Assembly: GCA_963666215.2 (NCBI GenBank)
Contig: CAXWPL010000005.1
Coordinates: 1,472,001 to 1,536,000, forward strand
Length of the DNA stretch: 64,000 bases
Direction: 5' to 3'
DNA from: Acidobacteriota bacterium
GTDB taxonomy: Bacteria > Acidobacteriota > UBA890 > WLXD01
The notes beneath the pieces are model-generated. The model ran no database searches and was not told the DNA's origin. It saw nothing but the letters and a program-made list of their open reading frames with translations. A program made the position numbers and the translations under genes. This document shows positions 1 through 64,000 of this stretch, piece by piece. How positions within the stretch are numbered: the first letter of the stretch is position 1; each line of letters starts with the position of its first letter.

Positions 1-333
1 CGCCCCGCAGTTCTCATACTCTGCGCCCAACGCCAGGCAAGCCCGCGACGGTCCGCACACCGGCGCCGCCACGATCGCCCGCGTGAAGTCGACGCCGCGT
101 GCCGCCAGGGCGTCGATGTTGGGTGTCGGGATCGGGATCTGCGGATTGCGTCCCAGCCAGTCGAAGCGGTGCTGGTCGGAAACGAGCATCAGGATATTGG
201 GTCTCTTGGTCGAGCGCGGTCCCGGGATCTGAGCCGCGCCGGGGCCGGATAGAGCGGCCGTCGCGGTGGCCGCGGCGGCTCCCGCGAGGAAGTCGCGTCG
301 AGAAGTGAGCTTCTGGCTGTTCTTTCTCTTCAT
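1..333 (-). CDS. Tat-exported sulfatase, 5' part (runs off the window edge; missing from the ORF track)
   Basis: Manual translation gives MKRKNSQKLTSRRDFLAG (Tat motif), RPNILMLVSDQHR, TPNID and the CGPSR formylglycine motif; AAGGAG RBS upstream. Confidence 0.85.
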   Translation of the reverse strand, partial: MKRKNSQKLTSRRDFLAGAAAATATAALSGPGAAQIPGPRSTKRPNILMLVSDQHRFDWLGRNPQIPIPTPNIDALAARGVDFTRAIVAAPVCGPSRACLALGAEYENCGA

Positions 334-374
334 CTTGGACTCCTTCGCTTCCAGCATAGCGTAGCCGTGCGGGT

Positions 375-798
375 CTAACGAGGGAGCGGAAGCGCGAAAG
401 CCAGCAGCCACGACTTCCTCGCCCCCGCCGCCGATGGTCTCGCGAAGTTTCTTTCAGGGCCGGCCTGCACGGCCCGCTCGATCGACATCCCGGGCCCGGG
501 GGTCTCGCCACCACCGGCGACCAGGATGAACTGACGCCCCTCGTGCATATAGGTCATCGGTGAGCTGTGCAGGGTTACATCGCTCCTGACCTGTGCGATC
601 AGCTCGCCGCTCGCCTTGTCATAAGCGTCGAGGTAGCTGCCGTTCGCCGACCGATCACCGAGCTCGTCGACGATCGGCTCGATAGTGACGAGCAGTGTCT
701 TGGTGACGAGCACTCCACCTTCAGCAACGATCCCCTGCTGCGGTGGCGTACCCAGACGGCCCAGATTCAGGTGCTTGATTGCGGGGTGGTTTCTCGGC
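375..798 (-). pseudogene. C-terminal remnant of a PQQ-dependent dehydrogenase
   Basis: PRNHPAIKHLNLGRLG, LVTKTLL, AYDKASGE and PMTYMHEGRQFILVA match the C-terminus of the intact paralog at 30937-32916; truncated at the MITE at 799. Confidence 0.8.
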
Positions 799-919
799 TG
801 TCGCTCCTCGAAACAGATCCGCATGTGGATTCAGCAGGTTAGAGCGCGGGTCCTCACTGCTGCCGCCACTGGCTGTTGCGTCCCCGACTCAATGGGTGGA
901 CGAGTATTGAGGAGGCACA
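799..919 (+). mobile_element. 121-bp MITE made of the left and right ends of the rve-type IS at 51419-59752
   Basis: 799-888 closely matches 51419-51508; 899-919 GACGAGTATTGAGGAGGCACA recurs at 59732-59752; TGT...ACA termini. Confidence 0.85.
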
Positions 920-1066
920 GCGCTCATTGCGCGGTCCGGGCGACAGGGTCACTTCTGTGTTGATTAGAAGAGACTTCTGAACCGGGGCGCTGCCCCTACT
1001 CGGTGCGGGCCGGTTCAGCCGCCACCAAGGAGGGTGACCAACTTCTCGGGCCTGGCGCGAGCGATC

Positions 1067-3652
1067 CTAGTTGGAATCGCTGGCCGGGCTCTCGCCCACC
1101 CAGAACGGGCTCGACCACGCCATCGCGCCGTCAACCTGGCGCACCCGCACGTAGTAGTAGTCGCCGGGCTGCGGATTGTCGAGATCCACGTATCGAAAGT
1201 CTTGATCGACGTCGCCCTGGTCGCTGACCACCTGGACGGCGAGGGCGTCGGTTTGATCCAGCACTTGATACTCCCGCCGGTCGACCTGACCGCCGAGGCT
1301 TCCGAGCCGAAAGGCTTCGACCCGGGCGGGAAGCCGCTGCGACTCGCGCACGTCGCTTCCCGTTCCGCGCAACTCTTGCGTCGACTCCATGTCCACGATC
1401 ACGCGCGTGTCGGCGTCGGCGCCGCGCAGCCGAAGTAGAATCGCCGCACTGCGTCCTCGAGTGAGCATTCTGAACCGGACCTCATTCCCCGTCCGCTCCG
1501 TGGAGTAGGAACCTGGATGGCGGAACCAAGGGTCTCGGTGACCGACGACCTCTGCGCCCTCGACGCGAATGACGCCTAGCCACGGCCGACTGCCCCGCGG
1601 GCCCCGGCGATCGCCCACGACCTCGGTCGACGCCTCGAAACTCACTTGTACGACCGCGTCGCTTGTCATATCAGCCTCGAGATACCGCTGCGAATACACG
1701 ATGCGGCCGTTCTTGACCACATCGATGGCGTCAATCGGAGCCGTGCCGTGCACTCGGCATTCCAACTCTCTCCGGTTCGTGGCGGGCTGCTCCTGTCCCA
1801 TGGGGACCCCATTGAGCCACGCGTCAAGGACAATGCGTTCGCCGGTGGTCGCATACGTCGCCCGACTGCGCAGCGCGTTGAAGATTGCTTCACCCGTGTT
1901 CTCCGCCGCTAGGACCGCGGCGAGTCCGCCCAGTTGCGTACCCGAAGACTGTCCGGGCCCGCCCATAAAGCCGTAACCCGGGTGTCCGGTATGGTTGTCC
2001 GACGCGCCGACAAACCCGATCCGGAACCCGTTCTGCAAGTACCGATTGCCATACCAGTCGAACGTGCCGTGGCTGGACTGGATCTCGACCAGCCTCTCCA
2101 TCTCCCCGTCGCTGCGGGTCCAGTCGCCCGGCTGATGGGCGTGCGGAATGATCAGCACGTCGTCACTCCGGTTCGCTGCTCGCAGTTCTGCGTACAGCTC
2201 GTCGAGCAGAGGCTTTGTTTGCGTGCCGACGCGTCGTCGTCCAGGCACGTCGCGGAACAAGACGTTGTGGTGTCCGCCGTCGCCCAGCGAAGTCGTCCAC
2301 TCGAACCCGAGAATCGGCGTGAATCGCCCTGGCGCGCGGTATTCCTCGGCAAGCTGTTGTAGCGTCCGCCATTCGCCGTCGTCGAGCCAGCGGTCGTGCT
2401 CGGACAATGTGAGAAAGTCGAGTCGGGCTACGTCACGCCCGAAGCGGAAGTATCCTTCGGCGGAACCTTGTCCCTCCGCCATCCCGGTGTGACCGTGCGT
2501 CTCTCCCCAGTAGATGCGCCGAGCCGGATTCCTTTCGACGAGGATGGGGTTGCTGGCCCCTTGCAAGGTCCCGTCGGCGGTGCGCACTGCGAACCGATGG
2601 ACGCCGGCGGAGCGGATGGCGACGTTCTCGATCTGCACCAGCGCTTCCGACTCGGCCGCAAGCGTCCGGAAGGGCTCGCCGTCCAGCAGCACCTCCAATT
2701 CGCCTGGACCGGCGGACGCAACGTTGCGAAAGCGGTCCTCGGCGCGAACCGTCAGGGTGAATTCCTCGCCCGGTTCGACCACCGATGGCGCAATCGCGTT
2801 CAGGAAGCTCGCTTTCTCCTCTCCGACGACCTCGAACGACGGCCAATCGGGCCAAAGGAGCACGCCGTCTCCGTCCAAGTCCACCAAGAACGGAAGTCGG
2901 ACTTCGTCGTTGGACCACTCCTGCAGCTTCATGCCCGGCCCGCCGCCGGATCGATCCCCGTACGTCACGGTCACAGTGTCTCCCTCTTGCAGCGTGGCGC
3001 CGCTCAGACGGAATCCGATCGCGGTTCCGGTAAGTCCAGCCGGGTAGCTCGTCCATGGCTCGACGGAGGAGAGCCGGGCGTTCGGATTCGAAGAGCGGAC
3101 GGTGACGAAGTCGGCCTCGGTGGCGCCCGTAGACAAGGCGCCGTTTCGCCGCCCCTTGGCAAGAATCAGCCCGCCGCCTTCGGCGATCGGCCGGTCCCCG
3201 ACGGTGTAGGTCTGCGTTACCGTGGCGTACCCTCCCGCTGGAAAGGGCCCCTCGGAAGAGATCGTCAGGCTGCCCAAGGCTCCAGGGGCCTCGTCCGGGA
3301 CTTGGAGTTGCCGGACCATATAGCCGATGAGATCAGAAATGCGGTCGACCGGGATTGGTTGACCGGAAAGCCCACGCAAGGCCCGGTTCAGGAAGGACGC
3401 GTTCGGAGGGAAGTCATCAGCGATGCGACCGCGCTCTCGCGCGTATGCGTTCCCCCATTCCCAAAGAGTCCGGAACCTGGAGCTTAGCTCGTCGACGTCG
3501 TCTGTCGGAACAGAGGCCTTTTCCACCAGCGCGTCGACTCGGGCGCGTAGCTCTTGCGACAGGTAGTCGCCCGAGCTGCGCCGGTCTTGAGCCGCTACGA
3601 CCCCAACAAGAAAAGCCAGAACGGTGATGGACGCGACGCGAACGAATCTCAT
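1067..3652 (-). CDS. Secreted DUF3604/PHP-like metallohydrolase, long form with N-terminal beta-rich domains
   Basis: Signal peptide; WGETHGHT, LSEHD, GFEWT, GHHNV, IPH, ASDNHTGHPG, YATTG and terminal AWSSPFW motifs. Confidence 0.8.
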   Translation of the reverse strand: MRFVRVASITVLAFLVGVVAAQDRRSSGDYLSQELRARVDALVEKASVPTDDVDELSSRFRTLWEWGNAYARERGRIADDFPPNASFLNRALRGLSGQPIPVDRISDLIGYMVRQLQVPDEAPGALGSLTISSEGPFPAGGYATVTQTYTVGDRPIAEGGGLILAKGRRNGALSTGATEADFVTVRSSNPNARLSSVEPWTSYPAGLTGTAIGFRLSGATLQEGDTVTVTYGDRSGGGPGMKLQEWSNDEVRLPFLVDLDGDGVLLWPDWPSFEVVGEEKASFLNAIAPSVVEPGEEFTLTVRAEDRFRNVASAGPGELEVLLDGEPFRTLAAESEALVQIENVAIRSAGVHRFAVRTADGTLQGASNPILVERNPARRIYWGETHGHTGMAEGQGSAEGYFRFGRDVARLDFLTLSEHDRWLDDGEWRTLQQLAEEYRAPGRFTPILGFEWTTSLGDGGHHNVLFRDVPGRRRVGTQTKPLLDELYAELRAANRSDDVLIIPHAHQPGDWTRSDGEMERLVEIQSSHGTFDWYGNRYLQNGFRIGFVGASDNHTGHPGYGFMGGPGQSSGTQLGGLAAVLAAENTGEAIFNALRSRATYATTGERIVLDAWLNGVPMGQEQPATNRRELECRVHGTAPIDAIDVVKNGRIVYSQRYLEADMTSDAVVQVSFEASTEVVGDRRGPRGSRPWLGVIRVEGAEVVGHRDPWFRHPGSYSTERTGNEVRFRMLTRGRSAAILLRLRGADADTRVIVDMESTQELRGTGSDVRESQRLPARVEAFRLGSLGGQVDRREYQVLDQTDALAVQVVSDQGDVDQDFRYVDLDNPQPGDYYYVRVRQVDGAMAWSSPFWVGESPASDSN

Positions 3653-3869
3653 GAGCACGCTGAGTGCCCGATAGTGTACCAGGCCCCTTGAATCGCGCAG
3701 CCCTTCGGCGCCAACGATCGTCGGAGCCTACAGACCGCCCAACGGTCAACCGAGTGGCTGGATTCACACAGCAGAAGCCCGAGGAGCAGGCGTTGAATAG
3801 TTGGTCGAGAAAGAGTTCCTGAGACTCCTTGATCGAGCGCGATCTTGAGGGCCTCGTCCAGGGGCAGCG

Positions 3870-4426
3870 GACGCTCCTTCACCCTCTTCGGCAATCTGCT
3901 GCTCGAGCTTGGCGCCCAACGGGCTGGTCACGAACATATAGCCTGAGCGCTTGTCGTTGAAGGTGTCCAGTATGAGCTGAAAGTTGTCTTCATCGAGCAG
4001 CTGTAACGAGTCGCGTCGCATCTCGGTTGCAATGACGCCGTTCGCAATCGAATCGTAGGCCTCGACCCCCACATAGAGCCGTTCGTCGTCGTACATCAAT
4101 CGCACAACCGTCCGCTCCGTCGCCGGGTCGCCTTCTGCCGGCTCTTGCTGGATGAAGTCGTCGATGATCGCCGCGTTGAGCCATGCCTCTTCGTCGAGGA
4201 TCCCATCCAAGTTAGGGGGACGGCTCGTATACGACGGCTCGACACTATCGAGCTCGTCCGGGATAAGCGCCTGTCGTTCACCGCCGAAGCTCAACGTGCC
4301 ACCGGCTTCTGGGACGGACGGTGCCTCGCCGGCTTGTTGGGCGCCTGCAGCGGTGCCCAGTAACAAGGTGAGACACAGAATCAAACCAACCGGGTGTCGA
4401 CTCGTGGTGGACAGAAGCGCTGGCAT
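3870..4426 (-). pseudogene. 5' fragment of a DUF5916/CBM9-like exported protein
   Basis: Signal peptide; PNLDGILDEEAW, FIQQEP, YDDERLYVG and LDTFNDKRSGY; similarity is lost after about 3880. Confidence 0.7.
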
Positions 4427-4794
4427 GTCGGGAGAACTCCGGGGAGTGATGGACGAGCAACCCTAGTTGTAACTCGGTCTCGAAGACAGCGAGCGCCGCG
4501 CAACTCGTCGTGACGGCACGCACGCAACCAGCGCCAACGCCACCTGCGCACCCATCAAGAGGTCCCGCGCGCGAAGGTATGAGGGACCGTGAGTCACGCC
4601 CGGCGCTTCGGCCTTCAGCCGCAGGGGGAGCCACGCATCGTCTAGCGGCCCGTGGTAGCGGGGCCCATGATGAATGCCGGCTAGCGATGCGCAGCCTCCT
4701 GAGCACTCGACGGTTTGAGGGGAAGCTTCGCTAGCAGCCCGTGGTAAAAAGCCCCGCGGCATGCGACGGGCGCTCCATCCCCGCCGGCTGCGTT

Positions 4795-4925
4795 GCTTCG
4801 GTGGTGTTCGACACCTTCCTCGACAGACGGCATGGCGTGGCGGTCTACACCAACCCGCTGGGCGCCCTCGGCGACTTCCAGATCACCAACGAAGGGAACC
4901 CCAACCGCGACTGGAACCCGGTGGC
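4795..4925 (+). pseudogene. Internal fragment of a second DUF5916-like gene
   Basis: VVFDTFLDRRHGVAVYTNPLGALGDFQITNEGNPNRDWNPV. Confidence 0.6.
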
Positions 4926-5005
4926 CGCCGCGTTGCTCATCATCGGGTGCTGTGGGATTTCCGGCATCCGAGCTACACTGGCGCTGCCCGGAGGTGTGTA
5001 GACCC

Positions 5006-6118
5006 ATGAAGAAGCTTCTGATCCTGACCCCCGCCATCATCTTCGCGCCGCTGCTGATGGTGGTCGCCTGTGATCCGGGCCCGACGCAGGTGATAGCGCC
5101 GGGTGTGGATGACATCGCGGTGATGCGGCCTCCACCCGGTGTAGACATCGACCGGACCCACGCCTCCGGGCAGGTGGTCGACCCGGATGGACGCGCCGGG
5201 TGGTATCCCCACGAGGGCGGTCTCATGGAGTACCGCGTCGCCATCCGGTTCGGACAGGAGCCCCACACGATGCCCGAGGGCTGGAGCTTTGGACGGGTGT
5301 CGGCGGTGGCCACCGACTCGAGCGGAGACGTATATGTATTTCACCGGGGGGATGCCGCCGATCCGATCGTGGTGTTCGACGCCGAGGGAACCTATCAGCG
5401 CTCGTTCGGCGTCGATCTGGACTTCGGCAACGAGCATGGGCTGCGGATCGACCGCCACGACAACGTCTGGGTGACCGACAACGGCAACCACCGGGTGATG
5501 AAGCTCTCGACCGAGGGCGAGGTGCTGATGACGCTGGGCCGCAAGGGGCAGGCTGGCACCAGCGACGACACCTTCGACCGGCCGGCCGACATCGCGTTCG
5601 GGCCAAACGACGAGCTGTACGTCGCCGACGGGTATGGCAACAGCCGGGTGGTGAAGTACGACGCCGAGGGCAACTTCGTGAAGACCTGGGGCACACCGGG
5701 CTCGGGACCGGGTGAGTTCGATCTGGTCCACTCGGTGGCCGTCGACTCCCAGGGGAGGGTCTACGCCAGCGACCGGGAGAACAACCGGATCCAGATCTTC
5801 GACCCCGATGGCACGCTGCTCGACACCTGGAACCACCTGGGCGCCACGCAGAACGTCTTCATCACCCCCGACGACCAGGTGTGGGTGATCACGCACCGAG
5901 ACAACGTCGAGAACATCACCTACGACACGCTGGCCGGCCGGATCATGCGGGTCGACATCGACACTGGTGAGATCATCGGCGCGATGGAGAGCCCCGGCCA
6001 CTGGATCGACGTGGCCGGGAACGGCGACATCTTCATCGGCAGCCTCACCGGCAACGTCTTCCGCTGGTACCAGGAGTGGATGGAAACCGAACAGGCGGCG
6101 CAGGCCGAGCGCCCCTAG
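5006..6118 (+). CDS. NHL-repeat beta-propeller lipoprotein (PAL-like family)
   Basis: Lipobox VVAC; repeated VWVTDNGNHRV, LYVADGYGNSRV and VYASDRENNRIQIF. Confidence 0.88.
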   Translation: MKKLLILTPAIIFAPLLMVVACDPGPTQVIAPGVDDIAVMRPPPGVDIDRTHASGQVVDPDGRAGWYPHEGGLMEYRVAIRFGQEPHTMPEGWSFGRVSAVATDSSGDVYVFHRGDAADPIVVFDAEGTYQRSFGVDLDFGNEHGLRIDRHDNVWVTDNGNHRVMKLSTEGEVLMTLGRKGQAGTSDDTFDRPADIAFGPNDELYVADGYGNSRVVKYDAEGNFVKTWGTPGSGPGEFDLVHSVAVDSQGRVYASDRENNRIQIFDPDGTLLDTWNHLGATQNVFITPDDQVWVITHRDNVENITYDTLAGRIMRVDIDTGEIIGAMESPGHWIDVAGNGDIFIGSLTGNVFRWYQEWMETEQAAQAERP

Positions 6119-6154
6119 CAGTCCGTGGCAAAGTCGCGCGTGGCACCGAGACGA

Positions 6155-6335
6155 TGCCCAGGGGCTGAACGCGCCCAACGGTATCGCGTTCAGGGAGGGG
6201 GGCGCTCTACGTGGCCGAGCTCGATCGCGTGCTCCGGTACGACGACATCGAGACGCGCCTCGAGAATCCGCCAGATCCGACGGTGGTCAGCGATGCGTTT
6301 CCGTCGGACTGGATGCATGGCTGGAAGTTCGTTCA
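6155..6335 (+). pseudogene. Fragment of a sorbosone/glucose dehydrogenase-like gene
   Basis: AQGLNAPNGIAFR followed in a shifted frame by LYVAELDRVLRYDDIE...HGWKF. Confidence 0.55.
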
Positions 6336-6438
6336 GACGGTCCCGGACGAGGGACTTTGCGGCGCAGAGGACGAAGACATCAGCGCCCGCTGCTTGGCTG
6401 AAGATCGCGCCCGCTCTCTGGTAGTGTAGACTCAGATC

Positions 6439-6642
6439 GTGCTTCGGACCGTGAAAGCCGAGATTGACGAGGAGGGCCGGATCCGGCCCGATGAGGACGT
6501 GCCTCTGGAGCCCGGGACAAAGGTGCTGATCACCTTCCTCGGAGAGGTTGCCGAGGAGGCGCTGCTTAGCGAACGGTCGCTTTCGGCTGACTGGTCGCGG
6601 CCGGAGGAAGACGCGGCGTGGTCGCACTTGAACCCGGCATAG
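6439..6642 (+). CDS. Putative antitoxin paired with the downstream PemK/MazF toxin
   Basis: Small acidic protein ending LSERSLSADWSRPEEDAAWSHL, overlapping the toxin start. Confidence 0.7.
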   Translation: MLRTVKAEIDEEGRIRPDEDVPLEPGTKVLITFLGEVAEEALLSERSLSADWSRPEEDAAWSHLNPA

Positions 6643-6959
6643 TCGTTCTCGTCCGGTTTCCTTTCTCCGATCTCTCCGCCTCTAAGTTCCGCCCGGCAGT
6701 AGTGCTGGCCCATGCAGGTGGCTAGGATTGGGTGCTGTGCCAGGTCACGAGTAATCCATATGGAGACCCGAAGGCGGTGCCACTCACCGGCGCAGCGTTC
6801 GCATCAGGGGGGCTTCGCCGCGACAGCTTCGCGCGGCCGGGGAAACTGTTCACGGCGAACGCGTCGATTGTTGAGAGGGCCGTGGGTAACCTCAGGTCCG
6901 CCACGCTGAGGACGCTCATCGAAGCAGTAGTTGGCGTGCTTGATGAGGGCGGCAAGTGA
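6618..6959 (+). pseudogene. PemK/MazF-like toxin with an in-frame TAG at 6723
   Basis: VVLVRFPFSDLSASKFRPAVVLA, then TAG, then DWVLCQVTSNPY...RPGKLFT in the same frame. Confidence 0.75.
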
Positions 6960-7302
6960 GGCGCTCGCTAACAACTCGCTGCAGCAGACACGGACCTTCG
7001 ACCCGCACGGCTGAGCTCCGGAGCCATTGGGCCGGACAGGTCTTCGAATGCTACTTCCACAAGGACTAGCTCTTCTGTGCGAGCATGGTCGGGCAGGTGG
7101 AGGAGGTAGCCGGTACTCCACTACCGGAACACCGTGGGACCCCCGAGAACAATACCCCCACCGGGGTGCATTTTTAGGTGCATCGAGTGGCAACAGAAAG
7201 CCACTTTTGGCCGCACCTGCCAACAGAAGGCGTGCCCGTAACTGGCTTCTTTTCTTGTAGTTGAGAGTGGGGGAGAGTTGCCTCCAATTGGACCAGGTCC
7301 GT

Positions 7303-7358
7303 CTCAAAATCCCCCGAGGGCAACCCTCGTGAGGGTTCAAATCCCTCCCCCGGTACCA
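7303..7358 (+). tRNA. 3' half of tRNA-Leu(CAA); probable att site
   Basis: CTCAAAA anticodon loop, long variable arm CGAGGG-CAA-CCCTCG, T-arm GAGGG-TTCAAAT-CCCTC and CCA end; D-arm and 5' acceptor strand absent. Confidence 0.85.
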
Positions 7359-7686
7359 CTTCTAATCCCTTCAGAAGGATACGCTTAGGCGGAATCTCAC
7401 TGCCCGAGAAATATTCGGGTGGGACCCTGCCAGCCGAAGGCTGCTGGGGGTCCTCCCCTGTCTGTGAGTGGCGAACCTCATAGGCCTCTCTGGCCGGAGG
7501 CGGCGTCACGTGCCTCTCCGATTTGTTACGCGCTGCTCAACGTAGATGTCAGGCCAATCCAGCGAAGAGTACCCCGTCGTACGTTACGGGCGCGCTACTT
7601 CCTGTAGATGGTGGCTTACTGGTGGGCAAGCTTGCTAAATTCGTATGCCTAACGAGTGATGATCTAGAAGATATTAGGATGAGACG

Positions 7687-8679
7687 ATGAGAATTAGTGT
7701 CGGTGTGCGCGGTCCTGTGCCAGGCCAGAGTGCGAGCTTCGAAGAAGAAGTTCGTTTTGTTCAGGAAGCTGAAAAGTTAGGCGTATTTGCAGCCTGGACC
7801 GTTGAAGGTTGGGGTGCGGATGCCGTGACTCCGCTTGCCTATTTAGCAGCACGAACAGAATCTATCCGCCTAGGCACCGGCATTATGCAGCTCAGTGCAC
7901 GCGTGCCAAGCATGATCGCGATGACCGCTCGCACTCTGGCAGAACTGTCAGGCAATCGATTTTTGTTGGGCTTAGGGGTTAGCGGTGCACAGGTCGTTGA
8001 GGGTTTACATGGCGTACCCTTTCGCGCGCCGCTCACACGGTTAAAAGAGACAGTCGAGATTCTAAAAATGTCCCTGGCCGGGGAAAAGATAGAATTTAGC
8101 GGCAAACAAGTGCGGGTGCCGCTACCTGGTGGGAGAGGCCGTGCTCTACGCTTGAGTGGTAAGAAGAGCGATCCAATTCCCATCTATCTCGCCACGTTGG
8201 GTGAAAGGAGCTTGGAATACACCGGATCCGTAGCGGACGGTTGGATCGGTACTACCTTTTGCCCGGAACATGCGCATGCCTTGTTGCCCCATATCGAGGC
8301 GGGTGCGCAGATGGCCGGTCGAAAACTCACGGATCTAGACATTAGTGCCGGGGCGGCAAGAGTTGAGTTCGGTAACATTGAAGAATTAGTGAACCGAGAG
8401 CGAATGGGACGTGCGTTTACCATCGCAGCCATGGGATCGCGTGACGACAATTACTACGCCGACAGTTACGCTCGAGCAGGCTGGGCGAGCGAGGTCCACG
8501 AGGTGCAAACGCTTTGGCACGCCGGACGCCGCGATGAAGCCGCGAGCAAAGTTCCTTTTGACATGATCATGCAAACAAATTTGTTTGGAGACGACGCAAG
8601 CATGCGCACCCGGATCCAGGCCTATATTGCGGCTGGGGTGACAACGCTAAAAGTGACGCCGGCGGGTGACACCTGGTAG
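7687..8679 (+). CDS. LLM-class (possibly F420-dependent) oxidoreductase, possibly slightly truncated by TAG
   Basis: EGWGADAVTPLAYLAA, LGTGIMQ, GRFLLGLGVSG-like and ADGWIG motifs; the frame stays open to 8733. Confidence 0.85.
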   Translation: MRISVGVRGPVPGQSASFEEEVRFVQEAEKLGVFAAWTVEGWGADAVTPLAYLAARTESIRLGTGIMQLSARVPSMIAMTARTLAELSGNRFLLGLGVSGAQVVEGLHGVPFRAPLTRLKETVEILKMSLAGEKIEFSGKQVRVPLPGGRGRALRLSGKKSDPIPIYLATLGERSLEYTGSVADGWIGTTFCPEHAHALLPHIEAGAQMAGRKLTDLDISAGAARVEFGNIEELVNRERMGRAFTIAAMGSRDDNYYADSYARAGWASEVHEVQTLWHAGRRDEAASKVPFDMIMQTNLFGDDASMRTRIQAYIAAGVTTLKVTPAGDTW

Positions 8680-8808
8680 GCGCGTGTCACCACACTTGGT
8701 CGATTGATGGACTTAATAAAGTCCCAACGCTAGACCAGCGTCGCTCATGGGGGCTCTCCCTATTGTCCCTTCAGAAAAACAACTGGACCCGCTGGCCGTG
8801 GAGGTCGA

Positions 8809-9954
8809 TCAAGAATCTTCGAGGAAGTCCGACAGGCGTCCGTAGGCTTTGACGAAGTCTTCCTTGAATCCATAGACGACGTTGCGCGTCGACTGAATCT
8901 TGTCGACCAGGCCGACGCCCTGCCCGACAAAGTAGGTCTCGACCTCGATCGCGCCTTCGTGGCCGATCTCGGCGAGCTTGCGGACTTTGGCAAGCGCCGG
9001 ACCGGCCACGATGGGCTGCAGTGGCATCGGCAGAGGGTCTGGGCTTCCTTCGGACTCCCAGGCTTCGGTCCACGGTGAAGCGAGCTGACGGGCATGCTTG
9101 CCGGTGCGACTACGTGAGCGCACGGTCTGGCTGGAGCTCGCTTCGATGAACTTCTGCTTCATCACCTCGGAGGTCTCCGCCTCGGTGGTGGTGAGCCAGA
9201 CCGACCCGGTCCATACGCCGTCGGCGCCCATCGCCATCGCCGCCGCCATCTGCTTGCCGGTCATGATGCCGCCGGCGGCGAGGATCGGCACATCGCCGTA
9301 CTCCTGGATCGCCTCGTAGATCTCTGGAATGAGCACCATCGACGAGACGGTGCCGCAGTGTCCGCCGCCTTCGGTACCCGAGACCACCAGAATGTCGACA
9401 CCTGCCTTGACCTGGTTGATGGCATGCTGCTTCGCGCCAATCAGAGCCGCAACCGGAACGCCCCGTTCTTTGCCCATCTTGAGCAGCCAATCGGGGGGGA
9501 CACCGAGGGCGTTGGCGATCAGCCGAATCGGATGGGAGAAAGCCACATCGACGACATCCTTCGCTCCCTCAGGGCGCAGGTTGTTGCCGAAGCCCGCATG
9601 CGCGAGCCGTGCTTCATCGTTGATATCGCTGGTGTCGATGTCGTGATCTTCGAGAATCTGCGAGGCGAAGCGCTTATGCTCTTCGGGCACCATCCCCAGC
9701 ACCTGCTCCAGCGTCGGCTGCGAGTCGCGAGTGAGCATCGCATTGGGGATCAGTGTGTCGACGCCATAGGGGAGACCGTCGATGTGATCGTCGATCCAGG
9801 AGAGCTCGATCTCGAGCTGCTCGGCCGGCATGGAGGCGATTCCCATCACACCCATCCCTCCCGCCTTGGTCACTTCGACCACGACGTCGCGACAGTGGGT
9901 GAAAGCGATGAGGGGGAACTCGATTCCAAGTAACTCACAGATCCTCGACTTCAT
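8809..9954 (-). CDS. Nitronate monooxygenase / FabK-like flavoenzyme
   Basis: GTEGGGHCG, ILAAGGI, GADGVWTGS and GQGVG. Confidence 0.88.
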   Translation of the reverse strand: MKSRICELLGIEFPLIAFTHCRDVVVEVTKAGGMGVMGIASMPAEQLEIELSWIDDHIDGLPYGVDTLIPNAMLTRDSQPTLEQVLGMVPEEHKRFASQILEDHDIDTSDINDEARLAHAGFGNNLRPEGAKDVVDVAFSHPIRLIANALGVPPDWLLKMGKERGVPVAALIGAKQHAINQVKAGVDILVVSGTEGGGHCGTVSSMVLIPEIYEAIQEYGDVPILAAGGIMTGKQMAAAMAMGADGVWTGSVWLTTTEAETSEVMKQKFIEASSSQTVRSRSRTGKHARQLASPWTEAWESEGSPDPLPMPLQPIVAGPALAKVRKLAEIGHEGAIEVETYFVGQGVGLVDKIQSTRNVVYGFKEDFVKAYGRLSDFLEDS

Positions 9955-10020
9955 CAGTAGCCTCCTTCTGCTTTCCTGTTCCGTTTGGGGACTGAGACCT
10001 TGTGTGAACCGTCGTAGGGT

Positions 10021-10752
10021 CTACTGACTCCCACGCTCAATGCTTTCATTGGAAGCCATCGAAGCACCACCTGCCCGGTACCGGGCTTTGCGTTCCTCCG
10101 ACCACTGATCTATCTCGCCCTCGGGTACGCCGTAGGCCAGGCCCCGCTCCACCGCAGGCCTGGCCCGCACCCGGTCCACCCAGGCCACCACGTTGGCGTG
10201 ACCGGTGATATCGACCTTGCTCCACTTCCAGCCCCGTATCCAGGGGTAGCTGGCGATGTCGGCAATGGTGAAGTCATCACCGCAGATCCAGGACTGTCCC
10301 TGTAATTGTTTTTCCAGTAGGCGCAACAAGCGTTGGGCTTCATTGCCGAAACGTTCCAACGGGTGGGATTTGCGCTCCGCATCGATGTCATCCATATAGC
10401 GCGTGTAACTCAGCTTGTTGCCAAAGGTCGGCCCCACATTGGCGGCCTGCCAGAACAGCCAGGGCAGCACCTCCCAGCGCTCCTCGCCCAGGGGTAACAA
10501 AGAAGACGGGTATTTTTCCGCCAGGTAGAGCATCACGGCGCAGCTCTCCATGATGTGCCTGTCACCGTCAACCAGGGCGGGAATCTTCTGATTCGGGTTT
10601 ATGGCGGTGAATTCATCGTTAAACTGCTCACCGGCCATCAGGTCTACGGTATGCACCTCGAAGGCCGGAACATCCAACCCCGCCTCGATGAGTTCCTCCA
10701 ACATGATGGTTACCTTCCAACCGTTGGGTGTCGCCGCGGTCCACACTTCCAT
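10021..10752 (-). CDS. Glutathione S-transferase family protein (YfcG/YghU-like)
   Basis: TPNGWKV, INPNQKIPAL, ESCA and FTIADIASYPW. Confidence 0.9.
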   Translation of the reverse strand: MEVWTAATPNGWKVTIMLEELIEAGLDVPAFEVHTVDLMAGEQFNDEFTAINPNQKIPALVDGDRHIMESCAVMLYLAEKYPSSLLPLGEERWEVLPWLFWQAANVGPTFGNKLSYTRYMDDIDAERKSHPLERFGNEAQRLLRLLEKQLQGQSWICGDDFTIADIASYPWIRGWKWSKVDITGHANVVAWVDRVRARPAVERGLAYGVPEGEIDQWSEERKARYRAGGASMASNESIERGSQ

Positions 10753-10811
10753 GCTAATTACACTACCTCATCAAAATACTGATTGCTTAGAAACGCACCG
10801 CTGTTGTGCCC

Positions 10812-10977
10812 CTAGACCAGCGTTTCCGAAGTTCGAGTCGCATAGCTCGAGGTCATTCTGTACGGAGGCAAGGCGCGCCGACGCAGGCATATTGGGAATC
10901 TGTCGAGGAGGTGCAACGCTGCCAGCGGGCAGAAGGGGCCGAGATAGGTGGCGCGAACTTTGGAAACGCTGGTCTAG
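10812..10977 (+). repeat. 166-bp CTAG-bounded palindromic element (RPE/MITE-like), copy 1
   Basis: Terminal IR CTAGACCAGCGTTTCCGAAGTTCG / CGAACTTTGGAAACGCTGGTCTAG; core shared with copy 2. Confidence 0.8.
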
Positions 10978-11170
10978 TGCAAGGCCGAAATGAAGATCGT
11001 GGCGTTGGTGGTGGAGGAGTCCTCGCTGCGCCGGTTGCTGGGTGGTCTCGAGGTGGGGCCTCAGGAGGCCATCTCGTTGTCGCGGGCGCCTCCGGGGGGA
11101 GGGGAGCTGCACTACGAGGTCATCGAGACTCGCCAGCAGCCGAGGCCTGTGGGAGGATCCGGGGACGCAG
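10978..11170 (+). pseudogene. C-terminal remnant resembling an IS91-family transposase
   Basis: CKAEMKIVALVVEESSLRRLLGGL...SRAPP resembles the C-x-x-x-M-x-I-I-A...I-L...RAPP tail of IS91-like proteins. Confidence 0.5.
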
Positions 11171-11336
11171 CTAGTGCAGTGTCTCCGACATGGCTTACCA
11201 ATATCTCGGCCTCTTTTGCCCGCTGCCGTCGTCGCGACTCGTCGACATATTCCCAATATGCCTGCCTCGTCGCTCCTTGACAGCGAACAAAATGACCTCG
11301 AGCTCTTGGCAAGCCATGTCGGAGACACAACACTAG
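11171..11336 (-). repeat. 166-bp CTAG-bounded palindromic element, copy 2 (inverted)
   Basis: Terminal IR CTAGTGCAGTGTCTCCGACATGGCTT / AAGCCATGTCGGAGACACAACACTAG; same length and core as copy 1. Confidence 0.8.
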
Positions 11337-11368
11337 GAGCGCAGGCGCTCCAGGAGGGAGGACGGCCA

Positions 11369-12433
11369 ATGGAAGTCTGGTATCTCGGTGTGGCGAGGCC
11401 GCGGGGTGGCGCCGCTGATGCGAGGCGCCTCGAGGAGAAGGGCTGGAGCGGATTCGCGATGGTGGATTCGCAGAACCTCTCCGGCGACGTCTACGTCGCG
11501 CTGGCCATGGCGGCGAACGCGACCGCACGCATCGGCCTGGGACCCGGAGTCACCAACCCGGTCACGCGGCAGGCCGCGACGACGGCGGGCGCCATCGCCA
11601 GTGTGCAACGGGTCGCCGACGGGCGCGCCGTCATGGCGATCGGCCGAGGTGATTCGGCGTTGGCCCACTTGGGTCGCTCACCGGCCCGTCTCGGTGCCTT
11701 CGAGAACTACGTTCGCAACCTACGTCGCTACCTTGCGGGCGAGGCCGTGCCTTTCGACGAAGTAGAGATGAGCACCGACGCGGCGGCGCCGCTCGACGAG
11801 CTGGGGCTGGCGGGGGCGCCGCGGACGAGCCGCATCGCGTGGATCGCCGACGTGCCGCGGGTGCCCCTCGAAGTTGCCGCCACCGGTCCGCGGGTGATCG
11901 GCATCGCGGCGCGCCACGCGGACAGGGTGATGTTCTCGCTCGGCGCCGACGCGGACCGCCTCGCCTGGGGCATCGAGGTCGCGCATCAAGCCCGACGAGA
12001 CGCGGGCCTCGACCCTGACGGAGTCAGCTTTGGTGCCTACCTGAGCTGCGCCACCCATCCCTCGCTCGATGTCGCCCGCGAGATGGTCCGAGGTGGTGTC
12101 ACCACCCACGCTCGCTTCTCCGTGATGCACGGGCAGGTCGCGGGTCCGGTCTCGGAAGAGGAGCGGAAGGTCTTCGCCGACGTGCATGACCACTACGACA
12201 TGAGGGCCCACACCCGCTCGGACTCCCCGCAGGCGGCGTTCGTCACGCCGGAGTTCATCGATCGCTTCGCCATCCTCGGCTCCCCGGATCAGTGCATCGC
12301 TCGCTTCAGAGGGCTCGCCGAGATCGGCATCTCGAAGTTCGTGGTGTCGGGGGTCGACCGCGGAGCGGATGGGAGCGAGGCCAGGGCCTTGCTGGAGAAG
12401 GAGGTCCTACCGTCGTTGGTCGGCGCCGAATAG
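11369..12433 (+). CDS. LLM-class flavin-dependent oxidoreductase
   Basis: DSQNL, GPGVTNPVTR, IGRGDS and AATGPR; GGAGG RBS. Confidence 0.88.
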   Translation: MEVWYLGVARPRGGAADARRLEEKGWSGFAMVDSQNLSGDVYVALAMAANATARIGLGPGVTNPVTRQAATTAGAIASVQRVADGRAVMAIGRGDSALAHLGRSPARLGAFENYVRNLRRYLAGEAVPFDEVEMSTDAAAPLDELGLAGAPRTSRIAWIADVPRVPLEVAATGPRVIGIAARHADRVMFSLGADADRLAWGIEVAHQARRDAGLDPDGVSFGAYLSCATHPSLDVAREMVRGGVTTHARFSVMHGQVAGPVSEEERKVFADVHDHYDMRAHTRSDSPQAAFVTPEFIDRFAILGSPDQCIARFRGLAEIGISKFVVSGVDRGADGSEARALLEKEVLPSLVGAE

Positions 12434-12831
12434 TTGGAGGAAGCCTTTCCGAAGGGCTACTCGCCACGGACAGCGAGAGCCGGCGACAGTAGGTCTCTCA
12501 GCCTGTTCCTTGCCTGAGAACAATCCCGAGGAGTGGACAACACAGACTCGCTGCCTGCTAGAGGGGTTTGCTGAGGAAGGCGGCGAGGAGTAGGGTGTGT
12601 CCCTCCCCCTTTGCGCGTTCATGAGGGATCTTCACCTGGGAAGTGTGCCGACGGGAAAAGGGGACAGATGATGCCAGCACCGACGATAGTTTCGCGCGGC
12701 TTAAGAGCCGCGCTGGAGCACCTACGACGCCGCCGCGCTCGGCGTCGAGCTCCCGGCGGGGGTGCCACCGACGATACAGGAGCGAGCGTTTACGTCGCCG
12801 ATCTGGTATCAGCCCGATTGATCTTCGACCG

Positions 12832-13681
12832 GTGGAGTCGACGGCGGGCGCGGTGGCTGTAGGTCAGGCCCATCTGTTTCTCGCCCTTTCGGTTGCGAGT
12901 GCCTCACTGTCCTGGCCTTGGCTCCGTTTCCCGCCGCCTCTCATCGAACCGTGCTTGCGGTTTTCCCGCACACGGCTCCCGGACTGGCTTCACGACAAGG
13001 CATTCGCGAGTCGATCCCCTCGACCCGATCTAGCCGGGCGGCTCCTTGCGATCGGAGCTTGTACCGTCCTCTCGCTTGGCCTTGTCACAGAGCTTCTTCC
13101 GGAGTCGTTTGACTCATTCGGGTTCCTAGACTTGCGTCAATCCCGGTCTCCTTCTCCTTCCAAAGCGCACCAGAACTAGGGCTCCTTCCCTCCACCGGAG
13201 TTACCCGGCTTCATCAGTACTTCGAGCCCCTCCGACTCCCACCCCGGCCCGAGAACGGCCTTTTACGCCTTCCCGGTTGGCGGTCGCAACCCGCCACCGA
13301 CGTGGGTCTCACACGTTGCCTCAAAGACCTTCGGTACATGCCACCCCCACTACCCCGGCTGGATTCGACGGATTCAACGATCGGTTGCTCCTCCGCCGAG
13401 CGGCGGCCTTCCCCTTATGGCAGGAGGGTCGGCTCCAACGAGAAACTTTCGGGGCCTTCTCAGGGTTCACTCACGTTGCGGCCTGCACCTTTGCCCTCTG
13501 GACTTAATCCAGATGTTCCGGAGGCTTCAGCCGGACGGTCACCCGAATCGACTGCTCCGGCGGCTACCGGGGTGTACCGACAACTCCCCGGGCGGGACTT
13601 TCACCCGCCGGCCTTCGAGACCCAGAGGTCTCCTATCTCTGTCTTTCGATCAGGTCATCAGATTCCTCCTTCGTGTCGCAC
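12832..13681 (-). mobile_element. ORF-less group II intron, about 850 nt
   Basis: 5' GTGCGACACG; domain V GAGCCGTGTGCGGGAAAACCGCAAGCACGGTTCG; long domain VI; 3' end GACTCCAC; only vestigial RT termini in domain IV. Confidence 0.9.
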
Positions 13682-13744
13682 TACCACCCGAATATCCCAA
13701 AGACTCGGCGCTGATCCGACGGTCTGGCCGTAGCGCGCCTGCAT

Positions 13745-14791
13745 CTACAGCGCCTTCCTGACAGCTTCGCAGACGGCTTCCGTCGATGCCTTGCCACCTT
13801 GATCAGGCGTCAGAACAGAACCGCTGGCATAGACCTCGGCGATGGCGGTACGCAGACGTTCGGCTGGCTCCACCATGTCCAGATAGTCGAGCATCATCGC
13901 GGCGGTCAGCAGATTCGCCGTCGGATTGATGATATGCTGACCGGCTATGTCCGGCGCGGTGCCGTGCGCTGTCTCGAAATAGGCGTAGTCCGCACCATAG
14001 CAGCCACTGGCAGCCAGACCGAGCCCGCCCACCAGGCCCGCCGCGGCATCGGACAGAATGTCTCCATAAAGGTTGGGCATCACCACCACATCGAATCGCT
14101 GTGGTTCCCGAACGAGCCGGCAGGCGAAGTCGTCGACGATGAAAGTCTCCAGCGCAACGTCCGGGTAGTCTGCAGCCAAGGCAAGCGCCACGTCGCGAAA
14201 CAAGCCGTCGGACTGGGGCAGCATGTTGTATTTGGAGGTGACCGTGAGCCGACGCTGACGCTGCATGGCAAGCTCGAAAGCGAAGCGGATCACCCGCTCG
14301 CTGCCGGCTTCGGTGATCGCTTTGATCGCATACTTGCCAGGACCCAGATCTTTTACGGATTTCCGTATGGTCACGCCCACCGGCGCGGGTTCCGCCAGCG
14401 ATTCGAGATCTCCCTCGGCTCGCACGTAGAGATCTTCCAGATTCTCACGGACGATGAGAAAATCTATCCCCTCCGGCTCCGCCAGCGGCGATCGGGCGCC
14501 GGGCAGATACACAGCGGGTCGGACGTTGGCGAAGGTGCCTTTTCCCCAGCGCAGATAGAACAGCGAAGCACCCGAGCTGCCACTGGTCGCACCGAAGAAG
14601 GTCGTATCGGCGTCATCGATGAGCGCCTTGCTCTCAGCCGGAAAGGGTGAGCCGGAAGCCTGCTGTGCCGCCTCGCCCACCAGGGGATACGTCCACTCGA
14701 TCCCGAGCCTCAGACTGTCGAGCAACCCGATGGTCGGTTGCACCGCCTCGGGCGAAGCGTCGTCTCCCTCGATCACGGCTACCCGGGTCAT
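13745..14791 (-). CDS. Isocitrate/isopropylmalate dehydrogenase family protein
   Basis: VRENLEDLY, NLYGDILSD, FETAHGTAPDIAG and NPTA. Confidence 0.9.
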   Translation of the reverse strand: MTRVAVIEGDDASPEAVQPTIGLLDSLRLGIEWTYPLVGEAAQQASGSPFPAESKALIDDADTTFFGATSGSSGASLFYLRWGKGTFANVRPAVYLPGARSPLAEPEGIDFLIVRENLEDLYVRAEGDLESLAEPAPVGVTIRKSVKDLGPGKYAIKAITEAGSERVIRFAFELAMQRQRRLTVTSKYNMLPQSDGLFRDVALALAADYPDVALETFIVDDFACRLVREPQRFDVVVMPNLYGDILSDAAAGLVGGLGLAASGCYGADYAYFETAHGTAPDIAGQHIINPTANLLTAAMMLDYLDMVEPAERLRTAIAEVYASGSVLTPDQGGKASTEAVCEAVRKAL

Positions 14792-15396
14792 AAGTCGTAC
14801 ACCCACGGTCGCGAACGCCGGTCGGCGCTCTGAAAATCCGCAATCTCCGACTCATGGGACAGGGTCAGCGCGATCGTGTCCAGACCCTCGAGCAGGCAGC
14901 GTTTTTTCAACGGATTCACCTCGAAAGAAATGAGCTCGTCGCCCCAGCTCAGTGTTTCAGCCGCCAGGTCAACCTGCACTTCCACCGTGGTCTCGACCAG
15001 GCGCTCAAACACACTCTGCTCGACCACAACGGGCAGCAATCCGAGCTGAAAGCAGTTGTTGAAGAAGATGTCGCCGAAGCTGGTACCGATCAGAGCACGA
15101 AAGCCGAGATCGTGCAGTGCCCGCGGCGCGCTTTCGCGGGAACTGCCACAACCGAAGTTTTGGCCGGTGAGCATGATGGCGCAGTCGGCGTAGGCAGGCT
15201 CATTCAGGGGAAAGTCCGGCAAGGGCGTGCCGCTGTCCGCGTCGCCCGTGTCATAACGCCAGGCTTCAAAGGCGTAATCGGCCAGCGGCCGGGCGTTGCG
15301 ACCGGTGAGCCGCCGCATGGGAGTGATGATGTCGGTGTCCACGTTTGCCGCCAGCAGCGGAAGCGGCCTGCAGCACAGCACCTCGAACCTGTCCAT
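14788..15396 (-). CDS. leuD: 3-isopropylmalate dehydratase small subunit-like
   Basis: NVDTDII, NFGCGSSRE, SFGDIFFNN and LLEGLD. Confidence 0.92.
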   Translation of the reverse strand: MDRFEVLCCRPLPLLAANVDTDIITPMRRLTGRNARPLADYAFEAWRYDTGDADSGTPLPDFPLNEPAYADCAIMLTGQNFGCGSSRESAPRALHDLGFRALIGTSFGDIFFNNCFQLGLLPVVVEQSVFERLVETTVEVQVDLAAETLSWGDELISFEVNPLKKRCLLEGLDTIALTLSHESEIADFQSADRRSRPWVYDL

Positions 15397-16805
15397 CAAT
15401 CCCACTCCCTGACATCGACGATGGCACCGGCAATGGCCGAGGCTGCCACAGTCACGGGGCTCGCCAGATGGGTCCGCGCTCGCGGCCCCTGACGCCCGAC
15501 GAAATTTCGATTCGAGGTGGAAAGGCAACGCTTACCCGGCGGCACATACTCACCGTTGCTGGCGACACAGCGGGAACAACCCGGCTCCCGCCATTCGAAG
15601 CCGGCCTCGAGAAAGATCCGGTGCAGGCCCAGCAGCTCTGCCTCACGCTTGACCCTTTCACTGCCCGGAACGACCCAGGCCACCACGCCTTGCGCCACCC
15701 GTCTACCTGCAACGACTTTCGCCGCGGCCTGCAGATCGGAAAGCCGGCTGTTGGTGCAGGATCCGACGAATACGTAATCGACAGGCAGCCCACAGAGCGG
15801 CTGGCCTGGCTTTAGACCCATGTAGTCGAGGGCAGCCCGCACACCGCTTACGTCAGCACCGCCGCGATAGACCAGGGGATCCGGCACAACATCCGACACC
15901 GCTCCGCCATGCATCGGGCTCGTCCCCCAGGTCACCTGCGGCGCTATGGAATCCGCAGCGATGCTGACTTCGCGATCGAATTCAGCGGAGGCGTCACCGG
16001 GTAGGGTCTGCCAGAACCGGACGGCCGCATCCCAGGCCGCCTCTTTGGGAACGTAGCGGCGTCCGTGCAGGTATTCGAAAGTCGTCGAATCCGGCGCCAC
16101 CTGGCCGATCTTCGCTCCGAGCTCGACGGACAGGTTGCACAGCGTCATCCGTTCCTCGACGCTCATTGCGCGTACCGTTTCTCCGGCATATTCCATGGCA
16201 TGTCCGACGCCCAGTTCCACACCCTCCGTCGCGATCAGATGCAGGATCAGATCCTTGGCGTGCACCCCCTTCGGCAGCCGCCCGCTGAACGTTACCCTCA
16301 GCTGCTTCGGTTTGCGTTCGATGATGGTCTGGGTGGCAAGCACGTGGTTGAGCTCGCTGCTGCCGATGCCCCAGGCAAGCGCCCCAAGCGCGCCGTGGGT
16401 ACAGGTGTGGCTATCGCCGCAGACGATGGAAAGTCCCGGGAGGGTCAGACCGAGTTCGGGACCGATCACATGCACGATGCCCTGCTCCGCGCTGCCGAGA
16501 TCGAAAAGTGCTATTCCGGACTCGCCGCACTCCTTACGCAGCATGGGAATGAGACGGCTGCCCGACGGCGTGCTGGCGTCATCCCGGTCAGCCTGGGTTG
16601 ACACGCAGTGATCGGGCGTCGCGAAGCAGAGCTCGGGATTGCGAACCGGAAACCCTCGCCGGCGCAGGGTTCGCAGTGACGGCGGGCCGGAGAGATCGTG
16701 CAGCAGATGACGATCGATGTGCAGCAACTGATAGTCACCACCGAGATCGGTGATGACGTGTGCATCCCAGCATTTGTCCAGCAGCGTTTTCCCCATGCCC
16801 TGCAT
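15396..16805 (-). CDS. leuC: 3-isopropylmalate dehydratase large subunit-like
   Basis: GDSHTCTHGA, GSCTNSR, PGCSRC and TSNRNFVGRQG. Confidence 0.93.
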   Translation of the reverse strand: MQGMGKTLLDKCWDAHVITDLGGDYQLLHIDRHLLHDLSGPPSLRTLRRRGFPVRNPELCFATPDHCVSTQADRDDASTPSGSRLIPMLRKECGESGIALFDLGSAEQGIVHVIGPELGLTLPGLSIVCGDSHTCTHGALGALAWGIGSSELNHVLATQTIIERKPKQLRVTFSGRLPKGVHAKDLILHLIATEGVELGVGHAMEYAGETVRAMSVEERMTLCNLSVELGAKIGQVAPDSTTFEYLHGRRYVPKEAAWDAAVRFWQTLPGDASAEFDREVSIAADSIAPQVTWGTSPMHGGAVSDVVPDPLVYRGGADVSGVRAALDYMGLKPGQPLCGLPVDYVFVGSCTNSRLSDLQAAAKVVAGRRVAQGVVAWVVPGSERVKREAELLGLHRIFLEAGFEWREPGCSRCVASNGEYVPPGKRCLSTSNRNFVGRQGPRARTHLASPVTVAASAIAGAIVDVREWD

Positions 16806-16812
16806 GGTAGCC

Positions 16813-16852
16813 CTAGCTTTCGAAAATGATGAATATCATTTCCAAAAGCTAG
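16813..16852. promoter_or_regulatory. 40-bp AT-rich palindrome upstream of leuC (operator or IS-end scar)
   Basis: CTAGCTTTCGAAAATGAT-gaat-ATCATTTCCAAAAGCTAG. Confidence 0.45.
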
Positions 16853-17006
16853 TTGTCTTCTGGCGCCGAGGACGGCGCACTTGGGGGTTGCTTCCTATTC
16901 GCTCCGGGAAGCGTTGTCACCTCCTGCCGCCGACCTGCGAGGATCTTGCTCATCTCGATCACACGAATTCCGTCGTAGGGCAGCTGGCTCATCTCAATGC
17001 GTTCTC

Positions 17007-17987
17007 CTACCGCACCGGTCCAGGATTGCCAGCGATGAAGTCCACGATGATGCGAGCCAACTGCGCGCCGTGGGATTCCTGAATGAAGTGGCCGGCGCCT
17101 TCGACGATCAGGTGTCCCTGGTCCTGAGCCCCTGGAACCTCGCGCTGGAACTTCTCGTCCTGACCGCCTGTGACGGGATCACTGTCTCCGAAGGCCGTCA
17201 AGAACGGCTTATCCCACTTCTTGAACACCTCCCAGGCGGCGAGGTTGGCCTCGCGAGCCGGGTCGTCCAAAGTAACCGGAACCCGCTGCGGCATGATGAG
17301 AGGCCCCGCTTTGTAGCGGGGATCGGGGAAAGGCGCATCGTACGCTGCCTGCAAGGAAGGATCGCCGTTGCTCCGCGCCAGCATCATGCCGGTCGGGATG
17401 TCGCCGCGGTCGATCATGCCCTGATTCACCCCTTTCCAGTTCATGAAGGCCTCGGAGAGCTGGTCCTCGCCGGTCGGCAGGGCGGTATTGGAGATCACCA
17501 CCCGAGCGAAGCGATCCGCTCTCTCGGCCACCACGCGTAGGCCGATCAGACCACCCCAGTCCTGGCCGAAGAAGGTGACGCCGCGTAGGTCGAGCGCCTC
17601 GACCAGCTGCTTCATGACGTCGACGTGGAACTCGTAGGTGTGGACCTCCATCTCGGCCGGCTTGTCGGAGCGTCCAAAGCCGACCAGGTCCGGCACGATC
17701 ACCCGATGACCCGCGGCCGTCAAGACCGGAATCATCTTGCGAAACAGGTAGGCCCAGGTCGGCTCGCCGTGGATCAGCAGAATCGCCTCACCGTCCCTCG
17801 GTCCCTCGTCCAGGTAGTGGACTCTGTAGCCTTCGATCTCCTGATAGCGCGGCTCGAAGGCGAAACCGGGAAGATTCTGAAAACGATCGTCCGATGTCCG
17901 AAAGACTCCCGGCCGGATTTCCTCACCACCGACAGCCGCGGCCGCCAGCGCGACCGATGCGAACACACCGACAATGTTGCTATTCAT
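17007..17987 (-). CDS. Haloalkane dehalogenase-like alpha/beta hydrolase with a signal-like N-terminus
   Basis: HGEPTW, PDLVGFGRSDKP, QDWGG and GHFIQE. Confidence 0.9.
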   Translation of the reverse strand: MNSNIVGVFASVALAAAAVGGEEIRPGVFRTSDDRFQNLPGFAFEPRYQEIEGYRVHYLDEGPRDGEAILLIHGEPTWAYLFRKMIPVLTAAGHRVIVPDLVGFGRSDKPAEMEVHTYEFHVDVMKQLVEALDLRGVTFFGQDWGGLIGLRVVAERADRFARVVISNTALPTGEDQLSEAFMNWKGVNQGMIDRGDIPTGMMLARSNGDPSLQAAYDAPFPDPRYKAGPLIMPQRVPVTLDDPAREANLAAWEVFKKWDKPFLTAFGDSDPVTGGQDEKFQREVPGAQDQGHLIVEGAGHFIQESHGAQLARIIVDFIAGNPGPVR

Positions 17988-18119
17988 CTGATTTGCCCTC
18001 CAACGAGCGCCCTTGAATAGGCGCAAGTCTATCGCTCGCCGCCAGCAGCCCGGTTCGCGGTGTCGTCTTCCACCCAGAAAGACGACAAAACCGCTCAGCG
18101 AGGACCTATGCAGTTCCAG

Positions 18120-18400
18120 CTATTGGTGTCGTGGTCCGCCAGTAAAGGCGACACGCAGGCTCACCACTTCGAACGTGTATTCCGCCGCCGGCGCGTCGCG
18201 GTTCCACAGATCGATGTAGATCTTCCAGCCGTCCGGTGTGCTGCGTAGCACGTTGATCCACTTGCCGACCTCGTCGCGGACTTCGCCCGTTTCCTTGTTC
18301 GTCGCGCTGTCGGTCCAGGTGTCCCACGAATACGCCCAGTCGCCCTCGACCTCGATACCGCGCATCACGCCGGCGCCGTTCGGGGTCTGGGCCGCAAACA
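18120..18400 (-). pseudogene. NTF2/DUF4440-like gene remnant
   Basis: IEVEGDWAY...GKWINVLRSTPDGWKIYIDLWN. Confidence 0.55.
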
Positions 18401-18439
18401 GGAGGCTCAGCGCGTAGTCGCGCCGGCGCGAGCCCTGTA

Positions 18440-18580
18440 CTCATCCGGTGTAGTGCCAAATGGCCAGCAACGCGAACAGCGTGCTCAATAGGTCCTTGCG
18501 GCTCGCCACCCAGGCCACGGACTCCACGTGCAGCGGGTGAACGGCGAAGAGCGCGGCCACCAGCGCGCTGCGCTGCAGCG
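18440..18580 (-). pseudogene. Fragment of a TMTC/GT-C-like membrane protein
   Basis: AALFAVHPLHVESVAWVASRKDLLSTLF. Confidence 0.6.
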
Positions 18581-18806
18581 AGCCGGTCATGCGGCGCAGC
18601 AGCGCGAAGAGCAGGAGACTGTTTTCCAGGTGGAGCAGAAGGCCGCGCTGGCCTTCTTCCCGCCGCCGATCTACTGCCGTTGGATCGCCCAGCGAGGCGC
18701 GCTAGCTCGATCGCGATAGAACCTGGCTGCGTTTCGTCAAGCGTCGCGAGTCCGCTGGAAAATCGTCTCGACGATGCAATGCCCGGCGATTCTCCCAGAG
18801 GATGAC

Positions 18807-20096
18807 TCATGCGATGGCGCGATCCTCAGCGATGAGAAACGCCGTAGCGAGCGAAAGTGCGATCGCTGAGATGATCGCGAAAATCGTGAGCAACGCCGGC
18901 CAACCCTGGTCCCGGATCACCGCGCCGGCCAATGGCGCAAAGATCATGGTGGCCCCGTAGCCGCAGGCATCGATCAGCCCGATCAGCACACCGGATCGCG
19001 CACGTCCGAACTGAATCGAGAACACACTCATGGGGATGTAGTACGCGGGCGATACCGCGAGCCCGAAGAGGAATGTCGCCGCCACGGCAACGCCCAATGC
19101 GGCGGCTGCGTCCAGCTCGAGTTCTGGCAAAAAACGAATCAAGACAATGGCCGCCAGCCCGACCGCCAACAAACCGCCCAGGACACGCACCCGACCGGCG
19201 GGGCTCAGCCTGTCATACAGCAGCCCCCCAGCCAGAACAGAAATGAAGGATCCGGCCGGAAAGGCCGACGAAGCCATGCCCGCTGCTCCGGATTCGATGG
19301 CGAAGTTCTGCTTGAAATACAGAGGTAGGAAGCTGAGGAACTCCATCTGGATCGTCATGGCCATCATGGCCAGGCAGATCAACTGGACGCGTCGGCTCTT
19401 CGCGAAGTGAATCAGCGTCGCCCCGAGCGTCTCCTGCCAATCCAACAGCCCCAACCGCACTTCTTCGCTCTCCACGGGTCCCGGGTTGGGCGACGCCAGA
19501 CCCCTTTGGCCAGGGCTGTCCTTCAGATAGATGAAGTCGAGCCCCACGATCAGCGCTGTGATCATTCCGGATACGTAGAAGAGCCAGCGCCAGGGCAGCA
19601 CCACCAGGAGTGCGCCCAGCAGGAAGCTGGAGATCACGCTGCTGGCCCGGGAGCTGGTTGCGATGACGCCCCATATCCGCCCGTGCCTGGCCGCGTCGAA
19701 CCACGCTCCGATGAGCTTTGCCATGGCGGGCCAGGCGCCCGCCTTCGTCAGCTGGGCCAGGAAGTTCATCAGCATGAACAGGAGGTGCGCCGACGAGGCC
19801 CCGAAGATCACCGTTGCGGCGCCGGTCAGCGACGTTGCGAGTAGGAAGAGCCGACGCCCACCCAGGGCGTCCGCGATTGCGCCGTTGAGTAACTTGCCTG
19901 CAAGTGCGCCCGCGGCCCCCCAACCCAAGAGGGCACCGAAGCCGGCCACATCCAAGCCGAGGGCGGGGTCGTCGATCATCTCAGGAGATGCAATCGAAAC
20001 AGCGGTCCGGCACAGGACCAGCCCCGCGTAGCCGCCGTACATGCAGAGGACGGTGGTCAGCTCCCAGCGCAGTCGATCCCGGGCAAGTTCTGGCAT
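18807..20096 (-). CDS. MFS transporter (GlpT/UhpC-like)
   Basis: About 12 hydrophobic segments, GAIADALGGRR motif and WF..RHG..WG. Confidence 0.88.
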   Translation of the reverse strand: MPELARDRLRWELTTVLCMYGGYAGLVLCRTAVSIASPEMIDDPALGLDVAGFGALLGWGAAGALAGKLLNGAIADALGGRRLFLLATSLTGAATVIFGASSAHLLFMLMNFLAQLTKAGAWPAMAKLIGAWFDAARHGRIWGVIATSSRASSVISSFLLGALLVVLPWRWLFYVSGMITALIVGLDFIYLKDSPGQRGLASPNPGPVESEEVRLGLLDWQETLGATLIHFAKSRRVQLICLAMMAMTIQMEFLSFLPLYFKQNFAIESGAAGMASSAFPAGSFISVLAGGLLYDRLSPAGRVRVLGGLLAVGLAAIVLIRFLPELELDAAAALGVAVAATFLFGLAVSPAYYIPMSVFSIQFGRARSGVLIGLIDACGYGATMIFAPLAGAVIRDQGWPALLTIFAIISAIALSLATAFLIAEDRAIA

Positions 20097-20422
20097 CCGG
20101 CTGCGACCGTAGCATGTGGCCTGCATCCGTTTGGAGTGGCGAGAACACGGGTAGGAAATCGCCTTTCTGAGCATGAGGAGCATGAGGGTTTTCGGAGGCC
20201 TGGGCGAGAGCTGGAGGTCCTGGGGGTGACTTCTCGGCGGCTCGACAGCGGGATTAGAGTGCGCGGGCCTGGCGGCAGGTGGGTCGCGAGAGTGCTTGGG
20301 GGCGTGCGCGGCAGCGGGGCCCCCAGGAGTCCCCGGAGGGGGGCCTTTGCTTCACTCTGTCTGTTGTTTTCGTTACCCTGGAAGCTCGCAGTAGGTGGTC
20401 GCGCCCCCTACGGGAGAAAACG

Positions 20423-22264
20423 ATGATGAGAAAAGTCCATCGCATCGCCGCGCTGACGGTCTGCGTATCGTGTGCCACATACGGCGCCGCAAGCGGGCAG
20501 CGCAATGCTTATTTCGGCGATCTGCACATCCATACGCGATATTCCCTCGACGCCTTCGTTTTCGGCACCCGCGCTTCACCCGACGTCGCCTACAGCTATG
20601 CGCGCGGGGAGGCGATCACACATCCCGCCGGCTACCAGATCCAGCTCGATCGCGCGCTCGATTTCTACGCCGTCACCGACCACGGCGCCTATCTGGGCCT
20701 GTGGTCGGCGATGACCGACCCTGCTCATCCGCTCCACGACGCTCCCGAAACCCGTCGCTTCTTCGATCCGAAGACCATCAACGAGAGATACGCGGCCTTC
20801 CGGGCCGGCTCCTCGTTTCTCCGGGACCATCCCGACCCAGAGGCCTCACGTTCGGCCTGGCGGGAGATCATCGCCTCGGCGGAGCGCAACTACGAGCCGG
20901 GCAAGCTCACCACCTTCGTCGCCTATGAGTTCACGTCGTCGTACCCCGAGGGGGCCAATCAACACCGCAACGTCATCTTTCGCGGCGCGAATGCGCCCGA
21001 GCTGCCCTTCACCCGACTCGACTCGCCGAACCCCGAGGATCTCTGGGACTGGCTCGATGGTTTGCGAGCACAGGGCATCGAGGCGCTCGCCATCCCCCAC
21101 AACTCGAACCAGAGCGATGGCTACAAGTTCGCGCGCCAGAAGATGTCCGGGGAGCCCTTCGACGCGGCATACGCCCGACTGCGGATGCGCAATGAACCCT
21201 TGGTCGAGATGACACAGATCAAGGGCACCTCGGAGACACATCCGCTACTTTCCCCCAACGACGAGTGGGCCGACTTCGAGATCGAGCTTCTCACCCCGGC
21301 CGAATCGAGCCTCGACAAACTCCGTGGAAGCTATGTGCGCGACGCCTACCTTGCCGGTCTCGGCTTCGAGGAAAGGGAGGGCTTCAACCCCTACCGGTTC
21401 GGGGTGATCGGTGCGAGCGACAGCCATAATGCGGGAGCCGCTTACCAGGAGTCGTCCTACTTCTCCAAGCTCGGGATCATCGATGGGATGCCCGAGGGGC
21501 GGGGATCAGTGCCCCCGGGAGGAGCTACCAGCTGGAAGGACGCAGAGCGAGCCCCCGGATCCGACGCGACGACCTCAGGGCCGCTACCGGCAACGGAGAG
21601 GTTCGCGACCTGGGGCGCTTCAGGTCTGGCGGGCGTATGGGCCGAGGAGAACACGCGCGAATCGATCTACGACGCCTTCCGCCGCAAAGAGACCTTCGCC
21701 ACCACCGGACCACGGATCCGTGTGCGTTTCTTCGGCAGCTACGGCTTCGGCGACGATCCGCTAGAAGACGAGGATCTCGTGACGAAGGCCTACGAGCACG
21801 GGGTACCGATGGGCGCCGACCTCCCTGCGCGGCGGCGTGGCGTGCCGCAATTCCTGATCTGGGCGATGCAGGACCCCGAGTCCGCCAAGCTTGACCGTGT
21901 TCAAGTGATCAAGGGCTGGATCGAGGACGGCGAGCCACAGGAGCGGGTCTACGATGTCGCCTGCTCCGACGGTCTGGAGGTCGACTCCGAGACCCACCGC
22001 TGTCCCGATAACGGCGCTCAGGTGGACCTCACAGACTGCACCGTCAGCGCCGACGTCGGTTCAACGCAGCTCAAGACACTCTGGACCGATCCCGAGTTCG
22101 ACCGCCGTCAACGTGCCTTCTATTACCTGCGAGCCCTGGAGAATCCGACCTGCCGCTGGACCACCTGGGACGCCATCCGGGCGGGCACGCCGCCCCGGCC
22201 CGGTCCTGCGGCAACGCTTCAGGAGCGCGCCTACTCATCTGCGATCTGGTTGATACCGCGATAA
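20423..22264 (+). CDS. Secreted DUF3604 domain protein
   Basis: FGDLHIHTRYSLDA, VTDH, HRNVIF, IPHNSN, EMTQIKGTSETHP, SDSH and QERAYSSAIW. Confidence 0.9.
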   Translation: MMRKVHRIAALTVCVSCATYGAASGQRNAYFGDLHIHTRYSLDAFVFGTRASPDVAYSYARGEAITHPAGYQIQLDRALDFYAVTDHGAYLGLWSAMTDPAHPLHDAPETRRFFDPKTINERYAAFRAGSSFLRDHPDPEASRSAWREIIASAERNYEPGKLTTFVAYEFTSSYPEGANQHRNVIFRGANAPELPFTRLDSPNPEDLWDWLDGLRAQGIEALAIPHNSNQSDGYKFARQKMSGEPFDAAYARLRMRNEPLVEMTQIKGTSETHPLLSPNDEWADFEIELLTPAESSLDKLRGSYVRDAYLAGLGFEEREGFNPYRFGVIGASDSHNAGAAYQESSYFSKLGIIDGMPEGRGSVPPGGATSWKDAERAPGSDATTSGPLPATERFATWGASGLAGVWAEENTRESIYDAFRRKETFATTGPRIRVRFFGSYGFGDDPLEDEDLVTKAYEHGVPMGADLPARRRGVPQFLIWAMQDPESAKLDRVQVIKGWIEDGEPQERVYDVACSDGLEVDSETHRCPDNGAQVDLTDCTVSADVGSTQLKTLWTDPEFDRRQRAFYYLRALENPTCRWTTWDAIRAGTPPRPGPAATLQERAYSSAIWLIPR

Positions 22265-22603
22265 GGAGTGGCCCGCAACTCGCCAGCTCTCCGAGCAGCT
22301 TGCGGTCGTCACGCTCCGCTCCGGCCGCCGCCGGCGATAGGCCTGGCTGTGAGCCGCCTCTGCCATTGCCTCCCGTCGAAGACAAGAGACGGAAAGCGGC
22401 GCTCAGATCTGGCACCGATCGCACCTGATGCTCTTCCGCCCCGAGCTCGGCTTCCGCTCGAACCTCGCCGGGGAGCGACCGTGGGCGGCAGGTCGGTGAC
22501 CGGTTGCGAGGCGTGACGAGCGCTCCGCCGACGAGTACGCCGGGGGCAGGGGACGGGGATAGGGGTCTTATGTCAACGGGGGTGTCTAATGCCGCCTTTA
22601 GTC

Positions 22604-23425
22604 TTACTCCTTGGGTTGAGCGTATGAGAAGGGGAACAGTGGCCCGAGTTCAATTGCGTCGGTTCGGAAATGGGCGATGGCTTGGTACTCGTCACTTGCG
22701 ATCATTTCTAGGAAGGTCTCGATGGACGGGTAGCTGACGAGTAGCAGGCGATCGATTTCTTCGTCGGAGATGACGGGGCCGACACCTTTTAGGACGTAGA
22801 CGGTAGCGCCGCCGCGCTTCTTGACCCCCGTGCTCGCGGGGGGGCCGTATTTTGTAAAGTATTGTTCTCGACCGGCGTCGCCGGCGAAGCGCAGCAGGTT
22901 AAGGATGTAGACCGTGTCAGCGCTCGGAGGCGGCGAAAGGACCGGCATCGGGAAGTTCCTCGGCGGAGGGGAAGGCATCTCGCCGGAAAAGGCGTAGACG
23001 AATGACGCGTCGACGGAGGCCAAGCGATTCGGAAGCGCGCCTTCGGTGCTGCCGGCCATGTCCATGACGGCCTGCATGGAGGGGTATTTGCGGAATGTCA
23101 CGCGGTCCCAGCTGGTGTGATCGACCGCGCCCAGAGTGTGAAGGTGGGGAACGGGCTCGGTGCCGTTCAGTTTGGTCGCGTCGACCTTGCGCGCGGTGCC
23201 ACGGAACACGACCGCGCCGCCGAGGCTCTTGAGTTTCTCTTCGACGATGCCGTCGTAGATGGCGTATTTCTCTTCGCCGCCAGGCTTGAACTTGACGAGG
23301 TCCATGACGACGACGGGGCCTTCTACGTTGGCTCTGAGGAGGTCGGCTATGCCGCCGACGTCCTGGGCGGAGGCGGTGGTGTTAACTAACAGAATGGAAA
23401 GAATCGTTGCGATAATATTCGTCAT
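22604..23425 (-). CDS. Secreted tandem DUF1330-like (dimeric alpha-beta barrel) protein
   Basis: Signal peptide; two units of the form (M/I)(D/L)NL(V/L)(K/R)F...Y..Y...YPS. Confidence 0.65.
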   Translation of the reverse strand: MTNIIATILSILLVNTTASAQDVGGIADLLRANVEGPVVVMDLVKFKPGGEEKYAIYDGIVEEKLKSLGGAVVFRGTARKVDATKLNGTEPVPHLHTLGAVDHTSWDRVTFRKYPSMQAVMDMAGSTEGALPNRLASVDASFVYAFSGEMPSPPPRNFPMPVLSPPPSADTVYILNLLRFAGDAGREQYFTKYGPPASTGVKKRGGATVYVLKGVGPVISDEEIDRLLLVSYPSIETFLEMIASDEYQAIAHFRTDAIELGPLFPFSYAQPKE

Positions 23426-23480
23426 CGGCAATTCTCCAACACTAAAGGAACTAAAAGGGGTTAATCAGGCAAGGCAAAAC

Positions 23481-24386
23481 TCAAATTACGCCACCCAGCG
23501 ATGACTCGGGCAGGGTCGGCACGGTGGCCGGGCTGCAGATCCGACTCATGGCCGCCGCCTTGTGGCGATAGATGTCGCGGAACTCGGGGGTCAATTCTAT
23601 CTCCATAAAGTCGTGCAAGCTGGGGTAGCGCACGATGTTCAGGCGCCACCAGCGGACGTCGGGAGGGTTGAGGGCGTCGGGCACGTCGGCGCCGGCCAGG
23701 AGCTCGCGGTCCAGCGTCGCCAGCTCCCCGCCGCCCCGGTAGCGTCCGTAGGCGTCGAGGCCGGACGAGCCGGGATACTCGCCGTCGGGGTAGTACGCCT
23801 CCTCGCGGAGCTCGATGAGGTTCACGACATGAATTGCCGTGTCCGCCGCATCGTCGGAGGTCACCTGCCGCGGCGCTGCGGGTGGCTGCCGTGGCACGGC
23901 CACCACCACCTGCCCGGCCGCCACCGCGGCCTCACGATGCACGAGGGCCGCCTCCTGCGCTGCGCTGCGCTCCACCGTTTCCCACGCTCGCCAGCTCGGG
24001 TAGTGCTTCAACACCACGATGTCCCAGTCGCAGTAGGGCTTGATGGGCCAGTCCTCTGGGCGACCGGGTATCGTCCGGCGTAGGACGTTGTTCACGAGCA
24101 GGGTCGTCACGCCGGCCTCTTCCTCGACCGCACGCAGGCCCGCGAGATAGGCATGGTAGGCGGCTGTGGGAGTCTTGAGACCGAACGCTGTGCCGTCCGG
24201 GTAGGCGACAGCTCGCCGCAGCTTCACTTCCTCCAGGCGGTGGAAGGCGCCGTCGCCGTGACTCTCGGCCAGACGCGCCCCCAGCTCGGTCCGGGGGGCG
24301 TCCTGCGCCACCACCGCGCCACCGGCGAACGCCAGGTAGAAGACTAGGCTCAGACCTGAGCGAGGCACCATCGTACGATCGGTCAT
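23481..24386 (-). CDS. Secreted tandem DUF1330-like protein
   Basis: Two repeats containing AYYPDG..SG.(D/A)AY and YPS...HR/HK.AA. Confidence 0.6.
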   Translation of the reverse strand: MTDRTMVPRSGLSLVFYLAFAGGAVVAQDAPRTELGARLAESHGDGAFHRLEEVKLRRAVAYPDGTAFGLKTPTAAYHAYLAGLRAVEEEAGVTTLLVNNVLRRTIPGRPEDWPIKPYCDWDIVVLKHYPSWRAWETVERSAAQEAALVHREAAVAAGQVVVAVPRQPPAAPRQVTSDDAADTAIHVVNLIELREEAYYPDGEYPGSSGLDAYGRYRGGGELATLDRELLAGADVPDALNPPDVRWWRLNIVRYPSLHDFMEIELTPEFRDIYRHKAAAMSRICSPATVPTLPESSLGGVI

Positions 24387-24602
24387 CGCGACCTCCTTTC
24401 GTTGGCACATAAATCGTGGATGAATACCTACAGACCACTAAATACGGTATGTTTAGAGTCCGCCCCTGGGCACCATCTTTTTTCAGTGTATACCAGACAC
24501 ATCTGTCTCATGAGTTGATCCCTTGCGAATTTCTTAAGCTATTAAACTATTAGTGTCCCCAATTGGTTACTGGCGCTGATATTAACTGTGATGAAAATCA
24601 TC

Positions 24603-24730
24603 TCACCGAACCGGGCTTGACCAGGCGACTGCATCGTTGGCCTGCTCGATCTTGAAATAATGGTAGTCGCCCTGATCAGGATTATCAGTATCGGTGAATG
24701 CAAAGTTAAGGACGGATAGGAAATCGCTCT
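24603..24730 (-). pseudogene. C-terminal remnant of a long-form DUF3604 gene
   Basis: FTDTDNPDQGDYHYFKIEQANDAVAWSSPV parallels the C-terminus of 1067-3652. Confidence 0.65.
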
Positions 24731-24897
24731 TCTGAGCATGATGCGATCCGGTAGTGACAAAGAAAATGGAGTTTGAATTATGCCTCGAGTAGTAGAGACT
24801 ATTCCTGATGCATTGGCTGCAGAGGCCGAGGCCGCCCGGGCTTGGTTCTCCAAGGAAAGCGGAAGTGATTTCAAGTTGACCGGGATTGTCGATCCCC

Positions 24898-25025
24898 CCG
24901 TTCGCTTCGCTCACGAAGGTGCCAGCCTCTTGTTGAGGACCCGCGCGGCGGACCACCCGGGAGCAGATCCATCTGAATGGAGGGCAGAATGTTCGGCTGG
25001 CACCCTGGCAGCTGAAGGCTGCCGG
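24898..25025 (+). repeat. 128-bp REP/REPIN-like repeat, copy 1
   Basis: Near-identical to 36515-36641; internal IR GGTGCCAGCC...GGCTGGCACC; terminal hairpin GGCAGC-TGAAG-GCTGCC. Confidence 0.85.
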
Positions 25026-25287
25026 GCCCGCGCCTCTTTGTTGGGGTGCTCTCGCAGGATGGGGGACCGGGGTGCCCGGCGGCTGGTCGAGTCACGGAAA
25101 CGCGGGTGCTCTTCTTCGGGCGCGGCCGGTCAGAGCCATCTCAATCGAGATTCGCCAGACTTTGAGGTCAAAAGAGAATCTAAAAGAATACGGGGAAATT
25201 AGAATTTCAACTACCGCTGCCCATACACAGATATCCAGCACGGTACCTCTCAAACCTCTTTATATCTTATTCGCGCCCATTACTAGC

Positions 25288-25980
25288 CTATTTGCCGGAA
25301 ATGACTCGCAGATTGCTAAAGTAACCCACCGTACCTGGGCCGATACGTAGTGCGATGGCGCCTTTAACATCACCCAGTTTAAGGTCGTTCACAATCAGGG
25401 TCGGTTGATCAGAACCGTGCACATAGAGTTGGGCTGTCGTACCCGCTACCTCTACTTTCATCTTCGTCCACTCTCCCGGAACCAGATCGACATACGCTTC
25501 GTATTTGGAAGGGACCGATTCTCTCAGGGTTCGCCATGAGTAGTCCGGAAAGGACACATACTGGCTAGCATGATTGCGGCGGACCTGATCGTTGGCCCTT
25601 CCGTTGGTCGGTCGAAGATAAATGCATTCATACTCGGAGACGTCTGTATTCACATGGAAAGCAACTCCGATGAACCCACGTGCCCCAGGGTTGGCTCCAG
25701 GAAGTGGCATCCCAGCAACATCGACTTCGATCACGCCGTTGTGAAAATCGAATTGTTCAATTACCAGCAACTTGTCGGGACCGGAATTCTTGAATGCCTC
25801 CGCTTCAGTCACACGCAGCGCTTTCCTCCCCTTGTAGTTCGTAGTCTCGACTACCACCTTGTGAGGGTGGAGCGATTCCAGCTTGTGCAAATCAATCTCT
25901 TCAGCGAAACTAACAATTGGTAGGGAGATCAGCCAAGCGAGGGTAAAATATTTGGGAAGTTGTTGGAAGAAAAAGAGCAC
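25288..25980 (-). CDS. Secreted DUF1080/concanavalin-like domain protein, lower GC
   Basis: FHNGVIEVDVAG, RGFIGVAF, YLRPTNGR, GEWTKMK and FSNL. Confidence 0.65.
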   Translation of the reverse strand: MLFFFQQLPKYFTLAWLISLPIVSFAEEIDLHKLESLHPHKVVVETTNYKGRKALRVTEAEAFKNSGPDKLLVIEQFDFHNGVIEVDVAGMPLPGANPGARGFIGVAFHVNTDVSEYECIYLRPTNGRANDQVRRNHASQYVSFPDYSWRTLRESVPSKYEAYVDLVPGEWTKMKVEVAGTTAQLYVHGSDQPTLIVNDLKLGDVKGAIALRIGPGTVGYFSNLRVISGK

Positions 25981-26328
25981 GATGAAAATTTAAAACTAAA
26001 AGTTGAAATGATAAGCCAAAATCCTCTGCGTCTCAGCGCCTCTGCGCGAGGCTTAATCAACTCCTCGTTCCGCCAGCTCAGCATCAATGAGATCGAGGAT
26101 CAAATGTTGGTCACGCACCAAGGCGTCCATATTGTTGGCGACTAAATGTGACCAGGAACGTTTAAACCGAGATTTGCCATTTGGTTCTCTCCTCCAGTTC
26201 GAGACCCAGGATTGGAGGCCATACTACCGGACTCGCCGCCGTGTCTTGGACGGGGCCGCCCCCAGCGAGTCTCCCAAAGCTGTGGGGGGCGAATACCCGT
26301 CACCTTCCGTAGCGGTCGGTAGAGTCGG

Positions 26329-28675
26329 TGAACCGCCCCGACTTCACCGGAGACTCCAAACCTTGAGAGGATTGGAGTCATGTCAAGAAGCAGATTCTCA
26401 CCAGAAGTCCGGGACCGTGCTGTACGCCTGGTCTTTGACCAGGAAGTACAGGGCGGATTCAACTGGTCGTCGCAACATCTCGTGATGGAGGTGTTTCGAT
26501 GGGAGTTGGCAAGTGTCAGGGTGCGATTCGAGCGATGCGTGGCCAGATGCGGTCACCTGGCCGGCCCTCGACAGCGCGGCGCGAGGACCGGATCCGGTTC
26601 TGGGAGACGATCGCTCGTGGGGCGTCCAGCGAGGACGCCGCAACAGAGGCTGGGGTGTCGCCGGCTGTCGGGTCGAGATGGTTCAGGCAAGCTGGTGGAA
26701 TGCGACCTATCTCGTTGGCTCCGGTGTCGGGGCGTTATCTGTCGTTCGCCGAGCGTGAAGAGATCGCCATCCTTCACGCTCAGCATGTTGGGGTACGTGA
26801 GATCGCTCGCCGCCTGGGTCGTTCACCGTCGACGATTTCGCGGGAGCTGCGCCGCAACGCGGCGACTCGCAGCCGTGCCGTAACTTATCGGGCCACGACT
26901 GCGCAGTGGCACGCGGAGCGGCGCGCCAGCCGTCCGAAGGTCTCCAAGCTTGCCGCGAACGATGCCTTGCGGAGTACGTGCAGAACCGCCTCGCCGGCGT
27001 GATCGCAAGGCCTGACGGGGAGCTGGTGCCGGGTCCGGATGTGCGTTGGATCGGCCGTCGGCACGGCCGTCGCCAGGATCGGCGTTGGGCGAAATCCTGG
27101 AGTCCGGAGCAGATCTCGAACCGGCTTCGGATTGATTTCCCCCATAATGAGTCGATGCGGATCTCTCACGAGGCGATCTACCAAGCGCTCTACATCCAAG
27201 GTCGAGGAGCCCTCAAACGCGAGCTCGTCGCGTGCCTGCGAACCGGGCGAGCGCTACGAGTGCCGCATGCGCGAACCCGGGGGAGAGGCAAGAAATTTGT
27301 AACTCCGGAGATCATGATCAGCGAACGCCCCGCCGAAGCCGGCGACAGGGCCGTGCCGGGTCACTGGGAAGGCGACCTGATCGTCGGGCTCGAGAGCTCA
27401 GCGATCGGGACCCTCGTCGAACGCACTACGCGGTTCACGATGCTGCTGCACCTGCCCCGCATGGAAGGGCACGGGACCGAATCGAGGGTGAAGAACGGGC
27501 CGGCCCTCGCCGGGCACGGCGCCGAAGCCGTCCGTGACGCGATCGCGGTGTCAATCACCACGCTGCCCGAGCAGCTCCGCCGGTCCTTGACCTGGGACCA
27601 GGGCGCCGAGATGGCTCAACACGCTCAACTCCGCGTCGATACCGGCCTCGCGATCTACTTCTGCGACCCGCACAGCCCCTGGCAGCGGGGCACCAACGAG
27701 AACACCAACGGACTACTACGCCAGTACTTCCCGAAGGGCACCGACCTTGTCAGATACTCCTGCGACGACCTCGCCGCGGTCGCGCTCGCACTCAACGGCC
27801 GACCCCGCAAGACCCTCGGCTGGAGAACCCCTGCCGAAGTCTTCGATGAGCTTGTACACTCTGCTCACCAAGGCAACGCTGCGACGACTCCTTGAACCCA
27901 AGCAGTACGCCTCGAAGGCTTACCAGGATCGGCTGGCTGAGCTGCGGTTTCGCTGCAGCATGTCCGGCGTCGGAAATTGTTATGACAATGCGGTCTTGGA
28001 GAGCTTCTTCGACAGTCTCAAGACCGAGGTCTGGGACCGACCCTTCGAGACTCGTCAGCGAGCTCACGACGAAGCGGTTTCTTACCTCGAAGTGTTCTAC
28101 AACCTGAGACGCCAGCATTCGACGCTCGGATTCCTGAGCCCCGAGGCCTTCGAAGGGGCAGCGTGAACTCACGCGCGACCGGCGGTCGGATCCGAAGGGA
28201 GGCTGCGCTCCCCGAACCTCGCACAGCCTCGTCCGAAGCTGACTACCCGAACTGATGCAGAATAGGAACTGCCCCGATGGGGCTTAACTTGGTGTCCACG
28301 AAACCGTGACCGCTCAGAACCCCTGCCGAAGTCTTCGATGAGTTTGTACACTCTGCTCACCAAGGCAACGTTGCGACGACCCCTTGAACCCAAGCAGCAC
28401 GCCTCCCAGTGGTCAGCGATCCGGTGGGTGGCGTCGAAAATCGGCTGCTCGGCGGAGACCCTACGCAACTGGGTGCGGCAGGCCGAACGAGACGCGGGCC
28501 GAAGACCCGGTTTGACGACGAGCGAGCTCGAAGAGCTGAAACAGCTGAAGCGCGAGAACCGTGAGCTCAAGCGAGCGAACGAGATCCTGCGTAAGGCGTC
28601 GGCGTATTTCTCCCAGGCGGAGCTCGACCGCTGACCGAGGTGATGGTGTTGTTTATCGAAGAGCACCGGGATGTC
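26329..28675 (+). mobile_element. IS3-family element (IS51-like left end); orfA interrupted by the IS30 composite, orfB truncated
   Basis: IRL TGAACCGCCCC; orfA MSRSRFSPEVRDRAVRLV (26380-26451) resumes at 28398 with HASQWSAI...LKRANEILRKASAYF. Confidence 0.85.
26452..28394 (+). mobile_element. IS30-family element plus one 492-bp tail; transposase frameshifted near 26970
   Basis: IRL GGCGGATTCAACTGGTCGTCGCAACA; GHWEGD, WDQGAE and WQRGTNENTNGLLRQYFPKG; IRR at 27902 and again at 28394; CAG duplicated at 26449 and 28395. Confidence 0.9.
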
Positions 28676-29030
28676 TGCTCTGGAGAAAACCCGAATTGTA
28701 GCGGAGGCGTCCACGAGCATCCGGGATCTATCGCTGGCCGGCATCCGGCTTCGCTACCCGAAGGCCTCAGAGGACGAATGCCGCCTGCGCTACGCATTGA
28801 TCACTCTCGGTCGATCCGTAGCCTGCCAGGCGTACCCGGAAGCCGAGGCGCTGGTCGCTCGCTGACTCCTGTGGCAGCGAACCCGATCGACGTCGCTCTT
28901 CTAGTCGCTCAGGTCCTCCAGGACTGCGAGGTGCGCTACTTGGTAGGTGGCTCGATCGCCAGCTCTGTCAGCGGCGAGCCGCGCTCGACGCTCGACGTCG
29001 ATCTCGTCGTGGAGCTGAGGCAGACACGAG
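28671..29030 (+). pseudogene. Truncated small-ORF plus nucleotidyltransferase (TA-like) pair
   Basis: GIRLRYP small-ORF remnant; YLVGGSIASSVSGEPRSTLDVD NTase motif, cut off by the convergent gene. Confidence 0.6.
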
Positions 29031-29034
29031 TCTC

Positions 29035-30762
29035 TCAGGGAGCGACGTACCAGATGGGCGAGGTGTAGGCGCGCTCCTGGATGGCGGTCGCGGGACGGTC
29101 TCCTCGTCGGGAGGGCCCCATGGGGGTAGGGATCTCGAGTACGCGCACGTAGTAGAAGGCGTTGAGCCGGGGATCGAAATCCGGATCGGTCCATACGCCC
29201 TGGAGCTCCGCTGCACCGATCGAGTTGTCGTAGGTCTGGGCCGCCAGGTCGACCGTGGTGCCGACCGCAGGAAGCTTGCCGTCGGCGCCGCGCCTCCGGT
29301 CGCCCGACCCTACGACGTCGTAGACCTGCTCGGCGCTCTCGCCGTTCTCCGACCAGCCCTTGACGATCTGGATGCGGTCGAGGTGGGCACCCTCGGGGTC
29401 CTTGATCGCCCACACGACGAAGCTCGGCGGTCCGCTCTGGTCGTCTCCCGGCAGGTCGGTTCCCATCGGCACACAGCAGGCGTAGGCCTTCTCGACCCAG
29501 CCTGCCCGTTCGGGGTCGACTCCATCGGCATCGAAGCTGCCGAAGAAGCGCGCCCGGATGCGGGGTCCGGTCGTTCCCCAGGTCTCCCGGCGTCGCAGTG
29601 CCTCGAAGACGGAGGTACGGTCGTTGCGCTCCGCCCAGAGCCCCGTCAGCCCCGACAGCGTCCGGGTGTTCGCGTTGATGCGGTACACCTCGGGGCGCGC
29701 TGCCGTCGGCGGGAGCCGCTCGGCCGACGGTCTGCCGGAGTGGCTGTCGGTGGCCGCCACCAGGCCGAAGCGATAGGGATTGAAGCCGAGCTCGTCCTGG
29801 AGCTCGAGGCCGGTACGGTAGGCGTCGCGCACGTAGCCGCCGGCAAACTCGGTGACCTCTTGCTCTCCACGGCTGCCCACCAGGTACTCATGCAACCAGA
29901 AGTCGGCGAACTCGTCGTTGGGGCTGAGCGAGGGGTGGGTCTCCGACTGGCCCTTCTGCTGCGTCACCTCCACCAGCGGCTCGTTGCGCATGCGCTGCTC
30001 GGCGTACTCCGCCGTCAACGGTCGGTCCTGGCTGTCGACGCGCTCGAACATGATGCCGTCGGAGAGGTTCGAGTTGTGGGGGATGGCAAGAGCCTCGTGG
30101 CCTCCCTCGCGGTGGCGGTCCATCCACTCCCACAAATCCTCGGGCCGCTCGGTGTCATGACGCGAGAGGGGCACGGGTGCCGTGTCGCCCTTGAAGATGA
30201 CGTTACGGTGCAGGTTGCGCCCGTCGGGCGTCGCCGTCCACTCGTAGCCGATGAGAGTCGTGAAGACGCCGGGCTCATAGTGCTCATTGGCAAAGGCGAC
30301 GATTCGCTCCCAGCTTTCTTTCTGCACCTCCGGGAGCATCAGCTCGTGGAAATCCTGACCGGCCCGAGAGGCTGCGAGGATCTTGCCAAACACCGAGCGC
30401 CGCTCGGCGGGGTCGTCACTGAGCACGCTCCGCGCCAGTGGATGCTCGGCGTAGGGGTGGCCCTCCTCGCTCATCCTTACGAACGAGCCGAGGAAGAAGG
30501 CGTGGTCGGTGACCGCCATGAAGTCGAGCGGCTGGGTGAGCCGGTAGGTCTGCCCGCCTTGCACCCAGGGCTTGCCCTTGGCGAACTCGTAGGCGTCGCC
30601 GGGCGTCATCGCCGTGCCGGCGTAGGCGTCGAACGAGTATCTCGTGTGCATGTGCAGCTCGCCGAAGAGCGCCTTGCGCTCGGCCGGACCCGCCGCCGGC
30701 GCGGTCGTGCCGCCTATCCAGGACATCAGGGCCGCCAGGGCGGCCGCTCTCGTTGATACCAT
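29035..30762 (-). CDS. Secreted DUF3604 domain protein
   Basis: FGELHMHTRYSFDA, VTDH, HRNVIF, IPHNSN, KGQSETHP and QERAYTSPIW. Confidence 0.9.
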   Translation of the reverse strand: MVSTRAAALAALMSWIGGTTAPAAGPAERKALFGELHMHTRYSFDAYAGTAMTPGDAYEFAKGKPWVQGGQTYRLTQPLDFMAVTDHAFFLGSFVRMSEEGHPYAEHPLARSVLSDDPAERRSVFGKILAASRAGQDFHELMLPEVQKESWERIVAFANEHYEPGVFTTLIGYEWTATPDGRNLHRNVIFKGDTAPVPLSRHDTERPEDLWEWMDRHREGGHEALAIPHNSNLSDGIMFERVDSQDRPLTAEYAEQRMRNEPLVEVTQQKGQSETHPSLSPNDEFADFWLHEYLVGSRGEQEVTEFAGGYVRDAYRTGLELQDELGFNPYRFGLVAATDSHSGRPSAERLPPTAARPEVYRINANTRTLSGLTGLWAERNDRTSVFEALRRRETWGTTGPRIRARFFGSFDADGVDPERAGWVEKAYACCVPMGTDLPGDDQSGPPSFVVWAIKDPEGAHLDRIQIVKGWSENGESAEQVYDVVGSGDRRRGADGKLPAVGTTVDLAAQTYDNSIGAAELQGVWTDPDFDPRLNAFYYVRVLEIPTPMGPSRRGDRPATAIQERAYTSPIWYVAP

Positions 30763-30936
30763 CGCGCTCTCCTTGCTTATGGAAACCGAGGTGAGAGGGG
30801 CCCTCCCCTGGGGCTGAGCGCATTACGGCTCCTCCTACCTGGATGAGGTGAAGGCCGTAAGGCCCCGCGGTGGGGAGAGCTGAACCCGTACATTGTGGAC
30901 GGAAACACAGCGGATTGCACAGAGACGCCGTCTCCA

Positions 30937-32916
30937 TCAAGGTGGGTCCTGCGACCGGAGCGCCAAGGCGACCACTCGTGGTGGAGTCCCCCCACCGCCA
31001 ACCATAAAGCGCCCGCCGCCCACACTGACGGCGAGATACTGCCGTCCGTCCACCTCATAGGTGATGAGGTTCGAGTTCGGCGAATCGGGGAGCTCGATGC
31101 CACCGAGGTATGCACCGCTCTTCTTGTCGTAGACGCTGATCTCCGCCGGCCGGTCCGGCTCGAACGGCGTGCCGCCGCTGATGTTCTCGGGCCGCTGGGT
31201 GACGAAGAGAAGGGTCTTGGTGACCAGGGGCGCCGCATAAGGATTAAGGGCGCCGAGTCGAGGGAGATCCAAATCTTTGAGGGCCGGATGTTTGCGCGGG
31301 CCTTCGCCGTGGGCGACCACCCAGGCGTGCTCGCCGGTGGCGAGGTCGATCGCGGTGATACGACCGTAGGGGGGCTTGACCAGTGGCAGGCCGCGCGGAC
31401 CCGCGACACCGTCGTACCAGCGTTTTGGGGTGTAGCGCATATCCGAGCGATTGGGGTCTGGCGTGGTGAGCGAGACGGTCACCGGCCGGGTGAAGGACGG
31501 TACGTAGATGAGGCCGCTCTCCGGATCGACAGCGGCACCGGTCCAGTTGGTTCCTCCGCCGTCCGACGGTAGCTGGATCACCGGCTTGCCCTCGCCTTCT
31601 AGCCGGGGCGGAGTGAAGAACGACGCCAGCTCGTACTCCTCCGCGATCTCCAGAGCCTGTCGGCGCAGCTCAGGGGTGAAATCGATCAGATCGTCGACCG
31701 AAACGCCCTGGCGATCGTAGGCGGCAGGCTTGGTGGGGAAGGGCTGGGTGGGCGAGGCACGATCTCCGGGCACCGTAGTCGGTGGCACTGGCTTCTCTTC
31801 GATCGGCCACAGGGGCTCTCCCGTCTCGGCATCGAAGACGAAGAGGAAGGCCTGCTTGGTCGGCTGAGCGACCGCTTTGACCAGTTTGCCGTCGACTCTT
31901 ACATCGATGCGGCTCGGCGCCGTCGGCAGATCGTAGTCCCACAAGCCGTGGTGCACCATCTGGAAGTGCCAACGCCTCTCACCGGTCTCGCAATCTACTG
32001 CGACCAGGCTCTCGGCGAAGAGGTTGTCGCCGAGGCGGTGGCCTCCGTAGAGGTCGTTGGTCGGTGTCGAGATCGGTAGAAAGGCGAGACCGAGCTCTTC
32101 GTCGACGGCGATCAGCGACCAGACATTGGTGCTGCCCGTGTACTCCCACGACCGGTTCTCCCAGGTCTCATTGCCTTCCTCGCCCGGCTGGGGAATGGTG
32201 TGGAAGACCCACGCCAGCTCCCCGCTCTCCACGTCGTAGGCGCGAACGTAGCCGGGCGGCGCTTTCTGATAGGAGGGCATATCGGACACGATCGAGCCGA
32301 CGATCACCGTGTTGCGGCACACCGAGGGCGGCGAGCTGTGGGTCGTCCTCGACTCGGTGATCTCGCGACCCAGGTCTTTGGTCATCTCGACCGCACCGTA
32401 TTTGCCGAAGGCGGGGTCGGGCTTGCCGGTTATGGCGTCGAGGGAGAGCAGTCGCCGGTCGTGAGTCGCCATCAGCACTCGTCGCTTGTCGCCGCTCTTC
32501 CAGTAGGCCGCGCCACGATGCTGAAAGCCCAGATTGGCCGGCCGCCCGGCTTCCCAGCTCTGAGGGTCGTAGCTCCACAGCGACTCGCCGGTGACGGCAT
32601 CGATTGCGGCCACCTGGCCGAGGGCGGTGCTCACGTACATTCGACCGTCGACGACCACCGGAATCGCCTTGAAAGGGCCCGGGCGAACGGCAGCGGGCAG
32701 GTCGCGGAGCTCGCCGTCGGGCGACTCCCAGGTCCAAGCCACCTCTACACGGTCGAAGTTGTCGGCGTCGATCTGGTCGAGAGCCGAGTACTTCGTGTTG
32801 CCCCCGTCGTTGCCGAAATGCGGCCAGTCGACGTTTTCGGCCGAGGCAGCGGCCCCCGTAAATAGCAAGGCACAGATCCAGATGGACCATGCCAGCGGCC
32901 TTCGCGGGTTGTTCAT
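30937..32916 (-). CDS. PQQ-dependent glucose/quinate-type dehydrogenase
   Basis: Signal peptide; KYSALDQI, HHGLWDYD, GGTNW and KPPYGRITAIDL. Confidence 0.9.
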   Translation of the reverse strand: MNNPRRPLAWSIWICALLFTGAAASAENVDWPHFGNDGGNTKYSALDQIDADNFDRVEVAWTWESPDGELRDLPAAVRPGPFKAIPVVVDGRMYVSTALGQVAAIDAVTGESLWSYDPQSWEAGRPANLGFQHRGAAYWKSGDKRRVLMATHDRRLLSLDAITGKPDPAFGKYGAVEMTKDLGREITESRTTHSSPPSVCRNTVIVGSIVSDMPSYQKAPPGYVRAYDVESGELAWVFHTIPQPGEEGNETWENRSWEYTGSTNVWSLIAVDEELGLAFLPISTPTNDLYGGHRLGDNLFAESLVAVDCETGERRWHFQMVHHGLWDYDLPTAPSRIDVRVDGKLVKAVAQPTKQAFLFVFDAETGEPLWPIEEKPVPPTTVPGDRASPTQPFPTKPAAYDRQGVSVDDLIDFTPELRRQALEIAEEYELASFFTPPRLEGEGKPVIQLPSDGGGTNWTGAAVDPESGLIYVPSFTRPVTVSLTTPDPNRSDMRYTPKRWYDGVAGPRGLPLVKPPYGRITAIDLATGEHAWVVAHGEGPRKHPALKDLDLPRLGALNPYAAPLVTKTLLFVTQRPENISGGTPFEPDRPAEISVYDKKSGAYLGGIELPDSPNSNLITYEVDGRQYLAVSVGGGRFMVGGGGTPPRVVALALRSQDPP

Positions 32917-33010
32917 CGCCAACGAGGATACCGCGCTCCTGACGCAACTCGAATCGGGTGGTACCTCTCTGGCAGCCGGAGGCTGCCTGGGTCCAGGCTA
33001 GAATGGAGAG

Positions 33011-33484
33011 GTGGACTATCAGAAGACTCGGGAGGTGTTGGCGGCCTTCGAGCGCGAGGGAGTCACTTACGTGATTTTTGGAGCCGTTGCCCTCAACCTT
33101 CAGGGACTGGCGCGGGCAACGGAGGATCTCGACGTCTTCCTCGCTCCGTCAGCCGAGAATGTTTCACGCTTGCGCAGGGCGCTCCGTAGCGTCTTCGATG
33201 ACGACCCACACATCGATGAGATCACCGCCGAAGACCTCCTCGGGGACTATCCGGCGGTGCAGTACGTGCCTCCCGACGGGGACTTTTACATCGACATTCT
33301 GACTCGTTTGGGAGAGGCCTTTCGATTTGAGGATCTCGAATCGGAGCGCGTTGACTTCGATGGTCTGGAAGTTTCGGTCACGACACCGGCTACTCTCTAC
33401 CGCATGAAGAGAGGGACGGTTCGGCCAAGGGACCAGGGGGATGCCGAGCGCCTCCGTCTTAGGTTCGGTTTCGAGGACGACTAG
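33011..33484 (+). CDS. Nucleotidyltransferase (TA-associated type)
   Basis: FGAVALNLQG..RATEDLD and MKRGTVRPRDQGD. Confidence 0.75.
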   Translation: MDYQKTREVLAAFEREGVTYVIFGAVALNLQGLARATEDLDVFLAPSAENVSRLRRALRSVFDDDPHIDEITAEDLLGDYPAVQYVPPDGDFYIDILTRLGEAFRFEDLESERVDFDGLEVSVTTPATLYRMKRGTVRPRDQGDAERLRLRFGFEDD

Positions 33485-33723
33485 TGCCCGTCTACAAGTA
33501 TCGCGACGTCAGCGAGATGGAAGATCGAACCTGGCGTGAGCCGGGCGATCCCTCGCTTTTCAAGGCGATCTCCGCTACCTGGGACTTCGCTCGACGCACG
33601 ACTCGCCCTCAATTTCCACCCGGTGTGTACAAACACCCGTCTCGCGCCTCTGCCGAAGAGCTCTGTGACGAGTGGGAGCGCCGTAACTTCGAGTCGTTTC
33701 GAGAGCATCGCTCTCGGCGGTGA
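33484..33723 (+). CDS. Small partner protein, translationally coupled to the nucleotidyltransferase
   Basis: TAG/GTG overlap; internal repeat VYKYR/VYKHP. Confidence 0.6.
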   Translation: MPVYKYRDVSEMEDRTWREPGDPSLFKAISATWDFARRTTRPQFPPGVYKHPSRASAEELCDEWERRNFESFREHRSRR

Positions 33724-33769
33724 GACGAGCGGCCGTGCGGCCGGGGTTCTGCCGATTAGCCCTGCACTT

Positions 33770-33855
33770 CTAGCGGGGCACTACCCAGATCGGCGATGAC
33801 CAGGCACGCTCCTGGATCGTCGCCGCCAGGTTGGGGTTCGGCGGCGTGCCAGCCG
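33770..33855 (-). pseudogene. C-terminal DUF3604 remnant
   Basis: AGTPPNPNLAATIQERAWSSPIW. Confidence 0.75.
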
Positions 33856-33924
33856 AGACTCCTTCGCATATTCGGGTGGCACCTAGTCGTCGGAACCGTC
33901 GGAACCGGCACCTGGCGTGGTAGC

Positions 33925-36147
33925 TCATGCGATGACCTGTTGATCGAACAACTGATCGACTCGACCTGACTCGTAACCCAGGAGGCCCTCCAGCACGCGC
34001 CGCGTATCGCCGAACAACAGGGGTGCACCGCGCCAGATCGAAGTGCGCAACCCATCCACATGCCACAGCGAGCCACCGATCCTGAGTTTGCTGTCCAGCA
34101 CTTCGGGCGATTCATCCTGAATCCAGAATCCTCGTTTCACCAGGTACTCGTCGTCCAGAACATCGCCACTATGGGCAATCCTCTGCATCGGCAACTCAAC
34201 GGCGGAGAGTCGCGCCAGGAGCTCATTCTCGTCAAGGCGGGCCGCCGCAATCCGAATGGCTTCACTGGAAGCATCCGCTGCGTTGAGGCTTTGCTCTAAC
34301 CGCCGCCAGTCCTCTTTCGTCTCGATGAATAACAAGGCGAAGCGACCGTCACCTGTCTCCACCACCAGATACTCCAGGTCTGGTCCAGAGACATCATCCT
34401 CATCGGCCAAGGCGTCGAGCAGGGGCTCCAGGACGATGGCTGCGGTCATTTCCAGCTCAGACAAATCCACCCGAGCGGGCTTTCCAGTTGCCTGCGCATT
34501 GCGAACAAATGCGGCAATCGCAAATGCGCCGCCAAGCCCTGAAACCGGGTCGGGGTATGCGATGTACATCTGTGAGCAGGTCCGGCCATCCTGGCTGGTG
34601 GCATACCCTGCTCCAGCGGCGGCGTAGACGTGGGTGCCATAGCCGATGTAGTGGGAGCGAGGTCCGGTCTGCCCAAAGGCGGACATCGAGACGTAGACCA
34701 GGCTTGAATTTGACTCGATCAGGTCACCGTAACCAACACCCAAACGATCCACCACACCCGGTGAAAAGTTCTCGACCACGACGTCAGATTCAGCCGCGAG
34801 CGCCTTGACGATCTGCTTGCCTCCGGCGGTCTTCAAATTTACGCCGATCGAGAACTTACCGCGCTGGTTGGCACTCCACCACGCGGCGGTGTTGTTCGAG
34901 TCCTCATTCTCTGCCGCGAAAGGTGGGTTGCGACGCATATTACTCGCCGTCGGCTGCCACTCGACATTGATGACTTCCGCGCCCAGATCTGACAAGAGTG
35001 TGGTCGCGAAAGGTCCGGCCCAAGCCCAGCTCAGGTCTAGTATCCTCAGACCCGCGAGCGGTAGGTCAGAACCACCTTCACGAAGCCGGCCGGCTCGCCG
35101 GTCGGGTCTCGGCTGTGCTGACTGCCCGACCGAATCGCCAACGGCGGCGAGCCAAGGTAGATTGAGCTTCGGAGCCGTCGACGTGGTTCGATCAAAGAAC
35201 TCACGCGCGTTCAAATGAACGTCAACGGCGACTTGAGCAGAGCTGTACACCGGCGCGACGGGGATGTGTTCAGCCTGACACAGATCCGCGATGTCTTCCG
35301 ATGTTCTGTCCTTCGCCCAAGCTCGAATACGGTGATCGATTCGATCGACTGCCTCACTGAGAATCAACGGATTTGCTTCAACCTGCTCGGCAACATCATC
35401 CAGTTCACCCATGAGCCGCAACAAATCCGCCCAATGGCCAGGATTGACAGCACGGACATAAGCCAGGCCATTGGCTGTTTCAACGGTGCCACCGGGCATC
35501 GGACGCACTGGCGCTTGCCCCGCCCCGATGATCCTATTTTCCAACTGCGCAAACGCGACCGGCTGCATCGGCATGATCGCTAACAGTTCGAGCTGATCGA
35601 GCTGAAGGTGACGTGCGCCTGAGTCCTCTCCCAGCAACGCACACATACCCGCCGTGGCGGCGCTGACCCCTGCAAGCAGACTCGCCTGGCGGTTCAGCGG
35701 AATGCAGGGCGTCGTCAGGGCACCGGCGGCGTCCATTTCGCGCGTCAGGTAACCGAGACCAGACCGTGCCCACAGCTTCATATCCTGCACCAATGAAGCC
35801 GAAAAGCTCTCCGCTGGCTCCATCGGCGATGTAATCTCAATCAGCACCGCCGACTCGATCAGCCGGGGTGGAACCTCGCCTCTCAAAGCCAATCCCGCGC
35901 TGTCACAGATGACTAGATCGTACGGTTCGTCTACCGAGAAGTCTGCTGAGGCGACCGAACGGGCCACCTGAGATTCGAATCTTGCTTCTGGCGTCTGGTC
36001 GTCGGGTTCGCGCCATCGCGGTCGGTAGGACATAACACAAGCGCCGCTGTCTGCCAGCCAACCTGCAGCGACTCGCGTCGCAATCGCAACGCCAAGCGTC
36101 AGAACGGATACGTTTGCCAGAGGTGTCGTGTACCGAGACAGCTGCAT
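33925..36147 (-). CDS. Fused two-domain class III CoA-transferase (CaiB/BaiF)
   Basis: PLAGLRILDLSWAWAGP, DLGAEVI, VVENFSPG and SAFGQTGP; degenerate N-terminal copy. Confidence 0.85.
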   Translation of the reverse strand: MQLSRYTTPLANVSVLTLGVAIATRVAAGWLADSGACVMSYRPRWREPDDQTPEARFESQVARSVASADFSVDEPYDLVICDSAGLALRGEVPPRLIESAVLIEITSPMEPAESFSASLVQDMKLWARSGLGYLTREMDAAGALTTPCIPLNRQASLLAGVSAATAGMCALLGEDSGARHLQLDQLELLAIMPMQPVAFAQLENRIIGAGQAPVRPMPGGTVETANGLAYVRAVNPGHWADLLRLMGELDDVAEQVEANPLILSEAVDRIDHRIRAWAKDRTSEDIADLCQAEHIPVAPVYSSAQVAVDVHLNAREFFDRTTSTAPKLNLPWLAAVGDSVGQSAQPRPDRRAGRLREGGSDLPLAGLRILDLSWAWAGPFATTLLSDLGAEVINVEWQPTASNMRRNPPFAAENEDSNNTAAWWSANQRGKFSIGVNLKTAGGKQIVKALAAESDVVVENFSPGVVDRLGVGYGDLIESNSSLVYVSMSAFGQTGPRSHYIGYGTHVYAAAGAGYATSQDGRTCSQMYIAYPDPVSGLGGAFAIAAFVRNAQATGKPARVDLSELEMTAAIVLEPLLDALADEDDVSGPDLEYLVVETGDGRFALLFIETKEDWRRLEQSLNAADASSEAIRIAAARLDENELLARLSAVELPMQRIAHSGDVLDDEYLVKRGFWIQDESPEVLDSKLRIGGSLWHVDGLRTSIWRGAPLLFGDTRRVLEGLLGYESGRVDQLFDQQVIA

Positions 36148-36514
36148 GGGCTCCTCTATCAGACAATGAACTAGGATTTTCACCCAAACCACCCCCCACT
36201 CGCCACTTTTCGTCGTTCGGCTGGTTCAATTGAGCTCCGACCCCGTGCAGGTAGCGACTCAGTGGGCCAAGATCGCCGACTGCCGCAAGCCGCTGATCGG
36301 CGCCGGAGGCACCTAGCGCCTCGCGCGCCAAGTCGGCAAATCAAAGGCGATGGAGCTCATCCTCACCGGCCAGGTCAACCGTGTGTACGAGAGCGGCCTC
36401 TCCGATTGGACTGCTCTACGAGCGCCGGCTCTTCTACTCGTCGTTGGCAACCGCAGACAAGGCCGAGGCACGCGCGCCTTCATCGAGAAACAGTCTACCC
36501 CGATTCAGCGACCT

Positions 36515-36641
36515 CCGTTCGCTTCGCTCACGAGGTGCCAGCCTCTTGTTGAGGACCCGCCCGGCGGACCACCCGGGAGCCGATCCCTCTGAATGGAGGG
36601 CAGAATGTTCGGCTGGCACCCTGGCAGCTGAAGGCTGCCGG
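36515..36641 (+). repeat. REP/REPIN-like repeat, copy 2
   Basis: Near-identical to 24898-25025. Confidence 0.85.
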
Positions 36642-36675
36642 TGACCACCGCCCCCACTTGGCTTACAATGTGCGA

Positions 36676-37827
36676 ATGGACATCAGAGTAGATACTCGAG
36701 GCCGCGAGTCCGGCCCCCCCGGCTATTTCGAAGACGCCGACAACTTCCTCATGCCGTTGGCTCCGAACACCAAATCTCGTCGCATTCCCGACGGCGACTT
36801 TCCGACCGGTCCCGAGGTTGGCACGCGACTACCCGAGGTGGTCGCGGTCGACCAACACGGTCACTCGGTCGACCTGCATGCGGACCGCGGCGGCCAACCG
36901 GCGGTCTTGGTTTTTTCCCGATCAGCGGTGTGGTGACCCCCCTGTCGAACGCAGCTGGTCGAGCTGCAGCGAGGGATGGACGCTTTCGATGCCGCCGGGG
37001 TCAAGCTCTACACCCTGAGCTATGACGAAGCCGATGCGCTCGCCGACTACTCTAAGGCCATGGGGGCCACTTTCACCATGCTCTCGGACCCGAACAGTGA
37101 CGTGATTCGCGCGTTCGGGATCCTCAACACGCTCATCCCGCCGGACGAGCACCCCTGGTACGGGATCCCCTTTCCCGGGGCCTACGTGATCGATGCCAAC
37201 GGCGTCATCGTCGCCAAGTTCTTCGAGCACAACTTTGGTGCGAGAACCGGACCCGAGCGGCTCCTCGACGCTGCTCTCGGCCGGAGGTTCGAGGTGGAGC
37301 CCGCGGCGAGCCCGGCGGAGCAGGTGAGTGTCGACGTGATCCTCGACGCCGACCGGCTGCTCTCGGGCTCCATTCACGAGATCGTCGCGACCTTCCGGGT
37401 ACCGGAAGGGCAACATCTCTACGGCGAGCCGGTACCGGACGGCCTGGTGGCTGCCACGATCGAAGTCGACGACGTTCTCGGCATCATCACCTTCGCCCTG
37501 GTTGCACCGCCTACTTCCCAGTTGACCCTCGCCGGGTCCGGCGAGACCCTCGAGATCTACGAGGGCGACGTGGTGCTGCGGCTCCCGATCGCACAAAACG
37601 GCAGGACCATGGAGAAGGTCGACGGCAAGCGCTATGTCGACATCAGTGGCAGGGTCCGTTGGCAAGCGTGCGACGACGTGGAGTGCGGCCTACCTCAGTC
37701 GCAGAGCTTCGACTTCCGGATCGAGGCCGGTTTCCCGGTCCTCGGAGACATGGGCCCAGGGGTGGGACGAGTACCGGAAATGAACGGTGCCGCCCACTTC
37801 CAGAAGCTGATAGATCGACGGAAGTAG
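36676..37827 (+). CDS. Selenoprotein: AhpC/TSA redoxin domain (UxxC) fused to a DsbD-N-like domain
   Basis: SAVW-TGA(36934)-PPCRTQLVELQ is in frame with the 36976 ORF; SECIS-like hairpin follows; C-terminal WQACDDVEC. Confidence 0.88.
36937..36970 (+). promoter_or_regulatory. Bacterial SECIS-like hairpin
   Basis: GCAGCT-GGTCG-AGCTGC; loop begins with G, 21 nt after the UGA. Confidence 0.7.
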
Positions 37828-38007
37828 GCTCCCCGACCATCCGACCCCTGCTGAAAGTTCTAGCGCCGGGCTTAGCGCCGGGACGTGGGGAGGGTTGTTT
37901 GTGGCTTCCGAGTGGGTGTCGGTGACCGGATTAAACTCCCGGACTATGCGATCCCTCTACGCACTCGCCATCTTTCTCGGCGCCGTCCTGTCGAGAAACT
38001 CGGCCGA

Positions 38008-38156
38008 CGTCCTGTCCGAAAACAGGATCGCGTTGCAACTTATACTCAGAGAGTGAGTTGCTCGCGGGTAGACTACGCCGATGAGAGCCGACTTCAGACT
38101 CGCCTAAGTGCCTCCCGTCGTGCGACTTGCACGTGGCTGAGTTTTCGGACACTACG
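38008..38156 (+). mobile_element. MITE of about 150 bp with rve-IS-like ends
   Basis: IR CGTCCTGTCCGAAAAC / GTTTTCGGACACTACG. Confidence 0.5.
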
Positions 38157-38584
38157 GTCCTGCCTCGGTCGCGTGGGCTCCAACTTCTGGGGCGCAACCA
38201 TCCGGAACACGAGTGAGGGCGCACGGCATAGCTGCCATAGGGGCGCCATTACCTGCTAATCACGCCCGCTCGGCGCGCGTCGAGCCACGCATTACGGCGG
38301 TGAGCTGCCCATGCCGGCTTGCTCGAGCAGCTCTCACAAAGGGTGCTCGCGGCCGATCGTCGGCTGTCGAGTGGTTATCGAAGACGACCTCGACAACGGG
38401 TCACGCCCTGAGCTCGCCGAGCGCTTCGAAGTGCACCGCCTCGCTGTCGTGGAGCTGCGGCGCGGCGCACTGGCTGAACTCGGCTGAGCCAGTGCACAGC
38501 TCTGCCACCACGCCGATGGAATGAGGATCAGCTCACTGGCGAGGGGTGTTAAAGTCCGACGCTCTCACACCAGAAAGGATCCTC

Positions 38585-40396
38585 ATGCGACTTCATTCGG
38601 CTCTCTCCGTTGGCTGCTTGACTCTGCTACTGGCGGGTGGTTCTCGAGAGGCGGCGGCGGCAGAGCCTGACCCGGCTGCTCGTTCAGCTCTGTTTGGCGA
38701 TACCCACATCCACACCACCTACTCCTTCGACGCGTTCTCAGGCGGCGTGCGTACTACACCGGACCACGCCTACCGATTCGCAAAGGGGGAGGCGATACCC
38801 CATACGAATGGTTCGGCGCTTCGAATATCAGGGCCGCCATTGGATTTTCTCGCCGTCTCCGACCACGGAAGGTACCTGGGTGTCTTTTCTGCGCTGTTGG
38901 ACCCGGGTAGTGCGATTTACAACCATCCGGCGGCCCCTCTGTTGACGGGTGGGGGAGGGCTCAGGGGAAGAGCAAGAATGATCCAGGAGCTGCTCAGGCA
39001 CCCTGATCTCACCGACCGAGCGGTGCTCGTCAGCGCATGGAGGAAGGTCATCGATGCGGCCGAGCGGCATAACGATCCGGGCACTTTCACCACTTTCGTG
39101 GGCTACGAGTTCACACCGAGCGTGGGCGGGCGTCATCTACACCGCAACGTCATCTTTCGCGGTGACGCACCGGAGGTGCCATTCAGCTCCGTCGACTCCC
39201 CCAACCCCGAAGACCTGTGGAATTGGCTCGACGATCTGAGATCGCAGGGCATCGAGGCTCTGGCCATCCCTCATAACACCAACCAAAGTGACGGCCTTGC
39301 ATTCCAGGAGCAGACTTGGGATGGCAAGCCCATCGACGCCGCGTTCGCCGAAAAGCGGATACGCAATGAGCCGCTGGTCGAGATCTCCCAGCAGAAGGGG
39401 ACCTCCGAGACCCATCCCTCGCTGTCGCCGAACGACGAGTGGGCGGAATTTCAGATCGTCCAGTATTTCCTCGACAAGATCGAGAACAAGGACCCCATTT
39501 CCATCTTCAAGGGCGGGTACGTACGTGATGCGCTCAAGATTGGGTTGGAGATGGAGGAGCGAGATGGTTTCAATCCATACAAGTTCGGCTTCATCGGTTC
39601 CAGCGACAGCCATCTTGCGGCCGGATCCTACGAAGAAGACCGCCGCTTCTCGGGGGGTCGGAACACACCGCAGGGGCGTGGATCGGCGCCCGCCAACGGC
39701 GATTCCTGGGAGGGCTTCTGGACCCCGCGCAATGCCACCCACGGCACCGGGGGCCTTGCCGCGGTGTGGGCGGAAGAGAATACTCGCGAGTCGATCTACT
39801 CCGCCTTCCGCCGTAAAGAGACCTTCGGGACCTCGGGCAACCGGATGAAAGTCAGGTTCTTCGGTGGATTCGATCTTTCGAAGGGGCTTCTCGAAAGCGA
39901 GGACCCAATCGCCAAGGCCTATGAGACCGGGGTCCCGATGGGCGGAGAAATGGAAGGCGGTTCGGGCACAGCACCCAGCTTTCTGGTGTGGGCAGTGCGA
40001 GACCCCAACGCCGGCTGGCTGCAGCGCGCCCAGGTCATCAAAGGATGGATGGAGGCCGGTGTCTCAAAAGAGCTGGTCTTCGATGTGGCCTGCTCCGACG
40101 GCCTCGAGCCGGATCCGGAGTCCCATCGATGCCCGGATAACGGCGCCAGGGTCAACCTCTCGGACTGCAGCGTGAGTCGCGACAAGGGGGCGGTCAAGCT
40201 CGAGACGATGTGGACAGACCCCGACTTCGAGCCTACCCAGCGTGCTTTCTACTATGTCCGGGTGCTCGAGAATCCATCCTGTCGATGGTCGACCTGGGAT
40301 GCTCTCGGCCTCGGAATCGAGCCCAATCCCGATCTGCCCGCAACGCATCAGGAGCGCGCCTGGAGCTCTCCCATCTGGTATGCCCCAACAATGTAG
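38585..40396 (+). CDS. Secreted DUF3604 domain protein
   Basis: FGDTHIHTTYSFDA, VSDH, HRNVIF, IPHN, KGTSETHP and QERAWSSPIW. Confidence 0.9.
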   Translation: MRLHSALSVGCLTLLLAGGSREAAAAEPDPAARSALFGDTHIHTTYSFDAFSGGVRTTPDHAYRFAKGEAIPHTNGSALRISGPPLDFLAVSDHGRYLGVFSALLDPGSAIYNHPAAPLLTGGGGLRGRARMIQELLRHPDLTDRAVLVSAWRKVIDAAERHNDPGTFTTFVGYEFTPSVGGRHLHRNVIFRGDAPEVPFSSVDSPNPEDLWNWLDDLRSQGIEALAIPHNTNQSDGLAFQEQTWDGKPIDAAFAEKRIRNEPLVEISQQKGTSETHPSLSPNDEWAEFQIVQYFLDKIENKDPISIFKGGYVRDALKIGLEMEERDGFNPYKFGFIGSSDSHLAAGSYEEDRRFSGGRNTPQGRGSAPANGDSWEGFWTPRNATHGTGGLAAVWAEENTRESIYSAFRRKETFGTSGNRMKVRFFGGFDLSKGLLESEDPIAKAYETGVPMGGEMEGGSGTAPSFLVWAVRDPNAGWLQRAQVIKGWMEAGVSKELVFDVACSDGLEPDPESHRCPDNGARVNLSDCSVSRDKGAVKLETMWTDPDFEPTQRAFYYVRVLENPSCRWSTWDALGLGIEPNPDLPATHQERAWSSPIWYAPTM

Positions 40397-40500
40397 GGAA
40401 TCCGTGATCTGGAGCGAGTCGGGCTTCTCCAGCGCCTACGGACCGGTCTCGGTGAGGGGCTCTCGATCCGCTCGAGACTGAGCGGCGGCGCCAAAGCCCT

Positions 40501-41655
40501 CTACTCGAGCGCCATGCGAGTGCCGACGCGCGTGAGTCTTCTGCCGAGCTCGATGTCGATCAGATCGGCGCCACCACACTTGGCCAGCAGCTCGCGTCCG
40601 ACCAGGCGATCCACCTCGCTCTGCGCCGCATACCAATCCAGTCCGCGCTGCAGCACCCAAAGCGGATACGTGCCGGCGCCCGACGGTACCGGCACGCCGC
40701 GCAGGGTGTGATCCACGCGGCCGACGACCGCCTCGTCGAATCCGTCGGGCGAAATGATCGAGCCCTGCGGTCGATCGGTGTGGCGGGCTGCCCAGTCGTT
40801 GTAGACCTCGGCGGATCGCACGAGGGCCGGACCGGCGTCGGCGATGCAGAGCCGCAGCAGCGACAACACGGTCTCAGGGATCTCGTCGTCGGGCAGGTAC
40901 TCCATCGGCGCGTCCGCGAACTCCGGTGAGACGATCTCCGGCGTATTCATGTGCTCCGTCCAACGAAAGACGCGCGGCGCGCGGATCTTCATCAGCCGCG
41001 AGGGCTCGGGGTCACGTGCGAGGTGCCCGAACAGCGACCCCATCAGCACGTGGTCCGCGATGCTCGGCAGGCCACCGAAGAAGTAGGGCTGCGTCGTGAA
41101 ATGCTCCTCGAGGATCGCCAACACCTCGAAGTAGATCTTCTCCATCACCGGCCGCAGCGCAACGCTGTCTCCCAACCCAGAGCGCTTGCCCTCCATGCGC
41201 TCGGCGATGACCCCGCCGTAATGGTCGAGCTCGTCGTCCGAGCCCTGTGGCTTGAAGGAGCGACCGAACTCGCGGCCGACGAAACCGTAGTTCTCGTCCA
41301 TGAAGTTCCAGCGGTAGTGCCAGGCGACGCGTCCGAGCTCCGAATCCAGCAGTACCTCGAACAGCCGCGCGACGAGCTGCTGGCGCGGCCCGGGCGGATA
41401 GGCGGCGGGCTCAGGGAATCGCTCTTCGAGGTAGTCATAGATGGCGATGGTGTCCTGCACCACAGTGCCATCCGGCGCCTCGAGCTGCTGGATGCGGTGG
41501 TTCTCGCTCGTCGGTCGCACGTACTCGCGGAAGCGCGGTGACGCGGGCAGACGCTCGACGAACGGGATGCCTTTCTTGCGGAGATAGCTGCGCGATTTCG
41601 CTGTGGCGTACGAGGCGTACGAGCCGTAGAGAACGTAGGGGGTCTCGCTCGGCAT
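40501..41655 (-). CDS. Glutathione S-transferase-like protein (long type)
   Basis: SYATAKSRSYLRKKGIPF, QDT and FGGLPSIAD. Confidence 0.8.
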   Translation of the reverse strand: MPSETPYVLYGSYASYATAKSRSYLRKKGIPFVERLPASPRFREYVRPTSENHRIQQLEAPDGTVVQDTIAIYDYLEERFPEPAAYPPGPRQQLVARLFEVLLDSELGRVAWHYRWNFMDENYGFVGREFGRSFKPQGSDDELDHYGGVIAERMEGKRSGLGDSVALRPVMEKIYFEVLAILEEHFTTQPYFFGGLPSIADHVLMGSLFGHLARDPEPSRLMKIRAPRVFRWTEHMNTPEIVSPEFADAPMEYLPDDEIPETVLSLLRLCIADAGPALVRSAEVYNDWAARHTDRPQGSIISPDGFDEAVVGRVDHTLRGVPVPSGAGTYPLWVLQRGLDWYAAQSEVDRLVGRELLAKCGGADLIDIELGRRLTRVGTRMALE

Positions 41656-41809
41656 GGGGGAGGGGCCTTTCGTCTGTGCGTCTTGGATTTGTTGAAGAGC
41701 AGTGCGGCGCGCTTCCAGAAGACTACCCGAATCCGGCACGCTCTTCGGAGAATGAAACGGTGCGTGCTGTAGGGTGGCCGCTCTTTCCATGGTTCGATAA
41801 AGGACGATC

Positions 41810-43291
41810 TTGACGGTCAAAGAACGGTTGAGCGAGTGGCGGGTCGCGTGTTACGCCTCGATGTACATGCCGATCTCGATGGCCCTCTTGCCGGTTGGGA
41901 TTTACGTCCAACCCCACTACGCGGAGCTTGGTGTCAGCCTGATCGGCATGTCCGGCATCATCTTCTTTGCGCGCCTATCCGACGTCTTCACCGATCCGCT
42001 GATCGGGGTTCTCTCGGACCGGACCAAGAGCCGCATCGGCCGGCGCAAGCCGTGGATCATCGCCGGTACGCCGCTGATGATGGTCTCGATGTACATGCTC
42101 TTCATACCGCCGGAGAATCCATCGATCTGGTACTTCGGAGTGTGGATCGTGCTGATCTATCTCGCCTTCACGGTGGTCGATCTACCGTATTTCGCCTGGG
42201 GCGCCGAGCTCACAACCGACTACCACGAGCGCACTCATGTGACCGGGCGGCGAGAGCAGTTCCACTTTCTTGGAACCGTCACCGCGAGCGCCATGCCGCT
42301 AATCGCGGGCACGCTGATCTATCTCAGCGCCAGCGGCAACAGCTTGAATGGCTTGCTATCGAACCCCTCCGAAGAACTTGGCTCGGTGATGGCCACGAGA
42401 GCGGGAAGTCCGGGCGCGATCTTGGAGTGGCTGGCGATTTTCGTGCTGATCGCACTTCCGGTCACAGTGCTGCTGGCGACGGTGTTCGTCAGCGAGCCGG
42501 ACCAAGTGGTCATTCCGCGCCGCCCGCCGAGTTTTCTCGCCAGCATCAAGGTCGTGCGCCGCAACGGCCCCTTTGTCCGTTTGATCGTTTGTTACGGGGT
42601 CAGTATCCTCGGACAATCGATGACCGGAGCGTTGTCGTTCTTCTTCGTCAAGCACGTCATCGAGGCTGGCGAGTGGTACTCGATCTTCGTGCTCGTCTAC
42701 TTCTCGTCGTCGCTGCTTGGTCTGTTTTTCTTCATGCCGTTGGCGAAGCGGATCGGCAAACATCGGGCGTTCATCGCTGCCATCATCTGGTATGGGTTCT
42801 GGGCCTCGTTCATTCCCTTTATTCCTGCGGGATGGTTTGGCGTCTTTCTGATCGTCATGGCATTCAAGGGCTCCTCGGAAGGCGCCATGCTCGCGATTCC
42901 CGCCGCGATGGCCGCCGACGCGGTCGACATCGACAGTGCCAGGACCGGTCAGCAGCGCGCGGGTCTGTACTTCTCGGTGTGGGGCATGCTGAAGAAGGGC
43001 GGCGCCGCCGCTGGCGGCGCGATAGCGCTCTTCGTGATCGCTATCTTCGGCTTCGACGCCACCGCGGATCCTGGCCTGAGAGGTACCGTCGATGGTAATT
43101 CGGGCGTCTCGCTCCTGGTTCTGACGCTGTGCTACTCGATCATTCCGGCCGGGCTCAAATTTCTTGCGCTTCCCTTCATCTGGCGCTACCCGTTGACCGA
43201 GGAACGGCAGGTTCGCATCCGCGAGCGCCTGGAGCGGCGGGGGGTTCGAGTTTCGGCGACGCGAGGTGGCGGCGAGGCCTCGTCGTCATAA
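41810..43291 (+). CDS. MFS glycoside-pentoside-hexuronide (MelB-like) transporter
   Basis: DPLIGVLSDRT...GRRKPW, ELTTDYHERT and multiple TM segments. Confidence 0.88.
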   Translation: MTVKERLSEWRVACYASMYMPISMALLPVGIYVQPHYAELGVSLIGMSGIIFFARLSDVFTDPLIGVLSDRTKSRIGRRKPWIIAGTPLMMVSMYMLFIPPENPSIWYFGVWIVLIYLAFTVVDLPYFAWGAELTTDYHERTHVTGRREQFHFLGTVTASAMPLIAGTLIYLSASGNSLNGLLSNPSEELGSVMATRAGSPGAILEWLAIFVLIALPVTVLLATVFVSEPDQVVIPRRPPSFLASIKVVRRNGPFVRLIVCYGVSILGQSMTGALSFFFVKHVIEAGEWYSIFVLVYFSSSLLGLFFFMPLAKRIGKHRAFIAAIIWYGFWASFIPFIPAGWFGVFLIVMAFKGSSEGAMLAIPAAMAADAVDIDSARTGQQRAGLYFSVWGMLKKGGAAAGGAIALFVIAIFGFDATADPGLRGTVDGNSGVSLLVLTLCYSIIPAGLKFLALPFIWRYPLTEERQVRIRERLERRGVRVSATRGGGEASSS

Positions 43292-43621
43292 CAACCTCGC
43301 TGTGGCTTGTTGTGGTTTGAGCGCTCGTGATTGCTATGTGACTGCTGATGGAGGGATGTTCCTACTCGGTGCCACGGGAATTGGCGGCAACAAAAGCTCC
43401 GACCCCAGCAACGTTAGAATCATGCGCGAATGAAAGTGACACAACCGACTGCTAGCAGATCCTCGTGCTCTTTCAACTCGGCGGGAAGACCGAGTCCTTA
43501 CGGCGAGCGATAGAGAGGAGGTTAGATCCTGACGAAGCATGACAAGATCCTTCTCACCATCCTCCGCGGTGCGGCCGACACGAAAGCGTCCTGCTGAAAT
43601 ACAAGCTCGGAGGAGACGCCC

Positions 43622-43840
43622 ATGAGGACTGAGCCGCGCTACGAGGTCATCATCTACTGGAGCGGGGACGATGCCGCCTATGTAGCGGAGGTCCCGGAGT
43701 TGCCAGGGTGTGCTGCCGACGGCCAGACCCAAGCAGAAGCACTCGAAAACGCGCAGGCGATCATTCGCGAGTGGATCGAAACGGCCCAAGAGTTGGGTAG
43801 AGCTATTCCTCAGCCGAAGGGCCGCCTCATCTACGCGTAG
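43622..43840 (+). CDS. hicB: HicB-family antitoxin; only the last codons of a putative hicA remain upstream
   Basis: YVAEVPELPGCAADGQT..EAL...W...GRAIPQP. Confidence 0.88.
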   Translation: MRTEPRYEVIIYWSGDDAAYVAEVPELPGCAADGQTQAEALENAQAIIREWIETAQELGRAIPQPKGRLIYA

Positions 43841-44078
43841 GCTTCGGCTCGACGACGAGGGTCTGGGAACACGGGCCTCGGTGCTCCTGCGGCCACTAAC
43901 CTGCGTCGGGTGGGAGTTCTATTGTGGTTTCTTGCTCCGGATAGAACGGAAATTTGAATCTCGTATTCAATAAACTCAAGCATTCGTATCAAGCAGTTGC
44001 ATAACCCTGGTTTTGCGAGTAGCCTTATCGTCGAAAACAAATCGATCTCGGAAGGACCGCGACACAGGAGTGAGCAAA

Positions 44079-45512
44079 ATGAGCGTCGACCCACTGAGAA
44101 TTTTCCGGGACACGACACTAGTTGCTACGCTGATGTGCTTGGCGACTTCGCTGGTGTTTGCGGCGGAGCGCAAGCCGAATATTCTGATCATTGTGGCTGA
44201 CGATCTGGGCTACGGGGATCTCGGTTTCCAAGGTGGGAGGGATATTCCGACGCCGAACCTGGACACGTTGGCCAGAAGCGGAGTGCGTTTCTCGAACGGC
44301 TACGTGTCTGCGGCTTGGTGCGCCCCGACCCGCGCCGGCCTGTTGACGGGGCGTTATCAACAGCGTTTCGGGCACTACCGCGGGATTGGGAGCACAGGCA
44401 GTATCGGGCCAGAGCCCGCCGGCCTGGCTCTGTCGGAGACCACCCTCGCCGATCGTCTGAAGGCGGCCGGGTATGCCACCGGGATTGTCGGAAAATGGCA
44501 TTTGGGAACCTCGCCCGAGTTTCATCCGCAACAACGCGGCTTTGATGAGTTCTTCGGCTTCCTGGGAGGGGCGCACAGCTTCCTGCCCGGTTTGCCGAGC
44601 ATCATCTTTCCGGACCGGACGGGGGCCGGCGAGGACTATGGCAGCCGTATGGCGGGACAGATCCAGCGCGGCACAGAGCGGGTCGGAGAAGAGGAATACC
44701 TGACCGATGCCTTCGCTCGCGAAGCCGTTTCGTTCATCGAACGGCATCAGAAGGCTCCGTTCTTCCTGTATCTGGCGTTCAACGCGGTGCACACGCCGAT
44801 GCACGCTACGGACCAGCGGCTGGAGAAGTTCGCGGCCATCAAGGATCCGGTCCGGCGCATCTATTGTGCGATGACGCTGGCAATGGATGAAGCCGTTGGC
44901 AGGGTGACCGACAAGCTGCGGGAAGCTGGCTTGGAAGAAGACACGCTGATTTTTTTCATCAGCGACAATGGTGGGCCAACCATCCATAAGTTTGCGTACA
45001 ACGCCTCACGAAACACGCCGCTCCGCGGTTCGAAAGGAACCACGCTCGAAGGCGGCATCCGGGTGCCGTTCGTCGTTTCGTGGAAAGGACATCTCCCGGC
45101 CGGTGAGGTTTACGATCCGCCGGTCATCCAGTTGGATTTTCTGCCCACGGCCCTGGCCGCTGCCGGAGTGGAAGCGAAGCCGGAGTGGAAGCTCGACGGC
45201 GTCAATCTTCTGCCCCATATCAAAGGCCAGGCCTCCTCTGGGCCCCACGACGCGCTCTACTGGGGCTCGATCGGACAGACGGCGGTTCGCCAGGGCGACT
45301 GGAAACTGGTCACCTACCTGAGCAACATCGATGAAGGGGATGTCCTTCGCTCTGACCCTTCGCGACTAACTTCTCCCAGACTGTACAACCTGAGCAGCGA
45401 CATTGGCGAAGCCAACGACCTCGCCAGTAGCGAGACGGGAAAGTTCAAAGAGCTCAAGTCGCTTTGGCACAAATGGGCCGCCACGATGAGCGTCAAGATG
45501 GTCGAACCTTAG
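44079..45512 (+). CDS. Arylsulfatase-family sulfatase
   Basis: PNILIIVADDLG, CAPTRAGLLTGR, GKWHLG and SDNGG. Confidence 0.93.
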   Translation: MSVDPLRIFRDTTLVATLMCLATSLVFAAERKPNILIIVADDLGYGDLGFQGGRDIPTPNLDTLARSGVRFSNGYVSAAWCAPTRAGLLTGRYQQRFGHYRGIGSTGSIGPEPAGLALSETTLADRLKAAGYATGIVGKWHLGTSPEFHPQQRGFDEFFGFLGGAHSFLPGLPSIIFPDRTGAGEDYGSRMAGQIQRGTERVGEEEYLTDAFAREAVSFIERHQKAPFFLYLAFNAVHTPMHATDQRLEKFAAIKDPVRRIYCAMTLAMDEAVGRVTDKLREAGLEEDTLIFFISDNGGPTIHKFAYNASRNTPLRGSKGTTLEGGIRVPFVVSWKGHLPAGEVYDPPVIQLDFLPTALAAAGVEAKPEWKLDGVNLLPHIKGQASSGPHDALYWGSIGQTAVRQGDWKLVTYLSNIDEGDVLRSDPSRLTSPRLYNLSSDIGEANDLASSETGKFKELKSLWHKWAATMSVKMVEP

Positions 45513-45570
45513 CGGCGCCTCACTCAAACGTGGGTCTGGCCTCGATGGATCTCGATCCCGGAAGGCGCCA

Positions 45571-46320
45571 CTATCTGACGATAGAGACATTAAGGGTCCG
45601 AGCCAAGAAAAACTCGGCCTGGGGTGCTTTCTCCAAGGTGATTGGGGTGATCTCGGGATCACCTCCTGGTGCACTGATCACCAGATCCACCTCAGCCGCT
45701 GAATCCCAGATGAGGATTTCGAATTCGCCGTTCTTCTTGGTCTCTTCGGAGGTGGCGATGAGCTCGCCCCCGTCTCGGATCTCGACTACGGCGCCTTTGA
45801 TGCCTTTGCCGCTCTCTCTGTTCGAAACCGTTCCCACCAGAACAGCGCAAACGCCTTCCAGGGCTGGTTTCTGGCCGGCGGGCGCCAGGATCGGATAGAC
45901 CCTTTCGAAGCCGTTCCTGTTGAGTGGTACCCGCGCCTCCACAGTCTCATAGCCTTCTTTTTCATAGCTGGCTCGGGCGACGATGCCGACCTGATCAATC
46001 CTGGGGTAGAGACCTCCCATTCCGCGCACGAGGTAGTTTCCGGTCTTCCTGCTCTTCGATCGCACCCTGAACGCCCCCGCGTCGTCGTTCACTACCCAGA
46101 TCAACACATCAGACATGGGATTACCTTCGAGGTCGAAAGCTGTTCCCATCAGGCGGGTGTTGTCACCAGCCCCGGCCTCGGGGTCTTCGGTGCCGAGGAA
46201 GCCGCCGGAAGTGTTCTGTGCGTGGGCACCGGAGCTGACCAGGGCGAGTGCGGTGAGGAGTAGCAGGTAGCGCAGACCGAAGAAGCACCAGCGTGCCTTC
46301 CTTGTGCAATGTCGGGTCAT
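45571..46320 (-). CDS. Secreted hypothetical protein with carboxypeptidase-regulatory-like beta domains
   Basis: Signal peptide; two GT..D/N..G.(P/G)...V.I repeats. Confidence 0.55.
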   Translation of the reverse strand: MTRHCTRKARWCFFGLRYLLLLTALALVSSGAHAQNTSGGFLGTEDPEAGAGDNTRLMGTAFDLEGNPMSDVLIWVVNDDAGAFRVRSKSRKTGNYLVRGMGGLYPRIDQVGIVARASYEKEGYETVEARVPLNRNGFERVYPILAPAGQKPALEGVCAVLVGTVSNRESGKGIKGAVVEIRDGGELIATSEETKKNGEFEILIWDSAAEVDLVISAPGGDPEITPITLEKAPQAEFFLARTLNVSIVR

Positions 46321-46549
46321 AGTGAAGCTCCCCTGTGATGATCGGGTACGGTACCACTGAGTCTACTCCTCCTCACCTACGGGCCGGCGAGGCCTTCTTC
46401 GTCGCTCTCGTTCGCATGCGTCGACTTTAGCCTGAGAGAAATGGCAGCGAGGGGCGACGTTCTTCGCCGGACACGTTAGTGTGACCGTCCCGGCTCCGCC
46501 GAGGGCACCGCCCCGCGAATCGAGCCTTTACTTTTGAGGAGAGTCCCTG

Positions 46550-47788
46550 ATGAGTGTTTCTTCTGGCGGTTTGCTCGAAGGCATCAAGGTGGTCGAGGCC
46601 GCGGCCATGGTGATGGTGCCGTCGGTCGGGGCGATGCTCAGCGACTACGGCGCGGAGGTGGTGAAGATCGAGTCGCTGGAGGGAGACCTCAACCGGCAGG
46701 GTCATCTCTTTCCGGGCATGCCTAAGCACCCGGAGGAATACGAGTACACCTTCTTGCCCGACAACCGCGGCAAAAGAAGCCTCGCTCTGAATCTCAAGGA
46801 CCCTGCCGGTCACGAGATCCTGATGAAGCTGATCGACGGCGCCGACGTCTTTCTCACCAACACTCGGCAGAAGGCACTGGATCGCCTGGGCCTGGGGTAC
46901 AAAGAGATCTCGGCGAGGAACCCACGCCTGGTCTACGCCCACGGGACCGGCTTCGGAGATCGGGGCCCCGAGGCTGACAAGCCGGGCTTCGACGGCGTCA
47001 CTTACTGGTCTCGCAGTGGGCTCGAGGCCTCCTTGTTTCCTGAACAAGGCTGGCTCGGTTCGACCGGTTACGGTACCGGCGATCACCCCAGCGGCATGTC
47101 TCTCTTCAGTGCGGTGATGCTTGCGCTCTTTGCACGCGAGCGCACCGGAAAGGGAGGGCGGGTCTCGACTTCGCTACTCGCCAATGGCGTCTGGGCGAAC
47201 GCGATCATCATTCAGGCCCGCCTGCTGAATACCCAGTTTCAGGAACGGCGGGCGAGGGAAGACGCTCGCAATTTCACCGGGGTCTACTATCGAGCCGGGG
47301 ACGGCCGCATCTTCAAAATGGCGGTGCCGGACATCGAGCCAGGCTGGCCCAAGGTCTGCCGTGCGATCGGTCGGCCCGACCTGATCGACGATCCGCGCTA
47401 CGCCACTCTGGAAGCTCGCTCCCAGGACGGGCACATGAAGGAGCTCATCGAGCTCTGCGACCAGATCTTCGCGACCAGGCCCGTCGAGCATTGGCAGAAG
47501 ACTCTCGAGAGAGAGGATGTTCCCCACTCCCTCGTTGCCAACTACGACGACGTCGAAGCCGACGAGCAGATGGCCGCCAACGACATCTTTGTCGAGTTTG
47601 ACCATCCAGAGCTCGGCAAGCTTCGCACCGTCAACAGCCCTTTCGAGCTGGACGACCATGCCAAGGTGCGACCGCGTCCGGCGCCTGGCCACGGTGAGCA
47701 CTCGGCCGAAGTCCTGGCAGAGCTCGGTCTCGATGCCGGGCGTATCGAGGAGCTGGTGGAGCGTGGAGTGGTCAAGGCGGGAGCCTAA
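46550..47788 (+). CDS. Class III CoA-transferase (CaiB/BaiF)
   Basis: LEGIKVVE, DYGAEVVKIE, NRGKRSLALNLK and GFGDRGP. Confidence 0.9.
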   Translation: MSVSSGGLLEGIKVVEAAAMVMVPSVGAMLSDYGAEVVKIESLEGDLNRQGHLFPGMPKHPEEYEYTFLPDNRGKRSLALNLKDPAGHEILMKLIDGADVFLTNTRQKALDRLGLGYKEISARNPRLVYAHGTGFGDRGPEADKPGFDGVTYWSRSGLEASLFPEQGWLGSTGYGTGDHPSGMSLFSAVMLALFARERTGKGGRVSTSLLANGVWANAIIIQARLLNTQFQERRAREDARNFTGVYYRAGDGRIFKMAVPDIEPGWPKVCRAIGRPDLIDDPRYATLEARSQDGHMKELIELCDQIFATRPVEHWQKTLEREDVPHSLVANYDDVEADEQMAANDIFVEFDHPELGKLRTVNSPFELDDHAKVRPRPAPGHGEHSAEVLAELGLDAGRIEELVERGVVKAGA

Positions 47789-49793
47789 GGGTCGGCGCGG
47801 AAATAAGTTTCCAGTATCTGGGGTGACCATACCACTGCCCCCTTCTTCAGCCACCGCATAATCCTCCGGTACGCGCCTTGTTTGCAAGGTTTAGAGCTAG
47901 CATAGCCCTGCCCGCATTTGGTATAGTTTTCCCTGTCACCTCTTTTGGAAGGGGAACTATACCAAATGGTACGAGCCGAAGATCGTGATGCAACAGTGCG
48001 CGAGCTCTTGATGAGCGAACAAATGGCCACCATGGATGAGCTCAAGGACGCCATGGGAACCCGAGCCACCATGACGGTCTACCGTTCGCTGTCTCGATTG
48101 GGCTATTTGGCCAGCTACTCGGATCGAGGGCGGTTCTATACCTTGAACGAGATTCCCGATTTCGACGATCTGGGTTTGTGGTCGTGCGGTTCGGCGAGGT
48201 TCAGTCGGCATGGCAGCCTCCTCGAAACTGCGGTGGCTGCCGTGGACCGGTCCGCTGCCGGCTATACGGCTTCTGAACTCGAGCTCCTGCTGCAGGTCGA
48301 GGTCAAGCACGCGATGTTGCACCTCGTTCGTCGCAAGAGAATCGTACGATCCAGAGTTGGGAAGAGGTTCGTATACTTGTGCTCGGAAACAGGGCGCCGT
48401 CGTCAGCAGAAGCTGATGCGCAACGAACGGCAGGCTCTCCAGGATGTAGCTGCCAGCCTCGTTCCAGAAGTGCTCCCCGAGGAGCTCAGGGCTGCCATCG
48501 TTTTATTCTTCAGCCTGCTAGACGAACGCCAGCGGCGGCTCTTCGCTGGCCTGGAAGCGACCAAGCTCGGGCATGGCGGCGACCGGAAGATCGCCGATCT
48601 TCTGGACCTGGACCCTCATACAGTCGCAAAAGGACGTCGCGAGCTCTTCGGCGGCTCCGTGGAGCGCGGAAGAGTTCGAAGAGCAGGCGGTGGCAACCAA
48701 CGAGTGGAAAAAAAACGCCCGAGATAGTCGATGGAATCCATTCCATACTCGAGGCCGATATAGCTGGTGATCCCATGTCATCAAAAAGATGGACGCACGA
48801 GACCGCTGCAAAGGTGGCCCAATGCCTTGCCGAACGCCTTGACATCATCGTATCGGCTACGGTGGTGCGTCGATTGCTCGCAGACCTGAACTATTCCCTC
48901 AAGAGCAATAGGAAATGTCTGTCTTCGGGGAACTCCCCAGATCGTGATGCACAGTTCAAGGCCATCAAGCGACTGCGCGAGGATTTCACAAGCGCTGGCG
49001 ACCCGATCATCAGCGTCGATACGAAGAAGAAGGAGCTGATCGGTCGGTTCAAGAACCAGGGACAGACATGGTGCCGCGAGGCCAAGCGGGTCAAGGATCA
49101 CGACTTCCGGTCCGAAGCTCTCGCCATCGCCTCCCCCTATGGGATCTACGATCTTCAGAGGAACTTCGGCGTTCTCGTCCTCGGACAGTCGTCGGACACG
49201 CCGGAGTTCGCTGTCAACAGCATCGCGACCTGGTGGCTCAAATACGGTCGATCTCACTATCCGGCGTCTCAGCGTCTCCTCATTCTTGCCGACAGCGGCG
49301 CAAGCAACGGCGCACGGCTTCGAGCCTGGAAGAAGTACCTCCAGGAGAAGCTCGTAGACAAGTGCGGCCTCATCATCACCGTCGCCCACTATCCAACTGG
49401 CACCAGTAAATGGAATCCCATCGAGCACAGGATGTTCAGCGAGATCAGCAAGAACTGGGCCGGAGTTCCTCTCGAGAGTTTCGAGATCCTCGTCAACCTC
49501 GTCCGCAACACGACGACATCCACCGGACTGCGCGTCGAGCCGTGCCGTGATCAACGCCAATACCAGAAAGGAGTCAGGGTATCGGACAAGGAAATGCTGC
49601 AGCTCGCGGTGGCCAGGAGCGACTTCCTAGGAAAGTGGAACTACACCCTCTCGCCGAGACCGCGAACCGAGCAGGAAGAGCTTGCCCCACAGCCTGGGCT
49701 CAGCTCACCACCACCTCCAATGCAGCGACCGCCCTGTGGCGCCTCGGCCTCACACGCTCCGGCGATAATGTGAAGTTATTTCCGCGCCGACCC
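47789..49793 (+). mobile_element. ISAzo13-family IS; orfA 47966-48727 and orfB to 49773 joined by a probable -1 frameshift at an A8 run
   Basis: TIR GGGTCGGCGCGGAAATAA; TAA on both flanks; ISVDTKKKE, ADSGASNG and GTSKWNPIEHR. Confidence 0.92.
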
Positions 49794-50289
49794 TAAGAGG
49801 TGGCGCACATGTACGACATCGATGCCGAGTCCCGTAAGTACGTGCTCATAAGTGAGCTCGCGGTGACGGTCGCGCCTCCGCCGGTTGCTCCAAAGACGGG
49901 GAGGGCTCCACCGCGCGAGCTGGTCGATGCGGCCATCGACCGCCCACCTGTAGAGGCGCAGGGAGAACGGGTCGGCAATGAGCAGAAAGCACTCCCAGGT
50001 GCCCCCCACTTCGCCGAGGAGGTCCCGGGTGGTCTCCGAGACGCCACCCGGGGCCGTCATGTAGGACTAGGAGTAGGCGCTGCCTCAGCGGCTCCTCTGC
50101 TGGCCTCCCCAGAGAAAGATCGCGGCGAGCCCGAGTTAGGGCCGCCCCCTCACTCGGGGGCAGCTGGACACTGCGCTCGCGATGGGTGCGCCAAGTGCGC
50201 ATAGCGTCCCGGCCCGGCTCGACCAGCCAGTGCCGCACAGTGAGCTCTGCCGGTCCCAGAAAGCTGAGCAAGCTACGCCGAGAGCTCAT
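49794..50289 (-). pseudogene. N-terminal fragment of a GT4-like glycosyltransferase, frameshifted and cut by the ISAzo13 element
   Basis: RLLLVLH..GG.SETTRDL...IDVVHVRHL; coupled to the stop of the GT2 gene. Confidence 0.6.
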
Positions 50290-51146
50290 GCCGCTGCGCC
50301 TTCTCGTTCGAGGGCTGCGGCCAGGACCTCCCGCAGTTCGTCAAGGGGGTCGGCGGCCAGCCAGGCGGCCACCTGCCGCTCGTACTCTGGGTACAGTCTC
50401 CGCAACTTGCACGCCCCTCGCCTGACCAGCCACCTCTTCCGCCATCCCAAAGACGCGGAGCCGCGGTGAAAAACGAAGGTCCGATCATCCACCAGGTGAA
50501 CGAAGCCCCGGGCACTCGCCCGCATCGCGAAATCGTTCTCCTCGCCGCACCCTTCTGGAAACGCGTGCTCGTCGAAGAGGCCCACCTCGGTGAGAGCCTC
50601 GCGCCGCACCAGCATGCAGAACCCGTTGCCCGTGGGCACCTGCGGACAGAGCCACGGCGAAACCTCCTCAACCAGTCGCGCCATCCCGTCGACCCCAAGC
50701 GACTCCGGCACAGGGTTTCGCCCGTTGCGCACCGGTACCGAGAACGCACCCGCGGCGTTCGATACGGGAGTGACAGTCGCGACGCGAGGGAGGCTCCGCG
50801 CGGTCGCGCTGAGCTTCTCAAGCCAGCGCTGAGTCACCTGGGTGTCGCTGTTGAGTAAAACCACGTTGTCCTCTCCGGCGAGCCGGCAGCCGTGGTTCAC
50901 AGTCGCAGTATAGCCTCGGCGCCGATCGTGGCGCATAACAGCGATCGAAGTTCCCCGCGCCGTCTCGCGATCCCTGGTCGTCAACAGATATGGCCAGATG
51001 CGCCCGTCGCGGCTCGCGTCGTTCAGCAGCACGATTCGGTGCCGGGCCGCCGTGTGCCGTAGTAGGCTCGCGAGACATTTCCGCAAGTCTTCGAAGGCTC
51101 CGTGGATCGGCACCACCACAGTGACCCCCTCCGCTTCGAACTCCAC
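50286..51146 (-). CDS. GT2-family glycosyltransferase
   Basis: VVVPIH, NDASRD, LLNSD, VGLFDE and EENDF. Confidence 0.9.
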   Translation of the reverse strand: MEFEAEGVTVVVPIHGAFEDLRKCLASLLRHTAARHRIVLLNDASRDGRIWPYLLTTRDRETARGTSIAVMRHDRRRGYTATVNHGCRLAGEDNVVLLNSDTQVTQRWLEKLSATARSLPRVATVTPVSNAAGAFSVPVRNGRNPVPESLGVDGMARLVEEVSPWLCPQVPTGNGFCMLVRREALTEVGLFDEHAFPEGCGEENDFAMRASARGFVHLVDDRTFVFHRGSASLGWRKRWLVRRGACKLRRLYPEYERQVAAWLAADPLDELREVLAAALEREGAAA

Positions 51147-51532
51147 TGAAGATCGCTCCCCTGGACCGGTCGGATGCTACGGATATCGCACATGTGCCTC
51201 GCCGCGAAGGTAGATCCCAAGCCGAGGATGACTAACACAAAGAGCACCTCGTGGTGAGAGTCTCGACGCACCTCGCGCGGAGGAAGACCTTGCGACGTTG
51301 GCTCCTTAGGACTCTAACGCATGGGCGACACCATCACCAGCCGTACTGACGCCGAAGACACGTCTTGAGACCCGGCGCGACGCTGTTGTTTCCCTCGAGG
51401 GGGTCTCCCTCTGTTACCTGTCGCTCCTCAAAACAGATCCGCCTGTGAAATCAGCAGATTAGAGCGCGAGTCCTCACCCCTGGCGCGATTGGCTGTTGCG
51501 TCCCCGACCCGCTTTCATCAGTCTATACGGCC

Positions 51533-52587
51533 ATGACCAAGCTCTTCCTCATGCTAGTCACGATCGTTCTCCGAGCGCGCCGACTTGTCTTTCGGTCGCG
51601 GTCCGATCTTGTTCTAGAGAACGTCGCCTTGAAACAGCAGGTCGACGCGCTGAAGCAGAAGCGACCTGGCCCGCGACTCGACGACGCCGGTCGGGCCTTC
51701 TGGGTGGCGATGAGAAGAGTGTGGAGCGGCTGGGCCGAACGCCTCGTCATTGTGAAGCCGGAGACCGTAGTGAAGTGGCATCGTGAGCGTTTTCGGCGCT
51801 ACTGGACCGAGATCGCCCGACACAAGCGCTGCCCAGGGCGGCCGAGAGTTGAGGGGGAGATCCGCGAGTTGATCCGTAGGATGGCTCTGGAAAACAACTG
51901 GGGAGCTCCGCGGATTCACGGTGAACTGGAGAAGCTGGGCTTCAGCCTCTCCGAGGCGACCGTCTCCCGGTACATGCCGCGACGGCCGGCAGATCTCGAC
52001 GTCGTCCAACGGTGGTTGAGTTTCCTGCGCAACCACAAGGAATGCATCGCAGCGATGGACTTCTTCACCGTCCCGACCGCCTCGTTCGTGTTCTGTACTG
52101 CTGGTTCGTCATCCACCACGACCGACGACGGATCCTTCACTTCAACGCCACGTATAACCCGAGCTCTGCCTGGGTTATCCAGCAGCTGAGGGAGGCGTTC
52201 CCCTACGACACGGCACCGAGGTATCTGATCTTCGACCGCGACGCCATCTTCAGCAAGGCGGTGGCCGGGTTCGTCCGGTCGATGGGAACCAAGGTGTGTC
52301 GAACTGCCTATCGAAGCCCCTGGCAAAACCCTGTGGCAGAGCGCTGGATCGGTGGGTGCCGCCGCGAGCTCTTCGATCACGTGATCGTGGTCCACGAGCT
52401 GCACGCCATCCGGCTCGCCCGCGCCTACATCGACTACTTCCATGAGGACCGCACCCATCTCGGCCTCGGCAAGGACACGCCGTCTAGGCGACCAGTGACA
52501 CCGCCCCCGGCGCCGACCGCGAAGGTCGTCTCGATGCCTCGTGTCGGAGGGCTCCATCACCGATACGAGTGGCGCGAAGCCGCCTGA
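51533..52587 (+). pseudogene. rve integrase-core transposase, frameshifted near 52090
   Basis: WGAPRIHGELEKLG, MDFFTV, FDRD, PWQNPVAER and GGLHHRY spread over two frames. Confidence 0.85.
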
Positions 52588-52913
52588 ACGTGCGGGCCTC
52601 GGAGCGGCTCTCTCCACGGGCTGTCTTGAGGAAACAAAGCCTCACCTGGCCAGCGCTAGCGCACCTGTGAGAGTGATCAGGGTAGTTGATGGGATTCGCC
52701 TCTGTTCTAGTCACGGTAGTCGAGGGAAGAGCGTACTGGTCCCTCGGATAGCGTGATCAAAGCGGGCAAAAGAGCCGGCATCATCCGCGGCCACCGGGCG
52801 CGCCGTTGTTGTGGGGGGGGGAGTGAGGTGCCCTCCGGGGGTTGACGTCCCCTCGGAGGGCGTGTCTTCTTTCGTTGAATTTAAAAACGAAAGGACGAAA
52901 GGAGACAGCCCTC

Positions 52914-53480
52914 TTGTACCAGACCCTGCTTCAGGATGCCAGTTTCTACGATCTACTGCTGCGACTCGACGAGGATCTAGCGGAGAAGACTCGCGCCCTA
53001 GGCTGCGAATGCGGTGGGCGTTTGCACCAGGCTCACTATCCACGTAAGCCTCGCGGAGGGCCCGAGGAGCTGCGCAGAAGGACCTCGTTGCGGCTGAGCT
53101 ATTGCTGCTCGGTGGAGGGGTGCCGTCGTCGTCAGACGCCTGCGTCCTTTCGTTTTCTGGGCCGGAAGGTGTACTTCAGCGTGTTGGTACTTCTGGTCCC
53201 AGTGCTGCGGGAAGGGGCCAAGGGAGAGCGGCTGCATCGTCTACAGGAATTGTTTCAGGTGAGCGCACGTACGGTGCGCCGATGGCAGAGATGGTGGCGA
53301 GAGGACTTCGGTCTCAGCCCGGTCATGACTCGCTTTCAAGGCTTTCATGCCGAGCCGATCCAGCGGCAAGACTTGCCGGGCTCTCTGCTCCTAGTCTTTC
53401 GTCAATTGTCGCCGGCAGGCGAGAGGGTGCTGGCGGTGATTCGCGCCCTATTGGTCGGGCCCTCTGTGCTAGCTGTGTGA
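52914..53480 (+). CDS. Cys/His-rich putative Zn-binding and HTH protein
   Basis: CECGGRLH, CCSVEGCRRR and VSARTVRRW; TTG start with AAGGAG RBS. Confidence 0.75.
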   Translation: MYQTLLQDASFYDLLLRLDEDLAEKTRALGCECGGRLHQAHYPRKPRGGPEELRRRTSLRLSYCCSVEGCRRRQTPASFRFLGRKVYFSVLVLLVPVLREGAKGERLHRLQELFQVSARTVRRWQRWWREDFGLSPVMTRFQGFHAEPIQRQDLPGSLLLVFRQLSPAGERVLAVIRALLVGPSVLAV

Positions 53481-54071
53481 GGGTCGCCGGAAACCCGCAG
53501 AAGATGCGTCTCGACTCGCCGAGAAGCGGGCCTTAAGGTCTCTGTTCTCGCCGCCGATTGAAGGAATCGGCGCCCAGGAGAGGGAGATGAGCCATCGAGC
53601 CTCGACGCAACAACGCTGGGCGCAGTTTCGCTTCAGTGTGGTGGGTGAGCTGTTGGCTGCGCCTCCCGCACCGGGACATCTGCAGGTGGAATTGTCTCGA
53701 CTCTCCCAGAAGTGTTGATGGCTGCGAGAAAGCGCATCCCGTTGGCTGCGAGCGCAGTTTCCGGGATGGAGTGAGCTGAGGGCTTCGCGACCGCGGGAAA
53801 GCTAGGCCTTCTTCAGGAAGGGCGGCATCATCCCGCCGGAACGGCGGTCCGGGTGCGTGGTCCCGGCGGCGTGTTTGCGGTCGGAAGAGATGCGTGAGTC
53901 GGTGTAGGGCTTTGCAGTGCGGGCTCTGCTCTGATAGAGCAGGCCGACCAGAGACGGCGAGAGCCCGGGAAAGCGAAGTAGAAAACGCCCCGGGCTCTGC
54001 CCCAAACCGCAGCATTAGCTGCGCTTGCAGTATGGCAGAGAGTCGGGGTCGTCGTCGAATGGGAGGCGACG

Positions 54072-54467
54072 ATGCGACCGGACTACCGACTCTTCGACTG
54101 TGCTCGATGCCGTCGGCGTATCTCGCTGTGCTCGCACTGTGACCGTGGCCAGCGTTACTGCCGGGCTTGTGCTCTGGTGGCTCGTCGGGAATCGACTCGG
54201 GCGGCCGGCCATCGGTACCAGCGAAGCCTCCGAGGTCGGCATTGTCATGCCGCCCGTCAGGCCCGCTACCGTCGGCGCCAGCGCGAGCGGGCAGAGAAAG
54301 TGACGCATCAGGGTACCCCAGGCGGTACTTCGGGGAGGACACTGTGTCGGATCGAGACTCCGAGGCGCGAAGTGCGCTACGACCCGAGGAATCCGCGATG
54401 CATGCAGTGTGGAGAGGCCTGCCGAGAGTTTGTGCGAACGAGCTTTCGTCGTTGCCGACGGAGATAG
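54072..54467 (+). CDS. Basic Cys-rich putative Zn-finger accessory protein
   Basis: CARC, CSHC, RYCRAC and CMQC motifs; stops 4 nt before istA. Confidence 0.7.
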   Translation: MRPDYRLFDCARCRRRISLCSHCDRGQRYCRACALVARRESTRAAGHRYQRSLRGRHCHAARQARYRRRQRERAEKVTHQGTPGGTSGRTLCRIETPRREVRYDPRNPRCMQCGEACREFVRTSFRRCRRR

Positions 54468-54471
54468 GGGC

Positions 54472-55980
54472 GTGATCGACGCACAGCTGCGCGGGGAGAT
54501 CCGTCGTCTGTTCCTGGTCGAGAAGTGGAAAGTCGGCACGATCGCTCGACAGCTACAGCTGCACCCCTCAACCGTGCGCCGGGCGCTGGAGAAGTCCGGC
54601 GTGCTACCCCAGCAGCGACGAGGGAGGATGATCGATCCTTACCTGCCGTTCATCGAGCAGGTGCTCGGGACCTACCCACGACTGCCGGCGAGCCGTCTCT
54701 ACACCATGGTGGTGGAGCGCGGCTATCCAGGAGGCCCGGATCAGTTTCGCCACCTGGTGGCCTCGATGCGACCGAAGCCCCAGCGCGAGGCGTTTCTCTC
54801 GCTGCGCATGCTGCCAGGAGAGCAGGCGCAGGTCGACTGGGGCCACTTCGGTCGGCTCCGCGTCGGCCGGGCACATCGTCGGCTCTATGCCTTCGTCTTC
54901 GTGCTGTCGTTCTCGCGCACGGTCTTCGTGCACTTCACCCTCGACACTCGTCTCGAAACCTTCTTGCACGCTCACCAGCTGGCCTTCCACTACGTCGACG
55001 GCGTCGTCAGGACCGTTCTGTACGACAACCTGCGAACCGCGGTGATCGAGCGGCAGGGAACCGCGGTGCGCTTCCATCCCGTGCTGCTCGATTTCGCCAG
55101 CCACTACGGCTTCCTTCCCACCGTCGCCGCGGTGGCTCGGGGAAATGAGAAAGGCCGCGTCGAGCGCGCAATCCGCTTCCTGCGAAGCTCGTTCTTCGGC
55201 GCCCGAACGGTGAGCGATTTGGATCGTCTGAATCGGCAGGTCCTGGAATGGTGCCAGAGGTCGCAGCGCAGACCCTGGCCGCAGGACCGACAGCGAACCG
55301 TGAAAAGCGCCCTGGCCCAGGAACGACCTCGACTGCTTGAGCTTCCCGGAGACGACTTCGAAACCGACCTGCGACTGGAGATCAAGGTCAGAAAGACGCC
55401 GATCGTGCGCTTCGACCTCAACGACTACTCGGTGCCGCACAGTCATGTGCAGAGGACCGTCACGCTCCTCGCCAGCGAGCATCGGGTGCGGATCCTCGAT
55501 GGCCAGGAGCTCCTCGCCGAGCACCCTCGCTCGTACTCCCGGGGCGAGCAGATCCTCGATCCTCAACACCTCGAGGAGCTCCTCGCTCACAAACGCAGGG
55601 CCCGACGACACCGGGGCTTCCATCGGCTGTTTTCCGCTGTGCCTCGATGCGAAGAGCTGATGCAGCAGCTCGCCGAGCGAGGCGAGAACCTCGGAACGCA
55701 GACCGCCGGCCTGCTCCGACTCCTGCGCCAGTACGGCCCCCAGCGACTCGACAAAGCCGTGCGCGAAGCGCTCCTGAACCACGCACCGCGATTCCAGTCC
55801 GTCCGGCTCCTACTCGAACGGCACCAGCGCGGCCTCGGTCAGCCCCCGGCTTTACCGGTGCCGCTCAGCCAGGAGCTCCAACAGCGAGATCTCTCCGTGA
55901 GACCGCACAACCTCGAGGACTACGACCAACTTGGAGGCAACGACGATGGCCCGACCCAGGAAGAGTCCAACGATCCCTGA
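54472..55980 (+). CDS. istA: IS21 transposase
   Basis: PGEQAQVDWG, YDN and KGRVER; N-terminal HTH. Confidence 0.93.
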   Translation: MIDAQLRGEIRRLFLVEKWKVGTIARQLQLHPSTVRRALEKSGVLPQQRRGRMIDPYLPFIEQVLGTYPRLPASRLYTMVVERGYPGGPDQFRHLVASMRPKPQREAFLSLRMLPGEQAQVDWGHFGRLRVGRAHRRLYAFVFVLSFSRTVFVHFTLDTRLETFLHAHQLAFHYVDGVVRTVLYDNLRTAVIERQGTAVRFHPVLLDFASHYGFLPTVAAVARGNEKGRVERAIRFLRSSFFGARTVSDLDRLNRQVLEWCQRSQRRPWPQDRQRTVKSALAQERPRLLELPGDDFETDLRLEIKVRKTPIVRFDLNDYSVPHSHVQRTVTLLASEHRVRILDGQELLAEHPRSYSRGEQILDPQHLEELLAHKRRARRHRGFHRLFSAVPRCEELMQQLAERGENLGTQTAGLLRLLRQYGPQRLDKAVREALLNHAPRFQSVRLLLERHQRGLGQPPALPVPLSQELQQRDLSVRPHNLEDYDQLGGNDDGPTQEESNDP

Positions 55981-56740
55981 CGAACCACTACGAGAGCTCG
56001 CCCGATCCCTCGGCTTCTACGCCCTCGTCGACGACTGGGGCACCTACCGAGAACAGCCCTGGCTCGAACAGCTGCTGCGCAAAGAAGAGGCCGAGCGCAA
56101 ACGGCGCAGCCTCGAACGGCGCATCCGCACCAGCCGCGTCGGGCTCTTCAAGAGCATCGCCGACTTCGACTTCTCCTGGCCCCAGCGCATCGACCGCGAG
56201 CAGATCCAGGATCTGCTCACCCTCCAATTCCTCGACGACATCACCAACGTCATCCTCCTCGGACCCAACGGTGTCGGCAAGACCATGATTGCCAAGAACC
56301 TCCTCTACCAGGCGCTGCAACGAGGGGCCACCGCCAGCTTCGTCACCGCCTCCGACATGCTCAACGATCTCGCCGTCCAGGAAACCCCCTCGGCGCTCCA
56401 GAGAAGGCTCTCCAAATACACCCGACCCTCGCTTTTGGCAATCGATGAGCTCGGCTATCTCTCCTACGACCACCGCCACGCGGATCTCCTCTTCGAGGTC
56501 GTCTCCAGGAGATACGGCAACAAGCCCATTCTTCTCACCACCAACAAGCCCTTCGCCGAATGGGCCGAGGTCTTTCCCAACGCCTCCTGCGTCGTCACTC
56601 TCGTCGATCGACTCACCCACCACGCCGAGATCGTCAAGATCGAGGCTAACTCCTATCGCCGCAAGGAGGCCAAGGAGGCTGCTGAAAAAAAGGCCAAGGA
56701 CCGCGCCAAAAGGCGGAGCGCAGCACGACGACGCTCATGA
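55946..56740 (+). CDS. istB: IS21 helper ATPase
   Basis: FDF, GPNGVGKT, IDELGY, TTN and DRLTHH. Confidence 0.95.
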   Translation: MARPRKSPTIPDEPLRELARSLGFYALVDDWGTYREQPWLEQLLRKEEAERKRRSLERRIRTSRVGLFKSIADFDFSWPQRIDREQIQDLLTLQFLDDITNVILLGPNGVGKTMIAKNLLYQALQRGATASFVTASDMLNDLAVQETPSALQRRLSKYTRPSLLAIDELGYLSYDHRHADLLFEVVSRRYGNKPILLTTNKPFAEWAEVFPNASCVVTLVDRLTHHAEIVKIEANSYRRKEAKEAAEKKAKDRAKRRSAARRRS

Positions 56741-57093
56741 CCCGAAGCCACTATCGGCGCCAGCTCCTCCGCCTCTATCGACTCCTTCCCGACACCCCGC
56801 ACCGCTTCCACCACGGCGACCGCGTCATCGTCGACCAGCTCTTCGACCAAGACCTGCCTCTCACCGTCCTCCAGGCCGCCCTCCTCCTCGGCTCCGCCCG
56901 ACGCGCATGCCGAGATCCGCGCCTACCAAAGCTCCAGCCCATCCGATCCCTCGCCTACTTTCTCCCCATCCTCCGAGAACTCCCCACGACGCCACCCCCC
57001 GAGGGGTACCTCGACTATCTGCGCCACACCCTGAGTCACGCCTCGCGGGGACAAAAAACCGACTCGCAGCCAACTAAGTGCGCTTTCTCGTAG
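56737..57093 (+). CDS. Small accessory protein (IRSLAYFLP motif)
   Basis: ATGA overlap with istB; homologous to 59242-59589. Confidence 0.8.
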   Translation: MTRSHYRRQLLRLYRLLPDTPHRFHHGDRVIVDQLFDQDLPLTVLQAALLLGSARRACRDPRLPKLQPIRSLAYFLPILRELPTTPPPEGYLDYLRHTLSHASRGQKTDSQPTKCAFS

Positions 57094-58403
57094 CCGGTAA
57101 CACAGAAGGCCTGGCGCCATCCGATCACGGAGAAGGCGGTGTACTTTGCCCGCTCGACGATTGAGCGTTGGTACTACACGGCCCTGGCCGGTCGCGATCC
57201 GATCGGGGCGCTACAACGCCGATCGAGAAGCGACAGCGGCCAAGCGCGCGCCATCCCAACCCGGATCGCCGAGCTGATCCACACGCAATACAAGGCCCAC
57301 CCGACGTGGAGCTACCAGCTCCATTGGGACAATCTGGACGTGGTGCTAAAAGAGCGACCGGAGCCAGGGAAGGTGCCTTCCTACTCCACCCTGCGCCGCT
57401 TCATGATCGCGCACGGTTGGCCCAAACAACGACGCACGAAGGGAAAGGATCGCAGCACTGCCTCCGGTGCCCCTGCGCGCGAGAAGCGCAGCTACGAAGC
57501 CGAGTACGTCAACGGGCTCTGGCACCTCGACTTCCACCACGGCTCGCGCAAGATCCCGAGCTCCGCAGGGACCTGGGAAGTACCGATGCTGCTGGCGATT
57601 CTCGACGATCACTCCCGGCTCACCTGCCATCTGCAGTGGTATCTGCACGAGACCGCCGAGTGTCTGATCCACGCTCTGATCCAAGCCTTCATCAAACGCG
57701 GACTGTGCCGCTCACTGCTCACCGATAACGGCAGCGCCATGATCGCCGACGAGACCACCGAGGGGCTCCTACGCCTCTCCGTCGTCCATCGCACCACATT
57801 GCCCCGGAGCCCCTATCAAAACGGGAAACAAGAAAACTTCTTCTCTCGAGTCGAATCCCGCCTCCTCGCCATGCTCGAAGGACACGCGGATCTCAATCTG
57901 GCATTGCTCAATGAGGCGACGCTGGCTTGGGTGGAGATGGAGTATCACCGCAGCGTCCATTCCGAGACCGGCCAGACGCCGCTCGACCGCTTTCTCGAGG
58001 GTCCCTCCGTCTCTCGGATCTGCCCCAGCCTGGACGAGCTGCGCTTCGCCTTCACCGCCGCTCGAAAGCGCACCCAGCGCCAAAGCGACGGCACCATCAG
58101 TCTTGACGGCACCCGTTTCGAGATCCCCTCTCGTTTCCATCATCTCAACCGGATCTCGGTGCGATACCAGAGCTGGGAGAAAAGCTCCGTCTTCATGGTC
58201 GACGAAAGCTCCGACGTCCCACTCGAGCGCCTCTACCCCATCGACAAGGCAAGAAACGCTTCCGGCATCCGCCGCCCGATCCAACCCCAGAGCACCGACG
58301 AGCCGACAGGCCCGGAGCCTGGCATCGCACCCCTACTCCGCAAACACATGGCGGAGTACGCCGCCACCGGGCTCCCGCCCGCCTACCTCAAAAAGGAGAC
58401 ACC

Positions 58404-59249
58404 GTGAACAACCAGAAACTACTGGCACTCTTCGGACTCAAATGGAACCCCTTTACCCCCAACATCCCCGTCGAAGCGCTGTGGCGACACCCGCATCTCG
58501 ACCACTTCTGCTGGCGCCTGGAGACCCTCGTCCACGACGGTGGCTTCGCATTGATCTCCGGTGATCCCGGCACCGGCAAGTCGGTCGCTCTACGCACCCT
58601 CGCTCACCACCTTCAACACCTGCCCGACCTGCGCACCGGAGTCCTCACGCGGCCACAGAGCAGTCTCGCCGACTTTTACCGTGAGCTCGGACAGCTCTTC
58701 GGGGTCCCGCTCAATCCACACAACCGATGGGCCGGATTCAAAGCCCTCCGACAGACCTGGCTCTCCCATGTCGATGCCACCCATCAAAGACCCGTACTCT
58801 TGATCGACGAAGCACAGGAGCTCGCCGCCAACGTGCTGGCCGAACTGCGCATCCTCGCCTCTGCGGACTTCGACTCACGCTCCATCCTCACCGTCGTCCT
58901 GTGCGGCGACTCCCGACTCACACAGCTCTTCCGACGAGACGATTTCCTACCCGTCGCCAGCCGCATCCGCGTACGCCTCCTCCTCCTCGACTACCTGCCC
59001 CCAGAGACGTTGGCCGAATGGCTCCAGCACTCCCTGACACAAGCCGGAAACCCCAGTCTCCTCGACCACGAGGTCATCACCACTCTCGCCGAGCACGCCG
59101 CCGGAAACCTCAGAGTACTCGCACACATGGCCAACGAGCTCCTCGCCATGGCCGCCAAAGAAGAGCTACCCAACATCGATCAGAAGCTCTACCTCGAGGT
59201 CTTCTCGCCACCTACCTCCCAGCGCTCTCCCAGGAAAGCCCGTGCCTGA
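58404..59249 (+). CDS. ExeA/TnsC-like AAA+ ATPase
   Basis: FGLKWNPF, GDPGTGKS, IDEAQ, SRI and GNLR; GTGA overlap with the transposase. Confidence 0.9.
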   Translation: MNNQKLLALFGLKWNPFTPNIPVEALWRHPHLDHFCWRLETLVHDGGFALISGDPGTGKSVALRTLAHHLQHLPDLRTGVLTRPQSSLADFYRELGQLFGVPLNPHNRWAGFKALRQTWLSHVDATHQRPVLLIDEAQELAANVLAELRILASADFDSRSILTVVLCGDSRLTQLFRRDDFLPVASRIRVRLLLLDYLPPETLAEWLQHSLTQAGNPSLLDHEVITTLAEHAAGNLRVLAHMANELLAMAAKEELPNIDQKLYLEVFSPPTSQRSPRKARA

Positions 59250-59589
59250 CTCCCCATCCGCCCAGCAACAACGACGGCACCTCCAGAGCGTCCTCGAGCT
59301 CTATCGACGACATCCCCAAACCACCGGACGAGTCAGAAACGCCGATCGCCGCCTCGCCGTAGACCTCTATCGAAACGGCGTTACCCTCGACACCATCAAC
59401 GCTGCCTTACTACTCGTCGCCGCCAGGAGATGCAACGAGGCACACACCACAACCCCCATCCAGAGTCTCCACTACTTCCTCCCCGTCATCCGAGAGATTC
59501 GCGATAGACCCCTCGATAACGGCTACCTCCGGTACCTTGAAACTCTCATCCGCGACAGCAGCCAAGACCCAGACCATCATTTACTGTGA
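59242..59589 (+). CDS. Small accessory protein (IQSLHYFLP motif)
   Basis: Overlaps the ATPase stop; homologous to 56737-57093. Confidence 0.8.
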   Translation: MPDSPSAQQQRRHLQSVLELYRRHPQTTGRVRNADRRLAVDLYRNGVTLDTINAALLLVAARRCNEAHTTTPIQSLHYFLPVIREIRDRPLDNGYLRYLETLIRDSSQDPDHHLL

Positions 59590-59929
59590 TCAGCCCGCCA
59601 TCGATTACCGTGATCACTCTCACACCTGCACCGCGCGAGAGAATCGTTCACCATATCATTCCTACCGATTCTCGCGGTAGATGAGGCCGACTGCCGTTCT
59701 GAGCGAACCTCCAGCGTCGACCCTGTCGGCAGACGAGTATTGAGGAGGCACAAGTTAGATATCGTAGCTCATGGCTCGGAGGCCTGAGCGAGACACGAAT
59801 TTTCACAGGAAAACCGGACCCGCTAAACGTAGCGGCCCAAAATGCACCTAGTCCTGGATTCCTTACCGCCGGGGCGTCCGCCGTCTTGACACTCCTTTCA
59901 AGATTCGGCAAATCTGGTGTCACACAGAC

Positions 59930-61683
59930 TTGATGAAGCTGCTCAAGGCCTCCTATCTCGCCCTCAAGGCTGCGGTGGCGCGCGTCACCAGTAATGACTC
60001 CGCGTATGCCATCTACGCTCTGGTAGTCATACTGTCGGTGCTTGCCGTGAAGTTGTGGCTTGCGTCGAGCGTCGAAGCTTCGGGCTTGTTTGCCGACGAC
60101 TACGACTACCTGAATAAGAGCGTCTCCTACGTTCGCGGAGATTTCGAATTCGCGGACTACCCCTTTTACAACCACGCGGCAGGCATCTTGTATCCGATCC
60201 TCATCTCGTTTTGGCAGCTGGTCTCCGCGCCCGAATGGCGGATGTTCGTGGTCATCGTTGTAAATGGGATCAGCGCTGGGATTGCGGGGCTCGCCATGTG
60301 TGCAACCGTAAAGAAGGTCACGCCGGTCCGTTCTCTGTGGCTACCGCTGGTCGTGGCGACGCTCCCCTGCGTCTTCGTCTTTTCGTTCTTTGCGCTCACC
60401 GAGAATCTCCTCTTCGCCGTCGTGGCCCTCGTCATGCTTCTGATGGTCCATGTTGAGTGTGCATTCGAGACGAAGTGGTGGATTCCACTGGTCGTCATTG
60501 GGGTCGCTGCCGCGCCACTGATACGCGCCCCGGGGCCTGGCCCTCTTGCCCGCCGTGTTGGTTGTATTCGTCCTGCAGCTCAAGCGTTGGGGTCGCGAGA
60601 AGGTTGCCGGCCTCAGCGTCGTAACCATCGTCGTAACCGGCGCCTTCTACGCGTTCCAGGTGAATGCTCTGCCGATGGCAAACGCCGTGTCGACCCGTGA
60701 AGCCTTGTACCTCCAGTCGTTGCCCGATCTGATCGACAGCCCAGCTGACCTCCTGACCCTCATCAAGATGGCTCTCAACCAGGGCACCTATCTGATGATC
60801 AGCACCGGGTTCCTCCCCGCCCTGTTCTTCGTCATGGGTGCGTGGACACGGGACAAGAGCGAGTCGGCCCATCTCCGGCGAGTGGTCGCGGCGTTTGCGG
60901 GAACGACCATCGCCGCATTCGTTGCCTTCGGGATGCTGCACCTGACCCGGAAGTTCGGTATGGACCCTGGGTCCGCAACATTCATCTACGGACGCTACAA
61001 CGACCCGGCGACGCTACCCTTGCTCGTGTCCGGCCTCACCGTGATGATGGGACGACGGGAGTTTTCGAAGCTCCAACAGATCTTCCTGCGGGTCGGAGCC
61101 CCGCTACTCATCGCCTTGGCGTTGGCCCGGGTGTTGGGATCGAGTTGGTGGTCAGTGAACTCCGCCGGGCTGCTGTTTCTCCCAAGTCGCGCGACGTATT
61201 CACTGTACGCCGTCCTTCCACTGCTGGTCGGAGTGGCCGTGTTTCTGCAGCTCCCGGTTCGCAAGCTCGTCAGGTTCGCGCTGCCGGCCATTGTTGTTCT
61301 CAGCGTGGTCGCCATCTGGAACGCGAACAAGCTGGTCCAGTATCGTTCGGAACGGATCGCTTACGCCACCGCAGGAGCGCGTTGGATACATGAAAACGTC
61401 GGAACGGACAGCTGCATAGGCGACGACATCCGCGTCTCACACAGTCCCGCTCCAGGGGCGCTCAAGAGCATGTGCAACGTAAACCGCGCCATGCGCTTTC
61501 TCACACACCCGATCCCCTACGAGACTTTTGATCCGGCCGGCGAGGAATTCCCCTGCCCGTACATCTACACGCTTACGACAGCGCTGCGCTATCGCCACTG
61601 GCAACCTGCGTGGGCGAACGACGACTACGTTCTGTATCGTATAGGAGGCGGCCTGGATCGTTCGCTGAACTTTCCAGACGAAC
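59930..61683 (+). pseudogene. Polytopic membrane protein (GT-C-like), frameshifted near 60540 and interrupted by IS30
   Basis: DDYDY loop, LYP, LTENL and GRY; many TM segments over two frames. Confidence 0.6.
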
Positions 61684-64000
61684 GGCGGATTCAACTGGTC
61701 GTCGCAACATCTCGTGATGGAGGTGTTTCGATGGGAGTTGGCAAGTGTCAGGGTGCGATTCGAGCGATGCGTGGCCAGATGCGGTTACCTGGCCGGCCCT
61801 CGACAGCGCGGCGCGAGGACCGGATCCGGTTCTGGGAGACGATCGCTCGTGGGGCGTCCAGCGAGGACGCCGCAACAGAGGCTGGGGTGTCGCCGGCTGT
61901 CGGGTCGAGATGGTTCAGGCAAGCTGGTGGAATGCGACCTATCTCGTTGGCTCCGGTGTCGGGGCGTTATCTGTCGTTCGCCGAGCGTGAAGAGATCGCC
62001 ATCCTTCACGCTCAGCATGTTGGGGTACGTGAGATCGCTCGACGCCTGGGTCGTTCACCGTCGACGATTTCGCGGGAGCTGCGCCGCAACGCGTCGACTC
62101 GCAGCCGTGCCGTAACTTATCGGGCAACGACTGCGCAGTGGCACGCGGAGCGGCGCGCCAGCCGTCCGAAGGTCTCCAAGCTTGCCGCGAACGACGCCTT
62201 GCGTGAGTACGTGCAGAACCGCCTCGCCGGCGTGATCGCAAGGCCTGACGGGGAGCTGGTGCCGGGTCCGGATGTGCGTTGGATCGGCCGCCGGCACGGC
62301 CGTCGCCAGGATCGGCGTTGGGCGAAATCCTGGAGTCCGGAGCCGATCTCGAACCGGCTTCGGATGGATTTCCCCCATAATGAGTCGATGCGGATCTCTC
62401 ACGAGGCGATCTACCAAGCGCTCTACATCCAAGGTCAAGGAGCCCTCAAACGCGAGCTCGTCGCGTGCCTGCGAACCGGGCGAGCGCTACGAGTGCCGCA
62501 TGCGCGAACCCGGGGGCGAGGCAAGAAATTTGTGACTCCGGAGATCATGATCAGCGAACGCCCCGCCGAAGCCGGCGACAGGGCCGTGCCGGGTCACTGG
62601 GAAGGCGACCTGATCGTCGGGCTCGAGAGCTCAGCGATCGGGACCCTCGTCGAACGGACTACGCGGTTCACGATGCTGCTGCACCTGCCCCGCATGGAAG
62701 GTCACGGTAGCGAATCGAGGGTGAAGAACGGGCCGGCGCTCGCCGGGCACGGCGCCGAAGCCGTCCGTGACGCGATCGCGGCGTCGATCACCACGCTGCC
62801 CGAGCAGCTCCGCCGGTCCTTGACCTGGGACCAGGGCGCCGAGATGGCGCAACACGCTCAACTCCGCGTCGATACCGGCCTCGCGATCTACTTCTGCGAC
62901 CCGCACAGCCCCTGGCAGCGGGGCACCAACGAGAACACCAACGGACTGCTACGCCAGTACTTCCCGAAGGGCACCGACCTTGTCAGATACTCCTGCGGCG
63001 ACCTCGCCGCGGTCGCGCTCGCCCTCAACGGCCGACCTCGCAAGACCCTCGGCTGGAGAACCCCTGCCGAAGTCTTCGATGAGTTTGTACACTCTGCTCA
63101 CCAAGGCAACGCTGCGACGACTCCTTGAACCTAAGCAGTACGCCTCGAAGGCTTACCAGGATCGGCTGGCTGAGCTGCGGTTTCGCTGCAGCATGTCCGG
63201 CGTCGGAAATTGTCATGACAATGCGGTCTTGGAGAGCTTCTTCGACAGTCTCAAGACCGAGATCTGGGACCGACCCTTCGAGACTCGTCAGCGAGCTCAC
63301 GACGAAGCGGTTTCTTACCTCGAAGTGTTCTACGACCTGAGACGCCAGTATTCGACGCTCGGATTCCTCAGCCCCGAGGCCTTCGAAGGGGCAGCGTGAA
63401 CTCACGTGCGACCGGCGGCCGGATCCGAAGGGAGGCTGCGCTCCCCGAACCTCCCACAGCCTCGTCCGAAGCTGACTACCCGAACTGATGCAGAGTAGGA
63501 ACTGCCCCGATGGGGCTTAACTTGGTGTCCACGAAACCGTGACCGCTCAGAACCCCTGCCGAAGTCTTCGATGAGCTTGTACACTCTGCTCACCAAGGCA
63601 ACGTTGCGACGACCCCTTGAACCCAATCAATACGCCTCGAAGGCTTACCAGGATCGCCTGGCTGAGCTGCGGTTTCGCTGCAGCATGTCGGGCGTCGGAA
63701 ACTGTTACGACAATGCGGTCTTGGAGAGCTTTTTCGACACTCTCAAGACCGAGGCCTGGGACCGACCCTTCGAGACTCGGCAGCGAGCTCACGACGAAGC
63801 GGTTTCTTACCTCGAAGGGTTCTACAACCTGAGACGCCAGCACTCGACGCTCGGATTCCTCAGCCCCGCGGCCTTCGAAAGGGCAGCGTGAACTCACGCG
63901 CGACCGGCGGACGGATCCGAAGGGAGGCTGCGCTCCCCGAACCTCGCACAGCCTCGTCCGAACCTGACTACCCGAACTGATGCAGAATAGGAACTGCCCC
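61684..64000 (+). mobile_element. IS30-family element (intact transposase 61731-63128) with at least two tandem 492-bp tails, running off the window
   Basis: Near-identical to 26452-28394; IRRs end at 63135 and 63627; a further unit continues to the window end. Confidence 0.9.

What the first reader, a model, noticed from the sequence alone, without database searches (positions are those of the whole stretch)
52668..59622. Two different transposon types share a four-gene module ending in a homologous ~115-aa IxSLxYFLP protein
Seen: both the IS21 (53713-57102) and its host Mu/TnsB-ExeA element read Cys-rich ORF, DDE transposase, AAA+ ATPase, small ORF overlapping the ATPase stop and abutting the right TIR. 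The two small ORFs align: L.LYR.P.T..R...D..L...AALLL..ARR...PI.SL.YFLP...E....P...GYL.YL. Known: canonical IS21 has only istA and istB, while Tn7-like elements add target selectors such as the Zn-binding TniQ. Inference: this is a portable accessory factor coupled to transposon ATPases. It could be a target-selection or replication-coupling adaptor, since the motif recalls DnaD/phage-initiator C-terminal domains and IstB is DnaC/DnaA-related.
Basis: partly seen in the sequence, partly recalled or inferred. Interest (0 to 1): 0.85.

Follow-up and report, generated by a model that had tools for sequence, protein, structure and literature searches.

The report
Extra conserved gene in IS21 transposons
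Two nested jumping genes of different types each end in a related small gene from a very large, unnamed protein family that normally sits right behind the helper ATPase of IS21-type elements, and its job is not yet known.

Summary
A 3390-bp IS21 element (53713-57102) sits inside the transposase gene of a second element (about 52661-59629). Each ends in a ~115-aa ORF that overlaps the stop of its AAA+ ATPase gene. The two ORFs are 39% identical (E 4e-17). The transposases, ATPases and Cys-rich first ORFs of the two elements show no detectable similarity, so one gene is shared, not a four-gene module.

The small ORF belongs to a large family without a Pfam or NCBIfam model: 1145 clusters at 50% identity. 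In 173 of 188 fetched loci it lies just downstream of an ATPase gene: IstB in 169, the AAA_22 type in 4. dN/dS is 0.19, against 0.14 for IstB. A long form adds an N-terminal winged helix. One IS21 subgroup also carries a ParB-like gene.

The closest relatives of the outer element lack the ORF, and its copy nests among IS21-linked ones in a weakly resolved tree, so it was probably captured from IS21.

Function is unproven. My best guess is an accessory factor that works with the transposition ATPase. DnaD and TniQ membership were tested by sequence and not met.

The parts
52661..52692 (.). Left terminal inverted repeat of the outer (rve + AAA_22) element
   Evidence: It pairs with 59598-59629: 32 nt, 84% complementary. 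The TGTGAGAGTGATCA core starts at 52666.
52842..53480 (+). First ORF of the outer element: 212 aa, Cys-rich, with an HTH
   Evidence: ORF. HTH_23 at E 2.6e-5, 24.4 bits, just under the 24.6 cut-off. No similarity to the IS21 Cys ORF (E 2.9, profile E 4.2).
53587..53712 (+). 5' part (42 codons) of the outer transposase gene, cut off by the IS21 insertion
   Evidence: Read. It is in frame with 57109-58407 once the IS and one duplication copy are discounted; I checked this by coordinate arithmetic and built no joined sequence for it.
53713..57102 (+). Complete IS21-family element, 3390 bp, four ORFs
   Evidence: Inverted repeats of 41 nt. CAGAAG duplication at 53707-53712 and 57103-57108. In another genome, 20 of 23 loci hold full-length copies at 99.94-100% identity with different flanks. 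A 5-6 bp duplication is present at 16 of 18 insertions.
54072..54467 (+). Cys-rich ORF of the IS21, 131 aa
   Evidence: ORF. No Pfam or NCBIfam hit. Homologues lie upstream of istA in 64 of the 80 genome-contig loci.
54409..55980 (+). istA, the IS21 transposase, 523 aa
   Evidence: NF033546 at 244.8 bits (cut-off 160); rve and Mu-transpos_C_2 domains.
55931..56740 (+). istB, the IS21 helper AAA+ ATPase, 269 aa
   Evidence: PF01695 at 211.4 bits; NF038214 at 210.6 bits (cut-off 200).
56737..57093 (+). Small ORF of the IS21, 118 aa, member of the unnamed family
   Evidence: ATGA overlap with the istB stop. No Pfam or NCBIfam hit. Family profile E 6e-62. The ORF ends inside the right inverted repeat 57063-57102.
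57109..58407 (+). Remainder of the outer transposase gene (ORF called from GTG 57139, 422 aa)
   Evidence: rve at E 2.1e-9. Best NCBIfam model is IS481 at 123 bits, below its 224 cut-off.
58404..59249 (+). AAA_22-type ATPase of the outer element, 281 aa
   Evidence: PF13401 at 80.4 bits (cut-off 27). No similarity to IstB (E 0.29).
59242..59589 (+). Small ORF of the outer element, 115 aa, same family as 56737-57093
   Evidence: 39% identity, E 4e-17. It overlaps the ATPase stop by 8 nt. Its last codons are encoded by the inner subterminal repeat at 59574-59592.
59598..59629 (.). Right terminal inverted repeat of the outer element
   Evidence: The end ...CGTGATCACTCTCA is conserved in four metagenome relatives, and similarity stops there.

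Best explanation
Shown: the two small ORFs are members of one large, so far unnamed protein family of about 100 residues, with no conserved cysteine. The family is the conserved last gene of a big subgroup of IS21-family insertion sequences. Its start lies at, or overlaps, the istB stop, and its end runs into the right terminal repeat. These IS21 elements move as four-gene units.

Inferred: one lineage of an unrelated two-gene transposon (rve transposase plus AAA_22 ATPase) acquired the gene from IS21 and placed it in the same position behind its own ATPase. The window happens to hold one element of each kind, one nested inside the other.

Inferred mechanism: the protein is an element-encoded accessory transposition factor that is made together with the AAA+ regulator and acts with it. 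It could be an adaptor that controls where or when the ATPase assembles on target DNA, which would affect target choice, immunity or activation of the transposase. In the long form, an added N-terminal winged helix would supply DNA recognition.
For: Homology and family size:
- Pairwise E 4e-17.
- 101 clusters at 90% identity.
- 1145 cluster representatives at 50% identity with E <= 1e-3, and 459 with E <= 1e-10.

Linkage to an ATPase gene:
- 173 of 188 loci have an ATPase gene directly upstream on the same strand: 169 IstB and 4 AAA_22. Eight loci had too little upstream sequence to tell and 7 had none.
- Many loci are copies of one IS, so they are not independent.
- In 38 of 89 distinct IstB/small-ORF pairs the genes overlap by 4 nt. 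The start codons were picked by my script.

Selection: median dN/dS is 0.186, against 0.135 for IstB in the same 146 pairs. 144 of the 146 pairs are below 0.5.

Mobility as a unit: 20 of 23 loci in another genome hold full 3390-bp copies at 99.94-100% identity with different flanks. A 5-6 bp duplication is present at 16 of 18 insertions.

The gene is an accessory, not core:
- No hit in 72,556 plasmid records.
- Two other IS21 elements of the same genome lack it.
- The four closest relatives of the outer ATPase (50-58% identity) have no family member downstream, even at hmmsearch E <= 10.

The AAA_22-linked form is a real lineage: four metagenome contigs carry the same ATPase type and the same conserved right end.

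Direction of transfer: the AAA_22-linked ORFs fall inside a clade of 26 rows, 22 of them linked to IS21 subgroup 2, with SH-aLRT support of 94.

Link to DNA binding and to IstB: the long forms carry a winged helix, with HTH_36 below threshold in 5 of 8. One copy is fused in frame to IstB.
Against: - There is no experimental or structural evidence for any activity.
- IstB and the AAA_22 ATPase share no detectable sequence similarity. A direct, specific contact with both would need adaptation, which argues instead for a partner common to both systems: DNA or a host factor.
- The single IstB fusion (L095) is 1 of 6 copies in that genome and may be a frameshift.
- Co-inheritance inside one mobile unit explains linkage and purifying selection equally well for a regulator or an addiction-type passenger.
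- The tree rests on 112 columns, with 45 of 100 inner branches unresolved. Only 2 AAA_22-linked rows were in it, and they do not group together.
- The one metatranscriptome contig that matched covers istB only, not the small ORF.
Confidence: 0.55

Rival explanations
1. The protein is an autoregulator. It binds DNA at the element's own end or promoter and represses transposase expression or end synapsis, giving copy-number control in the way small IS-encoded inhibitors do.
For: - The long forms carry an N-terminal winged helix of the HTH_36/MarR/Crp type.
- Arginines at positions 55 and 56 of the short form are invariant or nearly so.
- The gene overlaps the right terminal repeat.
- The element reaches 23 loci in one genome, so control would matter.
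Against: - The short form lacks the winged helix.
- A site-specific repressor would not transfer easily to an element with unrelated ends unless its site moved too.
- No repeated operator-like motif was sought or found.
Confidence: 0.2
2. The protein is a replication-type adaptor related to DnaD and phage replisome organisers. It partners the DnaC-like IstB to recruit or load host replication or repair proteins at the strand-transfer product.
For: - The long form has the architecture winged helix plus C-terminal helical domain next to an IstB-family ATPase.
- Phage 80alpha shows the same pairing: an HTH_36-like plus Phg_2220_C organiser followed by a DnaC that matches PF01695.
- The second-nearest named Atlas cluster is 'Replication initiation and membrane attachment domain-containing protein', at score 0.76, which is a lead only.
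- RepB_primase_C gives weak hits in 10 of 58 members, best E 0.0016.
Against: - DnaB_2 (PF07261) hits 0 of 58 members at E <= 1, none of the 8 long forms and nothing in the window's genome.
- The phylum-wide PF07261 hits whose sequences I read look like NusA N-termini, not this family. The NusA label is my recall.
- hhalign gives a probability of 0.1-0.2% against a thin DnaB_2 profile, and 0.04-0.6% against the 80alpha organiser.
- tblastn of a long form against 50,697 phage records finds nothing at E <= 1.
Confidence: 0.1
3. The gene is a passenger unrelated to transposition, for example an anti-defence or addiction function that hitch-hikes in the element.
For: - There is no recognisable transposition domain.
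- The gene is dispensable in many IS21 elements and in the outer element's nearest relatives.
- The slot behind the ATPase holds other unrelated ORFs in relatives L201-L205.
Against: - The gene is kept in the same slot, often overlapping the ATPase stop, across IS21 lineages whose IstB proteins are only 39-65% identical.
- It is under selection as strong as that on IstB.
- It is almost never found away from an ATPase gene.
- PHROGs gives no consistent hit. PADLOC was not searched.
Confidence: 0.1

Closest known systems
IS21 family insertion sequences (istA transposase plus istB AAA+ helper)
   Same: The inner element passes NCBI's IstA and IstB models above their cut-offs. It has terminal inverted repeats and makes 5-6 bp target duplications.
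   Different: It has four genes instead of two: a Cys-rich ORF before istA and the ~115-aa ORF after istB. A related subgroup has five genes, adding a ParB-like one. In my literature searches I found no description of these extra genes. ISfinder and TnPedia could not be consulted.
TniQ/TnsD-type target selectors of Tn5053 and Tn7-like elements
   Same: The gene position is the same: directly after the AAA+ regulator gene, in the order transposase, ATPase, small ORF. It is also an accessory that some relatives lack.
   Different: There is no PF06527 hit (0 of 2 at E <= 0.1; 0 of 58 at E <= 1). No cysteine is conserved. The short form is only about 100 residues long.
DnaD / phage replisome organiser paired with a DnaC/DnaI-type loader
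   Same: The long form combines a winged helix with a helical C-terminal domain and lies next to an IstB-family ATPase, like the 80alpha organiser and its DnaC.
   Different: The gene order is reversed. No DnaB_2 or Phg_2220_C hit was found. Profile-profile comparisons were negative.
Two-gene rve + AAA_22 (ExeA/TniB-like) transposons
   Same: The outer element has an rve transposase followed by an AAA_22 ATPase between inverted repeats. Relatives with 50-58% identical ATPases exist in the phylum.
   Different: This lineage carries the IS21-type small ORF and a Cys/HTH first ORF. Its nearest relatives have other ORFs, or none, behind the ATPase. The family name is my own description and was not checked against ISfinder.

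Membership tests
IS21 family (inner element) | IstA transposase above NCBI's curated cut-off | tested here: met
   NF033546 at 244.8 bits against a cut-off of 160.
IS21 family (inner element) | IstB helper ATPase above the curated cut-off | tested here: met
   NF038214 at 210.6 bits against a cut-off of 200; PF01695 at 211.4 bits.
IS21 family (inner element) | Terminal inverted repeats and a short target duplication | tested here: met
   41-nt repeats, 80% complementary. A 5-6 bp duplication at 16 of 18 insertions.
IS21 family (inner element) | Only two genes, istA and istB (the canonical make-up, recalled) | tested here: not met
   The element has four ORFs. The two extra ones are conserved in relatives: the Cys ORF in 64 of the 80 genome-contig loci, and the small ORF by construction of the search.
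TniQ (PF06527) | Match to the family model | tested here: not met
   Not among the hits of either small ORF at E <= 0.1, nor of 58 members at E <= 1.
TniQ (PF06527) | Zinc-binding cysteines (recalled feature) | tested here: not met
   No cysteine is among the invariant or nearly invariant columns of the 58-member alignment.
TniQ (PF06527) | Gene directly downstream of the AAA+ regulator gene | tested here: met
   173 of 188 loci.
DnaD-like domain (DnaB_2, PF07261) | Match to the family model | tested here: not met
   0 of 58 members at E <= 1, 0 of 8 long forms, and no hit in the window's genome at E <= 0.01, while the control genomes rang.
DnaD-like domain (DnaB_2, PF07261) | Profile-profile similarity to bona fide DnaB_2 domains | tested here: inconclusive
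   hhalign probability is 0.1-0.2% against a profile built from the phage A118 and phi11 proteins plus near-identical Listeria sequences. That template is thin (Neff 2.8), so a distant relationship could be missed.
DnaD-like domain (DnaB_2, PF07261) | Fold of the DnaD C-terminal domain | not testable with these tools
Tn7/Mu-type TnsB transposase (outer element) | Mu-transposase C-terminal domain and a TnsB-like model match | tested here: not met
   Only rve, HTH_32, rve_3 and rva_4 were hit. The best NCBIfam model is IS481 at 123 bits, below its 224 cut-off.
AAA_22 ATPases (outer element) | Match to PF13401 above its cut-off | tested here: met
   80.4 bits against a cut-off of 27.

The most novel reading that the evidence does not exclude
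The family is the transposon counterpart of a replisome organiser. Under this reading some IS21 lineages keep, or regained, an initiator-like partner for the DnaC-like IstB. In its full form this partner is a winged helix plus a helical domain; in the short form it is reduced to the helical domain. The ATPase would then be directed to particular DNA structures or to the host replication machinery. The same plug-in was taken over by an unrelated AAA_22-dependent transposon, which would mean it reads something common to both systems: target DNA or a host factor, rather than the ATPase itself.
Probability: 0.12. Interest if true: 0.85.

Novelty: new variant of a known kind. Interest (0 to 1): 0.6.

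Why it matters
IS21 is currently a structural model for how an AAA+ ATPase controls a transposase, and the model has two proteins. I know this only from the search listings and the opening lines of the abstracts of PMC11208146, PMC10122671 and PMC12486865.

Here a very large environmental branch of the family, found mainly in Acidobacteriota MAGs and soil or sediment metagenomes, carries extra conserved genes. One is held under selection as tight as that on IstB, and one has crossed into a different transposon family.

If this protein steers or gates the ATPase, it would be a third component of the IS21 machinery and a simple system for studying target choice. If it does not, it is still an unannotated family of more than a thousand clusters that marks a distinct IS21 subgroup. 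A family model would improve annotation of these genomes.

Tried and rejected
- Complex prediction of IstB with the small ORF (alignments A5 and A6) was busy and declared unavailable. Nothing was folded.
- The Atlas does not hold the window's protein. For the stored homologue P0091 it has no model and returns only unnamed neighbours. The named-cluster search gave scores of 0.81 and 0.76, which are leads only.

Searches for a known relative that gave nothing usable:
- PDB sequence search with the family profile returned one chance hit at E 0.64.
- PHROGs gave no consistent hit.

Attempts to obtain DnaD sequences:
- PF07261 found nothing in the window's genome, nothing in five phage records, and only sub-threshold hits (12.5 bits) in one of two Firmicute plasmids.
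- The phylum-wide hits whose sequences I read look like NusA N-termini, a label from recall.
- PF07261 did hit phages A118 and phi11. My last big protein search, seeded with A118, listed only near-identical Listeria proteins: 120 of 930 hits, with 21 distinct domain strings. The DnaB_2 profile therefore stayed thin.
- PF22448 rang nowhere, not even in the control genomes.

Context of the outer element's relatives:
- Wider regions of three relatives showed no homologue of the outer Cys/HTH ORF. At least one of these elements is truncated, so I draw no conclusion from this.

Expression:
- One metatranscriptome contig of 247 nt lies on istB (56352-56598). Nothing was laid on the small ORF, and two other RNA runs laid nothing. 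This is not evidence for or against expression.

Considered and rejected:
- The small ORF as a chance frame over conserved end DNA. It is rejected by dN/dS of 0.19 and by protein-level conservation down to ~35% identity.
- The outer element's right end as a captured IS21 end. Its repeats match its own left end, not the IS21 ends.

Unpublished genomes: G049 supplied locus L104, one of the 8 long-form sequences used, and L220. G024 appears only in the hit list. No conclusion depends on them alone.

Supplementary files of papers were not consulted. None seemed to bear on the claims.

Full report
**Anatomy of the two elements**

The inner one is a 3390-bp IS21-family element at 53713-57102.
- It has 41-nt terminal inverted repeats and a CAGAAG duplication on both sides.
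- It encodes a Cys-rich 131-aa ORF, IstA, IstB and a 118-aa ORF.
- The 118-aa ORF starts in an ATGA overlap with the istB stop and ends inside the right repeat.

The IS21 interrupts the transposase gene of an outer element bounded by 32-nt repeats at 52661-52692 and 59598-59629.
- By coordinate arithmetic, the first 42 codons (53587-53712) are in frame with 57109-58407 once the IS and one duplication copy are discounted.
- The outer element encodes a Cys/HTH ORF, an rve transposase, an AAA_22 ATPase and a 115-aa ORF that overlaps the ATPase stop by 8 nt.

**What the two elements share**

The two small ORFs are 39% identical over 95 residues, E 4e-17. Nothing else is detectably shared.
- BLASTP gives E 2.9 for the Cys ORFs, 1.2 for the transposases and 0.29 for the ATPases.
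- A profile of 49 IS21 Cys-ORF segments scores the outer first ORF at E 4.2.
- The outer transposase is nearest to IS481-type models and is below their cut-off. It lacks the Mu-type C-terminal domain that IstA has.

The common layout is therefore an analogy for three of the four genes and true homology for only the last one.

**The protein family**

Neither small ORF matches Pfam or NCBIfam.
- A two-sequence profile finds 101 clusters at 90% identity.
- It finds 1145 representatives of 50%-identity clusters at E <= 1e-3, and 459 at E <= 1e-10.
- Those that carry a name are called 'hypothetical protein', and none has a precomputed Pfam domain.
- In a 58-member alignment, D28, A48, R55, Y74 and F75 are invariant and thirteen further positions are nearly so. 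No cysteine is among them.

**Where the family sits**

I fetched three sets of loci:
- the best 80 of 257 confirmed matches in species-representative genomes;
- 28 loci from a sample of 401 genomes of the same phylum, in which 20 genomes had a match;
- the best 80 of 385 confirmed matches in metagenome contigs, queried with the outer-type subfamily.

Of these 188 loci, 169 have an istB gene directly upstream on the same strand and 4 have an AAA_22 gene of the outer type. Eight had too little upstream sequence to tell, and 7 had no ATPase gene. The seven include one internal-deletion derivative and five solo copies with no transposase or ATPase gene detected around them. Loci are not independent, because many are copies of one IS. 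Among 89 distinct IstB/small-ORF pairs, 38 overlap by exactly 4 nt, with starts chosen by my script.

The hosts named in the records are mostly Acidobacteriota MAGs, with a few contigs binned to other phyla. There is no tblastn hit in 72,556 plasmid records. Two other IS21 elements in the window's own genome lack the gene.

**It is a selected gene that moves with the element**

Median dN/dS is 0.186, against 0.135 for IstB in the same 146 locus pairs, and 144 of the 146 are below 0.5. The window's IS occurs three times in its own genome. In a Thermoanaerobaculia MAG, 20 of 23 loci hold full-length copies at 99.94-100% nucleotide identity with different flanks. A 5-6 bp duplication is present at 16 of 18 insertions.

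**Variants of the element and of the protein**

The Cys-rich ORF accompanies the small ORF in 64 of the 80 genome loci.

A divergent IS21 subgroup has five genes. Nine contigs were inspected. The Pfam evidence for a ParB-like gene (ParB_N, HTH_ParB, KorB) comes from three contigs that I scanned. The gene order in this subgroup is:
1. a Cys ORF;
2. the ParB-like gene;
3. istA;
4. istB;
5. the small ORF.

In eight genomes of the phylum sample the gene behind istB is 226-263 aa long. Its C-terminal half matches the family profile at E 1e-17 to 1e-29. Its N-terminal half is a winged helix, with HTH_36 below cut-off in 5 of 8 plus Crp- and MarR-type hits. This long form is itself abundant: 681 hits, with the 120 listed all at E <= 1e-89. 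One copy, L095, is fused in frame to IstB, while other copies in that genome are not.

**Origin of the outer element's copy**

Four metagenome contigs (L115, L137, L142, L146) carry the small ORF behind an ATPase of the outer type. They share the right end of the window's element, including two subterminal repeats. The inner repeat encodes the last residues of the ORF.

In contrast, the four closest relatives of the outer ATPase in the phylum sample (50-58% identity) have no family member downstream, even at E <= 10. Instead they have another ORF overlapping the ATPase stop.

In a quick maximum-likelihood tree, the short forms separate from the long forms with support of 100. The two AAA_22-linked rows lie in a 26-row clade dominated by IS21 subgroup 2, with SH-aLRT support of 94. 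The tree uses only 112 columns, and 45 of 100 inner branches are unresolved. The two AAA_22 rows do not group together. Capture from IS21 is therefore the likely direction, but it is not proven.

**Function**

Nothing here shows what the protein does. The facts that bear on function are these:
- fixed placement and frequent overlap with the ATPase gene;
- selection as strong as on IstB;
- conserved arginines;
- a DNA-binding-type domain added in the long form;
- transfer between systems whose ATPases are unrelated in sequence;
- dispensability in many relatives.

I read this as an accessory factor that works with the AAA+ regulator, possibly in target choice or in the timing of assembly, and I put that at about 0.55. 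An autoregulator, a replication-type adaptor and an unrelated passenger remain open.

TniQ: only the gene position matches. There is no model hit and no conserved cysteine.

DnaD:
- The DnaB_2 model hits no member.
- Its hits elsewhere in the phylum look like NusA N-termini, a label from recall.
- hhalign against the profile I could assemble from phages A118 and phi11, and against the 80alpha organiser, is negative. That template was thin, so the result is weak.
- Still pointing that way are the long-form architecture next to an IstB-family ATPase, which mirrors the 80alpha organiser and its DnaC, an Atlas feature score of 0.76 to a cluster with the DnaB_2 name, and weak RepB_primase_C hits in 10 of 58 members. 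These are leads, not tests.

**Literature**

Four full-text searches and passages of PMC3281130 gave no description of a third or fourth IS21 gene of this kind. In that paper 'additional ORFs' refers to ORFs besides the transposase gene, a make-up it calls typical of IS21 and IS66. ISfinder and TnPedia were not available, so I claim only that these searches found nothing.

**Verdict**

It is wrong about a shared four-gene module and unsupported on DnaD and TniQ kinship. I rate this a new variant of a known kind.

Noticed in passing
L116, L117, L120, L131, L132, L138, L144, L148, L151 (metagenome contigs): A divergent IS21 subgroup carries five genes: a ~145-180 aa Cys-rich ORF, a ParB-like gene (ParB_N, HTH_ParB, KorB hits), istA, istB and the small ORF.
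   Followed up: partly
L096, L097, L099, L103, L104, L110, L112, L113; L095: A long form of the family (226-263 aa) has an N-terminal winged helix. In L095 it is fused in frame to IstB in a 538-aa open frame. L104 comes from the unpublished genome G049.
   Followed up: partly
L035:3764-4647: The IS21-type Cys ORF directly abuts the small ORF with no istA or istB between them. This looks like an internal-deletion derivative of the element.
   Followed up: no
window 59574-59624 and L115, L137, L142, L146: The right end of the outer element has two direct subterminal repeats (CCATCnnTTAnCGTGAnCA). The inner one also encodes the conserved C-terminal residues and the stop of the small ORF, so this stretch is dual-use sequence.
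   Followed up: partly
L201-L205: In relatives of the outer element, the slot behind the ATPase gene holds other ORFs that also overlap its stop. In L201-L203 it is a longer ORF that looks RecA/AAA_25-like to my eye (not tested). In L204 and L205 it is an unrelated small ORF.
   Followed up: no
window 47945-52587 and 60546-63848: The surroundings are rich in IS elements. There is an ISAzo13-type transposase (48379-49773, PF07592, E 6e-111) and an IS3-like pair of ORFs (51533-52587). An 860-aa frame joins a membrane-protein-like N-terminal part (read by eye) to an HTH_38 + rve transposase (60546-63128). Two 300-nt direct repeats, 93% alike, carry an rve_2 fragment (63057-63356 and 63549-63848).
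   Followed up: partly
L230-L237 (phylum sample): The Pfam DnaB_2 model scores above its cut-off on the N-terminus of ~550-600-aa proteins that read like NusA (my recall). This is a likely false positive of that model in Acidobacteriota.
   Followed up: no
L010, L011, L013, L018 (OY761158.1): Stretches 86-89% identical to the outer element's right end lie within a few kb of IS21 copies in three loci. One IS21 copy (L010) is flanked by a 12-nt stretch resembling that end, so the two element types may meet repeatedly.
   Followed up: no
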